From positions 64,822-128,821 of the forward strand of contig JACQBA010000013.1 in NCBI GenBank assembly GCA_016194745.1: DNA of 64,000 nucleotides, in the 5' to 3' direction. Position 1 is the stretch's first letter. Each line of letters starts with the position of its first letter. The translations under genes and the position numbers were made by a program. This document shows, in pieces, positions 1-64,000 of the stretch. The notes under the pieces are model-generated. The model was not told where the DNA came from, did not search any database, and saw only the letters and a list, made by a program, of their open reading frames with translations. Source of the DNA: Elusimicrobiota bacterium. Its GTDB lineage: Bacteria > Elusimicrobiota > Elusimicrobia > UBA1565 > JACRDR01.

Positions 1-179
1 CCGGAGAGTTCCGGGACGTTCGCCAGACCGATCCAATCGTCCTCGCGCCCGCCGTCGGCGCCTTCCGGGCAGACGAGCGCGTCGGCGCCCACGCCGCGCC
101 ATTGATCCGCTTCGTCCGCGGAATAGGGCCCGAGGATCTCGGAATCTCGATAAATGAAGTATCTCATCCCAGATGAGAG
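1..179 (-). CDS. hypothetical protein, N-terminal fragment; gene runs off the window start
   Basis: Minus-strand ATG at 177-179 opens the frame MRYFIYRDSEILGPYSADEADQWRGVGADALVCPEG..., which continues past position 1. It is absent from the ORF track because it is truncated. By eye only it resembles a GYF_2/DUF4339-type N-terminus. Confidence 0.3.
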
Positions 180-242
180 CCGACCTCGAAAATGTATCAG
201 CAGGCTGTTACAAAATCAAGTCAATCCGGCAACGAAAAACCT

Positions 243-3020
243 CTATTTTTTGAGCTTGCCGCGGTCGACGGGAAGGACGACGAACGGTTCGATGAAATGG
301 AGGACGGCGACGCCGGTCATGACCGCCGCCATGATGATCAGGACGGTATGCGTGGCCATGAGGACCATCATGCCGCTGAGCGCGAGGACGCCGATGATGG
401 CGCAGATCGCGTTGAACATCGCCTGCGCGGAGTACATCTTGCCCTGGTCGTTGCGGTGGCGCTCCTGCATCAAGCGCGTCACGAGGCTCGGCCAAACGAT
501 CGTCGCGGCTCCCTGCAGGACCGACGCCGCGAACATCCACGCGACCGAGATCCAGACGTTGCCGGAGAAGAACACGCCCCACATCGCGAGCGCGCCGACG
601 CCGTAGAGGATCGAGGTGAAGCGCGCCTGCCGCTCCATCCGGTTCAGGCGCGTGCGCGCCTCAGTCCGGACCTCGCGCATCACGGTCGCGTAGTGCGCCT
701 CGGACCAGCGCTGGAGGCCCTCCTCCAGCCCCGTCTCCCGGAACAAGCGCTCGATGTCGGCCTGCGGGCGCCGTCCGAAGAAGACGTACTTGTTGAACTC
801 GTCCCGAGTCCTCGTCAGGATCGCGCGCTGGAACTCATCGGCGCCGCGCTCGAACGACGGATCCTTCCCCAACGCCTCGCGGTATTCGTCGAGCTGGTCG
901 TAGACGGCGTCGTGGACCGCTTCCACGCCCACGTCCACGAGGGCCTCGCCGAGCGGCTCCGCCTTCGCCAGCCGGCCCCGGAAAGCGTACAGCCTCGCCT
1001 CGAGCTCCTGGCTCGAGCGTTCGTGCTTGAACATGAAGGGCAAGGACGACAGCCCGAGCCCGAGCGACTGGGCCGCGAGCATCAGCCCGAAGGCCAAGTT
1101 GCTGCCCGGCATGCCCCCGAGGATCCCCCCTAGGAGCGGGATCGACGCGGCGCCGGGGAGAGCCGACCCGCCGAGGCCCAGCACGTCTTCGATCAGGCGC
1201 GGCAAGGCGACGAACTCGAGGGCGTCGCCGGCGATGAGCTCGAGGGCGGAGAACAGGATCGTGAGCTTCATGAACCGGTCCTTGCGGAGAAGGCGTATCC
1301 CCCGCAGGAGCTCGCCGAAGCGGCTGCGCCGCGGCACCTTTCGGACGCGGTAGCCTTGGAACTCTGCGGGGACGCCCACCGCCGCCCGGGGGCCGTCGAC
1401 TTCCACGAGAAGCCTCGGTACGCCTCGGATCTGGATCGAGCGGACTCCCCGGATGCGCTTGTCCCGCGCGGGCCCCGACGCGAGTTCCTTCGCCAGAGCC
1501 CGCTGCGCCTCGACGAGCTGGTCCCGCGGAATGTGGAGGTAGGCGCCATAGAGCGCCGCCACGGCCGCGACCAGCGCTCCCGTGACGCCGAAGGCGAGCG
1601 CGTTGCCCGCGAGCGCGATGCCCGTGGCCGCGGTCGCCCACGTGATGAAGATGCCCGCGAGGATCGGCCCCACGACGCCGACGAGGTAGGTGATCGTATG
1701 GTAGACCGCGTACGCGCGGTTGTAATTGTCCATGTCCTCGGCGAGGATGCGGTTGAGCGCGACGTTCGACGCGTTCTGCGTCATCGCCGAGAAGAAACCC
1801 TGGGCGAACATCATGATCTGGAACGCGACGAAGAACGAGAGCAGAGGCAGGATGCCGCCGATCGTGCTCATGTTGAAGAAGAGCACGGGCACCATCATGA
1901 GGATGACGGAGCGCGCCAAGGTCGGCAGGACCAGCATGCGGCGCAGCGGAGAGCGATCGATCATCGGCCCGGTACCGAAGCTCGCGATCGCTTGGGAGCC
2001 GAAGTCGACGCTCCGGCTCATCCCGGTCCGGCCCGAGTCCCCCTTGCTCGGTGTCACGAAGCTCGGCAGCGCGGTGCTGTGGAACGCGACGCCCAGGGCC
2101 AAGAGCGCCTGGCCCCCCACGAACTTCCAATACTCCCGGTTTCGGTCCGAGTCCTCGAGGATGCGCAGGGGCGAGGCCGCGGCGCCCAGAAGCCGCGAGG
2201 CCGTCGACGCGGGCGCCGCATCGGCGGACGGAGGGACCGGCAGCGGCGCCCGCGCGGACTCGTGCGGCGTATCCCCTGGATCGACAGGCTTGACGGAACG
2301 CCGCATGCCGACGAGGCCGTAGGGAACGCCCGCCGCGAGACGGGAAGCGTCCGCGGCCGGCGGTCCCGCGGACCTGAGCCCCAGCACCGGCTCTATCAAC
2401 GCCTGCGCGACCGATCTCAAGTCGGAGTCGGGAATCGAGGCGAGCCGCGCGGGCGAGAGCGCCACCCTTTCGGGATGTTCGAGGAGCTCGAGCGCGCTCG
2501 AGGGAGCGTCGGACGTCCGAGGGGCCATCGCCTCGATGCCGCGAAGCGCCGCCGCGGGCGAGGAGTGCGGCCTTCCCCCCTGCGCCGGGCGCGTCTCGCC
2601 GTGCGGCGCCGCGGCCGCAGGCGGGGCTAGTCCTAAAGAACGCAAGGGCGCCGCGGCGGACGCCGTCAATCCGGGCGTCCGCGTCGCGACCCGCGTCTCG
2701 AGCGGCGACGCGGAGGCGCTCCCCAAGGAACGCGCCTCGATCCCGATCGTCGTCAGCGCGGCCGAGAAGGCCGTCTCGCCCAGTCCCAGCGCGAAAGGCG
2801 CCCGCGCGTCGGACAAGGACGCCGAAATGGGCCCGATCGCCGCGACGCCCGCGCCGGCCTGCCCGAGGCCCGCCGCGCCCGACGCGGCGGCGGGCGCCCG
2901 ATGTACCTGCGCCGCGGCGTTCCACGCCTCTCCACCTGGGACGCCGAGCACGAGCGACGCGGCCAGGACGGACGCGATCCCTTTCTTTATGCGGCGGACG
3001 ACGCCGTAGAAGCGGCGCAT
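243..3020 (-). CDS. polytopic membrane protein (MFS-like) with an Ala/Pro/Ser-rich N-terminal region and a large coiled-coil cytoplasmic insert
   Basis: 925-aa ORF with signal/anchor-like N-terminus (ASVLAASLVLGVPG), about 300 aa of low-complexity A/P/S sequence, then about 10 hydrophobic helices split by a ~230-aa charged loop. Family assignment is weak and the true start may be internal. Confidence 0.5.
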   Translation of the reverse strand: MRRFYGVVRRIKKGIASVLAASLVLGVPGGEAWNAAAQVHRAPAAASGAAGLGQAGAGVAAIGPISASLSDARAPFALGLGETAFSAALTTIGIEARSLGSASASPLETRVATRTPGLTASAAAPLRSLGLAPPAAAAPHGETRPAQGGRPHSSPAAALRGIEAMAPRTSDAPSSALELLEHPERVALSPARLASIPDSDLRSVAQALIEPVLGLRSAGPPAADASRLAAGVPYGLVGMRRSVKPVDPGDTPHESARAPLPVPPSADAAPASTASRLLGAAASPLRILEDSDRNREYWKFVGGQALLALGVAFHSTALPSFVTPSKGDSGRTGMSRSVDFGSQAIASFGTGPMIDRSPLRRMLVLPTLARSVILMMVPVLFFNMSTIGGILPLLSFFVAFQIMMFAQGFFSAMTQNASNVALNRILAEDMDNYNRAYAVYHTITYLVGVVGPILAGIFITWATAATGIALAGNALAFGVTGALVAAVAALYGAYLHIPRDQLVEAQRALAKELASGPARDKRIRGVRSIQIRGVPRLLVEVDGPRAAVGVPAEFQGYRVRKVPRRSRFGELLRGIRLLRKDRFMKLTILFSALELIAGDALEFVALPRLIEDVLGLGGSALPGAASIPLLGGILGGMPGSNLAFGLMLAAQSLGLGLSSLPFMFKHERSSQELEARLYAFRGRLAKAEPLGEALVDVGVEAVHDAVYDQLDEYREALGKDPSFERGADEFQRAILTRTRDEFNKYVFFGRRPQADIERLFRETGLEEGLQRWSEAHYATVMREVRTEARTRLNRMERQARFTSILYGVGALAMWGVFFSGNVWISVAWMFAASVLQGAATIVWPSLVTRLMQERHRNDQGKMYSAQAMFNAICAIIGVLALSGMMVLMATHTVLIIMAAVMTGVAVLHFIEPFVVLPVDRGKLKK

Positions 3021-3092
3021 GGTTCCATCATGATAGCGGAACGCCCTTCGGAAGAAATTGGGCCGTTCAGCGTCCTGGCGTCGGCAGAAGGC

Positions 3093-6000
3093 CTATCGCC
3101 GTTTCGGGCGCGGTCCCACCGCAGGCCGGACCGAGGGCCCAGATTTCTTTCCCGAACCCGCCTTCGCGGCCGCGTCCGCCAACAGTTGCGCGTCGAAGAG
3201 CCCCGCGGCGGGCACGGGCGCCCGGCGCAGCGCGTCGAACGCCCGCAGGAACGCGTTGGACGGCGCCGCCGCGAGATGCGCGGCGCGGGCCTCGGCCATC
3301 AGGGCCTCCGCCGCCGCCCGCGCGCGCTCCGGCGACGCGAGCTCCGCGTCGAGCGCGGCGTCCGCGGCCCGCGGGTCCGTGCGCCCGAAGCCGACCTCAT
3401 GGAACTGGCGCCCCGGCAAGGGTTCCGCCGTCCGGTCGAACAGCGCGTTGAGCCAGAGGAACCAGCCTTCCGGAAGCGTCCCGAAGCGCGCGATCATCGC
3501 CTCCGACAGGCGTCCCGCGAGCAGCAGCTGCTGGCCGCTCTCATGCGCCGCCGCGATCGACGTGCCGGAGGCGTGCTGATAGAGCGGGCGTCCCTTGAAG
3601 AGCAGCGTGGTCGCCGCGTCCTTGAGCGCCTTGGCGAGGCGCGTGGACAAGAGCGACGCCACCTCGAACGGATTTTCCTCGCCGAGCCGCACCGCTCCGC
3701 CATAGTTCGCGCGCCGGATCTCGCGCTTGGACGGCGTGCTGCGGGACGGATACGCTCCGAGTCCCTTGGACTTGTCGAGGGCGGTGACGGAGACGACCAG
3801 CGGGGAGTTCGCCGGACTGAGCACCGAGTCCTCGAGCGGGCCTTCGTTGCCGGGCGGCGCGATGACGCCGTAATTGTTGAGCACGAGCTTCGTCACGAGA
3901 CGGCCGAGCGGGCTATCCTTCTCCCCCGGACCGCCGAAGCCGAGTTGGATGACGACCGGTCGAGCGCGGGGATCTCCCGCGATCGAGACCGCCCACTCGA
4001 GCCCCGCCATCGCGGCCGCGTCGGAGCCGCCGTACTCGCCGAGGACCTTGGCGACCGCGAGGTCCGCTCCCGGCGCCAGGCCGACGTACGGAGAGCCGTC
4101 CACCGGCCGCGCGGCCACGATGCCCAGCGAGAGCGACCCGTGGCTCGCGCTCTCCTGGCCCACGTCGGCGGGAGAGCCCTCGCGCGTGAAATTGCGCGCC
4201 GCCGTCACGCGCTCCTTGCCGATCGCCGGATGGTCGAGATCGGCGCCCTCGTCGAGCAGGACGAAGAGCGCGCCCTTGCCGTCCGCCTTGGAGCGCTCCT
4301 GAACCTCGGCCGCGCCGGAGAGCGCGCGCGTCTCGTGCATCAGCCGGAATTTGGGCCGCGAGCGGTGGACGATGAAGCCCTCCGCCTCCATCGCCGCCTT
4401 GAACGCGACGACCTTGTGCTCGGGCACGTTGATCCACAGCGAGTTCGACGCGTGCAGCGTCGCCTGGAGCGCGCCCTCGAAGCGGGAGAGCTTCCGACGC
4501 TCGAGGCCCACCGCCGCCAGCGCGGCGTCGACGTCCGCCGCGGATGCGTCGCGGTAGTCGCGGAACTCCCCAACGCGCGGCCGGTCGGAGGGCACCTCGA
4601 CGATCAAGTGCAGCGGCCCGCGCTCGGGATCGACGCCGGGCACGCCGGCGCCGTTGGGGTCCTGCAGCGGGCTCGTCGTCTCCACCGTGATGTCGACGAC
4701 GCGGGCGAGGAGCGGGACGAGCTCGCCGAGCCCGCCCGGCTTGCCGATCCAGCCCTTGTTCGCCAAGACGTAGTTCGTGACGCTCGTGCGCAGGTCTCCG
4801 GGCGCGCGCAGCCGGTCGACCAGCTCGGCCCGCTGCGCGGCGTACGGAAAGAACCGCGCGATCGTCCGCGCCAAGGCCATGTTGCGATCGGAGGCGTTCC
4901 TGAGCAGGATCTTCAGGATCTCGTCCGAGATCGCCGCCGGGGCTTCCTGCGCGATCTGCGCGAGAGACGCCACGCTCACGTGCCGAACGTTGAGGGTCTC
5001 CCCCTCGTCGGCGACGCGCGCCGCGAGGGCGTCCGCCGCCGCCGGGGTCGCGCGCGAGCCGAGCTCGCCGAGCAGGGCGGCGGCCGTGAAGCGGATGCGG
5101 GCGTCCGGATTGCGCGCCCCCTCGATCAGCCGCGGCACGCCCGCGCCGTCGCCCAAGCGCGCGAGGGCGTACGCCGCGTACAAGACGGTGTCCGGCCGCG
5201 AGCCTTCCTCCGCCCCCCGCGACAGGTCCGGCGCCTGGAGCGCCGCGGTTCGCAGCAGGCCGTTGACCGCGGTCATGTTCCGGCCCGAAGCGGCGATCGC
5301 CTCGAAGGCGACTTGGCGCACGCGCGGGTCCGGGTCGTCGAACGCCGCCTCGGCGAGGTACGCGAGTTCCTCCGGAGCGCCCGCGGGACGCAGCAGGGAC
5401 TCCGGCGCGCGGAGATTGAGCAGGCTGAACGCGGCGGTCCGGCGCACGATCCACACGGGGTCCTTGAGGGCCGTGAGGAATTGAGGAAGCGAGGCGGAGC
5501 GCCGGGCCTCGAACGCCTTCTGCGAGGCCTCGAGCGACTTGCGCCGGTCCGAGATGGATTTGCCCGCGGCCGTCGCGTCCCTGAAGATCGAGAGTTCCAG
5601 GTCCCGCAGCGCCTTCGCCCGCCGGATCCAATCGAACCCCTCCGTACCCAAGGCCGACGCGGCCCGCCAGCTCATGAGCCTGGCCGCCGCCGCCAGCTTG
5701 CCGAAGAATCCGGAGGGCTTCCTGCCGAACGACGCGAGGGCCATGAGCATCGCCGCCTCGGCGTCGGGCGCTCCCTTTCCCTGGTGCCAGGCGGGCACGC
5801 CGAGATCGACCGACGTCCGCAGGCTGATCATGCGCGAGACGAACGCGCGGTTGCCCTCGAAGAACGCGGCCGCCTCCGAGCCGGGCGTCGCCGCCGTCTC
5901 AGCCGCGGCCTCCGCGCCGCGCAGCGACCAGCGCGAAGCCTGCAGAATGAGCACGTCCAGTCCCGCGTTAACCGCCGTCGCCTGCGAGCTGCCGGACTCC

Positions 6001-9000
6001 CGAGTGCTGAGCCGGCTTGGGCTGTCCGACGGCGTCTCCGGCATGTCCTTCGACTTCGCTGCTTCGATCCCGTGCCCCGGAGGATAGGCGTCTTTGGAGC
6101 CGGGCTCCGTCACGACGTCGCCGCCGATGGGAACGTTGTCCGGCTTGTCCTCGTAGCGCGGCATGAAGAACCGGCGGTCCAGCGCCCACCCGACGCCGCT
6201 GAAGAACGAGACGCCGCCGGCCTTCGTCGACGACCCCCCGGTGTGCACCTCGCCGCCGGCGCCGGGGTCGTTGATCGTGAATCGGAACGGTCCGTCGTTG
6301 CCGGCCGAAGCTGTCACGACGACGCTCGCGCCGTTCGAGTTGCGCCGCTGCGTCAGATTCGAGAAGAACTCGGCGAGAGGCGAGCCGACTTCGCCCGGAG
6401 AGCCCAGCGCGAGATTGATCACGTCCGCGCCCCAGCGCATCGCGTCCACGGCGGCCGCCATGATGTCGCCGTCGAGGCCGCCGCGGCGGTTGGGGGCGAA
6501 GACGCGGCCCACGCGGCCGTCGGAGGCCGGCGCGACGCCGTAGACGCCGCGCGCCATGGAGTGCGTGTGGCTGCCGTGGCCGTTGGAGTCCCCCTTGCCG
6601 TCGTTGACGACGTCGTACTGCTCGGTGCGCGGGAGATGCGGGTGCCCGTCGTCGACGCCGGTGTCGGCGCTGTATAGCTTGAACCCTTCCCCGCGGAAGC
6701 CGAAGTGATGGGCCTGCGGCACGCGCTGCATCGGCATGCTCTGCGCCAGATGGACGTCGTAGCCGCCGCGCGACGGCTCGATCGAGATCCCCTCGGCCTC
6801 GACGAAATCCTCGAACCCTTTCGACTTGCTCCGCAAGACGCTCACGTAGATGTAGCCGTTCGAGTCGTCGCCCAGGACGTCGCGCCCGAAGACGTGACGC
6901 ACGATCATCCCGTCCTTGCGGAAGCGCTCGACCTGCTCTTTCGAGTACCCCGCCGACGCGAGGATCGCCTCGGCGCCGAGCGGGTTCCCCGCGTCGCCCG
7001 GGTTGTTCGAGATGTTCGTGTGCGACGTCTCGAGCACTTGGTCGCCGACGGCGCTCAGCCAGAGGTAGACGCGCCGCTCGACCTTCGTCGCGACGAGGAC
7101 GTGCCCGCCTTCCGGAAGGTCGACGCGCTGGACCTCGAACTGTCCGCCGTCCGGCGAGCGCCAATACCGCAACAGCTTCTCCATCGTCGCGAGGCCCTCG
7201 TCCTCCTCGCGCCACGGGAGGAACGCGACGCCCTTGTGCCGGAGAGCGGCGTAGAGAGCCTCGACCCGCCGCACCGGCTCGAGTTCCCGCAGCAGAGAGG
7301 AGGTCGAGTTGTTCCACAACTCGGAGAGCATCCGCTCGAGTTCGCGGCCGTCGAACTCCCCGGCCTGCTTCATCTTCTGCGCCGAGGCGACGACCTGCGC
7401 GAGCTCGCGGTTCGACCACATGGCCGGCGTCACGTCCTCGCCCTGCGTGCGCATGAGGAGCTTGGACGCCTGCCGCAAGTCGTCGAGCTGCTTGATCGCG
7501 AGGAGCAGGCGGCGCGCGTCGTTCGAGGAGGACCGGAATTCCTGCGTCCCGGGCTCCGCGTAGCGAGGCACGCCCATGAGCGCCGCCGGCGCGACGATCG
7601 CGCGGTAGCGGTTGTCGTGCTCCGGCTTGATCCGGTACGCGCCGTTCTTCTCGCGATCGGCGATGCGCCCGAGAAGCTCGCCGATCTCCATCCCCGAGAT
7701 TCGGGCTTTGCCGTCGGAGAGCCGCGCGTATAGCTTGGGATCGTCCCACTCACCGGAGGCCCCCGTCCCCACGAGGACGTCGAAGGAGGAGGCGAGCTTC
7801 ATCGAGAGGCCGACCTCGCTGAGCACGCGCTCGAGCGCCGGGATGCGCAGGCCCCGCAGCCAGTTCGACGGCCAGAAATCCGACGTGCGCGCCCGAAGTT
7901 CCGACCAGAATGTGCCCACGCCGCGCAGGAGCGCCCAAGTCTTCGGAGGCGCGCGCTCGCGGCTCGTGTAGAAGTGATCGAGCTCGTGCTTGAGGATCAG
8001 CTTGAACAGAAACGGCGTCCGGACGAGCTCGGGGCGCAGGTAGATGCGCGAGCCGTACATGAAGCCGAAGGAGAACGAGAAGCGGCGCTCCGGCTTGTAG
8101 AGCCGAAGGATGCCCTTGCCGGGCATATGGCCGATCAGCGCGGCTTGCACGCTGGAATGCAGGTCCATCTCGGCGACGAGGCGCTTCGCTTGGCGCCAGA
8201 ACTCGTCCTCGCCGACCTTCCGGCCCGTGACGACGCGCACGAAGGACCCGAATTCGAGCAGCGCGTAGCCGGCCACCATGGGGAGCAGCAAAAAGCCGAC
8301 GTTCGCGGCGATCGACGCCCCGGTGAAATGGACGATCGCCAGCAGCCCTCCGACGGCGGCGGCGCTGACGCCGGAGAAGATGGGCGAGCGGTGCTGGGGC
8401 CGGACCGGGCGCGGGGCCGGCATGGCGCGCCGCGGCGCCGGAGCGTCCCCGGCGTAGGGGGCCAACTCCGCCGACCTCCCGACCTGGGGCGTCGCGTCGA
8501 CCGACGAGGCCGCCGCTCGGCCTCCTCCGAGCCGCGAGACGAACTCGATCTCCGCCGCGCCGCGCGAGGCGTCCGCCGGCGCCGCGCCCGAGAGCGACCG
8601 CACCTCCGACGGCGAGCCGAGCCGCTCGTACATCGGAGAGAATCCCTTTCCCGAGACGACGGCGGGCGGCTCCGCCTTCGCCGCAACACCTGCCTGCGCC
8701 GCGCGCGCGATCGGACGAGAGAGACCGAGCGAGACGGTCAAGGCGAGAGGCGCATCGCTTACCCCTCTCGCCGCGAGCGGGCCAAGCGAGGCGCTCGGCG
8801 CAAGCGTCTCCAAGTGCGACGGCAGCGTCCCGCCGAGCGTCAAGCCTCCCGCCGCGGAACCAAGACCCAGGGGAGACAGGCCGATCGACGAGACCACGCC
8901 ACCGGCGGACCCGAGCGCTCCGGCCGAACCATCCCGCACCGGTCGGACGACTTCTTGCGCGAATAAGAGGAGTCCGTCGGATCCCGGAGCGACGGCGATG

Positions 9001-9059
9001 AGCGCCGCCGAAAGGAGCGCCGCGAGGCAGCGTGTCGGCCGGCGCGGGCGATCGACCAT
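3093..9059 (-). CDS. giant membrane-anchored multidomain protease: HExxH motif, two subtilisin (S8) domains and HEAT/PBS-lyase repeats
   Basis: 1988-aa ORF with N-terminal signal peptide and hydrophobic helices followed by KHELDHFYT (HExxH). S8 domain 1 has DTGVDDGHPHL / NGHGSHTHS / SAGNDGP / GSSQATAVNAG. HEAT-like repeats include DPVWIVRRTAAFSLL, DPDPRVRQVAFEAIA and NPDARIRFTAAALLGELG. S8 domain 2 has LLDEGADLDHPA / SASHGSLSLG / PPGNEGP / ASGTSIAAAHESG. Confidence 0.8.
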   Translation of the reverse strand: MVDRPRRPTRCLAALLSAALIAVAPGSDGLLLFAQEVVRPVRDGSAGALGSAGGVVSSIGLSPLGLGSAAGGLTLGGTLPSHLETLAPSASLGPLAARGVSDAPLALTVSLGLSRPIARAAQAGVAAKAEPPAVVSGKGFSPMYERLGSPSEVRSLSGAAPADASRGAAEIEFVSRLGGGRAAASSVDATPQVGRSAELAPYAGDAPAPRRAMPAPRPVRPQHRSPIFSGVSAAAVGGLLAIVHFTGASIAANVGFLLLPMVAGYALLEFGSFVRVVTGRKVGEDEFWRQAKRLVAEMDLHSSVQAALIGHMPGKGILRLYKPERRFSFSFGFMYGSRIYLRPELVRTPFLFKLILKHELDHFYTSRERAPPKTWALLRGVGTFWSELRARTSDFWPSNWLRGLRIPALERVLSEVGLSMKLASSFDVLVGTGASGEWDDPKLYARLSDGKARISGMEIGELLGRIADREKNGAYRIKPEHDNRYRAIVAPAALMGVPRYAEPGTQEFRSSSNDARRLLLAIKQLDDLRQASKLLMRTQGEDVTPAMWSNRELAQVVASAQKMKQAGEFDGRELERMLSELWNNSTSSLLRELEPVRRVEALYAALRHKGVAFLPWREEDEGLATMEKLLRYWRSPDGGQFEVQRVDLPEGGHVLVATKVERRVYLWLSAVGDQVLETSHTNISNNPGDAGNPLGAEAILASAGYSKEQVERFRKDGMIVRHVFGRDVLGDDSNGYIYVSVLRSKSKGFEDFVEAEGISIEPSRGGYDVHLAQSMPMQRVPQAHHFGFRGEGFKLYSADTGVDDGHPHLPRTEQYDVVNDGKGDSNGHGSHTHSMARGVYGVAPASDGRVGRVFAPNRRGGLDGDIMAAAVDAMRWGADVINLALGSPGEVGSPLAEFFSNLTQRRNSNGASVVVTASAGNDGPFRFTINDPGAGGEVHTGGSSTKAGGVSFFSGVGWALDRRFFMPRYEDKPDNVPIGGDVVTEPGSKDAYPPGHGIEAAKSKDMPETPSDSPSRLSTRESGSSQATAVNAGLDVLILQASRWSLRGAEAAAETAATPGSEAAAFFEGNRAFVSRMISLRTSVDLGVPAWHQGKGAPDAEAAMLMALASFGRKPSGFFGKLAAAARLMSWRAASALGTEGFDWIRRAKALRDLELSIFRDATAAGKSISDRRKSLEASQKAFEARRSASLPQFLTALKDPVWIVRRTAAFSLLNLRAPESLLRPAGAPEELAYLAEAAFDDPDPRVRQVAFEAIAASGRNMTAVNGLLRTAALQAPDLSRGAEEGSRPDTVLYAAYALARLGDGAGVPRLIEGARNPDARIRFTAAALLGELGSRATPAAADALAARVADEGETLNVRHVSVASLAQIAQEAPAAISDEILKILLRNASDRNMALARTIARFFPYAAQRAELVDRLRAPGDLRTSVTNYVLANKGWIGKPGGLGELVPLLARVVDITVETTSPLQDPNGAGVPGVDPERGPLHLIVEVPSDRPRVGEFRDYRDASAADVDAALAAVGLERRKLSRFEGALQATLHASNSLWINVPEHKVVAFKAAMEAEGFIVHRSRPKFRLMHETRALSGAAEVQERSKADGKGALFVLLDEGADLDHPAIGKERVTAARNFTREGSPADVGQESASHGSLSLGIVAARPVDGSPYVGLAPGADLAVAKVLGEYGGSDAAAMAGLEWAVSIAGDPRARPVVIQLGFGGPGEKDSPLGRLVTKLVLNNYGVIAPPGNEGPLEDSVLSPANSPLVVSVTALDKSKGLGAYPSRSTPSKREIRRANYGGAVRLGEENPFEVASLLSTRLAKALKDAATTLLFKGRPLYQHASGTSIAAAHESGQQLLLAGRLSEAMIARFGTLPEGWFLWLNALFDRTAEPLPGRQFHEVGFGRTDPRAADAALDAELASPERARAAAEALMAEARAAHLAAAPSNAFLRAFDALRRAPVPAAGLFDAQLLADAAAKAGSGKKSGPSVRPAVGPRPKRR

Positions 9060-9075
9060 GAAGCGGCGCTCGAGC

Positions 9076-10647
9076 CTACTTGATCAAGACGGCGTCGGGA
9101 AGTTCGGCGCGTCGTCTCTTGCCGGAGGAGATAGGGCGCTCGCCGTATCCGGCGTCGCTCGCGGCGCCCGGCTGCGAGTCAAAGTTCCTCCACCAGCGCA
9201 GGACCGTGCTCTTGACGTTCTCGGCGACTCCGGGCCCCTCGGGCGCCCGTTCGTACTCCTCGCCGCGCGTGGCGCGCCGCGCGCCCGCCGCGCTCGCCGC
9301 GACGCGCGTCCGCGGCGCATCGCCGTCGTCCCCGTCGGCGGAACCGCGGAAATTCCCTCGCCGACGCGCGGGCGCCTCGAGCTCGGAACCCGTGCTCGCG
9401 TCTTCCCACGGCTCGAGCGTGCGTTCCCGGGGGCGCGGCGAATCGCTGACGCGCGCCGGACGTCGAGGGGCGGCGTCTTCAAGCCGCGCCGCCGGCGGCC
9501 GCCCTTCTCCGATGCCGAAGAATGATCTCCAGCCGCTCGCCTTGAGGGGCTCGGGCTCGCCGCCGTCCCACGGCTCGCGGTGAGGCGCGTACGCCTTGCG
9601 GCCCGGAGCGCTGCGCGGAGCGTCGAGGTACTCCTCTCGCTCCGTGGGGCGGGACGCGAGGCGGTCTTTTCTGTCGCGATCGCCGTCGCGGCCGGCGGTC
9701 GCCCCCCAGCCGATGCGGAAGGGCGCCACGACGCCGACGGACATGACGAAGCTCCGGTAGGCGGACTTGCCCAGCAGCTTCACCTCGCCGTTGAAGAACA
9801 TACTCAGGCGCGAGCGGTCCATCTGCGTGCCGAAGATGAAGCGCCCTTGGAACTCCTCCGGCGTCGAACTCGCCTCTCCCACGACCGGGATGATCAGCGC
9901 GTCGTTGAAGACCGACTCCATCCGGCCCCGCACCGAGCCGGACATGCGGTTGAGGCCGAAGCCCGCGAACGGCGTCCAGACGCCGTACGATTGGCTGGCC
10001 ACCGTGTTGACGCCGATGCTGTTGACGCTCCACTCCATCTTTCCATGGTTCTTCGAGTCGACGAAGGACCCGGGGATGAGTTCGAGGTTCTTGAACTCGT
10101 TGTAGAAGTTGAAGTGGCCGAACACGTGGTTGAAGTTGCCGGAGACGCTGAGCAGCGGCAGATCGCCGCCGTAGAAGTGCTTGCGCACGGAGAATCCCAG
10201 CGTGTTGCTCTGGCCTTCGCCCGTCGTCCCCGGCGTGAGCTTATAGCCGTTGGGGACCGTCATGTTCACGCCGCGCACGGAGAGGTCCCAGCGGTTCTCG
10301 AGTCCCATCCTGGCGTGCAGCGTCAGGTTCGGGAACATCACGCTGTCGGGCAGCAGCTTCTCGGGATGCATGTCCGCAAGCTGCTGCACCGCGACCTTCG
10401 GAAAGTTGGATTTGTCGAGCGGGAAGTTGCCGACGCCGAAACTGACGTCGGGCTGCACGTGCCAGGGCTTGAGCTCGGTCGGCGGGTCGAACGTCGACCC
10501 GGCGTTGAACGCGAGGCCGTCGCTCACGCCCTCCGTGAGCCACTGCATCATGTGCTTGTAGTCGTCGGACATGCTCGGGTTCTGAGCCGCTGCCGCGCCC
10601 GCCAACGACAATGCGGCCGCCGCCGCGGCCAGTATCCGCGCTCGCAT
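9076..10647 (-). CDS. secreted hypothetical protein: aromatic-rich N-terminal domain with Arg/Pro-rich disordered C-terminal tail
   Basis: 523-aa ORF with signal peptide MRARILAAAAAALSLAGAAAAQ. The first ~330 aa are rich in F/W/Y/G/N in strand-like segments. The C-terminal ~190 aa are R/P/E/D-rich low complexity. Confidence 0.6.
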   Translation of the reverse strand: MRARILAAAAAALSLAGAAAAQNPSMSDDYKHMMQWLTEGVSDGLAFNAGSTFDPPTELKPWHVQPDVSFGVGNFPLDKSNFPKVAVQQLADMHPEKLLPDSVMFPNLTLHARMGLENRWDLSVRGVNMTVPNGYKLTPGTTGEGQSNTLGFSVRKHFYGGDLPLLSVSGNFNHVFGHFNFYNEFKNLELIPGSFVDSKNHGKMEWSVNSIGVNTVASQSYGVWTPFAGFGLNRMSGSVRGRMESVFNDALIIPVVGEASSTPEEFQGRFIFGTQMDRSRLSMFFNGEVKLLGKSAYRSFVMSVGVVAPFRIGWGATAGRDGDRDRKDRLASRPTEREEYLDAPRSAPGRKAYAPHREPWDGGEPEPLKASGWRSFFGIGEGRPPAARLEDAAPRRPARVSDSPRPRERTLEPWEDASTGSELEAPARRRGNFRGSADGDDGDAPRTRVAASAAGARRATRGEEYERAPEGPGVAENVKSTVLRWWRNFDSQPGAASDAGYGERPISSGKRRRAELPDAVLIK

Positions 10648-10889
10648 CGCTTAGTTCTTTCCGGACAGCGGAGAGGTGCGGCTCGTTTTCCAGAGGTAGG
10701 AGCGAAGGTTGCGCTCCAGCGTCACCCGGACTCGATCGCGGACGGCCGGAATGCTGCAGGCATGCTTGGCCATCCCTTCCCTGCCCTTCCTTTCCTTTAC
10801 GGGGGTCATTGGATGACCGCTGTGGCGGTCGATTAGATTGTAGCCGCAGCCGTCGACGGTCACATGGGTCGAAGGACCTCGCCCGAGGC

Positions 10890-10960
10890 AAAAAAGGGCC
10901 CAATGGAGGTGGGCCTGGAAGGCCCAAGCTACCGCACTATTAAGGAAATAGGCCTATTTA
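10890..10960 (-). terminator. rho-independent terminator after the phosphoesterase gene, with adjacent 14-bp palindrome
   Basis: Read on the minus strand, AAATAGGCCTATTT (10947-10960) is followed by GC hairpins GGGCC-TTCCA-GGCCC and TGGGCC-N7-GGCCCA, then a T6 run (plus-strand A6 at 10890-10895). This lies immediately 3' of the stop at 10964. Confidence 0.55.
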
Positions 10961-10963
10961 CGA

Positions 10964-11707
10964 CTACTGGCCGTAGGCGAGACGCATGATCAAGAAATCG
11001 GGCAGGCCGGCCTCTTTCATCCGAGCCTGCACGGTCGGGATATCGTAAGGCACCCGCAGAAGGGTGAACTCCCGCTTGACGTCGTCGTAGACCCCGCACG
11101 AAGCGCGTTGATCGTGGTCGCGCGGCTGCCCAACGGAGCCCGGATTGATCACCCAGGGGATGTTCGGCTTGCAGACGACGCGCTCGCGGTCCGCCAGGAT
11201 GTGCGTCTTGGCGCCGAAGGGATTGGCCTCGTCCTTCGAGAAGCACCACGTGAGATGGCTGTGTCCGACGAAGCATGGAGAGATCTTGTAGTGGGCTTGG
11301 TTGTCCACGAACTGCTGCGGGGTCAGCAGGTACTCCTCCGACGGGCTGCGCGGGGAGCCGTGCACGATCGTGAACTCCGGGGTTTCGAGCCGGGTCGGCA
11401 TCGCCTCGAGGAATCCGGAGGCCTCTTTCGACAGCTTCCACCGCGTCCAAATCGCGGCCGCCTGCGCGTATGGATTGAACCAGGCGAGATCCATACGACC
11501 GATCACCGCGAGATCGTGGTTCCCGATCACCGCGTGCAGGGGCTTAAGCCCGGCGACGCGCTCCACCACCTCGTTGGGCGACGGCCCGTAGCCGACGAGA
11601 TCGCCGCAGCAGACGAACCCTTCGACGTCGTGGCGCTTGAAGGCGTCCAGCACCGCTTCCAGTGCTTCGATATTGGAATGCACGTCGGAAAAAACGCCCC
11701 AGATCAC
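10964..11707 (-). CDS. metallophosphoesterase (calcineurin-like, YfcE/MJ0936 family)
   Basis: 247 aa. Has the motifs FSDVHSN, GDLVGYGP and GNHD typical of small calcineurin-like phosphoesterases. It is the last gene of the AAA-ATPase operon. Confidence 0.8.
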   Translation of the reverse strand: MIWGVFSDVHSNIEALEAVLDAFKRHDVEGFVCCGDLVGYGPSPNEVVERVAGLKPLHAVIGNHDLAVIGRMDLAWFNPYAQAAAIWTRWKLSKEASGFLEAMPTRLETPEFTIVHGSPRSPSEEYLLTPQQFVDNQAHYKISPCFVGHSHLTWCFSKDEANPFGAKTHILADRERVVCKPNIPWVINPGSVGQPRDHDQRASCGVYDDVKREFTLLRVPYDIPTVQARMKEAGLPDFLIMRLAYGQ

Positions 11708-11732
11708 AGCCGCCTCCCGCTCGTCGCCCTCG

Positions 11733-11936
11733 TCATGAATGCCCCTGCGCTCGCTTCTCCTCGGAGCCGCGATGCTGGTAATGCACGTGGGAATGCAGGG
11801 CCTCCTTGATCGGGCCGAGCGAGTCCGAGATCTGCTTCGCCACCTCGGCGCAGGCCTGCGGAGGCCCCGAGACGACCTTCCACTTGACCTCGCCGCTCGG
11901 CGAGATGAAGATCTCCACTTCGATCTTGTCGGCCAT
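11733..11936 (-). CDS. small hypothetical protein (67 aa) with His-rich C-terminus
   Basis: MADKIEVEIFISPSGEVKWKVVSGPPQACAEVAKQISDSLGPIKEALHSHVHYQHRGSEEKRAQGHS. Its ATG overlaps the upstream stop (ATGA at 11934-11938), suggesting translational coupling. It sits at the tail of a spurious 513-aa Arg-rich track ORF. Confidence 0.45.
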   Translation of the reverse strand: MADKIEVEIFISPSGEVKWKVVSGPPQACAEVAKQISDSLGPIKEALHSHVHYQHRGSEEKRAQGHS

Positions 11937-12325
11937 CAGGACCACTTCCTCAACACGAGGCGCATCGTGTTGTCGGCCTGCGCCTGCTCTTCGGCGAGCG
12001 TGAACCCCTTCGCCTGGAGGTCCTTCACGACCTTCTGATAGGCGTAGCGCTGGACGATCTGCTGGATCGACGTCTGCTGCGCCTGCGCCTGCTCCTTCGT
12101 GAGGCCGGAGGAATCCGTCACGATGCGAAATCCGTCCTTCGTCTTGACGACGCCGGCGTCCCGGCCCAAGGCGTCCTTGAAGGCGAGTTCCACCTTCTGC
12201 ATCTGGCCGACGGAGTCCTTCACGGTCGTCGCGGCGCTCGACGCGACGCCGAGCGCGATCAAGGACGCCGCGAACTCCGCGATGCTGAGGATGGCGGGGA
12301 CCAGCATGTTCACCGTGCAAGGCAT
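11936..12325 (-). CDS. small membrane protein (129 aa): N-terminal TM helix plus soluble domain
   Basis: N-terminal hydrophobic segment LVPAILSIAEFAASLIALGVASS, then a Q/K-rich soluble region. Lies 4 nt after the upstream gene and couples to the downstream 67-aa gene. Confidence 0.5.
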   Translation of the reverse strand: MPCTVNMLVPAILSIAEFAASLIALGVASSAATTVKDSVGQMQKVELAFKDALGRDAGVVKTKDGFRIVTDSSGLTKEQAQAQQTSIQQIVQRYAYQKVVKDLQAKGFTLAEEQAQADNTMRLVLRKWS

Positions 12326-12328
12326 GCG

Positions 12329-13294
12329 TCAGTTCCTCCAGAGCCAAAACCGCAGCGCGGCCCACAACACCAGCACTCCGATCGTGACGATCGCGCCGGG
12401 AAGCTTGGCCTTCGCCACGTCGTAGCGCTTCTGCGCGTCCTCCAGCGTCCGCTCCGACTCGATGGACTCCAGGCTGCGCGGGGCCGCCAAGTCCCTCGGC
12501 GCGGCGTTCTTCCAAAAATCGACGTCCCCGTCCGTCGGCGCGACGGTGTCGCTCGGACGGTACTTCACCTTGGATCCGAACTGCCTCAAGTACTCCATGA
12601 GGGCCGGCGTCACGCCTTTGTCTTCGATGTATTTGAACAGCTGCATCATCTCCGGCCGCGCGTTCGGGTCGTCGGAGCGGTACACCATCTTGTCGATGCG
12701 GATCACCGTGACGCGGTTGCCTTGGAAGACCTCCACGTTGCCGCTTACCACGCGCCCCGCGGCCTCGCCCGGCTGGGACGTGAGGCCCTCGATCGGCACC
12801 GAATCGGCGGGCTTGCGCCGGCGGCGCTGCCATTCGGCGAGCAACTGCGGGCTGTAGCTCTTGACGCGGATCTCCTCCATCAGCGCGCGCACGTCGGCGG
12901 GCACGTTCTTGTCCTTCGACCGGTACGTGATCCCGTCGAGCACCACGACGATGTCCTCCAGGCTGCCGTCGACCTCGCGGTTTCCCTTGACGCGGATCCA
13001 TCGGTGGCACGCCCAGCAGATCTCGCGCTCTTTCTCGTTGGATTGACTGCAATGGACGCACACGACGGCGTCCTCCGGAACCTTCGCGCCGCCCTCCGCG
13101 AGCCGGACCGGCATGGATTTCGGAGGCGGCGCGGACGACGGCGGCGCGGCGGGGGGCGGGGCGGCGCCGGCGACCGGGGACGGCGCCAAGCCGATCTCCA
13201 GCTTCTCGAACCGGTTGAGCTGCTGGATCGCGGCCTTTACGTCCTCGGGCAGCTCGCTCTCGCCTTCGATCCACTCGAATCTATCGGGCGCCAT
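12329..13294 (-). CDS. zinc-ribbon tail-anchored protein with an internally duplicated domain
   Basis: 321 aa. CxxC...CxxC ribbon (CVHCSQSNEKEREICWACHRW). Two repeats are visible: VVVLDGITYRSKDKNVPADVRALMEEIRVK and VTVIRIDKMVYRSDDPNARPEMMQLFKYIEDK. C-terminal TM anchor is GAIVTIGVLVLWAALRFWLW. The gene is 13 nt downstream of the AAA ATPase gene. Confidence 0.6.
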   Translation of the reverse strand: MAPDRFEWIEGESELPEDVKAAIQQLNRFEKLEIGLAPSPVAGAAPPPAAPPSSAPPPKSMPVRLAEGGAKVPEDAVVCVHCSQSNEKEREICWACHRWIRVKGNREVDGSLEDIVVVLDGITYRSKDKNVPADVRALMEEIRVKSYSPQLLAEWQRRRRKPADSVPIEGLTSQPGEAAGRVVSGNVEVFQGNRVTVIRIDKMVYRSDDPNARPEMMQLFKYIEDKGVTPALMEYLRQFGSKVKYRPSDTVAPTDGDVDFWKNAAPRDLAAPRSLESIESERTLEDAQKRYDVAKAKLPGAIVTIGVLVLWAALRFWLWRN

Positions 13295-13306
13295 AACGGG
13301 GGTCGC

Positions 13307-14896
13307 TCAGGTGAGCTCCACCTTGCGGTCGAAACCGCCGGCTCGCATCGCCGGCGCGACTCCGTTTCCGCCGACGACGGAGGCCGGCCGAGCCCGCGTC
13401 GACGCCCACGCGCGCAGGTCCTCGATCTCCTCCTTCATCGTGCGAGACAGCGGGATCATCGCCTTGACCGCGTCCGCGAGGTCCGCGTTCGCGATGTCCC
13501 GCCCCTTGTTGAACGCATCGTAGAGGGAGGCGGTGACGGCCTGCTCGATCTCGGAGCCGGAGAACCCGTCGCTCAGGCGCGCGAGCTCGGCCACGTCAAA
13601 CTTCGACGGATCGCGCTTCTTGGCGCGAATATGGATGTCGAAGATGAGCGCGCGCTCCTGCGCGCTCGGGAGGTCCACGAAGAATATCTCGTCGAGACGC
13701 CCCTTGCGGAGAAGCTCGGGAGGCAGGAGCTTGATATTGTTCGCCGTCGCCGCGACGAACACCGACTTTTTCTTTTCCTGGAGCCACGTAAGAAAGGTCG
13801 AGAACACTCGCGCCGTCGTTCCGCCGTCGGAGAAGTTCGAGGACTGCGTGCCGGCCAGGCCCTTTTCGATCTCGTCGAGCCACAGGACGCAGGGCGCGAC
13901 CGATTCCGCGGTCTTGATGGCGCGCCGCATGTTCTCCTCGGATTGGCCCACGAAGCCGCCGAAGATCGCGCCCATGTCCATGCGCAAGAGCGGCAGCTTC
14001 CACAGCCCCGCCACCGCCTTGCACGTGAGGGACTTGCCGCAGCCCTGCACGCCCAGGAGCAGGATCCCTTTCGGCTGCGGGAGCCCGAACTTCCGCGCGT
14101 CCTCGGAGAACGCGCGCCCGCGCTTCATCAGCCAATCCTTGAGCACCTCGAGGCCGCCGATGTTCCCGAACCGCTCGTTGGCCTCGTAGTACTCGAGCTG
14201 ACGGGACTTGCGGATGACCTGTTTGATCTCCTGCAAGATGACGTCGATCGCCTCCAGGCCGAGCTTGCCGTTGGTGACGATCGACTTGGCGAAGGCGTTC
14301 TCGGCCTCCGACAGCGTCATGCCGACGGCCGACTGCACGATGCGCTCGCGGTCGCCCGGTCCGAGCTCGACCTTGAACTTGCTCCCGTTCATCGAGGCGT
14401 TGACCGCGTCGTCGAACAGCGTGGAGAGCTCCTGCGCGCCGGGCAAGTCGTAGTCGACGACCGTGACATCCTTCTCGAGCTCCGTCGGAATGACCAAGGT
14501 CGGCGACATGATGAGGAGCGACTTGTAGCTGGGCTTGAGGACCTGGACGATGTCCCGCAGGCGCCGGATGACGCCCGCGTCCTGCATGAACGCGTGGAAA
14601 TCCTTCAGGATGAACAGCGCCTCGTGGTTGGACTTGGCGATGAAGTCGAGCGCGGCCTGCGGGTCGCGAGCGGTGTTGTCCGGCGTCTTCCCCCGCTCGC
14701 ACATCCCCTGGGTGACTGACCAAGAGAACAGCTTCTTGTTGCGCCTCTGCGCGATACGCGCCAGCATCGCCTCGGCCCGGTGCTCCTCCCAGGTGACGAA
14801 GTATATAAGGGGATAGCGCGCGCGGATGAGGACCTCGAGTTCGGCCTCTTGTTGGTTGGACACGATTGGTGAGCGCGGACGGCGCTCCTGAAGCAT
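13307..14896 (-). CDS. AAA+ ATPase (classical AAA clade) with ~270-aa N-terminal domain
   Basis: Walker A LLLGVQGCGKSLT, Walker B VLWLDEIEK, sensor-1 ATANN, and an Arg region LLRKGRLDEIFFVDLP. I chose the ATG at 14896 as start; the track uses TTG at 14920. A consensus promoter overlaps the start, so the exact start is uncertain. Confidence 0.85.
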   Translation of the reverse strand: MLQERRPRSPIVSNQQEAELEVLIRARYPLIYFVTWEEHRAEAMLARIAQRRNKKLFSWSVTQGMCERGKTPDNTARDPQAALDFIAKSNHEALFILKDFHAFMQDAGVIRRLRDIVQVLKPSYKSLLIMSPTLVIPTELEKDVTVVDYDLPGAQELSTLFDDAVNASMNGSKFKVELGPGDRERIVQSAVGMTLSEAENAFAKSIVTNGKLGLEAIDVILQEIKQVIRKSRQLEYYEANERFGNIGGLEVLKDWLMKRGRAFSEDARKFGLPQPKGILLLGVQGCGKSLTCKAVAGLWKLPLLRMDMGAIFGGFVGQSEENMRRAIKTAESVAPCVLWLDEIEKGLAGTQSSNFSDGGTTARVFSTFLTWLQEKKKSVFVAATANNIKLLPPELLRKGRLDEIFFVDLPSAQERALIFDIHIRAKKRDPSKFDVAELARLSDGFSGSEIEQAVTASLYDAFNKGRDIANADLADAVKAMIPLSRTMKEEIEDLRAWASTRARPASVVGGNGVAPAMRAGGFDRKVELT

Positions 14897-14920
14897 AGGC
14901 CCGGGCCGAATCTCTGTCAA
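14892..14920 (-). promoter_or_regulatory. sigma70-like promoter TTGACA-N17-TATGCT overlapping the start of the AAA ATPase gene
   Basis: On the minus strand, TTGACA is plus-strand tgtcaa at 14915-14920 and TATGCT is plus-strand agcata at 14892-14897, with a 17-nt spacer. On the plus strand, an extended -10 TGgTATAAT sits at 14938-14946 for the divergent gene. Confidence 0.4.
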
Positions 14921-14952
14921 GACCGCGCGTCTCGGCTTGGTATAATCGCGTC

Positions 14953-15498
14953 GTGCTGCGGGAAGTGTCGACGGTCAGCCAGCCGCGAGGGGAAAGACGC
15001 CGACGTCTATTCTCGGGGCCCGGCACCGACCTTTACGTCTTCTTCAACGACGACGGCTCGGTCTTCGCGATCCAGTTCCTATACCATCTTCCTCGAGAAC
15101 CCTGGCTCGCCGTCTTCTGGTCTCAGGCGGAAGGCTACAGCACGTTCCAGGTGACTTCCATGGAGGGAGGTTCCGCAATGTGGGATCAGGGCCTGGGACT
15201 CGATCCTATACCCCGGCACAAGATCTCCATAGATCAGACGATCGCCGTCCTGACGGAAAACGACGACGAGCTTGATGACGTACTGCGTCTGCGGGTCCGG
15301 GAGATCATCCGAGGTTTTCCCACCCCTGATCCTTGCCCCGATTGCAAGCCGGGCCGCCGTCCCGTAGCGTACTGCCTCCACTGCCAGCTGAGTCTCTGCG
15401 GCGAATGCAGGTCCAAGCGCATCCATGAGCCTTGCCGACATGCGCCTCCCTCGAGCCGCCCGCAGGGGGGCTGCCACTTCTGGGACGATCAGGTGTAG
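14953..15498 (+). CDS. hypothetical protein with C-terminal Cys-rich (B-box/zinc-ribbon-like) cluster
   Basis: 181-aa ORF with the C-terminal cluster CPDCKPGRRPVAYCLHCQLSLCGECRSKRIHEPC, divergent from the AAA gene. The GTG start at 14953 lies right at the predicted TSS of the TATAAT at 14941-14946, so the real start may be an internal Met near 15163. Confidence 0.35.
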   Translation: MLREVSTVSQPRGERRRRLFSGPGTDLYVFFNDDGSVFAIQFLYHLPREPWLAVFWSQAEGYSTFQVTSMEGGSAMWDQGLGLDPIPRHKISIDQTIAVLTENDDELDDVLRLRVREIIRGFPTPDPCPDCKPGRRPVAYCLHCQLSLCGECRSKRIHEPCRHAPPSSRPQGGCHFWDDQV

Positions 15499-15507
15499 AT
15501 TGCCGGC

Positions 15508-17607
<2,100 letters not shown>

Positions 17608-17609
17608 CT

Positions 17610-17638
17610 AGTATGGGCGACGAACGCCCCGATGTCAA
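17610..17638 (-). promoter_or_regulatory. sigma70-like promoter for the kinase gene (TTGACA-N17-CATACT, then AGGCGG)
   Basis: The minus-strand read TTGACAtcggggcgttcgtcgccCATACTaggcgg lies 36 nt upstream of the ATG. The same -35, spacing, -10 and discriminator occur upstream of the glycosyltransferase gene. Confidence 0.5.
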
Positions 17639-17652
17639 CAACGCGGCGGCCG

Positions 17653-19350
17653 TCATCGGCGGACATGCGAGATCCGCATGTAGCTCTCGGCCGTGATCTG
17701 GATCTCCTGGCGCGTCTGCAGCGTGAACGCGCCGTCCAATGCGGTGGCCGGCTCGACGAGTCCGGTGCCGTACTGGACGCGCTGGAATACGACGATATCG
17801 AGATAGAGGTGGCGGGCGAGCTCGTTGAGCAGGTCGGCTTTGGCCGCGTTCGCGTAGCCGATGTCCACCGCGCCGTATCCGAGCGCCGTAAACTGCCCCG
17901 GCCTGTCGCCGATCACGAGGATCCGCTTCTCCCCGAGCGCGCGTAGGTATGCCGTCTCGGCGTCGGTCTCGCGGACCAGCGTGAGCGTATTGATGAATTT
18001 ATTCTCGACCGCGATCGGATGATACAGCGCGACGAGCGCGAGCGCGGCCAGAAGAAGCCGGCCCGGCGTAACGACCTCCGGCGCATAAGCGCGCAGCGCC
18101 ACCGGAAGCAGCGACGCGGCGACGGCCCATGCCATAAAGAGGCGCGCGGACGAGGGCTCCTGAAACCGGCCGGCGTAGTAGGCGAGCAAGACCGCGGCCT
18201 GCGCGGCGAACACCGCCGCCGCGATCGCGCACCAGTGCCGCCGCCGCGGCGAATCGAGAAGGAGCGGCTCTCGGGACTCGCGGAACGCGGCCAGGACCAC
18301 CACGCCGATCGAGACCGCGAAGAGCGGGATCGCATAAGGGAGATAGAAGCCGCAGTCGACCAAGCCTAAAGCCGCCGAGCGGGCGTTCGTCCACACGTGG
18401 GCGAGACCGAACGCGGGCACGTCCGGCGGATTCTCCAGCCGCCCGGCGCGGAACATCAAGGACTGCAGGATCACCGGCAGCAGCATGACCGGCGTCAAGG
18501 CGTAGACGTACCCGAACCGGCGCAGCAGGTCCGCCCTAAGGTAGCCGAACGCCCACAGCATCCCGAGGATGAGCGCCGCATATAGCGCCGATTCGTAGCG
18601 CGCGTGGCAGAGCACCAGCAGCAAAGTCCAGAGGAAAGCGAGGCTCTCCGCCGTCGGCCGCCGCATGAAGGCGTACGCCGCCGCCAACGAGCCGAAGAGC
18701 AGCGCCGTCGCCAGAAGATCGTGTCCCGCCGAAGACGCGAAAAGCGTCACGACGGGCTGGGCGGCCACCAGGAGGACCGCCGCCGCGCCGGTGGTTCCAT
18801 CGAAGGCCCTCCGGACGAACCAGAACACTCCCCAAAGCAGCGCGAACAATGCGAGAAAGTTTAGAGCGAAGGCATTTTGATAGCGATAGCCTGTGGCGGT
18901 ATGCAACGCGCTGGTCAAGAATGGAAACAGGAGGCGTCGCTTGTCGAGCTCGCGAAGGATCGGCGTGAAGTAGCCGTAATACCATTTCCCCATCGTGACG
19001 TTGTAGGCGCTTCGCTCTAGAAACATCGACCGAGAAATGCCGAGAAGATTCGTCTCGTCGCTCAGCGTCCTAAAGTTCGGCGGGACCGAGAGGAAGCAAA
19101 ACGCCGCCACGGCCAGCGCGAAGGCGAGCCCGGCCCGATTGCGCTTCAGGAATTCCTTGGGCTCCGCGTTCTCCGACCGAAGAAGGATCCACGCCTGGGC
19201 AAGCCAAAGCAGGGAGAGCAGAAGCAGCAGATAGTAAGAGGTCGCGCCGAACGCGCGCCCGAGCCCGCCGCTCGACGCCCGCGCGAAGAATAGAAAGCCC
19301 AGGCAGGCCAGCGTGGTGAGCCCCGTCCATTCCCGGGTCCCGAATCTCAT
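17653..19350 (-). CDS. integral-membrane glycosyltransferase, GT-C fold (ArnT/PMT-like, putative)
   Basis: 565-aa protein with about 11 hydrophobic helices and short loops (FFARA, YYLLLLLSLLWL, FLALFALLWGVFWF). This architecture is typical of GT39/GT83/GT87 membrane transferases. No catalytic motif could be verified by eye. Confidence 0.55.
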   Translation of the reverse strand: MRFGTREWTGLTTLACLGFLFFARASSGGLGRAFGATSYYLLLLLSLLWLAQAWILLRSENAEPKEFLKRNRAGLAFALAVAAFCFLSVPPNFRTLSDETNLLGISRSMFLERSAYNVTMGKWYYGYFTPILRELDKRRLLFPFLTSALHTATGYRYQNAFALNFLALFALLWGVFWFVRRAFDGTTGAAAVLLVAAQPVVTLFASSAGHDLLATALLFGSLAAAYAFMRRPTAESLAFLWTLLLVLCHARYESALYAALILGMLWAFGYLRADLLRRFGYVYALTPVMLLPVILQSLMFRAGRLENPPDVPAFGLAHVWTNARSAALGLVDCGFYLPYAIPLFAVSIGVVVLAAFRESREPLLLDSPRRRHWCAIAAAVFAAQAAVLLAYYAGRFQEPSSARLFMAWAVAASLLPVALRAYAPEVVTPGRLLLAALALVALYHPIAVENKFINTLTLVRETDAETAYLRALGEKRILVIGDRPGQFTALGYGAVDIGYANAAKADLLNELARHLYLDIVVFQRVQYGTGLVEPATALDGAFTLQTRQEIQITAESYMRISHVRR

Positions 19351-19409
19351 GGGAGAGCCGGCGCCGAAAGTCGTCGCATAGGTGTGCCGGATCGAGTCCG
19401 CGCCGCCCT

Positions 19410-19438
19410 AGTATGGAGGCAGTGCCCAGGCGTGTCAA
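19410..19438 (-). promoter_or_regulatory. sigma70-like promoter for the glycosyltransferase gene (TTGACA-N17-CATACT, then AGGGCGG)
   Basis: The minus-strand read is TTGACAcgcctgggcactgcctcCATACTagggcggcg. The hexamers and spacing are identical to the kinase promoter. Confidence 0.5.
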
Positions 19439-19481
19439 TCTCCGCCCAGTGCCGTAGGACTCAGCGGGACGCCGGTTGGAA

Positions 19482-22400
19482 CTACGCCGCTTCGGTGCCG
19501 GCGGGCTTCTCGGCCTCGCCGGCCTTCGGGGCGGGCGAGTCCTTCTTGTCTTGGAAATCGACCGCGAGGAGCTGGCTGACGCCGGACTCCTCCATCGTCA
19601 CGCCGTACATCTGGTCGGCGCACGTCATCGTCTTCTTGTTGTGGCTGATGACGAGGAACTGAGATTTGCTGGCGAACTCGCGCACCATCGCGGCGAAGCG
19701 TCCCACGTTCGCCTCGTCGAGCGCGGCGTCGGCCTCGTCGAGCATGCACATGGGGGACGGGCGGACCATGAAGAAGGCAAAGAGGAGCGCGATCGCCGTC
19801 AGCGTGCGCTCGCCGCCGGACAGGAGCGTGATGCTCTGCAGGCGCTTGCCCGGCGGCTGCGCGACGATGTCGATGCCGGTCTCGAGCAGATTCTCCTGGT
19901 CGGTCAAGACGAGGTCGGCCTCGCCGCCCTCGAAAAGCGTGCCGTAGATGCGCACGAAGTGCTCGCGCACCTCGGTGAAAGTCTGGCGGAAGTGCTCGCG
20001 CGTCGTCGCGTTGATCTTCGAGATCGCCTGGCGCAGGTCCTCCTTCGCCTTGGCCAGGTCCTCGACCTGGCTCATGAAGAACGTGTGCTTGCCCGTCAGC
20101 GCCTCGTACTCCTCCGGCGCGGCGAGGTTGATGTTGCCCATGTTTTGGATTCGGCGCCGCAGGGTCTGGATCTTCTCGGGGTCGACGGCGACCTGCTGGT
20201 ACTTCGCGCTCGCCTCCTCCACCGTGAACTGCCACTCGTCCCAGAGCCGGCCCTTCTGCGAGTCGCGGCGCACCTTGAGCTCGCTGGCCTTGAGCTCCCA
20301 TTGGTGCAGCTCGTCCTGCAGGCGCTGCGTCTCGGCGCCGAGCGTCTCGGCGTTCTGCTGCATGGTGTCGATGGAGATCTGCGCGGCGGAAAGCTTAGCC
20401 GAGAAGCCCTGCGCCTCGACTTCGCCCTGGGCGAGCCGCTGGTGGCTGTCCTCGAGGGCGGTCTTGGACTCGGCGTCCACGGCCTGATACTCCGCGATCT
20501 GCTTTTCGATGTCCTCGATGTCCGCGCGGCGGCGGTCGAGCGACGCCTTGAGGCTCTCCTCTTCCATCGCGAGGCGCCCGCACTGGTTCTCGATCACCGC
20601 GTGCTGGCTCTCGGCCTGACGGAAGGCCTTTTCCAGAACATCGCCCTGCGAGCGCCGCGCCTCGAGCTCGCCCTGCATCGCCGTGACGCGGCGAAGCGCC
20701 TCGTTCTCGGCGGCGCTGAATTCAGATTCGGTCTTGCGCTTCTCCTCGACGGCCTGCCGCCCTAGGATGAGCGCTTCCTTCGCCGCGGCGATCTCGCCGA
20801 GGATGCGGGCGGAGTCCTGGGTGAGGACCTCGGCGTACTGCCCGAGGCGCTCGATGCGGCCCTGGCGCTCGCGCCGGCGCGCTTCGACGGAGCCCCACGC
20901 GACGGTCTCCTCCTGCACGGCCGCGGCCGCCTCGCGCACGCGGCCCTCGGCGGCCGCGAGCTCGCCTTCCAGGACGGCCTTGCGCTCGGAGAGCGAGGCT
21001 TGCGTCGCCTCGAACTCGCCGGTCTGCCGCTTGAGCGCGGAGACGTCGCTGAGCTGGACGGACACGGTCTCCTTCGGCTCGATGCCTCCGGATATCCAGT
21101 GGGAGCCGAACAGGCTGTTGCCCAGGCAGTAGCACTCCGCGAGCAAAAGGTGCGCCGCCGCCTCGATGCGCGGGTCCCATTTCACTTTATGTAGCAGCGG
21201 GCGCGCCTGCGGCGGGAACGTGGACGGCTGAGGAGCGGGATCGGGGAGCGCGCTGAGGACGAGGAAGCGCGCGCGGCCCTTTCCGGCCGATTCGAGAAGC
21301 TCGATGGCGTTGCGCGCGGAAGTCAGATCCTCGCAGACGAGGGCGGTGAGCCGCTCGCCGAGGGCGTCGAGCACGAACTGCTCGAAGCCGGGCTCGACGG
21401 TGAGGAGCGAGCGCAGCGTGCCGAGAACGCCCGGCATGTTCGCCGCGAGGACGGCCTGGGCGCCGACCCAATAGGGATCCTGCGCGCCCTGCGCCTCGAG
21501 AGTCTCCACGCGCGCCTTGAGCACCGCGCACTCGGTGCGGGCGCCCACGATCTGGTCGGACACCGCGGCGATCTCAGCGGCCTTGGCGGACCGCTGCGCC
21601 TCGGCGGCGGCGTGGGCCGCCTTGCGCTCCTGGAGCCTCCCCTCCGCGGCGGAGACCTCGGAGGCCTCGGACTGCGCCTCGATGCCGGCGGCCTGCGATT
21701 CCGTCAGCGTCTTGGACAAGTCCTTCAGCGTCTCGCGCACCGAGCTGATCTGATCCCGGAGGTCGCTGTCCATGCTGGAGAGCTTGCGGGCCGCGTCCTG
21801 CGTCGCCTGGGCGGCCTCGTTGAAGCGCGCACGCAGGCCCGACGCCTCGGCCTCGGCGGAGCCGATGCTCTCGTGGAGCGTCGCGAGCCGCGCGGCGAAC
21901 TCGTCGCGCTCCGTCTTGGCGGAGTCGACCGCGAGCGCCGCCTGCGACAGCACCTCGCGCGCCTTCTCCATCTCCGGATCGAGCTGCGCGAGCCGCTGCC
22001 GCGCCGATTCCATCTCGAGCAAATCCTTTTCCTTGCGCGCCTGGAGCGCCTCGACGGTGCGCTTGGCGTTGTGGATGCGTTCCTGGAGCCGGCCGATCTC
22101 CGCCTTGACCCCGGCGATGCGCTGGTGCAGCTCGGCGGCCTGCGCCTGCTGCTGGGTGTTCTCGAGGCGGGCCGCCGCGAGACGCCCCTGCTCGGCGTCG
22201 AGCTCGTTCTTCTTGGACTCGAGGTTCCGCCGCACGGGATCGATGAGCGCCGCCTCGCGATCGATCTCGGCGCCGAGAGCCGCGAGGTCCTGCAGGAGCT
22301 GGCCGACCTCCTGCGCCGTCAGCTCGTCCTTGTACTTTTGGTAGAGCTTGGCCTTACGGGCGTCGGAGTCGAGCTTCTTGATCTGCTCGGTGATGAGGGC

Positions 22401-22985
22401 GATGGAGTCCTGCAGGCGAGCGAGGTCGGCCTCGACGCGTTCGAGCTTGCGCAGGGCTTCCTCGCGCTTGGCGCGGTACTTGGCGACGCCCGCGGCTTCC
22501 TCGAACAGGGAGCGCCGGTCCTCGGGCTTCGAGCGCAGGACGAAATCGACGCCGCCCTGGTCGATGATCGCGTAGCCGTCGCCGCCGATGCCGGTGTCGA
22601 GGAAGAGCTCGCGGATGTCCTTCAAGCGGCAGGCCGTCTTGTTGAGCAGATACTCGGACTCGCCGCTCCTGAAGATTCGGCGGGTGACGGTGATCTCGGT
22701 GTACTGCACCGGCAGTTGCCCGGAGGTGTTGTCGAAAGTGAGCGTGACTTCGGCCATCGACAGCGGCTTGCGCCGGGCGTTGCCGTTGAAGATGACGTCG
22801 ACCATGGACGGCGAGCGGAGGGATTTCCAGGACATCTCGCCGAGGCACCAGCGGATGGCCTCCATCACGTTGGTCTTGCCGCAGCCGTTGGGTCCGATGA
22901 CCCCGGTGATGCCCGGCTTGAACTCGAGGCGGGTCTTGTCGGCGAAGGACTTGAAGCCGACGATCTCCAATGATTTTAGATGCAT
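19482..22985 (-). CDS. smc: chromosome segregation protein SMC
   Basis: 1167 aa. N-terminal Walker A is MHLKSLEIVGFKSFADKTRLEFKPGITGVIGPNGCGKTN. It has long coiled coils, a hinge, and a C-terminal signature/Walker B region (LSGGERTLTAIALLFA...MLDEADAALD). Confidence 0.95.
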   Translation of the reverse strand: MHLKSLEIVGFKSFADKTRLEFKPGITGVIGPNGCGKTNVMEAIRWCLGEMSWKSLRSPSMVDVIFNGNARRKPLSMAEVTLTFDNTSGQLPVQYTEITVTRRIFRSGESEYLLNKTACRLKDIRELFLDTGIGGDGYAIIDQGGVDFVLRSKPEDRRSLFEEAAGVAKYRAKREEALRKLERVEADLARLQDSIALITEQIKKLDSDARKAKLYQKYKDELTAQEVGQLLQDLAALGAEIDREAALIDPVRRNLESKKNELDAEQGRLAAARLENTQQQAQAAELHQRIAGVKAEIGRLQERIHNAKRTVEALQARKEKDLLEMESARQRLAQLDPEMEKAREVLSQAALAVDSAKTERDEFAARLATLHESIGSAEAEASGLRARFNEAAQATQDAARKLSSMDSDLRDQISSVRETLKDLSKTLTESQAAGIEAQSEASEVSAAEGRLQERKAAHAAAEAQRSAKAAEIAAVSDQIVGARTECAVLKARVETLEAQGAQDPYWVGAQAVLAANMPGVLGTLRSLLTVEPGFEQFVLDALGERLTALVCEDLTSARNAIELLESAGKGRARFLVLSALPDPAPQPSTFPPQARPLLHKVKWDPRIEAAAHLLLAECYCLGNSLFGSHWISGGIEPKETVSVQLSDVSALKRQTGEFEATQASLSERKAVLEGELAAAEGRVREAAAAVQEETVAWGSVEARRRERQGRIERLGQYAEVLTQDSARILGEIAAAKEALILGRQAVEEKRKTESEFSAAENEALRRVTAMQGELEARRSQGDVLEKAFRQAESQHAVIENQCGRLAMEEESLKASLDRRRADIEDIEKQIAEYQAVDAESKTALEDSHQRLAQGEVEAQGFSAKLSAAQISIDTMQQNAETLGAETQRLQDELHQWELKASELKVRRDSQKGRLWDEWQFTVEEASAKYQQVAVDPEKIQTLRRRIQNMGNINLAAPEEYEALTGKHTFFMSQVEDLAKAKEDLRQAISKINATTREHFRQTFTEVREHFVRIYGTLFEGGEADLVLTDQENLLETGIDIVAQPPGKRLQSITLLSGGERTLTAIALLFAFFMVRPSPMCMLDEADAALDEANVGRFAAMVREFASKSQFLVISHNKKTMTCADQMYGVTMEESGVSQLLAVDFQDKKDSPAPKAGEAEKPAGTEAA

Positions 22986-23020
22986 GATCTAAGCCCCCGG
23001 GCGCGGGTCTCCTCGGCGTC

Positions 23021-23050
23021 CATCTATTACCATCTATTCACGTCTATTTG
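23021..23050. repeat. three tandem ~10-bp direct repeats (CATCTATTa / CATCTATTc / CGTCTATTt) in the smc-amidase divergent region
   Basis: ccatctatta ccatctattc acgtctattt occur at phased 10-bp spacing, one helical turn. This looks like a response-regulator or iteron-type binding array. Confidence 0.45.
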
Positions 23051-23115
23051 CTAACTGCGTCCATCAGTTTAGCACATCCCGTCGAGAAAGTCAATATTTT
23101 GAAATATCCGCCCCT

Positions 23116-23144
23116 TGACAACCGTATGACCCCGTGGTATCTAG
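23116..23144 (+). promoter_or_regulatory. sigma70-like promoter of the amidase gene (TTGACA-N17-TGgTATCTA)
   Basis: TTGACAaccgtatgaccccgtggTATCTA ends about 10 nt upstream of the ATG. Confidence 0.5.
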
Positions 23145-23153
23145 TGAAGGTCG

Positions 23154-23879
23154 ATGTCAAACTTCTCCGTCGTGACCGCGCTGGCCCTCTTGGCCGCCCC
23201 CGCCGCGTTCGGGGAGCTGCCGGAGGCGCAGTCCCCCTCCCGCCCGCTCGTCATCATCGATCCTGGGCATGGGGGCAAGGACTGGGGCGCGACCGCCAAG
23301 AAGCTGCGCGAGAAGGACCTTTGCCTTGCCATCGCCAAGAAGCTCCGCGACCATCTGCGCGCCGACGCGGGCCTGCCGGCCCGGTTGACGCGCGAGGACG
23401 ACACCTTCATCCCTCTCGACCAGCGCATCGAAAGCACCTTGGACTGGCAGGAAGCGCTGTTCGTCTCGCTCCATATGGACCAGGACCGGAACAAGAAGAT
23501 GTCCGGCATGACGATCTACGCCTTCGGCAAGAGCGGCCAGAAATGGCGCCCAGTCCACCGGCGCTACAAGAAGCTGCCCCCGCCGCCGAAGGAAGCCGCG
23601 ATTCAGAGCGCCGCGTTCGCGAAAGCGCTCGCGACGGGCCTGCGCTCCTCCGGCTTCGAGGTGGACGGCACGAGCAAGGCGGAGTACTACGTCTTGAAGA
23701 ACCCGGAGCATCCCGCCGTCTTGATCGAGCTGGGCTACCTGAGCAACGCCGCCGAGTCGGCGAAGCTCGCCGATCCCGAGTATCAGGACAAGATCGCCGC
23801 GGCCCTGGCGCGAGGGCTTTCCGGCTACATGGCCGACGCGCGCAAGCGCCCCGGCGCCGAGTCCCTCGCCGCGCGCTGA
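23154..23879 (+). CDS. N-acetylmuramoyl-L-alanine amidase (Amidase_3, AmiC-like), secreted
   Basis: Signal peptide MSNFSVVTALALLAAPAAFG. Amidase_3 motifs are LVIIDPGHGGKDWGA, ALFVSLHMD and VLIELGYLSN. Confidence 0.85.
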   Translation: MSNFSVVTALALLAAPAAFGELPEAQSPSRPLVIIDPGHGGKDWGATAKKLREKDLCLAIAKKLRDHLRADAGLPARLTREDDTFIPLDQRIESTLDWQEALFVSLHMDQDRNKKMSGMTIYAFGKSGQKWRPVHRRYKKLPPPPKEAAIQSAAFAKALATGLRSSGFEVDGTSKAEYYVLKNPEHPAVLIELGYLSNAAESAKLADPEYQDKIAAALARGLSGYMADARKRPGAESLAAR

Positions 23880-23919
23880 CCCTCTCTCCGGCCGTCGAGA
23901 AATATGCGATACTGACGCC

Positions 23920-24855
23920 ATGAGATCGCTATTGCTCCTCGCGCTTCTCGCTCTTCCAGTCGCCGCGGCCGATCCGACGCTGGAGATCCCTCCGGACGAG
24001 GCGCTGCGGATCGGGCGCAAGATCTGGGCCAACGAGACGGGTTCCGACCCCCGCTCCATCGTCGCGTGGAACCTCAAAGAGGAGTGCGCGTCTCTCGGCA
24101 TCGGCCATTTCATCTGGTTCCCGAAGGTCGTCAACAGCCGCTTCGAGGAGAGCTTCCCGGGAATGATCGCCTTTCTCAAGGAGCGCGGACACCGCCCTCC
24201 GAAGTGGCTCATGGACTGGATGGCGGAGCACTCCCACGCGCCCTGGTCCAACAAGCAGGAGTTCGACGCGGACTCCCGCTCGCCGAGGATGGAGGAGCTC
24301 CGCGCCTTCCTCAACGATCCCGCGACCTTCGAGCCGCAGACGCAGTACATCGCGCGCCGCATGCAGGAGGCCCTGCCGAAGGTCCTCCAGCAGCTCGAGC
24401 GCGAAGGCGTGCCGGAAGCCGACCGCGAGCGCATCCGCACCCAGTTCTACCGCATCGCCCGCGGGCCGGAGGGGTTCTACATCCTGATGGACTACGTCAA
24501 CTTCAAGGGCGAGGGGCTGAGCCGCGCCGAGCGCTACGCGGTGCGCAAGCCCGGCGCCTGCGAGAATCCTCCGCGGAGCGCGACGTGCGAGGACCCGCGC
24601 GCGAAAAGCTGCCACATCTGCGAGGATCCGACGCAGACGAAGTGCGAATGCCGCGGCTGGGGCCTGCTCCAATCGCTGCGCGGCATGCCGAGCGAGGGAG
24701 ACGCCGCGCTCGAGTTCGCCAAGTCCGCGTACCTGCGCCTTAAGGGCCGCGCCCACGATTCCACGCCCCCCGACGAGGTCGCGCAGCGCGCGCTCCGCGG
24801 CTGGGCCAAGCGCCTCAAGACGTACAGCCCGAAGTTCGAAGCGGACGAGCGCTAG
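23920..24855 (+). CDS. secreted hypothetical protein with Cys-rich C-terminal region
   Basis: 311 aa with signal peptide MRSLLLLALLALPVAAA. Has a C-terminal CENPPRSATCEDPRAKSCHICEDPTQTKCEC cluster. No recognisable family. Confidence 0.55.
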   Translation: MRSLLLLALLALPVAAADPTLEIPPDEALRIGRKIWANETGSDPRSIVAWNLKEECASLGIGHFIWFPKVVNSRFEESFPGMIAFLKERGHRPPKWLMDWMAEHSHAPWSNKQEFDADSRSPRMEELRAFLNDPATFEPQTQYIARRMQEALPKVLQQLEREGVPEADRERIRTQFYRIARGPEGFYILMDYVNFKGEGLSRAERYAVRKPGACENPPRSATCEDPRAKSCHICEDPTQTKCECRGWGLLQSLRGMPSEGDAALEFAKSAYLRLKGRAHDSTPPDEVAQRALRGWAKRLKTYSPKFEADER

Positions 24856-24915
24856 TCTCTCCCGTTCACGACGATCGCATCGAAATATATCTAACATATT
24901 TTCTTAGTTTTCCTA

Positions 24916-24944
24916 TTGACTTTAAATATTTTAACTGTTATAAT
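24916..24944 (+). promoter_or_regulatory. near-consensus sigma70 promoter of hspR-clpB (TTGACT-N17-TATAAT) in an AT-rich island
   Basis: TTGACT is at 24916-24921 and TATAAT at 24939-24944. The predicted TSS is only ~5 nt before the ATG at 24956. The spacer contains the 8-bp palindrome AAATATTT. Confidence 0.6.
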
Positions 24945-24955
24945 TTAGCAAGGGC

Positions 24956-25246
24956 ATGAAGATCAACCCGCGTCTCAAGCGGACCCGCAGGACGCCTATC
25001 TACAACGTCGGCGCGGCGTCTCGGCTCACGGGCATCCCGATCTGGACGCTCCGCTGGATCGAGCGCCACGGGCTCGTGGCCCCGACGCGGACGGACGGAA
25101 ACCACCGCTTGTTCTCGGACGAGGACCTGGAGTTGTTGGAGCAGATCCGGCAGCTGATGGAGGAGCAGGTGAATCTGCCCGGCATCCGCATCATCTTGAG
25201 GATGAAGGTCGAGCATACGACCCTCGTCATCCGCAGGAAGGCGTGA
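24956..25246 (+). CDS. hspR: MerR-family heat-shock repressor HspR-like
   Basis: 96 aa. HTH segment is [29 protein letters not shown], followed by a short dimerisation helix. It sits immediately upstream of clpB, the classic HspR arrangement. Confidence 0.7.
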
Positions 25247-25292
25247 CGCGAAGGCCCGGGAGCGCGGCAGGAGCATTGCAGCGGAGGATGTC

Positions 25293-27922
<2,630 letters not shown>

Positions 27923-27926
<4 letters not shown>

Positions 27927-29071
27927 AAGGCCAGCTTCAGATCCTTGATCGCCTTGAGCTGATCGGGATGCCGCTGCATGTCCTCGGCGGCGCGGCGCTG
28001 GACCTCGCTCCAATCGACGTCCCACACGACGTGCGAATCGGTGAAGCGCCCCCATTCTCGGAGGCTCTGCTTGAGCCGAGAATGCAGGAGCCGCGACTCC
28101 TTCTGCAGGTCCCGCGCGATGGGACTCTTGGCGAGCGCCGTGAGCCGCTCGAGCTCCTTTCGGCCCTTGGGCGTGCGGCCCGCCTTGAGCTCGTTCTGCA
28201 GCCACGTCTCCGATTCCCGCAGCCCGGCCAAGCGCTGCTTCGAGGTGGCGATGAGGAAGTCGGTGGTCTCGACGGCGAACGCCATCATCGTTCCGGATTC
28301 CTTATGGGACTCCACGAAATGGCGGGCGATGTCGCGCCGCGCCTTCCACCGCCGCTCGGTCGTGGGGAACTCCTCGATCTCCTTGCGCACCGCTTTGAGC
28401 CGGCTCTTGTACGCCGCGACGGGATCCGCCGCCTCCTCCAGGCTCAAGCTGATCGCGTAGCCGCCCGAGAAGAACCGCCGCTTCTTCTGGTAGGCCTGCG
28501 GATCGGCCGCGATCTCGGAGATGAACGGGTGATCCGCCTTCACGTTGAGCTCCGCGCGGACCACCGCCTCGAAGAGCACGGCGTCCATCTCGTCGAGCTC
28601 GACGCGGATGAACACGTCCTCCCAGCCGGCGCGACGCGCCTTGAGGTTCCAATAGACGTGGCCTAAGACCTCGTGCGCGAGGGTCGGCGCGATCGCGCGC
28701 TCGCTGTAGCGCAGCATCTTGTCGTCCAGATTGACGACCGGGGCGGAGGAGCTCACCTCCGTCCAGCCCGCGTCTCCGCTCAGCGGGATCCATTCGGGGT
28801 CGGACGGCTCCGTCTCCGCGAGCAAGGACCGCGGGTTCGTCTGGAAGGAGAGCCGCACCGGCTCGGGAGAGCGCTCCAGCTCGAGCCAGCGCTTGGCGGC
28901 CGTAGGGCTGTGCGTCAGGATATAGATGACGCGATTGAGCGCGAGACGCTCCTGGTCGGTCCTGGGCTCCAATAGGATCGCGGCGTCCGCGGCGCCCGGA
29001 AACGCCAGGACGAGGAGCGCGAGAGCGGGCAGAAGGAAACGCGCGACGGCGGAGGGACGCGGGCCAAGCAC
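27923..29071 (-). CDS. secreted hypothetical protein with HExxH zinc-metallopeptidase-like motif
   Basis: 382 aa. Signal peptide [18 protein letters not shown] and a HEVLGHVYW motif. Otherwise no family is recognised. Confidence 0.5.
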
Positions 29072-29109
29072 GGGGTTTGGGTGTTTCTGATCGGGATGCC
29101 GGCTTCAGT

Positions 29110-30018
29110 CTACCAATTCGGAGGATCGACGATCGAGGCCTGCGGCAGGTCCGCGTACAGGTTCATCGTGCCCTGGAGGCCGCTCACCCGCACGTGCGTC
29201 TGCTCGAAGTTCGAGCCGCTCACGCGGGGTCCGGCGATGACGAAGCGCCCCTTCAGGACGGTCCGCCCTCCGCGCTTGATCGCTTGCGCGGCGGCGTCGA
29301 TGCCGTCCTCCCGTCCCGACGGAAGCAGCTTTCCGGCTCCCCCGGATCTCTCGAACGTCTCCTGCACCGCCGACACGCGAAGCCCCGTCGCGTCGCTGTC
29401 GCCGACGTTTTCGATCTCGAGCTCGTAGCGCACGACGTCTCCGGGATGGTACACCGCGTAGCGGCCCCAATAGCTCACGGGAAGATGCACGGCGGGATCG
29501 GTCACGCTGAAGCCGGGGATCTCGTAGCGCAGGCCGGAGCCGTCCGCGTAGCTCCAGCCCTCGGGGCTGAGGTACGTCACGCGCAGGCGCAGTGTTCCGG
29601 CGCGGTGCCAGATGCCCTCGCTGCGCGCCTGGACGGGATGGTGCGAGCGGCTGTTGGCGATGAAGGTGAAATACGGGACGGAGGTGTCGAGCGACATCCC
29701 GGAATGGAGGACCATCATCCGGTCCGCCGCGACGGACGCCTCCGCAACGCGCGCGGACTCGGCGCGCGGCGCCTCCGCCACGCCGGACGCGCGCGGCTGG
29801 GGATCGAGCCAGTGCATCAGGGCCGACCAAACGCCCGGCCGCGGCGCGGGCGACGGCAGGGCGGACGCGGGCCTCGCGGCGGCGGGACGCTGCCTCAAGA
29901 GGAACGCGGGATGAGCGGCGCCCGGGACGAACGGGCGGAGATCCAACGCGCCCGTCGAGTCTACGAGAAGCGCCAGCGCCATCGACGCCGCGCCGAGGGA
30001 TCGAAGAAATCTGGTCAT
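29110..30018 (-). CDS. secreted hypothetical protein
   Basis: I chose the internal Met MTRFLRSLGAASMALALLV (signal peptide) at 30018 rather than the track start at 30117. The C-terminal domain is beta-rich. Confidence 0.45.
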   Translation of the reverse strand: MTRFLRSLGAASMALALLVDSTGALDLRPFVPGAAHPAFLLRQRPAAARPASALPSPAPRPGVWSALMHWLDPQPRASGVAEAPRAESARVAEASVAADRMMVLHSGMSLDTSVPYFTFIANSRSHHPVQARSEGIWHRAGTLRLRVTYLSPEGWSYADGSGLRYEIPGFSVTDPAVHLPVSYWGRYAVYHPGDVVRYELEIENVGDSDATGLRVSAVQETFERSGGAGKLLPSGREDGIDAAAQAIKRGGRTVLKGRFVIAGPRVSGSNFEQTHVRVSGLQGTMNLYADLPQASIVDPPNW

Positions 30019-30193
30019 CGTCCTACCCCCTGTAGTATACCCGCTCCCGAATGACAGTCCAGTAACTAGTATGGACCTCATTGCGGCCGATTTCCAGACC
30101 CAGAAGATCCGGTCCACGGGCGCGTTACGGCGCCTCGCACGCGGCGATAATCGCCTTGTGCGAGAAGGCTCAAACAGTTAGCATGATCCGGTC

Positions 30194-31405
30194 ATGCACC
30201 CGCACCGTGCGATGCTGCTCGCGTCGTGCCTGGCTCTCGCGCCCCTCGCGCACACGCGCGCCGAGGTCCGGACGGGCATCGATGTCCTGATCGAGACCCA
30301 GTTCGAGAAGCTGAAGGGCAAGCGGGTCGGTCTCATCACCAACCAGACCGGAAGGACGAAGACCGGCCAATCCACCCTCGAGGCGTTCGCGAAGGCCGAA
30401 GGCGTGACGCTGGCCGCGGTCTTCGCTCCGGAGCACGGCCTGGAGGGCGTGGTCGAGGATCGCTGGATCTCCAACGGAGTGCTGACGCTACCCGGCGGGC
30501 GGCAGATCCCCCTCCACAGCTTGTACGGCTCGACCCAGCGGCCGACGCCCGAGATGCTCGCGGGGCTCGACGCGCTCGTCTTCGACATCCAGGACGTCGG
30601 CGCCCGGTTCTACACCTACGCCGCGACGATGGGCATGGCGATGGAGGCCGCCGCCGCGGCGAACAAGGAATTCTACGTCCTCGACCGGCCCAATCCGATC
30701 ACGGGGCGCTTCGTGGAGGGCCCCCTCCTGGCCGATCCCATGAAGCACATCATCGCGTACTTCCCGGTGCCCGTCCGCCACGGGCTCACGATCGGCGAAA
30801 TCGCCCGCCTGCACGTGCTTCTCGACAAGGTGAACGTGAACCTGCACGTCATCCCCCTCAAGGGCTGGAACCGCGGACAGTGGTTCGACGAGACGGGCCT
30901 GCCGTGGACCAAGCCGTCGCCGAACATGCCGGACCTCGAGTCCGCCACGTTGTACCCGGGCGTCGCCTGCCTCGAGTTCTCCAATCTATCGGTGGGCCGC
31001 GGGACGCCGCGCCCCTTCTTGTGGGTCGGGGCGCCGTGGCTCAATTCCAAGGCGGTGCTCAAGATCCTCCGCAAGGCGCACCTGCCGGGCATCTGGTTCA
31101 CCTCCGCGGACGAGACGCCGACGAAGGAGCCGCATCGGAACCAGAAAAGCCACGGCATCGCCATGCGCATCACCGACCGCGACCGGCTCAAGCCGCTCCA
31201 CGTCTTCGCGCACCTCGCCCACGCCCTCCGGCAGGTCCATCCGCAGGAGTTCCAGCCGAAGTGGGAACAGACGATCCGCATGGTCGGCACGGACCGCTTC
31301 CGCCAGATCTACGACGCCGGAGCTTCGCCCGAGAAGCTCATCGAGCTCTTCAATGCGGGAGCCGAGGACTTCAAGAAAAGCAGGAAGCTCTACCTCTTAT
31401 ATTGA
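30194..31405 (+). CDS. namZ: DUF1343 family exo-beta-N-acetylmuramidase (NamZ-like)
   Basis: 403 aa with signal peptide. The DUF1343 hallmarks GIDVLIETQFEKLKGKRVGLITNQTG, VFDIQDVGARFYTY and YVLDRPNP are all present. Confidence 0.75.
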   Translation: MHPHRAMLLASCLALAPLAHTRAEVRTGIDVLIETQFEKLKGKRVGLITNQTGRTKTGQSTLEAFAKAEGVTLAAVFAPEHGLEGVVEDRWISNGVLTLPGGRQIPLHSLYGSTQRPTPEMLAGLDALVFDIQDVGARFYTYAATMGMAMEAAAAANKEFYVLDRPNPITGRFVEGPLLADPMKHIIAYFPVPVRHGLTIGEIARLHVLLDKVNVNLHVIPLKGWNRGQWFDETGLPWTKPSPNMPDLESATLYPGVACLEFSNLSVGRGTPRPFLWVGAPWLNSKAVLKILRKAHLPGIWFTSADETPTKEPHRNQKSHGIAMRITDRDRLKPLHVFAHLAHALRQVHPQEFQPKWEQTIRMVGTDRFRQIYDAGASPEKLIELFNAGAEDFKKSRKLYLLY

Positions 31406-33090
31406 CGCAGGCCCTCGCCCCTGCGGAACAGGCCCGGGATCGACACCGGGAGGCGCCCCTTCGGAGGGATCTCGCCGAAGAGGAGCCGAGCTAAGGCGCT
31501 CATGCCGGGCGGCGTGATCCCGTACACGCAGACCCGCGTCCTCGCGTCCTTGAAGTTGCGCTGGTCGTAGGGGTTCATCAGGCTGGCCGCGATGACGGGC
31601 TTGCCGAGCGCGCGAAGCCGGTCGTAGAGCTCGGTCTGCCCCTTGTGCTCCGAGACCTCGAGATGGTTCGAGCCGAAGAGGATCACGTCGGCGCCCGCGG
31701 CCTTGGCGACCAGGGCTTCGACGGCGGAGGAACTGATCGAGGGAGCGAACTCGACGAGCTCGACGCGCGGATGCCTCGCGCGGACCTCCTCGGCGAAGGC
31801 CTTGACGTCGTCGGCGGATCGGCCGCCGCGCGCGATGAAGAGCGCGAGCGTCTTGTCCTTGCCGAGCTTGAGGGGAAGGAGTCCGTCTTCGTTGCTGAGA
31901 AGCGTGAGCGCCGACTCCGCGACGCGGCGCGCCAGCGCGGCGCCGCCCTTCGCCGCCGTCGGACCCTCTTCCGGGAGGCGGGGCTTGGCGCCGAGGAGGC
32001 CCGCGGCCCGTTTCGCCACGAGGATCCTGCGCACCGAGCGGTCCAGGCGCTCCATGGAGACCCGTCCCTCACGCACCGCGGCGAGCACGCGCTCGAAGCT
32101 CGCCGGATAGTCCCCCTTGCCCAACAGCAGGACGTCGCAGCCCGCCTCGAGGGAGCGCACGGACGCCTCCGCCGAGCCGTACGTCTTCGTGATCGCCCCC
32201 ATGTCCATGCTGTCGGAGATCGCGACGCCCTTGAACGCGAGCCGCGTCCGCAGGTAGCCGTCCAGGGCCGCGGAGGAGAGCGTGACCGGGGACGCGGGAT
32301 CGAGCTCGGGGAGCACGATGTGGGCGGTCATGACGATGGGCGCCGGGATGCGCAGCGCCGAGCGGAACGGGAAAAGGTCGTCCTTCTCGAGCTGCGCCAA
32401 CGGCGCCGCGATCAGCGGCAGGTCGTGATGGGAGTCGACCGCCGTGTTCCCGTGGCCCGGGAAGTGCTTGATCGTCGGCAGAACGCCGCCGCGCAGGAAC
32501 CCGCGCACGGCCGCGTCGCCGAGCGCGGCGACCGAAGGAGGGTCTTCGCCGAAGGAGCGGATGCCGACGATCGGGTTGTCCGGATTATTGCTCACGTCCA
32601 CGACGGGCGCGAAGTCGATGTGGACGCCGATCGAGCGCAGCTCCTCCGCGGCGACGAACGCGGCTTTCTCGGCGAGCGCCGGAGACCCCGCCGCGCCGAG
32701 CGCCATATTGCCGGGGAAGGGCGTGCCCCCGTAGCGGCGCTGCGTAAACACCGCTCCGCCCTCGTGGTCGGCGGCGAAAAACAGCGGGACCTTGCCCGGC
32801 GAGGCGTCCGTCCACGCGCGCATCGCCCTGGAGAACGCGCGGGTCTCCTCGCCCGTGAACTTGTCCCAGCGCAGGAGCACGCCGCCCAGCTGCCCCTTCC
32901 GGATCCTGTCCTCATGCCGGGACGCGATGTCGGTATCGATCGCGATCATGAAGAGCTGGCCCACCTTCTCCTCGACCGATAGCCGCGCGAGGAGGGACTC
33001 GACGGTCGACGTCGCCTTCGGCGCCGCGAACGCGAGCGTCGGAGCGAGCGCGGCGAGGGCGCAGAGGAGGACGCCGCTACGGCGCGGCAT
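31390..33090 (-). CDS. glycoside hydrolase family 3 beta-N-acetylhexosaminidase (NagZ-like), secreted
   Basis: GH3 N-terminal domain motifs KVGQLFMI, KHFPGHG and DSMDMGAI. I chose the start at signal peptide MPRRSGVLLCALAALAPTLAFA (ATG 33088-33090). It overlaps the upstream stop by 14 nt. Confidence 0.85.
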   Translation of the reverse strand: MPRRSGVLLCALAALAPTLAFAAPKATSTVESLLARLSVEEKVGQLFMIAIDTDIASRHEDRIRKGQLGGVLLRWDKFTGEETRAFSRAMRAWTDASPGKVPLFFAADHEGGAVFTQRRYGGTPFPGNMALGAAGSPALAEKAAFVAAEELRSIGVHIDFAPVVDVSNNPDNPIVGIRSFGEDPPSVAALGDAAVRGFLRGGVLPTIKHFPGHGNTAVDSHHDLPLIAAPLAQLEKDDLFPFRSALRIPAPIVMTAHIVLPELDPASPVTLSSAALDGYLRTRLAFKGVAISDSMDMGAITKTYGSAEASVRSLEAGCDVLLLGKGDYPASFERVLAAVREGRVSMERLDRSVRRILVAKRAAGLLGAKPRLPEEGPTAAKGGAALARRVAESALTLLSNEDGLLPLKLGKDKTLALFIARGGRSADDVKAFAEEVRARHPRVELVEFAPSISSSAVEALVAKAAGADVILFGSNHLEVSEHKGQTELYDRLRALGKPVIAASLMNPYDQRNFKDARTRVCVYGITPPGMSALARLLFGEIPPKGRLPVSIPGLFRRGEGLRQYKR

Positions 33091-34636
33091 AGTAGTCGAC
33101 GGAGAAGACTTCGCCGCGGGACCACGTCTGGCCTTCGGCGCGGATCGACAGATTGAAATCATGGTTGGCGGGGACGTCCCGCGCCGTCGGCAAGAGATAA
33201 GGACTGATGTCGAGCTGGACGTACTCGCGGCTCTTGAAATCGACGGCCGGCAGCTTCACGTCGTTGATCGCGAGCTCCATCGAGGTCAGGCCGCGGTGGT
33301 AGATCACGAGCTTCGTCTTCCCGTTGCGGCTGAAGAAGCGGAGCTTCCACTGGCGGTGCCCGTCGTCGACGACGCCGATGCGGTTCCATACGGGATCCCG
33401 CAGGCTGTAGCGGTTGTCCGTCACGTCGCGGATCGCGAGGTGGCGCAGGCGCGCGAGGTAACTGTCCAGCTGCGGCATCGACGCCTTGTCCAGCGCGAAG
33501 AGGCACCAGCCGCCCGTTCCTTCCTGGCGCGCGATGTCGATCTGCTCGGCGATCTTCTCCGGCGTGTTGCCCGGCATGTACGGCCCGAGCCCGACGATGA
33601 CGCGCTTGGCGTCGCCGGCCTCCTTCGCGTTGAGGATGCTCTTCCAGACCCAGCTCGAATCCGCGTAGTAGCTCATCAGCACCACGAAATCGAGCGATCC
33701 GGTCTCGAGGCCCTTGCGGTAGTCGGTCCAGCTGCGCCCGAGGGCCAGGTCCCACGCGCCGAGCGCCGCGGCCGAGAGCTGCATCTCCGGATGCTTCGCC
33801 TTGACGGCCGCGCGGATCTTCTGGATCCCCGCGACCACCTGGTCCACCTTCCATTGGTCCCATGCCTTCGTATGCTCGAGCGGCTCCTTGCCCGTCTCCT
33901 TCTTGAAGCGCTGCACCGTCGCGTCGTCCTGGCCGTGGCCGCTCGTCATCGGGCCCGAGCGGTTCGGGTAGCGCACGAAGTCGAGGTGGATGCCGTCGAC
34001 CGGATACTTGTCCGCCACTTCGCGGGCGACCTGCGCGAGATGGTCCTTGAACTCGGGGCTCGACCAGTTCGCCCAGTAGAAGCCCTCGATGTTGCTGATC
34101 TGGGGGTCGTAGCTGCTCGGGAAGGCCATCTTGCCGTCGGAGTCGCGCAGGACCCAGTCGGGATGGGCGTTGAAGATGTGCCTCGGGTCGACGGGCGCGG
34201 TGACGCTGCTGCGCCAGACGATGCCCGCGTTGAGCCACGCGTGAATCTTGAGGCCCTTCGCGTGCCCCTTCTCCAGCATGTAGGCGAGAGGGTCCCAATC
34301 GCCCGTCAGGTACTCCGAGCGCGGCACGAACGCGGACTTGTAGTAGGCGTCGGCCGAGGTGCGGACTTGGACGAAGAGCGTGTTGAGCCGCGCGCTGTGC
34401 GCGGCGTCGATGGCGGCGTCGATCGCCTTCGTGGACGTCATGACGCGCCAGGAGACGACCCACGCCGCGCGCATCTCCTCTTTCTCGGCGGCGGTCGTCG
34501 GCGGCTCGGGAGGGACCGGCACCATCGCGAGCCCTCCCTGCACGGACGCGGCGGGAGGCGGGGCCTGCACCGGAGCGACGCAGGCGGACGCGCCCAAGGC
34601 CGCCGCAAGCAACCAGATCTTCTTGAAGTCGGACAT
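33077..34636 (-). CDS. glycoside hydrolase-like GHL10 / DUF4015 family (lipo)protein, TIM-barrel glycosidase-like
   Basis: 519 aa with lipoprotein-like signal LLAAALGASAC, then RAAWVVSW...LNTLFVQV...GIHLDFVRYP, typical of GHL10 'family 10 glycosylhydrolase' proteins. Confidence 0.65.
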   Translation of the reverse strand: MSDFKKIWLLAAALGASACVAPVQAPPPAASVQGGLAMVPVPPEPPTTAAEKEEMRAAWVVSWRVMTSTKAIDAAIDAAHSARLNTLFVQVRTSADAYYKSAFVPRSEYLTGDWDPLAYMLEKGHAKGLKIHAWLNAGIVWRSSVTAPVDPRHIFNAHPDWVLRDSDGKMAFPSSYDPQISNIEGFYWANWSSPEFKDHLAQVAREVADKYPVDGIHLDFVRYPNRSGPMTSGHGQDDATVQRFKKETGKEPLEHTKAWDQWKVDQVVAGIQKIRAAVKAKHPEMQLSAAALGAWDLALGRSWTDYRKGLETGSLDFVVLMSYYADSSWVWKSILNAKEAGDAKRVIVGLGPYMPGNTPEKIAEQIDIARQEGTGGWCLFALDKASMPQLDSYLARLRHLAIRDVTDNRYSLRDPVWNRIGVVDDGHRQWKLRFFSRNGKTKLVIYHRGLTSMELAINDVKLPAVDFKSREYVQLDISPYLLPTARDVPANHDFNLSIRAEGQTWSRGEVFSVDYYAAP

Positions 34637-34670
34637 GATCGTGTTGAGCTTAGGCTGCCATTCTACAAGA

Positions 34671-36176
34671 TTAAGCGCGGCGGCTCAGGTCGAGAGGCAC
34701 GGGCATCTGCCCCGTAGCGGGCGCCTTGCCGGTCAGCACGCGCGCCACCGCGACCTGGAGGCACGGCGCGGCGCCGAAAGCGGCGAGCGCGGACTTCCAG
34801 GACCTGAGCTCCGTGAGCACGTACGGAGAGCCGAACGATACCAAGACCCCGTCCGCGGCCCCGGCGAACGCCTGCTCGGCCTGGCGCGCTTCCTCCTCGA
34901 AGAGGGTGATCTGCCCGCTGTAGGCGCGCGGCCGCACGAACGACGCGACGATGATCGTCCCGGAGCCCTCGGCGGAGTACGGCCTCACGTCGCAGCCCTC
35001 GGCCTTCAGCGCTTCCACGAAGCGCCCGCCCTGCCACTCCTCGGGCGAGTCGGCGCCCAGCTCGAGGTAGCGGACCGCGCGCGGCGCGGTCTTCGCCCCG
35101 GTCGCGACGATGCAGGACGCCGCGAGCCGCTCCGCCGCCTCGGCGTGGCGCTTGGAGCCTACGGCCTCGCGCGCGCCCTCCGGCTCGAGGCCGCGGTCCT
35201 TCCACAATCCGCAGGCTTGCTTTGCCTTCATGAGACGCCCGTACGCCGTCTCCACGAGGGGGCCAAGCGACGCGTCCGATCGGACCTGCGCGGCGACGGC
35301 TCGTACGCCCTCGTTGGGGTCGGCCGGCACGAGCAGCACGTCGTTTCCCGCGCGCAGCGCCGCGAGGCAGGCGGCCTCGCTCGAGAAGCGGTCGGATACC
35401 GCGTTCATCCTCAATGAGTCCGTCGTGACGAGGCCCTGGTACCCGAGGTCCCTGCGCAGAAGCTCGACCGTCTTCGGAGACAAGGAGGTCGGCGTACCTT
35501 CCCCGTCGCACAGATCGGGAACGTACAAATGCGCCGTCATCACGGAGCCCGCGGATTCGGCCGCCGCGCGATAGGGCTCGAGCTCCCGCTTGAGCAGCGC
35601 CTCCTTGGAGAGCTTGAGCGACGGCAGGCCCAGATGGGAATCGGAGACCGTCTCGCCATGCCCGGGGAAATGCTTGGCGCAGCCGAGCACCCTCTCGGAC
35701 GACAGCCCCTTGGAGAACGCGGAGGCCAGGCAGCCGACGAGCTTGGGGTCGGCGGCGAACGCGCGCACGTTCACGATGGGGTTGCTCGGCTCCGTCGCGA
35801 GATCGAGGACCGGGGCCAGCACCCAGCGCACGCCGATCGCGCGCGACTCCGAGGCGGTGATGATTGCCTTTTGATAGGCCAGCGACTCGTCGGCAGAGGC
35901 GCCGATCGCCATATTGGTCGGCAGACCCGTCCCGTCGGAGACGTTGGTCTCGAGCCCGTCCTCGTAGTCCGCGCAGAACAACAGCGGTAATCGGGCGCGG
36001 GCCTGCAGACGCCGCGTGAAGGCGTCGACCTCTGCCGAGGAGCCGCCGAAGAGGCAAAAGCCCCCGACCCCGAGGTCGACCAGGCGCTCCGCCGCGGCGG
36101 GGTCGTCGAGGCCGAAGGAGAACCCGGGGAAGACGAGCTGCGCCGCCTTGTCCGCGAGCGGAATTTCCGGGATCAT
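34671..36176 (-). CDS. nagZ: glycoside hydrolase family 3 beta-N-acetylhexosaminidase NagZ (cytoplasmic paralogue)
   Basis: 501 aa with no signal peptide. GH3 motifs are KAAQLVFPG, KHFPGHGETVSDSH and DSLRMNAV. Confidence 0.85.
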   Translation of the reverse strand: MIPEIPLADKAAQLVFPGFSFGLDDPAAAERLVDLGVGGFCLFGGSSAEVDAFTRRLQARARLPLLFCADYEDGLETNVSDGTGLPTNMAIGASADESLAYQKAIITASESRAIGVRWVLAPVLDLATEPSNPIVNVRAFAADPKLVGCLASAFSKGLSSERVLGCAKHFPGHGETVSDSHLGLPSLKLSKEALLKRELEPYRAAAESAGSVMTAHLYVPDLCDGEGTPTSLSPKTVELLRRDLGYQGLVTTDSLRMNAVSDRFSSEAACLAALRAGNDVLLVPADPNEGVRAVAAQVRSDASLGPLVETAYGRLMKAKQACGLWKDRGLEPEGAREAVGSKRHAEAAERLAASCIVATGAKTAPRAVRYLELGADSPEEWQGGRFVEALKAEGCDVRPYSAEGSGTIIVASFVRPRAYSGQITLFEEEARQAEQAFAGAADGVLVSFGSPYVLTELRSWKSALAAFGAAPCLQVAVARVLTGKAPATGQMPVPLDLSRRA

Positions 36177-36234
36177 CGTCTTGCCCCGATTATGCCTAAT
36201 GCGTCCCCCCGTATCAATTGCCGCCCTGTGACCT

Positions 36235-36342
36235 AAAAATACAGCTCACCACGGAGACACGGAAGCGGAAAATGCCGTTTCGTGTCTCCGTGGTGAGCGG
36301 TGATATTTAGAGGCGAGGACGGCTCCCGGATGGGGAGCCGTC
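36235..36342 (-). terminator. tandem-hairpin rho-independent terminator downstream of the coiled-coil gene
   Basis: Perfect 10-bp hairpin GACGGCTCCC-ggatg-GGGAGCCGTC at 36318-36342. A perfect 18-bp inverted repeat GCTCACCACGGAGACACG / CGTGTCTCCGTGGTGAGC (36244-36298) follows with a 19-nt loop. On the minus strand it is followed by UGUAUUUUUAGG. Confidence 0.6.
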
Positions 36343-36364
36343 CCTTCCTCCATGACCCGTCGAG

Positions 36365-37492
36365 TTAAACCGTCGCCTTGGCGGTCTTGAGCCGCTCGAT
36401 CTCCGCCTTCAAGAGGTCGATCTCCTTGAGGCGCTCCATGTCTTGGTGCGTCATCGTCTCGATCCACTTCTTCTCGTCGAACTCGTGAGCGCGGCGCGTG
36501 TTCGCGAGGTCCGCCTGCATGACCGTCAGGCGCTCGGTAAGCTCGGCCCGCTCGCGCTCCCACGCGGGAGGCGGCGGCGCCTCGGGGATCTGCGACTGCT
36601 CGATGCGCTGCTTCATCTGCGCCCGCTCGGCCTCGAGGGCTTGGATCCTCTGCAGGAAGCCGTCGTAAAAGACCTGGGTATCGGCCAGCTTCTTCTTGAG
36701 CGCTGCGAACTCGTGGTCCCGCTCGCGGAGCTCGTCCTCGAGCTCGGCGACGCGCGCTTGAGCGTCGTCGGCTCCGCCCGAGGCCTCCGCCTTGGCGGCC
36801 TTGATGGCCTCGAGCCGCTCGCGCAGACTCGCGTTCTGCGCCTGCGTCTCGCGGAGCTTCTCGGCCAAGGCTGCGTTCGCCTGGATAAAGGACCCGAGGC
36901 TCTCCTCCTCCACGGCGCTGAGCGCTCCGGCCGGACGCGTCCCGCCGTCCTGGCGCGCCGCCTCCTCGTTGCGCTTCTCGGACTCCAAGAGGGCCGCCTT
37001 CAAGACCTCGATCTGCGCCTTCGCGCGCTCGAGCGGCTCGGCGGAGGCGTCCGCCGTCGGCGGCGCTTCCTGTGTCGTGAGGCGCTCCATGAGCGCGTTC
37101 ATGTCCCGCTCCGAGGACTCCAGCTTCAGCCGCAGCGCCGTCATCTCCGATTCGCGCTGGCTGAGGTGCTGCTGCTCCGCCTGAAGCGCCGCGTGAGCGC
37201 GGGGCTCGCTCGCCTGCCGTGCGCGGCTCGCCTCCTCGACCATCGCGGCCGTCCGCTGCGTCTCGCGGTCCATCCCTTCGATGCGGGTCTGCGCGCTCGA
37301 GAGCGCCCCGCGCGTCTCGCTCAGGGCGGAACGCAGGCTGGCCAACTGCCGCTCCTGCTCGTGGAGCGCGTCGAGCAGCCAGATGCGCGTGCGCGCGAGA
37401 ATGGGCTTGATGATGCTGGCGTCCGGCGAGTCCTGAAGGAGCTCCTCCTCGAAGCTGTGGTAGTACTTCAGGAGGTTGTCGTAACCGCTCAT
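36365..37492 (-). CDS. coiled-coil hypothetical protein
   Basis: 375 aa that is almost entirely heptad-like, rich in E/R/A/L/Q, with no TM segment. Confidence 0.55.
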   Translation of the reverse strand: MSGYDNLLKYYHSFEEELLQDSPDASIIKPILARTRIWLLDALHEQERQLASLRSALSETRGALSSAQTRIEGMDRETQRTAAMVEEASRARQASEPRAHAALQAEQQHLSQRESEMTALRLKLESSERDMNALMERLTTQEAPPTADASAEPLERAKAQIEVLKAALLESEKRNEEAARQDGGTRPAGALSAVEEESLGSFIQANAALAEKLRETQAQNASLRERLEAIKAAKAEASGGADDAQARVAELEDELRERDHEFAALKKKLADTQVFYDGFLQRIQALEAERAQMKQRIEQSQIPEAPPPPAWERERAELTERLTVMQADLANTRRAHEFDEKKWIETMTHQDMERLKEIDLLKAEIERLKTAKATV

Positions 37493-37623
37493 GACCTCAG
37501 TTTATGGCCCCCGGCGATCGCCGTCAACGCGCCGGATGTCAGTGGTCGTCAGTCCGGTCCCCGCTTACCGGGTTTTTACAATTTTGAAACCATTTATATA
37601 CAGTATTCCCTTAGAATATTGTC

Positions 37624-40132
37624 GATGGTCCGCCTCCGCATTCCCCCTCTTTTGCTGTGCGCGTCGGTCGTCGCCGCCCAGTTCCCCTGCGCGGCGTGGA
37701 GCCAGCTCTCCGCCGCGACGATGGGCGGAACGGGTCGGCCTCACTCCGCCGCGCTCGTGCCGACGGAGAACGATCCTCCGTTCAACAACAACTCGATGCC
37801 CCTGGGCGAGGCGGAGTTCATGCTTCTGTCCGAAAGCGGCTACCGCATGCAGGCGGACGGGACGATCCGCGCGCCCGGCGCGCTGCGCCCCCTCGGCAAG
37901 ATGGAACTGCAGATGGACATCGAGGAGCTCCAGGGCCGCAAGCGGCTCAAGGCGCTCATCCAGCTCGACATGATCTTCACGAAGCACGGCTTCAAGAAGA
38001 TACCGGCGGAACCTCTCGCCGAGGTGCGGCGCATCGCCCGGCAGAACTGGGCGCTGCTTCCCGAGCGCGTGCGGGCCGATATCCGCCCGTTCTTCACGGG
38101 GCCCGAGAAGGCGAGCATGGACCACAATATCCGCATGGTGCGCGCTCCCGCGACCTGGATGCCGCTGATCGAGATGGACCTCCCCAAAGACATGGCCGCC
38201 TGGCCCGGGCCTCAGAGCGCCGCGGCGACGGGCGAGGTCCCCGCGCCGAGCACGATCGTGCAGCCGAACGCGCTCCCGGTCCCGGAGGACCTCTCGACTC
38301 CGGCCGCGCCGCCGCCGCTGCCGCCGACGCCCGCGGCGACGGCTCCCGCGGTCGCCGCCGCGCCCGCTCAGGCGCCGGCGCCCGAGACCCAGCTCCCTCT
38401 TCCGCCGACGCCCGCCGCCACCGCGACCAGCGTCGCGGCGACGCTCGCCAAGGCGACGCCGCCTCTTCCCTCCGCCAAGCCGAACGCTCCCTCCGAAGTC
38501 ACGGTCGCCATGAGCCAGCCTCCGATGAGCGAGCCCGAGCCCGCTCCCGCTCCGGCGGCGGCCGCACCCGTCGTTGAGGATTCCGCCGCGCTCCAGCGCG
38601 TGCGCGAGCTCCAGGCCGCCGAAGCCGCGGCCCGGGTGCGGCTGATCGAGGCGCAGGCCGCCGCGGCGGCCGCGCAAGCCGCCGTCGCCGCGGCGAAGAC
38701 GCCCGCGTCCGCCCCGCCCGCCGTCGCCCAGGCGCCGCAGCCCGCGGCGATCCCGCAGACCCCTCCGCTCGCGACGGCCCCGCCGGTCCCGCAGCCCGCG
38801 CCGGTCCAGACCGCCGCCCCGCCCGCGCCTCCTCAGACCGTGGTCGGTCCAGACGGCATGACCGAAGCGGAGACCGCGGCCCTGCGTCGGATCAAGGAGA
38901 TTTACGCGTCGGAAGCCGCCGCGCGCGCGGCGCCGTCCGCGACGGCCGTGCCCGGCGCGCCGGCACCCGTCGTCCCGGCGGGCGCGCTGCCGCAGGGCCC
39001 CGGAGGGCCGTCGTTCCGCGCCGCCGAAGCCTCGCCGTCGCGTCTCGCCTACAGTCTGCCGGCCGCCGCGGCCGCGCCCGTATTGCCGGCCGCCGCGCCG
39101 CCGAGGCCCGTCGCCGCGCCCGGCAGCGCGTACCGCGAGATCACCGTAGGCGCCTTCGACGAGTTCTTGAAGCGCGCCCCCTACGGCCGGGAAGCCCAGG
39201 CGATGCTCAAGCTGATCAACGAGCACGCGCCGCTCGACGTCCGGCGCCAAGTGCTGGGCTTCATCGCCACGCGCCTGCCCCTGGTCGTCATCGATTCCTC
39301 GCGGACCGGGCCCCACATGCGGGTCTCGGTGCGCACGCTGCCGGGGGAGAACGGCAAGCAGGACCAGATCGTCCTCATCATGAACGAGGGCCCGTTCATC
39401 GCGGCGCGCAAGTCGATGTTCCTGCGCTCGCGCGAGTTCCTCGTGCCGATCGACCCGGCGTTCTACGCGGACCGCGGCGCCGCCACGCCCGCGGCCCAGG
39501 CCGCGGCCAGCGGAGCCGAGTGGGAGCGCGAGACCCTGAGCCACTGGGGCCGCGAGCGCCTCTATCGGGACGGAAGCCGCCGCCTCCGCTACAGCACCGA
39601 GCAGATGGCCGGGACCCTCATCGCGGAGATCCTCCGCATCGACAACGCGCCCCTCGCGTCCGCCGCGGACAAATACCATCTCGAGCTCGTCTCGCGCGGC
39701 GCGCAGTTCATGTTCTACCGCAAGCTGAAGGAGAGCGCGGGCGCGGCGCCGGTCTTGGACGCCGACACCCTCAACGAGTATCAGGAGTGGCTCAACAGCC
39801 CGATGGACCACGCCGATTACGTCCTCGAGGCGATGACCTCCCCTACGGAGGCCGCGATCGCCCCGAGCCTGAGCGGCAACGCGGCCGACCGCGAGGTCTG
39901 GGCCAAGCGGCACGATCTCGCCGTGTTCGACGCGGCGGGACTCGAACTCAAGCCCGAGGCGCGCAAGCTGCTCGCGGCGCCGCCGCCCAAGGACGCGGCG
40001 AGCGGCGACACGATGACGACGGACCAAGATGTGCTGGCGGACATCAAAACGCTCGAGTCCAGCGGCCCGCTCATCGCGACGTGGATCCTGCAGGAACAGA
40101 AGTTCAGGAGCGAACTCGATGTCGCGAAATAG
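37624..40132 (+). CDS. secreted Pro/Ala-rich protein with globular C-terminal domain
   Basis: The real start is at signal peptide MVRLRIPPLLLCASVVAAQFPCAAW (37624). The 1229-aa track ORF includes 393 aa that is antisense to the coiled-coil gene. A central ~350-aa PAPT-rich low-complexity region is followed by a conserved-looking C-terminal domain. Confidence 0.6.
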
Positions 40133-40688
40133 GCGGGAGCTGCTGTTGGTCCTGCTGCTCGGCGCGGCCGCGGCCGCCGCGTGGAGCCAGGAGATGAAGT
40201 ACGTGGCGTTCACTCCCGCCCGGCGGAACTTCACCTGCGAGGTCCCGCCGAGCTGGCCGTCGCTGGAAGAAGACACGCCGTCGGGGCCCGCCACGCATCT
40301 CATCGGCCCCGCGGATGCCAACGGCGCCTGGCGCGCCGCGATCCACGTCCATTACATGCAGAAGGGAGCTCCGGGGTTCATCCCGCTGGACGACCAGCTC
40401 AAGCGCGTGCGCCGGTCGGACAAGGGGACGGACCGCGAGTCGAGCCCGCTGTTCCGCTGGCGCGTCGGGCGCTATCCGGCGCGGCGCTTCGAGGTGGTCG
40501 AGCAGCGCATCGTGGCGAGGAACCGCCTGCCCGCGCAGCCTCTGCACCTACACCACTATTACGCCTTCGTCCCCGCGGGAGGCCACGACTATTTCGTCGT
40601 CAAGCTGTCCTCGACCCGCGACAGCTACCTGGAGTACCGGAACGCTTTCGACCACCTGCTCAACACCTTCCGGGTGATGACGCCCTGA
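40119..40688 (+). CDS. secreted hypothetical protein (189 aa)
   Basis: Signal peptide MSRNRRELLLVLLLGAAAAAAWS. It overlaps the upstream stop by 14 nt. Confidence 0.5.
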   Translation: MSRNRRELLLVLLLGAAAAAAWSQEMKYVAFTPARRNFTCEVPPSWPSLEEDTPSGPATHLIGPADANGAWRAAIHVHYMQKGAPGFIPLDDQLKRVRRSDKGTDRESSPLFRWRVGRYPARRFEVVEQRIVARNRLPAQPLHLHHYYAFVPAGGHDYFVVKLSSTRDSYLEYRNAFDHLLNTFRVMTP

Positions 40689-40693
40689 CGCGG

Positions 40694-41497
40694 CTAGTCC
40701 AGAAGATCCGCCTTGTGCAGGAGCTGGAGGTGCGGGTTGGCCTTGATCAGGTCGCTCACCGTGACGGCCTTGAGCCCCTTCGCCGAAAGTCCGGATAGGA
40801 TGGCGCCCAGGGCCTGGACCGTCTGGCTCCGGTCCCCCCCGCCGTCGTGCAGCAGGATGATCGAGCCCGCCTTTACCTGGGAGAGGACGACGCGCGTGAT
40901 GCGGTCCGATCCCGGGCGCTTCCAATCCTGGCAGTCCACCGACCACAGCACGACGCCGTAGCCCATCCGCTCGACGGCCGAGGTCGCCCATTTCTGGCTG
41001 CACCCGTAGGGGAAGCGCATCAGCTTCGGCGACACGCCGGTCGCCTGCTCGATGGCCGAGGCCGCCTTGCGCACCTCGTCTTCGAGCTGCCGGCGGCGCG
41101 CGGGGTTCTCGCCGCCGCAGAAGTTTTGGTGCGTGTTCGTGTGGTTGGCCACCTCGTGGCCCGCGGCGACGACGCGGCGCGCGTCCCCCGCGTGCGGGCC
41201 GACGTTCTGCCCGATCATGAAGAAAGTCGATTTGGCGCCGTGGGCGGCGAGCTTGTCGAGCGCGGGGCCCGTGAACTGGCTGGGGCCGTCGTCGAGCGTG
41301 ACGGCGACCGCCGGGATATTGCTCGGCCCCGTCTCGATGACGTCCGCGTGGGCGCCTTGCGTAACGGCCTTGTCGACGCCCAGCAGCTCGTCGAATTCCA
41401 GGATGAGATGCTCCACCGAGAAGGCTTTCGCGGGCAGCAGGACCGCGACGGCGACGGCGAGACGAAGAATCCTCGAGTTCATGTGCGCCCTCCGCAC
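40694..41497 (-). CDS. polysaccharide deacetylase (CE4 / NodB domain), secreted
   Basis: Signal peptide, VTLDDGP (TFDDGP-like), HEVANHTNTHQN (HxxxH) and IILLHDG motifs. Confidence 0.85.
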   Translation of the reverse strand: MRRAHMNSRILRLAVAVAVLLPAKAFSVEHLILEFDELLGVDKAVTQGAHADVIETGPSNIPAVAVTLDDGPSQFTGPALDKLAAHGAKSTFFMIGQNVGPHAGDARRVVAAGHEVANHTNTHQNFCGGENPARRRQLEDEVRKAASAIEQATGVSPKLMRFPYGCSQKWATSAVERMGYGVVLWSVDCQDWKRPGSDRITRVVLSQVKAGSIILLHDGGGDRSQTVQALGAILSGLSAKGLKAVTVSDLIKANPHLQLLHKADLLD

Positions 41498-41520
41498 GGC
41501 TCGTTTACCGGCCGCTTCGA

Positions 41521-42888
41521 TTACCAGCCGTACTGCTTCGACAGCACGCTTTCAAACGTCCTTCGGATTCGCTCGATGTGCTCCTCTTCGATGATCAGCG
41601 GCGGCGAGAACGCCAGCGTGTCTCCGGTCACGCGTGCCATCACGCCCTCCTTCCACGCCTGCACGAACGCCTTCATGCCCGCGGCGCCCGGGGCGCCCAT
41701 CGGGGCGAGCTCGATGCCGCCGATGAGACCGGTGCCGCGCACGTCCGCGACGCCAGGCTTGTGGGCGAAAGAGAACAGCATGTCCTGGAACTTGGGCGCG
41801 ATCTTCCCCGCTCGCTCGAAGAGCCCCTCGTCCTCGTAGATATCCAAGGTCGCGAGCGCCGCGGCGCAGGCGGCCGGGTTGCCGGAGTAGGTGTAGCCAT
41901 GGAAGAACTCGATGCCCTCCGGCGCGGACATGAAGGCGTCGTGGATCTCCTGGCGGACGGCGACGGCTCCCATCGGGACGACGCCGTTGGTGAGGCCCTT
42001 CGCCATGATGATGATGTCCGGCTCGACGCCGAGGCCCGTCGAGGCGAAGGCGCCCTTGCCCGTCCGTCCGAAGCCGGTGATGACCTCGTCGAAGATGAGA
42101 AGGATGCCGTGCTTGCGCGTGATCTCGCGGATGCGCTGCAGGTAGCCCTGCGGCGGGAGATAGACGCCGGCCGAGCCGATGATAGGCTCGATGATCACCG
42201 CGGCGATCGTCCGCGCACCGTGAATCCCGATGATCCGCTCGAGCTCATCGGACGGGAAGGAGTCGTGCGGCGGGAAGTCGCGCACGAACTTCTGCTTGCC
42301 GACCGCGGCCGGAAGGTGGTCGACGCCCGGGAGCAGCGGGAGGAACTGCTGGCGGTTTCGCATGATGCCGCCGACGGAGATGCCGCCGAAATTGACGCCG
42401 TGGTAGCCCTTCTCGCGGCCGACGAGGCGGATGCGCGAGCCCTCGCCCTTCATCTGCTGATAGCCGAGGGCGATCTTGAGGGCGGTCTCGACTCCCTCGG
42501 AGCCCGAGTTCGCGAAGAACACGCGATTGAATCCCTTCGGCATGAGCTTGGAGAGCCGCTCGGCCAGCTTGAACGGGCCGGGATGGCCCATCTGGAACGT
42601 GGGCGCGAAGTCGAGGTGCAGCAGCGCGGCGTGGACCGCGTCCGCGATCTCTTTTCGCCCGTGTCCGGCGTTCACGCACCACAAGCCCGCCGCCGCGTCG
42701 AGGACGTCCTCGCCGTGTTCGTTCGTGAGGAACATGCCGTGAGCGGCGGTGACGATGCGCGGCTCCGCTTTGAAGGAGCGATTGGCGGTGAACGGCATCC
42801 AGAAATGCTCGAGATTGAGGCGGCCGTTCGTCTTCTTGGCGCCGGTCCGGCCGGTCTTGGACTTCGCTGCGGTTTTCATGGACCTCAC
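41521..42888 (-). CDS. class-III (omega) aminotransferase, aspartate aminotransferase family
   Basis: 455 aa. PLP-lysine region is IIIMAKGLTNG. Other class-III hallmarks are GSEGVETALKIA and IIEPIIGSAGV. Its stop overlaps the anmK start (ATGA). Confidence 0.85.
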   Translation of the reverse strand: MRSMKTAAKSKTGRTGAKKTNGRLNLEHFWMPFTANRSFKAEPRIVTAAHGMFLTNEHGEDVLDAAAGLWCVNAGHGRKEIADAVHAALLHLDFAPTFQMGHPGPFKLAERLSKLMPKGFNRVFFANSGSEGVETALKIALGYQQMKGEGSRIRLVGREKGYHGVNFGGISVGGIMRNRQQFLPLLPGVDHLPAAVGKQKFVRDFPPHDSFPSDELERIIGIHGARTIAAVIIEPIIGSAGVYLPPQGYLQRIREITRKHGILLIFDEVITGFGRTGKGAFASTGLGVEPDIIIMAKGLTNGVVPMGAVAVRQEIHDAFMSAPEGIEFFHGYTYSGNPAACAAALATLDIYEDEGLFERAGKIAPKFQDMLFSFAHKPGVADVRGTGLIGGIELAPMGAPGAAGMKAFVQAWKEGVMARVTGDTLAFSPPLIIEEEHIERIRRTFESVLSKQYGW

Positions 42889-44006
42889 CCTGCAGGGGAG
42901 ATTTTACCTAATATTCGGGCTCCCGCGGCGCCCGTCGCCGACGGAGAATGATTGGGCCGGCCGCGCACGGCGCGCAGCGCCATCAGCGCGAAGGCCGCGG
43001 GCTCCTTGGCCAGCGGGTGGATGCCGAAGTCCGCGATGGAGCGCACGCGCACGGGAGCGAGCAGCCTCGCCAGAAAATCCATGAGGACCGGATTGAGCGC
43101 GCCGCCGCCGCTGATCACGGCCTCCCGGATCCGGACTCTCGGCAGGACGAAGCGCTTGTAGGCGTCGGCGATCGTGAGCGCGGTGAAGTACGTGAGCGTG
43201 GCGACCGCGTCCTCCGGACGCGAGGCGAGCGCGCGGCCGAAGCGGCGGGACAGGAACTCCTCCGCGAACGATCCCCGGTCGAGCGACTTTGGCGGCCGCT
43301 TCTTGAAGTACGCGCCGGACAAGAGCCGCGCCGCCGCCGCCGCGTCGACCGCGCCGCGGCGAGCCATGGCGCCGTCCTTGTCGTAGCCGCGCCTGCCGCG
43401 GGTGATGCGGCTGATGGCCGCATCGATGAGGCAGTTGCCGGGCCCGGTGTCGAAGCCCAAGGGCGGCGCGCCGCGTCCCGCCAGCGCCACGTTCCCGATC
43501 CCGCCGATGTTCTGTAGGGCGCGCGCCGGCCCTTTTCCGAACAGGAACTCGTCGAGGAAGGGGATGAGCGGAGCGCCTTGGCCCCCCGCCGCCATATCGC
43601 GGGGCCGGAAGTCCGAGACGACCGGGACGCGCAGGCGCTCTGCCAGGAACGAGGGCTCGCCGATCTGGAGCGTCGAGGGCTCCGCGTCGTCGGGAAGATG
43701 CACCACGGTCTGGCCATGCGAGCCGACCGCCGTCAACGTTGACGGAGAGACGCCCTCCGCCCGAAGGAACTCGGCGGCGCGGCGCGCGAAGACGCGGCCC
43801 AGATCGAAGTTGAGCCGGCACAACTCGGGCGACGCCGCGTTGCCCGCCGCGAGGATGCGCCGCCTCAGCTCGGCGGGATACGCGTAGGTGCGGTGCGCCA
43901 AGACGTCGAGATCGCGCGCGCCCGCGCGGATGAGGGCGAGACTGACGCCGTCCGCCGACGTCCCGGACATGAGCCCCAGCGCGAGCTCGCCCGCGTTCCT
44001 AGGCAC
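42885..44006 (-). CDS. anmK: anhydro-N-acetylmuramic acid kinase
   Basis: N-terminus LALGLMSGTSADGVSLALI, HGQTVVH and GGQGAPL are characteristic of AnmK. Confidence 0.9.
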   Translation of the reverse strand: MPRNAGELALGLMSGTSADGVSLALIRAGARDLDVLAHRTYAYPAELRRRILAAGNAASPELCRLNFDLGRVFARRAAEFLRAEGVSPSTLTAVGSHGQTVVHLPDDAEPSTLQIGEPSFLAERLRVPVVSDFRPRDMAAGGQGAPLIPFLDEFLFGKGPARALQNIGGIGNVALAGRGAPPLGFDTGPGNCLIDAAISRITRGRRGYDKDGAMARRGAVDAAAAARLLSGAYFKKRPPKSLDRGSFAEEFLSRRFGRALASRPEDAVATLTYFTALTIADAYKRFVLPRVRIREAVISGGGALNPVLMDFLARLLAPVRVRSIADFGIHPLAKEPAAFALMALRAVRGRPNHSPSATGAAGARILGKISPAG

Positions 44007-44928
44007 GCAGCTTTTCTAGAGCCGTACGAAGGATGCCGCCCGCATCCTCGAGCCGGCGCCCGGCCTCGACGACGCGCTCGCGCAGCGTGCCGGACTTGAG
44101 CCGCGCCGCGAGCACGGACACCTTGACGCTGCCGCCGGAGGCCTTGAACAGCGCCTCCGCGACCTTCGGCTCCACCTTGCCCAAGTCGCAGACGATCCGC
44201 ACGCCGCGCAGGCGGAGCTTGCGGGAGGTGGGCTTCAAGTCGACCATCCAATGGTCGTAGACCTTGCCCACGCGGATCATCGTGGCCGTCGTCAGCATGT
44301 TCAAGACGAGCTTGGCCGCGGTGCCGGACTTCAGCCGCGTCGAGCCGGAGATCACCTCGGGCCCGGTGTTCGGGGAGATGACGACCTGCGCCTCCGGGAT
44401 CGTATGGCGCCGGTTCGAGGTGACGAGAATCGTCCCGCAGCCCAAGCGCCGTCCTTCCTGCAGAGCCCCGCGCACGAACGGCGTGACGCCCGAAGCCGCG
44501 ATGCCGACGATGGCGTCGCCGCGGCGGGCCCGCGTGCGGACCTGACGCGCGCCGTCTTTGGGATCGTCCTCCGCCCCTTCCTTGGAGCTGAACACCGAGA
44601 TGCACCCGCCCGCCATGACTCCGCGGATCAGGCTCGGCGGCGTGCCGAAGGTAGGCGGGCATTCCGCCGCCTCGAGCACGCCGAGGCGTCCGCTGGTGCC
44701 CGCTCCGACGAAGACGATGCGCCCGCCTCCCTTCAGGGTCTTGGCGAGCAGATCGACGCCCCGCGCGATGCGCGCGGCTTCTCGACCGACGGCCACCGCG
44801 ACGCGGCGGTCCTCTCCGTTGATGGTGCGCACGACTTGTAGCGTCGACTTGAGATCGATGTCGCGCGTGCGCGGATTAGGCTGTTCCGTCGGAAGGAGGC
44901 GATAGAGTCCGGCGCGGGGAAGGCTCAC
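43999..44928 (-). CDS. murQ: N-acetylmuramic acid 6-phosphate etherase
   Basis: LPTEQPNPRTRDID N-terminal signature. SIS domain has FVGAGTSGRLG. 309 aa. Confidence 0.9.
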   Translation of the reverse strand: MSLPRAGLYRLLPTEQPNPRTRDIDLKSTLQVVRTINGEDRRVAVAVGREAARIARGVDLLAKTLKGGGRIVFVGAGTSGRLGVLEAAECPPTFGTPPSLIRGVMAGGCISVFSSKEGAEDDPKDGARQVRTRARRGDAIVGIAASGVTPFVRGALQEGRRLGCGTILVTSNRRHTIPEAQVVISPNTGPEVISGSTRLKSGTAAKLVLNMLTTATMIRVGKVYDHWMVDLKPTSRKLRLRGVRIVCDLGKVEPKVAEALFKASGGSVKVSVLAARLKSGTLRERVVEAGRRLEDAGGILRTALEKLRA

Positions 44929-44932
44929 CGTT

Positions 44933-45865
44933 TCAGCGGATCGTCTGTCCGTCGTCCTGCGGCTTGGTGCCGAGTTCCTGGTCCGTCGGAAGCCCGTTGC
45001 CCGGGTTCGGCGAGAGCGGATCGGGCATCTGCATCGCTTTCTGGGGATTCTTCATCCACTCGACGATTCGCCCGGGAATATCGGGGTTGACGTTCAAGAT
45101 CTTCGTCCCGTGCTCGCGATCGACGGGCCACATGCCGGCGTTGTCCGGCCCCGCGGCCATGCGCGCGAATTGATACAGGATTCCGGTCTCGGTCATCGAC
45201 TTCTTGTCGTCCCCGGCGACCACCATCAGGATCGGCCTCTTGCCGTAGGCGCGCACGGCGTTGACCGTCAGCACCTCGCGGTAGTTGAAGCTAGGAGAGA
45301 GCATGAGGAGCGAGGGCGCTTCCTTATGGATGGCGGCGTAGCGCAGGGCGATGCTCGAGCCGACGTCGGCGCCGCCCAGCGAGACCTGGGTCTCCTTGAC
45401 GCCCGCCTGGTTGAGGTAGGCCACCGCCGCCTCGACGTCGTGGACCATGTTGTTCCACTCGTTGTACTCCTTATCGATGCGGAACTTGGGCCAGCGGCCG
45501 TCCACGCCCGGGGGAGGATTCTGACTGCCGCCGTGGCCGCGGAGATCGATCGCGAGATAGCCGATGCCTTCCTTGACCATCACCGACGCGAGCGAGTGCC
45601 AGTTCTCCTTGCGGCCTCCGGTCTCATGAAGGAGGATGAACACCGGGTTCCAGGTCTCCTTTGGGGCCAAGTAGACGCCCGCGAGAGTCCATCCGTCCGC
45701 CGTCTTGAGTTCGACCGGCTCGCCGGCGAGCTTGCGCACGACCTTCTTGGCCGCGGGCTTCGGCGCCGCCTTGGGCTTGTCGGCGACCGTCTTGCGCTCT
45801 CCCGCCGCGATCGCGAGGACGGGAAGCAGCAGGGACAGGGCCGCCGGAAGCCAGCTCTTTCTCAT
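44933..45865 (-). CDS. secreted alpha/beta-fold hydrolase (dienelactone hydrolase / S9-like)
   Basis: Signal peptide, ILLHETGG, HGGS and GGADVGSSIAL segments. It overlaps ndk by ATGA. Confidence 0.65.
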   Translation of the reverse strand: MRKSWLPAALSLLLPVLAIAAGERKTVADKPKAAPKPAAKKVVRKLAGEPVELKTADGWTLAGVYLAPKETWNPVFILLHETGGRKENWHSLASVMVKEGIGYLAIDLRGHGGSQNPPPGVDGRWPKFRIDKEYNEWNNMVHDVEAAVAYLNQAGVKETQVSLGGADVGSSIALRYAAIHKEAPSLLMLSPSFNYREVLTVNAVRAYGKRPILMVVAGDDKKSMTETGILYQFARMAAGPDNAGMWPVDREHGTKILNVNPDIPGRIVEWMKNPQKAMQMPDPLSPNPGNGLPTDQELGTKPQDDGQTIR

Positions 45866-46380
45866 TTTGCCCAGGCCTTGGCGCCGGCGGACTTGCCGTT
45901 AGACGCCGAGGTCGTAGGATAAATGGGCTGCAGGATCTCGTCCGGCGTGAACCACAGCTTGATCTCCCGCTCCGCGTCGCCGACGTTGCCGGAGGCGTGG
46001 ATCACGTTCTCGAACTGTCCCTTGGTGGTCACGCGGCCGAAAGAGCCCCGGATCGTGTTCGGCGCCGCGTCCTCGGGATTGGTGGCTCCGGCGACCTTGC
46101 GGGTCAAGGCCACCGCGCCCTCGCCCTCGTAAACGAGCGCGAGCACCTGGTTGTGCTTCAGATCGTGGAACTTGCCGCGGATGTACTCGATCAGATTCGG
46201 GAAGAACGGCTTGTCCTTGAGGTCGCGATAGTGCTCCCGCGCGAGTTCCTCGCTCACCTTGACCATCCGCGTCGCCACCAGCTGCAGGCCGGCGGATTCC
46301 AGGCGATCCAGGACGAGCCCCGTGAGCCCGCGCCTCATCCCGTCCGGCTTGATCAATACCAAAGTCTGCTCGATTGCCAT
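45862..46380 (-). CDS. ndk: nucleoside diphosphate kinase with ~25-aa C-terminal extension
   Basis: I chose the start at MAIEQTLVLIKPDG (ATG 46378-46380). NIIHGSD-like active site is NVIHASGNVGDAERE. It is 172 aa against a typical ~140. Confidence 0.9.
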   Translation of the reverse strand: MAIEQTLVLIKPDGMRRGLTGLVLDRLESAGLQLVATRMVKVSEELAREHYRDLKDKPFFPNLIEYIRGKFHDLKHNQVLALVYEGEGAVALTRKVAGATNPEDAAPNTIRGSFGRVTTKGQFENVIHASGNVGDAEREIKLWFTPDEILQPIYPTTSASNGKSAGAKAWAK

Positions 46381-46641
46381 ATGCGTGCTCCCCGTTCGTG
46401 GAGATGAAGCGGCCCCGTGCGGCATCGGCGCGTCGCCCGAATAGGGCCTGCTCGAGCGCACATTCTACGAAAATCGGCGTCCGCCGCACAATGGCGGCCC
46501 TCCGAGCAGCGACGACGAAAAATAGTCTGAGTCGTTGGTCCGTGGCCCCTTCGGGACTTTGGACTCAGGCGAGAGCCGTGCGGGACCGGTACCCTTCAGG
46601 CACGGATCGCTCGGGGAGGGAGAGCGGGGAGATTCCCAACG

Positions 46642-47118
46642 ATGAGAGCGAGGGTCGCGATGTCGTGCGTTGCCTTTTTCTGCCGGGCCGCGGCGGCGCA
46701 AACGCCGGATCTGATGCACACCGAAGCCGCCGCCGCGACGGCCATCCATGCCGCGAGCAGCCAGATCGAGTCGCGCACGCTCGCCGATTGCTCGAGCACG
46801 AGCAGATCGAGTCACGGACCCCATACCGTCACGACCCTCCGCAAGGTCGTCGTGAAGCTCGAAGGCTCGCGGATCACGGCGATAGCGACGTCCGAATCGC
46901 GCCAGCCCGGCCATCCGCCCAGGCCGCTGACGTCCACCTTCAACCTGAGGCCCCTGGAGCGCTCCTTTCCGGAGCAACTCGACTACGTCGACGTGGAGAC
47001 CGAGGGCCGAAAGTTCACGATCAAGGTCTTTCTCCCTCCAGGAGCGAAGACCGCCACCCTCGACATCGTCCAAGAGGGGCAGGAGGACTCCGAGACCTGG
47101 CCGCTCACCTGCAGGTAG
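46642..47118 (+). CDS. small secreted hypothetical protein
   Basis: 158 aa with signal-like N-terminus MRARVAMSCVAFFCRAAAAQ. It is followed by a strong terminator. The coding signal is modest. Confidence 0.4.
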   Translation: MRARVAMSCVAFFCRAAAAQTPDLMHTEAAAATAIHAASSQIESRTLADCSSTSRSSHGPHTVTTLRKVVVKLEGSRITAIATSESRQPGHPPRPLTSTFNLRPLERSFPEQLDYVDVETEGRKFTIKVFLPPGAKTATLDIVQEGQEDSETWPLTCR

Positions 47119-47131
47119 TCCCTCCTCGCTC

Positions 47132-47176
47132 GACGGCGCCGCGGCGAGACGTCTTCGCCGCGGCGCCGTTTATTGA
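47132..47176 (+). terminator. rho-independent terminator (18-bp GC stem plus UUUAUU)
   Basis: ACGGCGCCGCGGCGAGAC / GTCTTCGCCGCGGCGCCGT near-perfect inverted repeat, followed by TTTATTG. Confidence 0.65.
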
Positions 47177-47204
47177 TCTGGATCAAGTCGACACCCAAGG
47201 GCTT

Positions 47205-47232
47205 TTGCTACAATAAGAAATTAGGTTATGAT
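47205..47232 (+). promoter_or_regulatory. sigma70-like promoter of pckG (TTGCTA-N16-TATGAT) with upstream palindrome TTGATCtgGATCAA
   Basis: -35 at 47205-47210 and -10 at 47227-47232. The palindrome at 47173-47186 is a candidate operator. Confidence 0.5.
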
Positions 47233-47257
47233 CACTTGCTCTTACCCCGGAGATACC

Positions 47258-49090
47258 ATGACCGACAACAAGAAACTCAAGACCTGGGTCGACGAGTGCG
47301 CCCGCCTGTGCAAGCCGGATAAGATCGTCTGGGTGGACGGCTCGGAAGCCGAGCGCAAGGTCCTCGAAGAGGAAGCCGTGAGCCGCGGGCGGCTGATCCG
47401 CCTCGACCAGGAGCGCCTCCCGGGCAGCCTGTATTTCCGGACCGACCCCAACGACGTCGCCCGCACCGAGCACCTCACCTTCATCTGCACGAAAAAGAAG
47501 GACGACGCGGGCCCCAACAACAACTGGATGTCGCCTCCGGACGGCTACCGCAAGGCCGGCGACATCTTCCAAGGCTCCATGAAGGGCCGGACGATGTACG
47601 TCATCCCGTTCAGCATGGGCCCCATCGGCTCCCCGTTCGCCAAGATCGGCGTGCAGCTGACCGACTCGATCTACGTCGTCTTGAACATGCGCATCATGAC
47701 GCGCATCGGCTCCGGCGTGCTCAAGGCGCTCGGCAAGGATGGCGACTTCACGAAGTGCCTCCACGGCAAGGCGGACCTGAACGTCAACCGCCGGCTCATC
47801 CTCCATTTCCCCGAAGACAACACGATCTGGAGCGTGGGCTCGGGCTACGGCGGCAACGCGCTCTTGGGTAAGAAGTGCCTGTCGCTGCGCATCGCGAGCT
47901 GGCTCGCCAACCAGGAAGGCTGGCTGGCGGAGCACATGCTCATCCTCGGCATCGAGGACCCCAAGGGCCACGTCGAGTACGTCACGGCGGCCTTCCCGAG
48001 CGCCTGCGGCAAGACGAACCTCGCGATGCTGATCCCGCCCGACGCCCTCAAGAAGAAGGGCTACAAGTATTGGACCGTCGGCGACGACATCGCGTGGCTC
48101 CGGATCGGCCCCGACGGACGACTCTGGGCCTGCAACCCCGAGAACGGCTTCTTCGGCGTCGCGCCCGGCACGAACTCCAAGTCCAACCCGAACGCGGTCA
48201 AGACGGTGCAGCGCAGCACGATTTTCACGAACGTCCTGCTCAAGGACGACAACACTGTCTGGTGGGAAGGGGCGGACGGCGAGCCGCCGAAGTCCGGCAT
48301 CGACTGGCAGGGCAAGCCGTGGACGCCCGGTCAAAAGGACGCCAACGGCAAGCCGCTCCTCGGCGCGCACCCGAACAGCCGCTTCACGGCGCCGGCCAAG
48401 AATTGCCCGTGCATCTCCCCGAACTGGGAGGACCCGCAGGGCGTCCCGATCTCCGCGATCGTCTTCGGCGGCCGACGCGCGCGCCTGGCGCCGCTCGTCT
48501 ACCAATCGCTCAATTGGAGCCACGGCGTGTACGTCGGCGCGACCATGGCCTCCGAGCGCACCGCGGCGGCGGTCGGCACGGTCGGCGAGGTCCGCCGCGA
48601 CCCGATGGCCATGCTGCCCTTCTGCGGCTACAACATGGCGGACTATTTCGCCCATTGGCTCGACATGGGCCGCAAGATCCCGAAGCCGCCGAAGATATTC
48701 CACGTCAACTGGTTCCGCACGGACGAGCACGGCAAGTTCATGTGGCCCGGCTACGGGGAGAACGCCCGGGTGCTCGAGTGGATCCTCGCGCGCAGCCGCG
48801 GCGACGGGAAGGCGGTGGAGACCCCGATCGGCAGCATCCCGACTCCCGACGCGCTCGACATGAACGGCCTCGATCTCCCGAAGTCGACCGTGGATCGCCT
48901 GCTCCACATCGACAACGAGGAGTGGCTCGAGGAGCTCGAGCAGCACAAGCTCTTCTTCGAATCGTTCGGCCCGCGGCTCCCGAAGGAGATGTGGAACCAG
49001 TACTACGGCCTTGGCAAGCGGCTCACGGAAACGGCGGTCCTGGCCGGCGTGGAGTCTCCGGCCTCCGCGAGTTCCGCGGTCCACTCATAG
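47258..49090 (+). CDS. pckG: phosphoenolpyruvate carboxykinase (GTP)
   Basis: Start is at MTDNKKLKTW. Kinase-1a motif is FPSACGKTNLAML. Full-length similarity to GTP-PEPCK includes WMSPPDGY and FGGRRA. Confidence 0.95.
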   Translation: MTDNKKLKTWVDECARLCKPDKIVWVDGSEAERKVLEEEAVSRGRLIRLDQERLPGSLYFRTDPNDVARTEHLTFICTKKKDDAGPNNNWMSPPDGYRKAGDIFQGSMKGRTMYVIPFSMGPIGSPFAKIGVQLTDSIYVVLNMRIMTRIGSGVLKALGKDGDFTKCLHGKADLNVNRRLILHFPEDNTIWSVGSGYGGNALLGKKCLSLRIASWLANQEGWLAEHMLILGIEDPKGHVEYVTAAFPSACGKTNLAMLIPPDALKKKGYKYWTVGDDIAWLRIGPDGRLWACNPENGFFGVAPGTNSKSNPNAVKTVQRSTIFTNVLLKDDNTVWWEGADGEPPKSGIDWQGKPWTPGQKDANGKPLLGAHPNSRFTAPAKNCPCISPNWEDPQGVPISAIVFGGRRARLAPLVYQSLNWSHGVYVGATMASERTAAAVGTVGEVRRDPMAMLPFCGYNMADYFAHWLDMGRKIPKPPKIFHVNWFRTDEHGKFMWPGYGENARVLEWILARSRGDGKAVETPIGSIPTPDALDMNGLDLPKSTVDRLLHIDNEEWLEELEQHKLFFESFGPRLPKEMWNQYYGLGKRLTETAVLAGVESPASASSAVHS

Positions 49091-49140
49091 GAGCCGCTCC
49101 TAGACTGGGAATGCCCTATTTAGTAGATTAGCCCACGCTC

Positions 49141-49539
49141 ATGGCCAAGATCCTCATCGCGGACGACGAACGCGACGTCGTGACCCTCATCCGCTTCATC
49201 CTGGAGCGGGAGGGGCACGTAATCGACGAGGCCTACAACGGGCTCGAGGTCCTCCAGAAGCTCGGCCTGGAGCCGCAGCAACCCGTCTCTCTGCCGGACC
49301 TCATCATCATGGACGTCATGATGCCGATGATGGACGGCTACACCGCCGCCACGAAGATGCGCGAGCACGCGGAGACGCGTTCGATCCCGCTCCTCATCCT
49401 GACCGCCAAGGGGCAGATGCGCGACGTCTTCCAACTCAGCCACAACATCTCGGCCTACATCGAGAAACCCTTCGACCCGAAGGCCCTGCGCGACTTGATC
49501 TCCGGGATCCTCAGCGGCGCGAAGAAGGCGGGGGCGTAG
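49141..49539 (+). CDS. single-domain response regulator (CheY-like receiver)
   Basis: KILIADDERDV, DLIIMDVMMPMMDG, LTAKG and the conserved K are present. Confidence 0.85.
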   Translation: MAKILIADDERDVVTLIRFILEREGHVIDEAYNGLEVLQKLGLEPQQPVSLPDLIIMDVMMPMMDGYTAATKMREHAETRSIPLLILTAKGQMRDVFQLSHNISAYIEKPFDPKALRDLISGILSGAKKAGA

Positions 49540-49938
49540 GTGGCCACGATCCTCGTCGTCGACGACGAACCCGAGATCGTCACGCTCCTGCGCTTCGTCC
49601 TCGAGCGCGACGGGCACAAGATCCTCGAGGCCGGCAACGGACAGGTCGCCTTGGAGCGCCTCGGCGTGGAGCCCCCCACCTTGGACAGCGGGCTTCCCGA
49701 CCTCATCGTGCTCGACATCATGATGCCGGTGATGGACGGGTACGAGCTCAACAACCGCCTGCAGAAGGAGAACCGCACGAAGGCGATCCCGATCCTGGTC
49801 CTCACCGCGAAGGGCCAGAAGATGCGCGACCTTTTCGAGATGGCGCCGAACGTGGCCGCCTACGTGCAGAAGCCGTTCGATCCCAAGATGCTGCGCGAGC
49901 TCATCACGGGGATCCTGACGAGCAAGAAGCCGGCGTAA
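49540..49938 (+). CDS. single-domain response regulator (CheY-like receiver), tandem paralogue
   Basis: GTG start lies immediately after the upstream stop. TILVVDDEPEI, DLIVLDIMMPVMDG and LTAKG are present. About 60 % identical to the preceding gene. Confidence 0.85.
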   Translation: MATILVVDDEPEIVTLLRFVLERDGHKILEAGNGQVALERLGVEPPTLDSGLPDLIVLDIMMPVMDGYELNNRLQKENRTKAIPILVLTAKGQKMRDLFEMAPNVAAYVQKPFDPKMLRELITGILTSKKPA

Positions 49939-49949
49939 TTCGACCGCCC

Positions 49950-51845
49950 ATGCCCACCGTACTCTTCGCGCACGACAAGCCGCGCGCCATCCACAAGATC
50001 GGCCCGCTTCTGAAGAAGAAGGGGATCGCGGTGGTCGAGGTCTCGCACGCGGACCTGGGCAATGTCGCCGTGATCCTTGCGGGCGCGACTCTCGACGCGA
50101 TCGTCGTGGACGTCGGCTCGGACTCCTTCGCGACCGTCGAGACGCTGAAGAAGGCGCGCCTCGTGGGTCCCGGCCGCATCGTCGTGGCGCCGCCGCCGGG
50201 CACGATCGACGAGCAGCTCCCGGAGGTCTCCTACGTGCATCCGGGCAAGATCGTCGACGGCGTGCTCCGCGCGATCGGCGGCTCCGCGGCTCCCGCGGCG
50301 GGCGCCGGAGGCAAGCCTGCCGCCGCGCCCGCGCCCGCCGCGGCCACCACGGTCGAGCACATCATCCAGCTCAAGACCGAGAAGGTCCGGGAGCTGCGCA
50401 AGCGCGGCATCGACCCGTTTCCGATCCGCTTCTCGAAGAAGGATCTGGTCTCGGAGATCGTCCGGGTCGGCGATCCCCTCTCCAACGAGCAGCACTCCGG
50501 CAAGGAGCTGACGACCGCCGGCCGCATCGTGCAGCTGCGGCTCATGGGCAAGGCCGCGTTCTTCCATCTCCTCGACGGAAGCGGGAAGGGGCAGGTCTAC
50601 GCGCGCCTCGACACGCTGGGCGAGCCGGCGTTCGCCCTGCTGCGCGACGACATCCAGATCGGCGACTTCGTCGGGGTGTCCGGCGAGGTCTTCAAGACGA
50701 AGACCGGCGAACCGACCCTCAACGCGAAAAGCGTAACGCTCCTCGCCAAGGCGCTGCGCCCCCTGCCGGAGAAATGGCACGGCCTCAAGGACACGGAGGT
50801 CCGCTACCGCCAGCGCCACCTCGACTTGATCTCGAATCCGGAAGTGCGCGCGATCTTCGAGGCCCGCTCGAAGATGGTCCACGCGATCCGCCGGACGTTC
50901 CACGACCTCGGCTACCTCGAAGTCGAGACGCCCATCCTGCTGACCCAGGCCGGCGGCGCGACGGCGACGCCCTTCGAGACGTTCCACCGCGCCCTCGACG
51001 CCAAGCTCTCGCTGCGCATCGCCACCGAGCTCAATTTGAAGCGCCTCATCGTCGGCGGCTTCGAGCGCGTCTACGAGATCGGGCGGATTTTCCGCAACGA
51101 GGGCATCGACACGCGCCACAACCCCGAGTTCACGACGATCGAGGCGTACGAGGCGTACGGGGACTACCACACGATGATGGCCCTCGTGGAGCGGCTGTTC
51201 ACGGACATGTCCGCCGCGCTCGGCGTCGAATCCATCGACTACCGCGGGTCCACGATATCGCTCAAGCCTCCCTTCCGCCGGCTCTACATGCCCGAAATGT
51301 GGAAGGACCTGTGCGGAGAGGACATCCATAATATCCTGAAGGGCAAGGGCTTCGACCGCGCCGGCCTCGTGGCGCTCGGCAAGAAGCTCCACATCGAGTC
51401 GTCCGACGCGACGCCGAGCGCCAAGATCTTCGAGCGCATTTTCGACGCGAAGCTCCTGCCCGAGCTGGTCCAGCCTGCGTTCGTGCTCGACCACCCGACC
51501 GCGATCACGCCGCTCGCCAAGTGCAAGCCGGGCGATGAGTCGCTCGTCGAGCGCTTCGAGTTCTTCCTGGGCACCGACGAGCTCGCCAACGCCTACAGCG
51601 AGCTGAACGATCCCCTCGACCAGCGCGAGCGGCTCGAGGAGCAGATGCGGCAGAAAGCGGGCGGCCACGAGGAGGCGGACATCCTCGACGAGGATTTCGT
51701 GCACGCGATGGAAGTGGGCATGCCCCCCACGGGCGGCATCGGCATCGGCGTCGACCGCCTCGCGATGATCCTGACCGGCCATCCCTCCATCCGCGAAGTC
51801 ATCCTCTTCCCCACCCTCAAGGCCGAAGCCAAGTCCGAAGAATAA
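49950..51845 (+). CDS. lysS: lysine--tRNA ligase (class II) with ~130-aa N-terminal receiver-like extension
   Basis: Class-II motifs RYRQRHLDLI, FRNEGIDTRHNPEFTTIE and GGIGIGVDRLAMIL. The N-terminal 1-130 (MPTVLFAHDKPRAIHKIGPLLKKKGIAVVEV...IVVDVGSD) resembles a degenerate receiver fold. It is 631 aa against ~500 typical. Confidence 0.9.
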   Translation: MPTVLFAHDKPRAIHKIGPLLKKKGIAVVEVSHADLGNVAVILAGATLDAIVVDVGSDSFATVETLKKARLVGPGRIVVAPPPGTIDEQLPEVSYVHPGKIVDGVLRAIGGSAAPAAGAGGKPAAAPAPAAATTVEHIIQLKTEKVRELRKRGIDPFPIRFSKKDLVSEIVRVGDPLSNEQHSGKELTTAGRIVQLRLMGKAAFFHLLDGSGKGQVYARLDTLGEPAFALLRDDIQIGDFVGVSGEVFKTKTGEPTLNAKSVTLLAKALRPLPEKWHGLKDTEVRYRQRHLDLISNPEVRAIFEARSKMVHAIRRTFHDLGYLEVETPILLTQAGGATATPFETFHRALDAKLSLRIATELNLKRLIVGGFERVYEIGRIFRNEGIDTRHNPEFTTIEAYEAYGDYHTMMALVERLFTDMSAALGVESIDYRGSTISLKPPFRRLYMPEMWKDLCGEDIHNILKGKGFDRAGLVALGKKLHIESSDATPSAKIFERIFDAKLLPELVQPAFVLDHPTAITPLAKCKPGDESLVERFEFFLGTDELANAYSELNDPLDQRERLEEQMRQKAGGHEEADILDEDFVHAMEVGMPPTGGIGIGVDRLAMILTGHPSIREVILFPTLKAEAKSEE

Positions 51846-51849
51846 GCCT

Positions 51850-51900
51850 GAAAAGAGAATCCCCCCGCCCGATGTCGCTCGAGCGAGGGGATTTCAGCGT
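51850..51900. terminator. putative bidirectional terminator hairpin between convergent lysS and SIMPL genes
   Basis: AATCCCC...GGGGATT inverted repeat around an internal GC-rich segment. The U-tract is weak. Confidence 0.3.
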
Positions 51901-51909
51901 CGACCTCTG

Positions 51910-52620
51910 TTAGTCCATCAGCTCCCAGATGAAGTGGAGCACGCGCCGGACCGTGATCATCGCCTTCTCGGTGTCGACGAGGGGCGCGGGGGCCTCGGCC
52001 GATTCTCTGCTCATCATGGCGCGGGCCGCGGCGGGACGCGGGCCCGGGACCGGGACCTCGACGTGATGGTCGCCGCTCGCGACGAGCTTGCCGAGCCGGT
52101 TGCCGCTGGCGGTCGCGGACGCCTCGGCCTTGCCGCGGGCGTGCTGCGTCGCCTTCACGATCGCTTCCTGCTCCGCGGCGCGCTCGGCGGCCTCGGAGAG
52201 TCCGAAGCGCGGGTTGCTCATGCGCGGTCCGAGCGTCTGGAGCCGGGAGTGCAGGTTGCTGCCCTTGAGCCTGACCGTGATGATCGTCGTCGCTGTCCAG
52301 CCGCGATCGTGGTAGTTGCCGCGCTCGTCGCGCTCCTGGTACTTCTCGGGCTGCGAGGTGACGAAGGTGACAACGTCCTGCGCCGCGTTGATCTTGCTCT
52401 TAAGAGCGTTGACCTTCGTCTGGACCTTGGCCGCGAGGGCCGCGGCGACGGTGTCCTCGGTGGCCGGGAAGGCCTGCTTCTCCGTGACCGTTTCCTGCAC
52501 GGTCGCGACGTCCGGCTGGACCTCGACGGAGCCGTTGCCCGAGAACGAGGCGTACCGGTCGGCGTGAACGGCGACCGCCGGCAGCATTCCTAGAACCAAC
52601 GCCCACTTCAATGATCTCAT
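51910..52620 (-). CDS. SIMPL/DUF541-domain periplasmic protein
   Basis: Start is at MRSLKWALVLGMLPAVAVHA (ATG 52618-52620). SFSGNGSVEVQPDVATV followed by the lysine-rich KVNALKSKINAAQD is typical of DUF541. Confidence 0.55.
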   Translation of the reverse strand: MRSLKWALVLGMLPAVAVHADRYASFSGNGSVEVQPDVATVQETVTEKQAFPATEDTVAAALAAKVQTKVNALKSKINAAQDVVTFVTSQPEKYQERDERGNYHDRGWTATTIITVRLKGSNLHSRLQTLGPRMSNPRFGLSEAAERAAEQEAIVKATQHARGKAEASATASGNRLGKLVASGDHHVEVPVPGPRPAAARAMMSRESAEAPAPLVDTEKAMITVRRVLHFIWELMD

Positions 52621-52844
52621 GAGTGACCTCTCTTCCTTTGATGTACGCTCGGCGGCGACGACGCGTCGACCCGAGACGCTTGAAGTATACCCAGCGCTCG
52701 CTCCCGTCGAGTGAGCCTCCCGGGACGATTGCCGGCGGTTTTCGGCCCATACGCCTGTGGTGCGTTGGCTACAGAAGCTGTCTTGCCATCGGACGCCGCC
52801 CGGGGTCAATCAACTTTCGCACGGCAAAATGGTTTAATGGCCCC

Positions 52845-54065
52845 GTGAGCTTCGAGCGTTTCGTCGCCGCGCGCTACTTCAAGGCCAAGCGGAAGGGCCT
52901 CTTTTCCCTCCTTACCACGTTTCTCGGAGTCGCCGGCGTGACGCTGGGAGTGGCGGTGCTCGTCGCCACGATGTCCGTGATGAACGGTTTTCAGACCGAC
53001 ATCGAAAAGAAGGTGATCGGGGCGCAGGCGCACCTCGTCGTCTACGGAGCAGGCGACAAGGCCTCCCTCGAGCGCGCCGAAGGCGCTGTGAAAGCGAGGA
53101 AGGACGTCGTCGCGACGGCCCGCTTCGCCCTGGGCCAGGCCATCGTCACCTATCAAGGGCGCTCGAGCGGCGTGCTGCTCAAGGGCCTCGACCCGGAAAG
53201 CGAGTTCCGCGTCAACGACCTCGCCAAGACGCTGAAGGAAGGCTCGTGGAAGGGGATCGACGCCGGCAGCAAGCCCGCCGGCATCGTGCTCGGCACGGAG
53301 CTGTCCAAGGCGCTCGGCGCGTGGATCGGCTCCGAGATCGTGATCCTATCGCCGCAGGGCGCCAGCACCGGCTTCGGCCTTTTGCCCAAAATGAAGAAGT
53401 TCAAGGTCGTCGGGCTCCTTCACACGGGCTACTACGAGTTCGACAGCACCGGCGCCTACGCGGAGCTCGGGGAGGCGGCGTCGTTCCTCGGCCTCAAGGC
53501 CGGGGCGACCGGCATCGAGGCGCGCCTGTCGGACCTCCACAAGGCGGACGAGGCCGCGTCGGCCCTGCGCTACCAGCTGGGGTTCGATTTCGAGGTCCGC
53601 TCCTTCCGACAGATGAACCAGACGCTGTTCGCGGCGCTGCGGCTGGAGAAGTACATGATGTTCCTGCTCCTCACCTTCATCATCCTGGTTGCTTCCTTTA
53701 ATATCACCTCCAATCTCGTCCTGCTCGGGACCGAGAAGCTCAAAGACATCGGGCTGCTTAAGGCGATGGGCGCGACGCCCGGGCAGATCCGGACGATCTT
53801 TCTTTGGGAAGGCGCGCTGATCGGCGCGATGGGCGTCTTCTTGGGACTCCTGCTGGGCCTCGTCATCTGCTTCGTCATCTGGCGATACCCCCCCTTCGAA
53901 CTGCCCGGAGACATCTACTACCTGACGCGCATCCCGGTCGACGTGCGGCCCTGGGACCTCGTGGCGGTCGTGGCGGCGGGCATCGCCCTCTCGCTGTTGT
54001 CCTCCGTCTACCCCGCGTGGCACGCCAGCAAGGCGAACCCCGCGGAGGTCCTCCAGGAAGCGTAG
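52845..54065 (+). CDS. lolE: lipoprotein-releasing system permease (LolC/LolE, FtsX family)
   Basis: GTG start gives VSFERFVAARYFKAKRKGLFS (LolC/E N-terminus). It has a large periplasmic loop and C-terminal FtsX TM helices. Confidence 0.85.
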   Translation: MSFERFVAARYFKAKRKGLFSLLTTFLGVAGVTLGVAVLVATMSVMNGFQTDIEKKVIGAQAHLVVYGAGDKASLERAEGAVKARKDVVATARFALGQAIVTYQGRSSGVLLKGLDPESEFRVNDLAKTLKEGSWKGIDAGSKPAGIVLGTELSKALGAWIGSEIVILSPQGASTGFGLLPKMKKFKVVGLLHTGYYEFDSTGAYAELGEAASFLGLKAGATGIEARLSDLHKADEAASALRYQLGFDFEVRSFRQMNQTLFAALRLEKYMMFLLLTFIILVASFNITSNLVLLGTEKLKDIGLLKAMGATPGQIRTIFLWEGALIGAMGVFLGLLLGLVICFVIWRYPPFELPGDIYYLTRIPVDVRPWDLVAVVAAGIALSLLSSVYPAWHASKANPAEVLQEA

Positions 54066-54184
54066 CCCCGCATTCAGCGGCGGTAAACAATACTGTAAGC
54101 TTTATTCACTATACACTCATATTCGCGCGTTGCTAGGATTTCGTTGCCCGGGCCGAAAGCGTCCCGGGAACGGAGGATGCGCGA

Positions 54185-55198
54185 ATGAGAATGATTCAGG
54201 CGTTGCTGGCGGCGGCGGTGCTCGCGGCTTCGGCCGGAGCCCAGGGCGGCCCCGTCGAGCCTTATCTGCACGGCCTTTCCCCCGCCGAGAAGGCACAGTT
54301 CGTGTCCACGCTCCAAAAAAGCGTGTTGGAAGCCGCGCGGGAAGTGCTTCAGGACGTCAAGCATCCCAAGGTGCGCAACGGCGCCTACGCGCTGGACTTC
54401 CTCCGGGAACGCGTGCAACGGCGCATCGAGGCCAAGGAATTCGCGCTCACCCACCAGCGCGTGCAGAGCGCCTCGGGAGCGCTCGAGCGCAAGGTCTCGG
54501 AGGAGACGGCGAAGTTCCTCGAGGAGCTCGGGCCGGAGGTCGACCGCATGGCCCGCGACTCGCGCAGCGCGCGGGACCTCTCGACGCGTCTCATCGCCGT
54601 CTCGGACCACTTCGAGCAATGGGCGGGCGCCGCTCCCGCCAAAGCCGCGGCGGCACCGGCCGGGACGTTGACGCCGACGGCGGACAACGTGCTCGGCCCG
54701 TTCCACCGGCCCAACGCCCGTCTGTACGAGCCCACCGGTCCCATGCCCGACATCGCCGCGCGCGAGTCGGGCCGCCGGCTGCATATTCAAGGGCGCGTGC
54801 TTGACGTGAGCGGAAAGCCGATCCCGGGCGCGATCGTGGACGTCTGGCAGACGGACAAGGACGGCGCCTACGACATTCCCGATCCGCGCGAGCGCGATAA
54901 CCCGGCGTTTCCGTACCGGTTCCGCGGCCGCATCCGCACGTCGGATGACGGAAGCCACTCCTACGTGACGATCAAGCCCGGCAACTACGAGTTCGCCGAG
55001 AAGCAGTGGCGCAGCATGCACGTCCACTACAAGGTGACCGCGCCCGGCTTCAAGGACCTCGTGACGCAGCTCTTCTTCGAGGGCGACGCGTACAGTCCCG
55101 CCGACCCGTGGTGGAAGGCGTCGACGACGATCAAGCTGCGGACGCACCACAGCGGCATGGAGATGGGCAACTTCGACATCGTGCTCGAGAAGAAGTGA
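54185..55198 (+). CDS. secreted protein with intradiol ring-cleavage dioxygenase-like C-terminal domain
   Basis: Signal peptide MRMIQALLAAAVLAASAGAQ. GRVLDVSGKPIPGAIVDVWQTDKDGAYD matches the intradiol dioxygenase beta-sandwich signature. Confidence 0.65.
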   Translation: MRMIQALLAAAVLAASAGAQGGPVEPYLHGLSPAEKAQFVSTLQKSVLEAAREVLQDVKHPKVRNGAYALDFLRERVQRRIEAKEFALTHQRVQSASGALERKVSEETAKFLEELGPEVDRMARDSRSARDLSTRLIAVSDHFEQWAGAAPAKAAAAPAGTLTPTADNVLGPFHRPNARLYEPTGPMPDIAARESGRRLHIQGRVLDVSGKPIPGAIVDVWQTDKDGAYDIPDPRERDNPAFPYRFRGRIRTSDDGSHSYVTIKPGNYEFAEKQWRSMHVHYKVTAPGFKDLVTQLFFEGDAYSPADPWWKASTTIKLRTHHSGMEMGNFDIVLEKK

Positions 55199-55287
55199 CC
55201 CGATTGGGGCACCCCCGCGCGTGAGGCGACTCGCGCGCGGCCCAGCCCGGAGCCGGACGCATTTCGGCTCCGGGTATTTCTTTGGGC

Positions 55288-55700
55288 AAAAAGTTAAGGA
55301 GGGCCCCCTTTCGGAGACCCTCCCGTTTGGGCGCATGGAGGATGCTGCACTACGAAGCATAGAGGATTCGAATGACAGAACGGCAACATGGGGAAAGAGA
55401 CGGAGAGTTCCCTCCCATAAAGTTTAAGGAGGGCCCCCTTTCGGAGGCCCTCCCGTTTGGGCGCATGGAGGATGCTGCACTACGTAGCTTAAAGGATTCG
55501 AATGACAGTTCGGCAACAAGAGAATTGAAGCGGCTCTCTCTTTCTGCGGAGAATCGTTTCCCATAAAGTTTAAGGAGGGCCCCCTTTCGGAGGCCCTCCC
55601 GTTTGGGCGCATGGAGGATGCTGCACTACGTAGCATAGAGGATTCAGGTTACAGAACGGCAACGCGCGCACCGGATTTCGGACTCCGATCGCGGGAAAAT
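55288..55700. repeat. three tandem copies (periods ~131 and ~146 nt) of a conserved ~97-nt structured element between the dioxygenase-like gene and lolD
   Basis: Cores at 55288-55388, 55419-55518 and 55565-55663 share aaagtt(t)aaggagggccccctttcggagRccctcccgtttgggcgcatggaggatgctgcactacgWagcWtaRaggattc..cggcaac. Each core has a TAAGGAGG, an 8-bp hairpin GGAGGGCC/GGCCCTCC and an ATG opening MEDAALRS. On the minus strand the hairpin is followed by UUAAACUUU or UUAACUUUUU. Confidence 0.8.
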
Positions 55701-55716
55701 TGGTACTCTGTGCCAG

Positions 55717-56439
55717 ATGGATTCCTCGTCGAGGCCGGCCCTCGAGGCGAAAGGCGTGCACAAGAGCTACCGCAAGCTGCACGAGCGCGTCGACGTGCTC
55801 AAAGGCGCCGACCTGTCGGTGCGCGCGGGCGAGTTCGTCGCCGTCACGGGGCCGAGCGGCTCCGGAAAGTCGACGATGCTCCACCTCCTCGGCATGATGG
55901 ACGAGCCGGACGAAGGCGAGATCCTTCTCTTTGGCAGTCCCGTCAAAGACATGCCCGAGCTTGAGCGCGCTCGGCTGCGCAACTCCAAGCTCGGCTTCGC
56001 GTTCCAGTTCGACTCCCTGCTGCCGGATTTCACCGTACTGGAGAACGTCACGATGCCCGCCCGCATCGGCGGCTCGGCCGCGGACGCGGAGGCTCGGGCG
56101 CGAGAGCTCCTGGGCCGGTTCGGCCTCGGCGCGCTCACCGACCGCTTCCCGCAGGAACTCTCGGGCGGCGAGCGCCAGCGCGTGGCGATGGCCCGCGCGC
56201 TCGTCAACCGGCCCGCGCTCCTCCTCGCGGACGAGCCGACCGGCAACCTGGACAGGCGCAACGGAGAATTGGTATTTTATGCTCTGAAGGAAGTCGCCGA
56301 CAGCATCGGCGTGGCCGTCGTCCTGGTCACCCACAACGACTACGCCGCCCAGTTCGCCACCCGCATCTTGCGCCTGTCCGAAGGACGCGTCACCGAGGTA
56401 GAAGCGATCGAACCGAGCAAGGGGAGCCTGAAACCATGA
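55717..56439 (+). CDS. lolD: lipoprotein-releasing ABC transporter ATP-binding protein
   Basis: Walker A GPSGSGKST, LSGGERQRVAMARAL and Walker B LLLADEPTGNLD. 240 aa. Confidence 0.9.
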   Translation: MDSSSRPALEAKGVHKSYRKLHERVDVLKGADLSVRAGEFVAVTGPSGSGKSTMLHLLGMMDEPDEGEILLFGSPVKDMPELERARLRNSKLGFAFQFDSLLPDFTVLENVTMPARIGGSAADAEARARELLGRFGLGALTDRFPQELSGGERQRVAMARALVNRPALLLADEPTGNLDRRNGELVFYALKEVADSIGVAVVLVTHNDYAAQFATRILRLSEGRVTEVEAIEPSKGSLKP

Positions 56440-57329
56440 AGATCTGGATCGACGGCCGCCACTACGAGAAGGAAGACGCGAAGATCTCGGTCTACGATCA
56501 CGGCCTGCTCTACGGGGACGGCGTGTTCGAGGGCATCCGCGCCTACAACGGCCGGATTTTCCACCTGCGCGAGCACCTAGCGCGGCTATTCAACTCGGCC
56601 AAAGGAATCCTGCTGGACGTCCCGTGGAGCCGCCACGAAGTCGAGCAGGCGATCCTGGAGACGGTGCGCCTCAACGGGTTCAAGGACGCCTACATCCGCG
56701 TCGTCCTGACGCGGGGCGTGGGCGACCTCGGCCTCGACATGCGCAAGTGCAAGAAGGCCACGCTCATCATCATCGCCGACAAGATTCAGCTTTATCCGGA
56801 ATCGGTCTACAAGAAGGGCCTCGAGCTCATCACGTCCAGCCTCCGCCGGATCTCTCCGGACATGCTGAGCCCCTCGATCAAGTCCCTTAACTATCTCAAC
56901 AACATCCTGGCCCGCGCCGAGGCGACCCGCGCCGGCGCGCAGGAGGCGATCCTCCTCAACCAGGACGGGCACGTCGCCGAGTGCTCGGGCGACAACATCT
57001 TCTTCCTGCGCGACGGAAAGCTCTACACGCCGCCGGTGTGGGCGGGGATCCTCGAGGGCGTCACTCGAAACGTCGTGATGAAGCTCGCGAAGGACCACCT
57101 GAAGCTCGAGGTCCTGGAGGAGATCTTCACGTGCTTCGAGCTCTATCGCGCCGAGGAAGTGTTCGTCACCGGCACGGGCGCCGAGATCATCGGCGTTACC
57201 AAGATCGACGGCCGGGTCATCTCCGGCGGCCAGACGGGTCCGGTCACGACAAAACTGGTCGAGGTGTTCCGGGACTACGCGTCCAAGAACGGGACGCCCG
57301 TCTTCGAGGCCGCCGGCGCCCGCAGCTAG
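56436..57329 (+). CDS. ilvE: branched-chain amino acid aminotransferase (class IV)
   Basis: VFEGIRAY, FHLREHLARLFNSAK, IKSLNYLNNILA, YTPP, GITRNVVMKLAKDHL and EVFVTGTGAEI align with IlvE. The ATG overlaps the lolD stop. Confidence 0.8.
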   Translation: MKIWIDGRHYEKEDAKISVYDHGLLYGDGVFEGIRAYNGRIFHLREHLARLFNSAKGILLDVPWSRHEVEQAILETVRLNGFKDAYIRVVLTRGVGDLGLDMRKCKKATLIIIADKIQLYPESVYKKGLELITSSLRRISPDMLSPSIKSLNYLNNILARAEATRAGAQEAILLNQDGHVAECSGDNIFFLRDGKLYTPPVWAGILEGVTRNVVMKLAKDHLKLEVLEEIFTCFELYRAEEVFVTGTGAEIIGVTKIDGRVISGGQTGPVTTKLVEVFRDYASKNGTPVFEAAGARS

Positions 57330-57360
57330 CGCTCCGCCGTCGCCGCGACGCCGTTTCACG

Positions 57361-57789
57361 ATGCTCTGCAGCCGCTGCCAACGCAACGAGTCGGAAGTCC
57401 TGCTCAAGCAGATCGCGGAGAACTACGTCAGCCAGACCGCGCTGTGCCGGGCCTGCGCGGAGAAAGCGCTGGCCGAGCAGCACGAGAGCGTCCTGACCGG
57501 TCTCCTCGCGGACATCCTCTCGACGCGGAGGCCCGGGCCCAGGGAACGCGCCTGCCCCGCGTGCGGGCTGACCTTCGCGCGCCTGCGCGACTCGGGCCGC
57601 GTGGGCTGCGCCGAATGCTACTCCGCCTTCCGCGAGGCCCTCGACGACGCGCTGCGGCGCGTGCACGGCGCCTCCAAGCATACGGGACTCGCGCCCGCCG
57701 CCGAGACGCGCCGTCAACTCGACGACGCGATCGCCCGGGAAGACTTCGAAGCCGCCGCGCGCCTGCGCGACCGGCTTCGCGAACCATGA
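57361..57789 (+). CDS. mcsA: protein-arginine kinase activator McsA (zinc fingers plus UVR motif)
   Basis: CSRCQ...CRAC...CPACGLTFARLRDSGRVGCAECYSAFREALDDALRRVHG and the UVR-like EDFEAAARLRDRLRE match Bacillus McsA. Confidence 0.8.
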   Translation: MLCSRCQRNESEVLLKQIAENYVSQTALCRACAEKALAEQHESVLTGLLADILSTRRPGPRERACPACGLTFARLRDSGRVGCAECYSAFREALDDALRRVHGASKHTGLAPAAETRRQLDDAIAREDFEAAARLRDRLREP

Positions 57790-58838
57790 GCTTCCAGCTG
57801 CAGAACCTCCTCAAGCTCAAGATGAACTGGGCGACCGCTTCGGGCCCGACGCACGAGACGGTGTTGTCCTCCCGCGTGCGGCTCGCCCGGAACCTGGCCC
57901 GGCTGCCGTTTCCCTCGCACGGCTCGCCGCGTCACGCGGCCGCGGCCCTGGAGGACGCCTTCGCGGCGGGACGCCGCAGCCGGCCGCTCGCCAAGGCGGC
58001 CTACCTCCGGCTCGACGAGCTCGAGCCGACGGAACATCTCTTTCTCGCGGAGCGGCGGCTCATCAGCCCGGCCCTGCTCCAGAACCCGAAGCAGCGCGGC
58101 GTCATCGTGGGTGAGCGCGAAATCTTGAGCGTGATGGTGAACGAGGAGGACCATCTCCGCCTTCAAGCGGTCGACTCCGGCCTCTGCCTCCCGTCGCTCT
58201 GGCAGCGCCTGTCGGCCCTCGACGCGGAGTTCGGGCGCTCGCTCGAGTTCGCCTACGACCGCCGCTGGGGCTACCTGACCTCCTGCCCCACCAACGCCGG
58301 CACCGGCATGCGCGTCTCGGCCCTGCTCCACCTGCCCGGCCTCGCGATCGCAGGAATGATCAATCCGATCCTCAAGGGCCTGCAGAAGATCGGCATGACC
58401 GCGCGCGGCATGTACGGGGAAGGGACCAAGGTCCTCGGCGACTTCTATCAAGTGTCCAACGCAACGACGCTGGGGCGCTCGGAGGAGGACTTCGTCCAGC
58501 GCGTCTCCGGCGCGGTGCTCGGCGTCGTGGAGCGCGAGCGGGAGGCGCAGCGCGCCCTCTCGGAAGGCGCCCGACGGATCGAGATCGAGGACCTGGTGCA
58601 TCGCGCGATCGGGATCCTGAGCCACGCGCGCTCCATCTCCTTCGAAGAGGGGATGCAGCACCTCTCGTACGTCCGTCTGGCGCTGTCGCTGCGCTGGAAG
58701 ATGCCGATCGGCTGGGAGGCGCTCAACGAGCTCTTGGTCCTCGCGCAGCCCGCGCACCTCCAGATGAGGGCCGGACGCGCGGTCGCGAGCGCGGAGCGCC
58801 GCGTCCTGCGCGCGGACATGATCCGTGCCGCCTTCTAA
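57786..58838 (+). CDS. mcsB: protein arginine kinase McsB (ATP:guanido phosphotransferase)
   Basis: Start is at MSFQLQNLLK, ATGA-overlapped with mcsA. The phosphagen-kinase catalytic loop is YLTSCPTNAGTGMRVS and the EDHLRLQ motif is present. Confidence 0.85.
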   Translation: MSFQLQNLLKLKMNWATASGPTHETVLSSRVRLARNLARLPFPSHGSPRHAAAALEDAFAAGRRSRPLAKAAYLRLDELEPTEHLFLAERRLISPALLQNPKQRGVIVGEREILSVMVNEEDHLRLQAVDSGLCLPSLWQRLSALDAEFGRSLEFAYDRRWGYLTSCPTNAGTGMRVSALLHLPGLAIAGMINPILKGLQKIGMTARGMYGEGTKVLGDFYQVSNATTLGRSEEDFVQRVSGAVLGVVEREREAQRALSEGARRIEIEDLVHRAIGILSHARSISFEEGMQHLSYVRLALSLRWKMPIGWEALNELLVLAQPAHLQMRAGRAVASAERRVLRADMIRAAF

Positions 58839-58857
58839 CCCGCCGCGGCGGCGGGTA

Positions 58858-58886
58858 TTGTCACTAAATGGTTCATAGTCTACAAT
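58858..58886 (+). promoter_or_regulatory. sigma70-like promoter of fprA (TTGTCA-N17-TACAAT) giving a leaderless or near-leaderless mRNA
   Basis: The -10 ends at 58886 and the ATG is at 58893, 7 nt downstream. There is no room for an SD. It is preceded by a GC hairpin CCCGCCGC.GCGGCGGG after mcsB. Confidence 0.55.
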
Positions 58887-58892
58887 AGCGCC

Positions 58893-60278
58893 ATGCGAAC
58901 CATGCGCGTCGCGATCGTCGGTTCCGGTCCCTCGGGCTTCTATGCGGCGGAAGCGCTCCTCAAGCAGAACGAGGTGCCCGTCGAGATAGACATGTTCGAC
59001 CGCCTTCCGACGCCCTACGGCCTCGTGCGCGGCGGCGTCGCGCCGGACCACCAGAAGATCAAGGGAGTGATCGCCGTGTACGAGCGCCTGGCGCTGCTCC
59101 CCCACTTCCGGTTCTTCGGGAACGTGATGCTCGGGCGCGACGTCCAGGCCGACGGGCTGCGGGAGCTCTACGACCAGATCATCTACGCCGTCGGCAACGA
59201 GAGCGACCGCCACCTGGGGATCCCCGGCGAGGACCTGGCCGGCAGCCACTCGGCGACCGAATTCGTCGGCTGGTACAACGGGCATCCCGACCACCGCCAC
59301 CGGGAGTTCGACCTTTCCCAGGAGGACGTCGCCGTCATCGGCATCGGGAACGTGGCGATGGACGTGACCCGCATCCTCGCCGAGGACCCGGACGCGCTCG
59401 CCAAGACCGACATCGCGGACTACGCGCTCGCCGCGCTGCGGAAAAGCCGCGTCAAGACGATCCATCTGCTCGGCCGGCGCGGGCCCGCCCAGGCGGCCTT
59501 CTCGCCCGCGGAGATCCGGGAGATCGGCGAATTGTCCTGCACCGATCTCGTGGTGCGTCCCGATGAGGTGCGCATCGACGAGGTCTCGGCCGCCGATTAC
59601 GCCGATCCCGAGAACAAGAAGAACGTCGATTACCTCCAAGTGGTCGCCACGCGGGGCGAGGGCACGCGCGGCCGCAAAGTGCGCCTGCGCTTCCTCACTG
59701 CGCCGACCGAGCTGCACGCGGAGGGCGGACGCGTCAGCGCGCTCTCCATGGAGCTCAACCGGCTCGACAAGAACGAGAAGGGCATGGTCGTCGCCAAGGG
59801 CACCGGCAAGCACGAGCGGCTCAAGGCCGGCCTCGTCTTCCGGTCGATCGGCTACCGCGGCATCCCCATCCCAGGCGTGCCGTTCGACGACAAGGCCGGC
59901 AAGATTCCGAACGTCCAAGGACGGGTCACGGACGCGTCGGGGAAGACGACGCCCGCCGAGTACGTCGTCGGCTGGGCCAAGCGCGGCCCGAGCGGCCTCA
60001 TCGGGACGAACCGCGCGGACTCGGTGGCTACGGTGCAGGCCCTGCTCGCGGACGCCAAAGGCGGCATCGCCCTCACCCACGACGAGCGGGAGCCCGACGC
60101 GATGGAACGGCGTCTCAAAGATGCAGGCGTGCGGTTCCTCACGTTCCAGGACTGGAAGCGGCTGGACAAGCTGGAACTGGAGCGCGGCGCGGTCTCGGGA
60201 AAGATCCGCGAGAAGTTCACGACCGTGCCCGAGATGCTCGCCGCGCTGGACAAGAACGCCGCCGCGGCCGACCGATAG
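58893..60278 (+). CDS. fprA: NADPH:ferredoxin (adrenodoxin-type) reductase FprA
   Basis: Full-length match to FprA: VAIVGSGPSGFYAA, FFGNV, IIYAVG, FVGWYN, VIGIGNVAMDV and YVVGWAKRGPSGLIGTN. Confidence 0.85.
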   Translation: MRTMRVAIVGSGPSGFYAAEALLKQNEVPVEIDMFDRLPTPYGLVRGGVAPDHQKIKGVIAVYERLALLPHFRFFGNVMLGRDVQADGLRELYDQIIYAVGNESDRHLGIPGEDLAGSHSATEFVGWYNGHPDHRHREFDLSQEDVAVIGIGNVAMDVTRILAEDPDALAKTDIADYALAALRKSRVKTIHLLGRRGPAQAAFSPAEIREIGELSCTDLVVRPDEVRIDEVSAADYADPENKKNVDYLQVVATRGEGTRGRKVRLRFLTAPTELHAEGGRVSALSMELNRLDKNEKGMVVAKGTGKHERLKAGLVFRSIGYRGIPIPGVPFDDKAGKIPNVQGRVTDASGKTTPAEYVVGWAKRGPSGLIGTNRADSVATVQALLADAKGGIALTHDEREPDAMERRLKDAGVRFLTFQDWKRLDKLELERGAVSGKIREKFTTVPEMLAALDKNAAAADR

Positions 60279-60288
60279 CGCCGGGGTC

Positions 60289-61155
60289 CTAGGACGCCCG
60301 GCCGAGCTGCTCCGCCGCCGCGCGCAGGCCGTAGATCCAGCGCGCGCCCATCGCGACGAAGACCTTCAACTCCTCGGGGCCGAACGTCCTGCTCGAGCAG
60401 ACCCGGACGTGCCGCCCTTCGACGTGCACGAAGACCTCGCGATCCTCGCTCCTCAGGTTGAACAGGGGCCCCAGGATGGCGAAGGCCTCCTTGCCGAAGA
60501 GCTTGAAGGCGAAGTCCTTCGGCGAGCAGCGGATCGCGAAGCGCACCTCCTGCCCCGGCAGCCCGGTGATGAGCTGGCTGTGCTCCAAGAAGCGCGTGAA
60601 GCGTCCCTGCCCGTCGCGATGGTGGATCACCAGCTCGATGGGCAGCTCCTTAGGGACCTCGCCGAGCAGGATGATCCCGTACTCGTCCTCGTCTTCCTGG
60701 ACGTACTGAAGAGCGACGGTGAACACCGGAGGCGCGTTCGGATTCGGAGGGACCGGGCGAACTATCGGCTCCGCGCCCCACAGCGCCACAAATCCCGGCC
60801 ACTTCCCGCCCGAGGGCGTCATCCCCGGGATGGAGCCCGTGACGGGGAAGACGTTGGGGATGCGCTGCAGTCGCAGCCCGAGCTCTGGGAGCGGGATCGG
60901 GCCGATCGCCTTGCACACTTCCTCGAGGCTTCCCCGCACGTTCCAGTGGTAGAGAGCGGACGCGATCACGAGCGCAAGGATATACGCGTACCACGGCAGG
61001 TCGTAGTACCGGTCGATGCCGATGAAGAGCACGACGCCCGAGGCTTCGACCGCGTGCCGCCGCCACCGGCGCCCGCCCCAGCGGCGCACGACCGCCCACG
61101 CCGCGATCGCGGCGAGACTGATCAGGAAAAGCGGAAGCGCCTTATACTCGGGCAA
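60289..61155 (-). CDS. membrane-anchored hypothetical protein
   Basis: 288 aa with two N-terminal TM helices (LPLFLISLAAIAAWAVV and YAYILALVIASALY), then a soluble domain. It overlaps ftcD by 14 nt. Confidence 0.5.
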   Translation of the reverse strand: MPEYKALPLFLISLAAIAAWAVVRRWGGRRWRRHAVEASGVVLFIGIDRYYDLPWYAYILALVIASALYHWNVRGSLEEVCKAIGPIPLPELGLRLQRIPNVFPVTGSIPGMTPSGGKWPGFVALWGAEPIVRPVPPNPNAPPVFTVALQYVQEDEDEYGIILLGEVPKELPIELVIHHRDGQGRFTRFLEHSQLITGLPGQEVRFAIRCSPKDFAFKLFGKEAFAILGPLFNLRSEDREVFVHVEGRHVRVCSSRTFGPEELKVFVAMGARWIYGLRAAAEQLGRAS

Positions 61156-62614
61156 GGATGGCCGCGAGGTCGTCTTCCAGACGCTTGGCCAGCGCCGGGT
61201 CCTTGATCGAACCGAGGTTGATGCGGACGTTCTCCGCCGCGCAGAGCGCCGCCGCCCGCGCGAGGTGCAGGGCGCAGTTCACGTCCGAGCCCACGGTGCC
61301 GAGCGCGAGCGGAGCCGTCTCCTTGAGGCGGGCGTGGACCGCGGACGACAGGCGCGCCGTCTCGAGCGGCACCCGCGCGGCCTCCTCGACCGCCTTGGCG
61401 ATCTTCGAGGCGCGGCCCGGGTCCTCCTTGGGGATCTTCATCGCGTCCATGAATCCGTCGAACGCCGCCGCGTCCTCGGACGCCAGCGCGAGGAAGCGAT
61501 GCCGGTCGGCGCCGAAGCCTCGGTCGGCCTCCACGAGCGCGGGCCGCTTCGACTCCTCGAGCTTCTTGGACTTGAGGCTGATCCCCATCGCCATCTGCCC
61601 GAGGCCGCAGGCCATGGCGCCCGCGATCGCGGCGGCCGAGCCGCCGCCCGGCGTAGGGCCGACGTCTGCCAAGGCCTGGGACAAGGAGGCGCCCGCCTGC
61701 TTCCAGTCAAAGGCGAGCGCTTCGAGCTGCGTCTCCAGCACCTGCTTCGCCGGGTCGAAGTTGATGACCTTCAGCGCGTCGACCGCGTAGCCGACGAGCC
61801 CGTCCCTGGGGAGGAGCCCGACGATCTCGGTCGAGATCGGGTCCGAGCCGTGCGCGGCCGCTTCGCGACGGATCGCGTCATAGACTTTCGAGATCGGCGT
61901 CACGCGATAGTTGGTCAGCACGGTCGAGATCTGAATCTTCCCCGAGGAAAGCTGAATCTCCTTGGCCCGCAATTCGGGCAAGCCGCCGCCGGAGGTGCGG
62001 ATCGTCTTGGCGATCCCCTTTCCGACCTCGAGGTCGGTCAGATCGAGGTTCACGTTGAAGTTGATGATCTGCTCGCGCGCGCCGACCGCGGTCGCCCCGG
62101 CCGTCGGATGGATCTTGCGCGGGCCGAAGTCGGGGTCGCGCGCCGGGTCGGCGCCGATCGCGTCGCGCAGCCCCTCGAACTGCCCCTTGCGGACCGCCGC
62201 CAGGTCCTTGCGCTCGGGACGCGCCGCGGCGTAGCCGTACAGGAACACGGGAATCCCGAGCTCCGCGCCGATGCGCTCGCCGAGGCGCTTGGCCAGCGCC
62301 ACGCACTCCGCCAAGCCGACGCCGGAAACCGGGATGAACGGGATCACGTCGGAGGCGCCCATGCGCGGGTGCTCCCCCTTATGCTGCGTGAGATCGATGA
62401 GCTCCTTCGCCTTCGCCGCGGCGCGGTAGGCGGCCTCGACCGCCGCGTCCGGGGGCGCGACGAAGGTCAAGACCATCCGGTGATGGTCCCCGTCGGTCTC
62501 GACGTCCAGGATGCGCACGCCGGCGACGGCCCTGGCCGCCGCGACGATCGCTTCCACCTTGACCTTGTCCCGGCCTTCAGAGAAATTTGGAACGCATTCT
62601 ACGAGCTGGCTCAT
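61142..62614 (-). CDS. ftcD: bifunctional glutamate formimidoyltransferase / formimidoyltetrahydrofolate cyclodeaminase (fused FtcD)
   Basis: Start is at MSQLVECVPNFSEGR, the transferase N-terminal signature. KGEHPRMGASDVIPFIP is present. The C-terminal cyclodeaminase domain has PTPGGGSAAAIAGAMACGL. The upstream 119 codons of the track ORF are Arg-rich junk. Confidence 0.85.
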   Translation of the reverse strand: MSQLVECVPNFSEGRDKVKVEAIVAAARAVAGVRILDVETDGDHHRMVLTFVAPPDAAVEAAYRAAAKAKELIDLTQHKGEHPRMGASDVIPFIPVSGVGLAECVALAKRLGERIGAELGIPVFLYGYAAARPERKDLAAVRKGQFEGLRDAIGADPARDPDFGPRKIHPTAGATAVGAREQIINFNVNLDLTDLEVGKGIAKTIRTSGGGLPELRAKEIQLSSGKIQISTVLTNYRVTPISKVYDAIRREAAAHGSDPISTEIVGLLPRDGLVGYAVDALKVINFDPAKQVLETQLEALAFDWKQAGASLSQALADVGPTPGGGSAAAIAGAMACGLGQMAMGISLKSKKLEESKRPALVEADRGFGADRHRFLALASEDAAAFDGFMDAMKIPKEDPGRASKIAKAVEEAARVPLETARLSSAVHARLKETAPLALGTVGSDVNCALHLARAAALCAAENVRINLGSIKDPALAKRLEDDLAAILARV

Positions 62615-62865
62615 GGGGCTCCTCTTCGCTGGAATCTTCGGCGTTATTCTACAAAAGGGTGGGCAGGCGAGGCCTCCTTTAGATACGACAATCCAACGAC
62701 ATATCGATGTTTGGGTCTTGAAATTCGGACGTTCCCGTGTTATGCTCCCGGATAGGACCTTGGGGGGAGGGCCGCCGACGAAAACCCGCCTGCCGGGTCC
62801 CGTGAAGCCGGGGCCGGATTGGACGCCTACAACATCATTGGGCCGCGTCTCACACCAGGAACCTA

Positions 62866-63243
62866 ATGGCCGGAATACTCGTCGTCGAAGACGATGAAAT
62901 AATGGCGACGCTCCTCGGAGCGGAGCTTGAATCAAAAGGACACAGCGTCCGCCTCGCCTTCGACGCCACAAAGGCCGTCGTTATGGCGCAGGAACAGCGC
63001 CCGGACCTCATGCTTTTGGACTTCCGGCTTCCCACCGGCGACGGCTCCACGGTGTACGAGGTTCTGCACAAGAACTATCCGGACAACATGCCGCCCGTGA
63101 TTTTCATCAGCGCGATGGAACCGCTCAACATCGTGCCGAGCCTTCCGAAGGGACCCAGCATCCGCCTGCTGTTCAAGCCCATCGACATGAGGCGGCTTCA
63201 GGACGTGATGCGGGAACTCCTCTCCGCCAACAACGTCACCTGA
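62866..63243 (+). CDS. orphan single-domain response regulator (receiver)
   Basis: ILVVEDDEIMA, DLMLLDFRLPTGDG and IFISA are present. It is preceded by a ~250-nt leader with TTGAAA-N17-TATGCT at about 62708-62736. Confidence 0.8.
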   Translation: MAGILVVEDDEIMATLLGAELESKGHSVRLAFDATKAVVMAQEQRPDLMLLDFRLPTGDGSTVYEVLHKNYPDNMPPVIFISAMEPLNIVPSLPKGPSIRLLFKPIDMRRLQDVMRELLSANNVT

Positions 63244-63249
63244 GCGGCG

Positions 63250-64000
63250 CTACGCCGGCTTGATCACCAGCGTCCGCAGTTCCGTGAACTCCTCCATCGC
63301 ATAGCGCACGCCCTCGCGGCCGATGCCGGAATCCTTCGAGCCGCCGTACGGCATCGCGTCCGAACGGAACGCGGGGATATCGTTGATGATGATGCCGCCG
63401 ACCGGAAGCTCGCTCCACGCCCGGAAAATGGACCTGACGTCGTTCGTGAACACGCCGGCCTGCAGGCCGTAGCGTCCCTTCGCCATCCGCTCGAAAGCCT
63501 CGTCCACGGTGGCGACCTTCTCCAAGGTCGCCACCGGACCGAACGCCTCCTCGGTGGCGAGCTTGCACTGCTGCGGCGGGCTCTCGACGAGCGTGGGCGG
63601 AATGCGGTCGCCCATGCGCACGCCGCCGGCGAGCATCTTGCCTCCCCCCGAGACGGCCTCGTGGATCCACGCGTCGACGCGCTCGGCGGCCTTCTGGTCG
63701 ATGAGCGGCCCGATGTCCGTCTTCTCGTCCTTGGGATCGCCGGACACCAGCTCGGCGATGTTCTTGAGAAACAGATCCTTGAAGGGCGCGTAGACCTTCT
63801 CGTGCACGAGGACGCGCTGCACCGAGATGCACACTTGGCCGGAGTAGTAATAGGCGCCCCACGCCGCCCGCGCGGCAGCCCAGGGCACGTCGGCGTCGGC
63901 CGCGACGATCACGCTCGCATTGCCGCCGAGTTCCAGGACGCAGTGCTTCTTGCCCGCGATCGAGCGCAGGTGCCAGCCCACGTTCGCGCTGCCGGTGAAG
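63250..64000 (-). CDS. NAD(P)-dependent aldehyde dehydrogenase, C-terminal part (gene continues past window end)
   Basis: ALDH catalytic region ELGGNASVIV...YSGQVCISVQRVLV and EEAFGPV are present. The upstream part of the gene lies beyond 64000. Confidence 0.85.
   Translation of the reverse strand, partial: FTGSANVGWHLRSIAGKKHCVLELGGNASVIVAADADVPWAAARAAWGAYYYSGQVCISVQRVLVHEKVYAPFKDLFLKNIAELVSGDPKDEKTDIGPLIDQKAAERVDAWIHEAVSGGGKMLAGGVRMGDRIPPTLVESPPQQCKLATEEAFGPVATLEKVATVDEAFERMAKGRYGLQAGVFTNDVRSIFRAWSELPVGGIIINDIPAFRSDAMPYGGSKDSGIGREGVRYAMEEFTELRTLVIKPA

Follow-up and report, generated by a model that had tools for sequence, protein, structure and literature searches.

Bacteria are already well known to carry duplicated small RNA (sRNA) genes whose identical seeds mask ribosome-binding sites (RBSs). 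RsaE/RoxS are sRNAs with C-rich seeds, AbcR1/2 and PrrF1/2 are tandem pairs, and Neisseria has sibling sRNAs. LhrC1–4 lie side by side, and each copy reportedly has a promoter and a terminator of its own; the rsmX genes, which encode sponge RNAs, can be multicopy. CCUCC is the sequence of the anti-Shine–Dalgarno (anti-SD) end of 16S rRNA. LhrC of Listeria monocytogenes pairs to the G-rich Shine–Dalgarno (SD) region of its targets and represses translation, and its copies act additively (PMC4132741). The cuckoo or CcsR RNAs (RSs0680) of Alphaproteobacteria form clusters of up to nine copies in Rhodobacteraceae (PMC4615179, PMC8034643), and the family is defined by two to four adjacent hairpins, each with the loop motif CCUCCUCCC (PMC4615179). 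The Neisseria siblings are described in PMC9973317.

Here we report an array of three units in a metagenome-assembled genome (MAG) of an Elusimicrobiota bacterium, found in a 64-kb stretch of DNA that was analysed as a whole (the window). Elusimicrobiota are known almost solely from metagenomes. We regard the array as a set of candidate sibling anti-SD sRNAs outside any named family. Like LhrC1–5 (PMC4132741), the units come as several near-identical copies, would give short RNAs and carry a C/U-rich motif in a hairpin loop, but they have no sequence or Rfam similarity to LhrC and belong to another phylum. Their motif is CCUCC instead of UCCC, and one copy of it per unit is predicted to be accessible, compared with three in LhrC. 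An anti-SD-like C-rich loop motif and local multi-copy clusters are shared with cuckoo/CcsR. However, each array unit consists of one CCUCC seed hairpin and a terminator-like hairpin whose loop is GAAA, without an Rfam match, and CcsR1–4 share a transcript with an upstream DUF1127 gene, from which they are processed, whereas the array has no upstream minus-strand gene. Membership in the LhrC and cuckoo/CcsR families fails because there is no covariance-model match, no UCCC or CCUCCUCCC motif and only a single seed hairpin. RsaE/RoxS, AbcR1/2, PrrF1/2 and the Neisseria siblings resemble the array as duplicated sRNA genes with identical seeds, but they are unrelated in sequence and come from other phyla. 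Their transcripts and targets are documented, as are the expression, the regulator (LisRK) and the targets of LhrC, whereas the array units are predictions from sequence. The CsrB and RsmX/Y/Z sponge RNAs have a GGA density comparable to that of the array's plus strand, but structure and termination signals favour the minus strand, and the array has no matching Rfam family and no plus-strand promoter or terminator.

Results

The three-copy repeat is real and non-random. A repeat search of the window returned three direct copies of 117 nt (55271–55387, 55401–55517 and 55547–55663), spaced at 130 and 146 nt and 85–89% identical, which bears out the head-to-tail triplicate of the preliminary description. 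They lie between the stop of a Dioxygenase_C-domain gene and the start of a lolD-like gene. The best-delimited block is 105 nt long, and its three occurrences, set apart by gaps of 25 and 41 nt, are the units of Table 1. The best-conserved 67 nt have a mean column identity of 97% across the three units. The cores are 97–100% identical and alignment of the inter-unit spacers fails. Because of its unequal spacers, the array escapes detection by TRF. Counts over the 64-kb window give exactly three occurrences both for the 20-mer GCGCATGGAGGATGCTGCAC and for the 30-mer of the hairpin, where shuffled sequence predicts 0.00, and allowing three mismatches added no further copy of the core, in agreement with the earlier remark that nothing comparable occurs elsewhere in the window and with the absence of dispersed copies. 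Unit 1, with its private U variant, is present in Logan contigs L041 and L042 (SRR12113409 and SRR12113410), which are two independent assemblies, and the 5' part of unit 3 is found on contig L001 (SRR12113410). Each of these contigs breaks off within the core, which is the behaviour expected of a true repeat. The copy number of three is based on the MAG assembly, the two different spacers and the unit-specific substitutions.

Across seven Elusimicrobiota relatives (60–65% identity in LolD, 55–61% in LolCE) the gene order is NDK, (PEPCK), two response regulators, lysS, lolCE, lolD, class IV aminotransferase, mcsA and mcsB. In all seven, lolCE and lolD overlap by 8 nt, ATGG(C/G)TGA, and no array element is found there. 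The window retains this order and adds two lineage-specific pieces: a SIMPL-domain gene, which separates lysS from lolCE and is encoded on the opposite strand, and a 1,651-nt insertion that carries the array (Table 1). A 10-nt inverted repeat near the insertion ends (54124–54133 and 55659–55668) is at chance level. Judged by synteny, it is this insertion that has split the lolCE–lolD junction in this lineage. The array therefore owes its place next to lolD to the insertion and is not a conserved lolD regulator, and the functional tie to lolD that had been suggested loses its footing, given that the seven relatives with overlapping genes lack the element. The dioxygenase-like gene that shares the insertion is rare: a search of 5.8 billion proteins found two homologues only, at 50% and 35% identity. 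The 50%-identical one stands in a different gene context without such an RNA. The gene in the insertion has a host-like GC3 of 0.89, and its terminator is expected to keep most plus-strand read-through out of the array.

For lolD, which we take to be a lipoprotein-export ATPase gene and probably essential, the loss of translational coupling and the want of a visible SD mean that new expression signals are needed. A promoter scan found no plus-strand promoter for lolD within the array. The sequence TGGTACTCT at 55698–55706 ends 8 nt upstream of the lolD ATG and is possibly an extended −10 that would yield a leaderless lolD mRNA, which would leave an sRNA nothing to pair with.

Table 1 Features of the insertion and of the three units, in window coordinates
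Feature	Position	Strand	Details
Lineage-specific insertion	54066..55716	.	1,651 nt; lolCE stop to lolD start; dioxygenase-like gene, its terminator and three units
Dioxygenase_C-domain gene	54185..55198	+	N-terminal signal-peptide-like sequence; cargo of the insertion with the array
Intrinsic terminator of the dioxygenase-like gene	55245..55283	+	13-bp stem, then ATTTCTTT; terminator scan
lolD-like ABC ATPase gene	55717..56439	+	Uncoupled from lolCE (52845–54065); SD not visible
Unit 1	55283..55387	−	Last in minus-strand direction; block begins GTTGCCG; repeat search, Logan L041/L042
Unit 1, putative −35	55381–55386	−	TTGCCG
Unit 1, putative −10	55356–55361	−	TATGCT
Unit 1, seed hairpin	55333–55345	−	GCAU-CCUCC-AUGC
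Unit 1, 12-bp hairpin	55297–55324	−	GAAA tetraloop; private C>U change (G·U pair)
Unit 1, tail	55283–55296	−	UUAACUUUUUG
Unit 2	55413..55517	−	
Unit 2, putative −35	55511–55516	−	
Unit 2, putative −10	55486–55491	−	TAAGCT
Unit 2, seed hairpin	55463–55475	−	
Unit 2, 12-bp hairpin	55427–55454	−	
Unit 2, tail	55413–55426	−	UUAAACUUUAUGG
Unit 3	55559..55663	−	Nearest lolD; 5' part in Logan L001
Unit 3, putative −35	55657–55662	−	
Unit 3, putative −10	55632–55637	−	TATGCT
Unit 3, seed hairpin	55609–55621	−	
Unit 3, 12-bp hairpin	55573–55600	−	
Unit 3, tail	55559–55572	−	

Fold predictions identify the minus strand as the structured strand of the array. Each unit reads there as GGGAGGG(C/U)CUCC-GAAA-GGGGGCCCUCCU, a stem of 12 unbroken base pairs capped by a GNRA tetraloop, which takes the place of the 8-bp hairpin described earlier. 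The stem holds two G·U pairs in every unit and a third in unit 1. On the plus strand the hairpin is weaker because these two to three G·U pairs turn into C·A mismatches, with energies for units 1, 2 and 3 of −13.7, −20.9 and −20.9 kcal/mol versus −23.6, −26.3 and −26.3 kcal/mol on the minus strand; the plus-strand 3' arm of unit 1, GACCCTCC, is imperfect. The 445-nt array as a whole folds at −164.5 kcal/mol on the minus strand (z = −4.49, with none of 100 shuffles as good) versus −154.6 kcal/mol on the plus strand (z = −0.43). Upstream of the minus-strand hairpin, a short stem (GCAU/AUGC, alternatively GUGCA/UGCGC) places CCUCC in its loop, where it is predicted to be unpaired with a probability of at least 0.96. 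A U-rich tail follows the hairpin on the minus strand only (UUAACUUUUUG in unit 1, UUAAACUUUAU in units 2 and 3). All elements listed in the preliminary description were found as described: TAAGGAGG, the hairpin, the frame opened by ATG, the CCUCC loop on the minus strand and the U-rich tails. Of its two strand readings, that of small minus-strand units with a terminator-like hairpin and a CCUCC loop is the better one, and the fold z-scores, the predicted accessibility of CCUCC and the sparing of the RNA body by variation all agree with it.

Variation among the units is unevenly spread over the 105-nt block when it is read on the minus strand from GTTGCCG. Nine of the 37 positions ahead of the predicted RNA body differ among the units, versus 1 of 55 in the body itself, which comprises seed hairpin, linker and terminator stem (Fisher p = 0.001); of the last 13 positions, the tail, 7 vary. 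The sole change in the body is a C to U in the stem that keeps the pairing (C-G to U·G). No true covariation was found among the three units. A small transcription unit constrained in its RNA body would be expected to vary in this way. As there are only three paralogues, the likeness of the cores could also be kept by gene conversion confined to the core.

Promoter signals are the weakest step of the sRNA reading. TTGCCG is invariant, and 19 nt separate it from TATGCT or TAAGCT. The match to the sigma-70 consensus is 4/6 plus 4/6 in units 1 and 3 and 4/6 plus 3/6, with TAAGCT, in unit 2, that is 8/12 in total and 7/12 in unit 2. Elsewhere the genome does use canonical promoters, one example being TTGACT-N17-TATAAT at ~24920–24950. 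The promoter given in the preliminary description, TTGCCG-N18/19-TATGCT/TAAGCT, is thus present as hexamers but weaker than stated, and a promoter scan of the array region returned no site on either strand. Its proposal of an intrinsic terminator in every unit fares similarly: hairpin and U-rich tail are there in all three, but the terminator scan passes the hairpin of unit 1 only. The U-tails of units 2 and 3 are interrupted, and these two do not pass, despite a perfect 12-bp GC-rich GAAA hairpin. As had been noted, no minus-strand protein gene among the called genes reads into the region, so the unit terminators would be orphans.

Searches for relatives of the units returned the units themselves. 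Rfam gave no match at gathering thresholds over the whole window, in line with the novelty proposed before, and only noise at E ≤ 10 over the array region, where the best hit was psaA with 19 bits against a gathering threshold of 50 (E = 0.057). A covariance model of the 67-nt body (R1) matched only the three units and Logan contigs of the same organism; it found nothing at the loci of the seven syntenic relatives or at that of the 50%-identical dioxygenase homologue. We also scanned for the seed-plus-tetraloop pattern GCATCCTCCATGCN{4,30}CCGAAAGG, which is strict and may miss divergent relatives. It gave 15 matches in GTDB species genomes and 18 in JGI metagenomes, all of them chance matches on inspection of the flanks and mostly in coding regions, and none in viral contigs. 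One of these chance matches is an Acidobacteriota signal-peptide start, MEDAL. Searches via the dioxygenase, LolD and LolCE showed the nearest relatives on long contigs to be ~60–65% identical in protein sequence, and one LolD fragment at 77% identity comes without upstream DNA. With blastn, no match was found in plasmid and phage collections.

Other kinds of repeat element were tried and rejected. A REP/BIME or MITE-like repeat does not agree with the lack of another copy in 64 kb and of terminal inverted repeats or target-site duplications at the unit ends. Integron attC sites have R''/R' core sites and a whole-site palindrome; the unit ends, AAAGTTTAAGG and CGGCAAC, are unlike RYYYAAC/GTTRRRY, and the hairpin is at one end only. 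CRISPR arrays require repeats of 23–50 nt and uniform spacers, versus repeats of 105 nt and gaps of 25 and 41 nt here. ARAGORN found no tRNA-like gene, hence no support for a tRNA-derived element.

The search for targets gave only a lead. The RBS of the dioxygenase-like gene, GGAGGATGC / GGAGGAUGC at 54172–54180, is a perfect 9-nt complement of the seed GCAUCCUCC. Across the window, 9-mer target matches are not above chance (7 found versus ~6 expected), and the dioxygenase start region ranks fourth of 45 in a crude RNAduplex scan that is not discriminating. A crude count of SD usage shows no enrichment (24/45 versus 20/37 in controls), probably because the start codons are uncertain.

Discussion

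We propose, with a probability of about 0.45, that the three units are sibling anti-SD sRNA genes on the minus strand, which would encode trans-acting RNAs of ~55–65 nt. In each transcript, a 5' hairpin would display CCUCC, followed by a CCCAAAC linker and the very stable 12-bp GAAA-tetraloop hairpin, which together with the U-rich tail would serve as intrinsic terminator. Units 3 and 2, with their poorer U-tails, may allow some read-through, which would yield a precursor of several units with its end at unit 1. The seed GCAUCCUCC would pair in trans with RBSs that contain GGAGG and block their translation, and three identical seeds would mainly raise the dosage. The best local candidate target would be the dioxygenase-like gene of the same insertion. 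The analysis shows the repeat and its boundaries, a strand asymmetry in structure, the predicted accessibility of the seed and the insertion as compared with other Elusimicrobiota; transcription, the promoter, termination, action in trans and the target are inferred.

The array might instead be non-functional or selfish DNA, in which a hairpin segment was multiplied by slippage, unequal recombination or a small mobile element, and gene conversion keeps the cores alike. This would sit well with an element restricted to a single locus in a single MAG, in a lineage-specific insertion, with no homologue in the searched genomes, metagenomes, viral contigs, plasmids and phages, and it would also fit the absent covariation, the weak promoter match and the assemblies that break within the core. 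However, spacers that cannot be aligned beside nearly identical cores are unlike a simple recent duplication, the variation spares the hairpin-plus-seed part, the only stem change retains pairing on one strand, and neither terminal inverted repeats, target-site duplications nor another copy in 64 kb was found, so that we consider this explanation rather unlikely. The same minus-strand RNAs could also act in cis, as antisense to a long lolD 5' leader, to which each sRNA would be perfectly complementary, with duplex formation or convergent transcription lowering lolD expression. The array is placed for this, being 53 nt upstream of lolD and on the opposite strand, lolD is uncoupled and in need of new signals, and the structural evidence for minus-strand RNAs applies equally. 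But cis-antisense action is possible only if lolD transcription starts upstream of unit 3, and a strong plus-strand terminator stands ahead of the array with no plus-strand promoter inside it. An exposed anti-SD loop would not be required either, and we hold this version to be distinctly improbable.

Two further explanations place the function on the plus strand. The functional RNA could be a GGA-rich sponge of the CsrA/RsmA type or a CsrA-controlled lolD leader, with GGA presented in a GCAU-GGAGG-AUGC loop. Between 55288 and 55700 the plus strand does contain 21 GGA motifs and the minus strand 7, where the background in 413-nt windows is 9.0 ± 3.1 (maximum 22); each unit contributes five, two of them in the hairpin loop. 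This excess mirrors the CCUCC/UCC content of the minus strand, tripled by copying; one unit alone has 5 GGA versus ~2.2 expected, and the long stem hides two of the five. Folding of the plus strand does not improve on shuffles and leaves two C·A mismatches in the unit 1 stem, there is no plus-strand promoter before the array and no terminator after it, and Rfam has no CsrB/Rsm match. The lack of a CsrA gene among the called genes and scanned small proteins of the window, and of a literature link between CsrA and Elusimicrobia, are weak negatives. All in all, a plus-strand GGA-rich RNA appears very unlikely. Each unit could otherwise encode a small peptide (MEDAALRS...), or a type I toxin–antitoxin-like module of a small open reading frame and an antisense RNA, given that the ATG frame is open across the whole core in all three units with TAAGGAGG upstream. 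The frames, however, are 30, 33 and 117 aa long, the last of them entering lolD out of frame. The products diverge after ~12 residues, are hydrophilic and not toxin-like, and their shared part has 6 nonsynonymous versus 1 synonymous difference. GC3 of the frame through the core is ~0.58 versus 0.73–0.96 in the 45 called genes, the SD-like TAAGGAGG sits 33 nt from the ATG within the long 12-bp stem, and a protein search with the open frame gave no match among 1.84 billion cluster representatives. On these sequence features the small-peptide reading is effectively refuted, and the leader peptide or SD sequestration considered in the preliminary description goes with it; we give both the peptide and the toxin–antitoxin module next to no weight.

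Returning to sibling anti-SD sRNAs, a more specific version is that the insertion is a gene-plus-regulator cassette, in which a rare secreted dioxygenase-like gene travels with a private anti-SD sRNA in three copies that represses its RBS GGAGGAUGC. It would have landed in the lolCE–lolD overlap, where the array possibly acts on its cargo in trans and on lolD in cis. We regard this as a long shot; if it were true, Elusimicrobiota would have their first described sRNA family.

The array is of a well-known kind and a single-genome orphan. It is a reasonable candidate for annotation and comes as no surprise. The split of a conserved, translationally coupled lolCE–lolD pair raises the question of how lolD is expressed afterwards. 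To our knowledge, no regulatory sRNAs have been proposed for Elusimicrobiota before. Hence, if transcribed, the units would be the first regulatory sRNAs proposed in this phylum and one more independent instance of sibling sRNAs imitating the anti-SD of 16S rRNA.

The lolCE-lolD region

In seven Elusimicrobiota relatives lolCE and lolD overlap by 8 nt, ATGG(C/G)TGA; in the window the two genes are parted by a 1.65-kb insertion, and lolD has neither an SD nor translational coupling. TGGTACTCT, just upstream of lolD, may be the extended -10 of a leaderless lolD mRNA. Close to the two ends of the insertion, CGCGCGTTGC and GCAACGCGCG form a perfect inverted repeat of 10 nt; since several further 10-nt pairs occur within the same 1.7 kb, it does not exceed chance level. 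The dioxygenase-like protein encoded in the insertion begins with a signal-peptide-like N-terminus (MRMIQALLAAAVLAASAGAQG). Its intradiol dioxygenase match is confined to the C-terminal ~150 aa and falls under every NCBIfam cut-off. A search of 5.8 billion proteins yielded no more than two homologues, with 50% and 35% identity.

A gene with a SIMPL/DUF541 domain separates lysS from lolCE and is encoded on the opposite strand. In three relatives (L037, L043 and L044) lolCE directly follows lysS with nothing between; the SIMPL/DUF541 gene is a second lineage-specific insertion into the same conserved gene row.

Positions of features in the window (nt)
Feature	Position	Strand
MerR-family gene (96 aa)	24956-25246	
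RBS of 877-aa gene	25283-25290	
877-aa gene	25293-27926	
SIMPL/DUF541-domain gene	51910-52809	minus
lolCE	52845-54065	
Insertion	54066-55716	
Inverted repeat, CGCGCGTTGC	54124-54133	
Dioxygenase-like gene	54185-55198	
Inverted repeat, GCAACGCGCG	55659-55668	
Putative extended -10, TGGTACTCT	55698-55706	
lolD	55717-56439	

Other features of the window and the sRNA seed

Two further intergenic regions were noted. A 266-nt divergent one holds a pair of adjoining long hairpins (36241-36350), one with 24-nt arms (92% complementary, 13-nt loop) and the other with 18-nt arms and a 5-nt loop; neither has an Rfam match. The other (100 nt, 24856-24955), with a GC content of only 32% versus ~65% for the genome, carries a textbook promoter, TTGACT-N17-TATAAT, ahead of the MerR-family gene.

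The seed hairpin of the candidate sRNA, predicted on the minus strand of each repeat unit with CCUCC in its loop, shares the 18-mer GCAGCATCCTCCATGCGC with a locus preceded by an AT-rich stretch in a Bryobacteraceae MAG (CBDDBV010000035.1; 6226-6280 of L006). This similarity is probably due to chance, given that the covariance model of the 67-nt core scores the locus at only 12.2 bits (E = 1.3). Within the window, the RBS of the 877-aa gene, GGAGGATG, has 8-nt complementarity to the seed, and this gene is a second possible target of the candidate sRNA.
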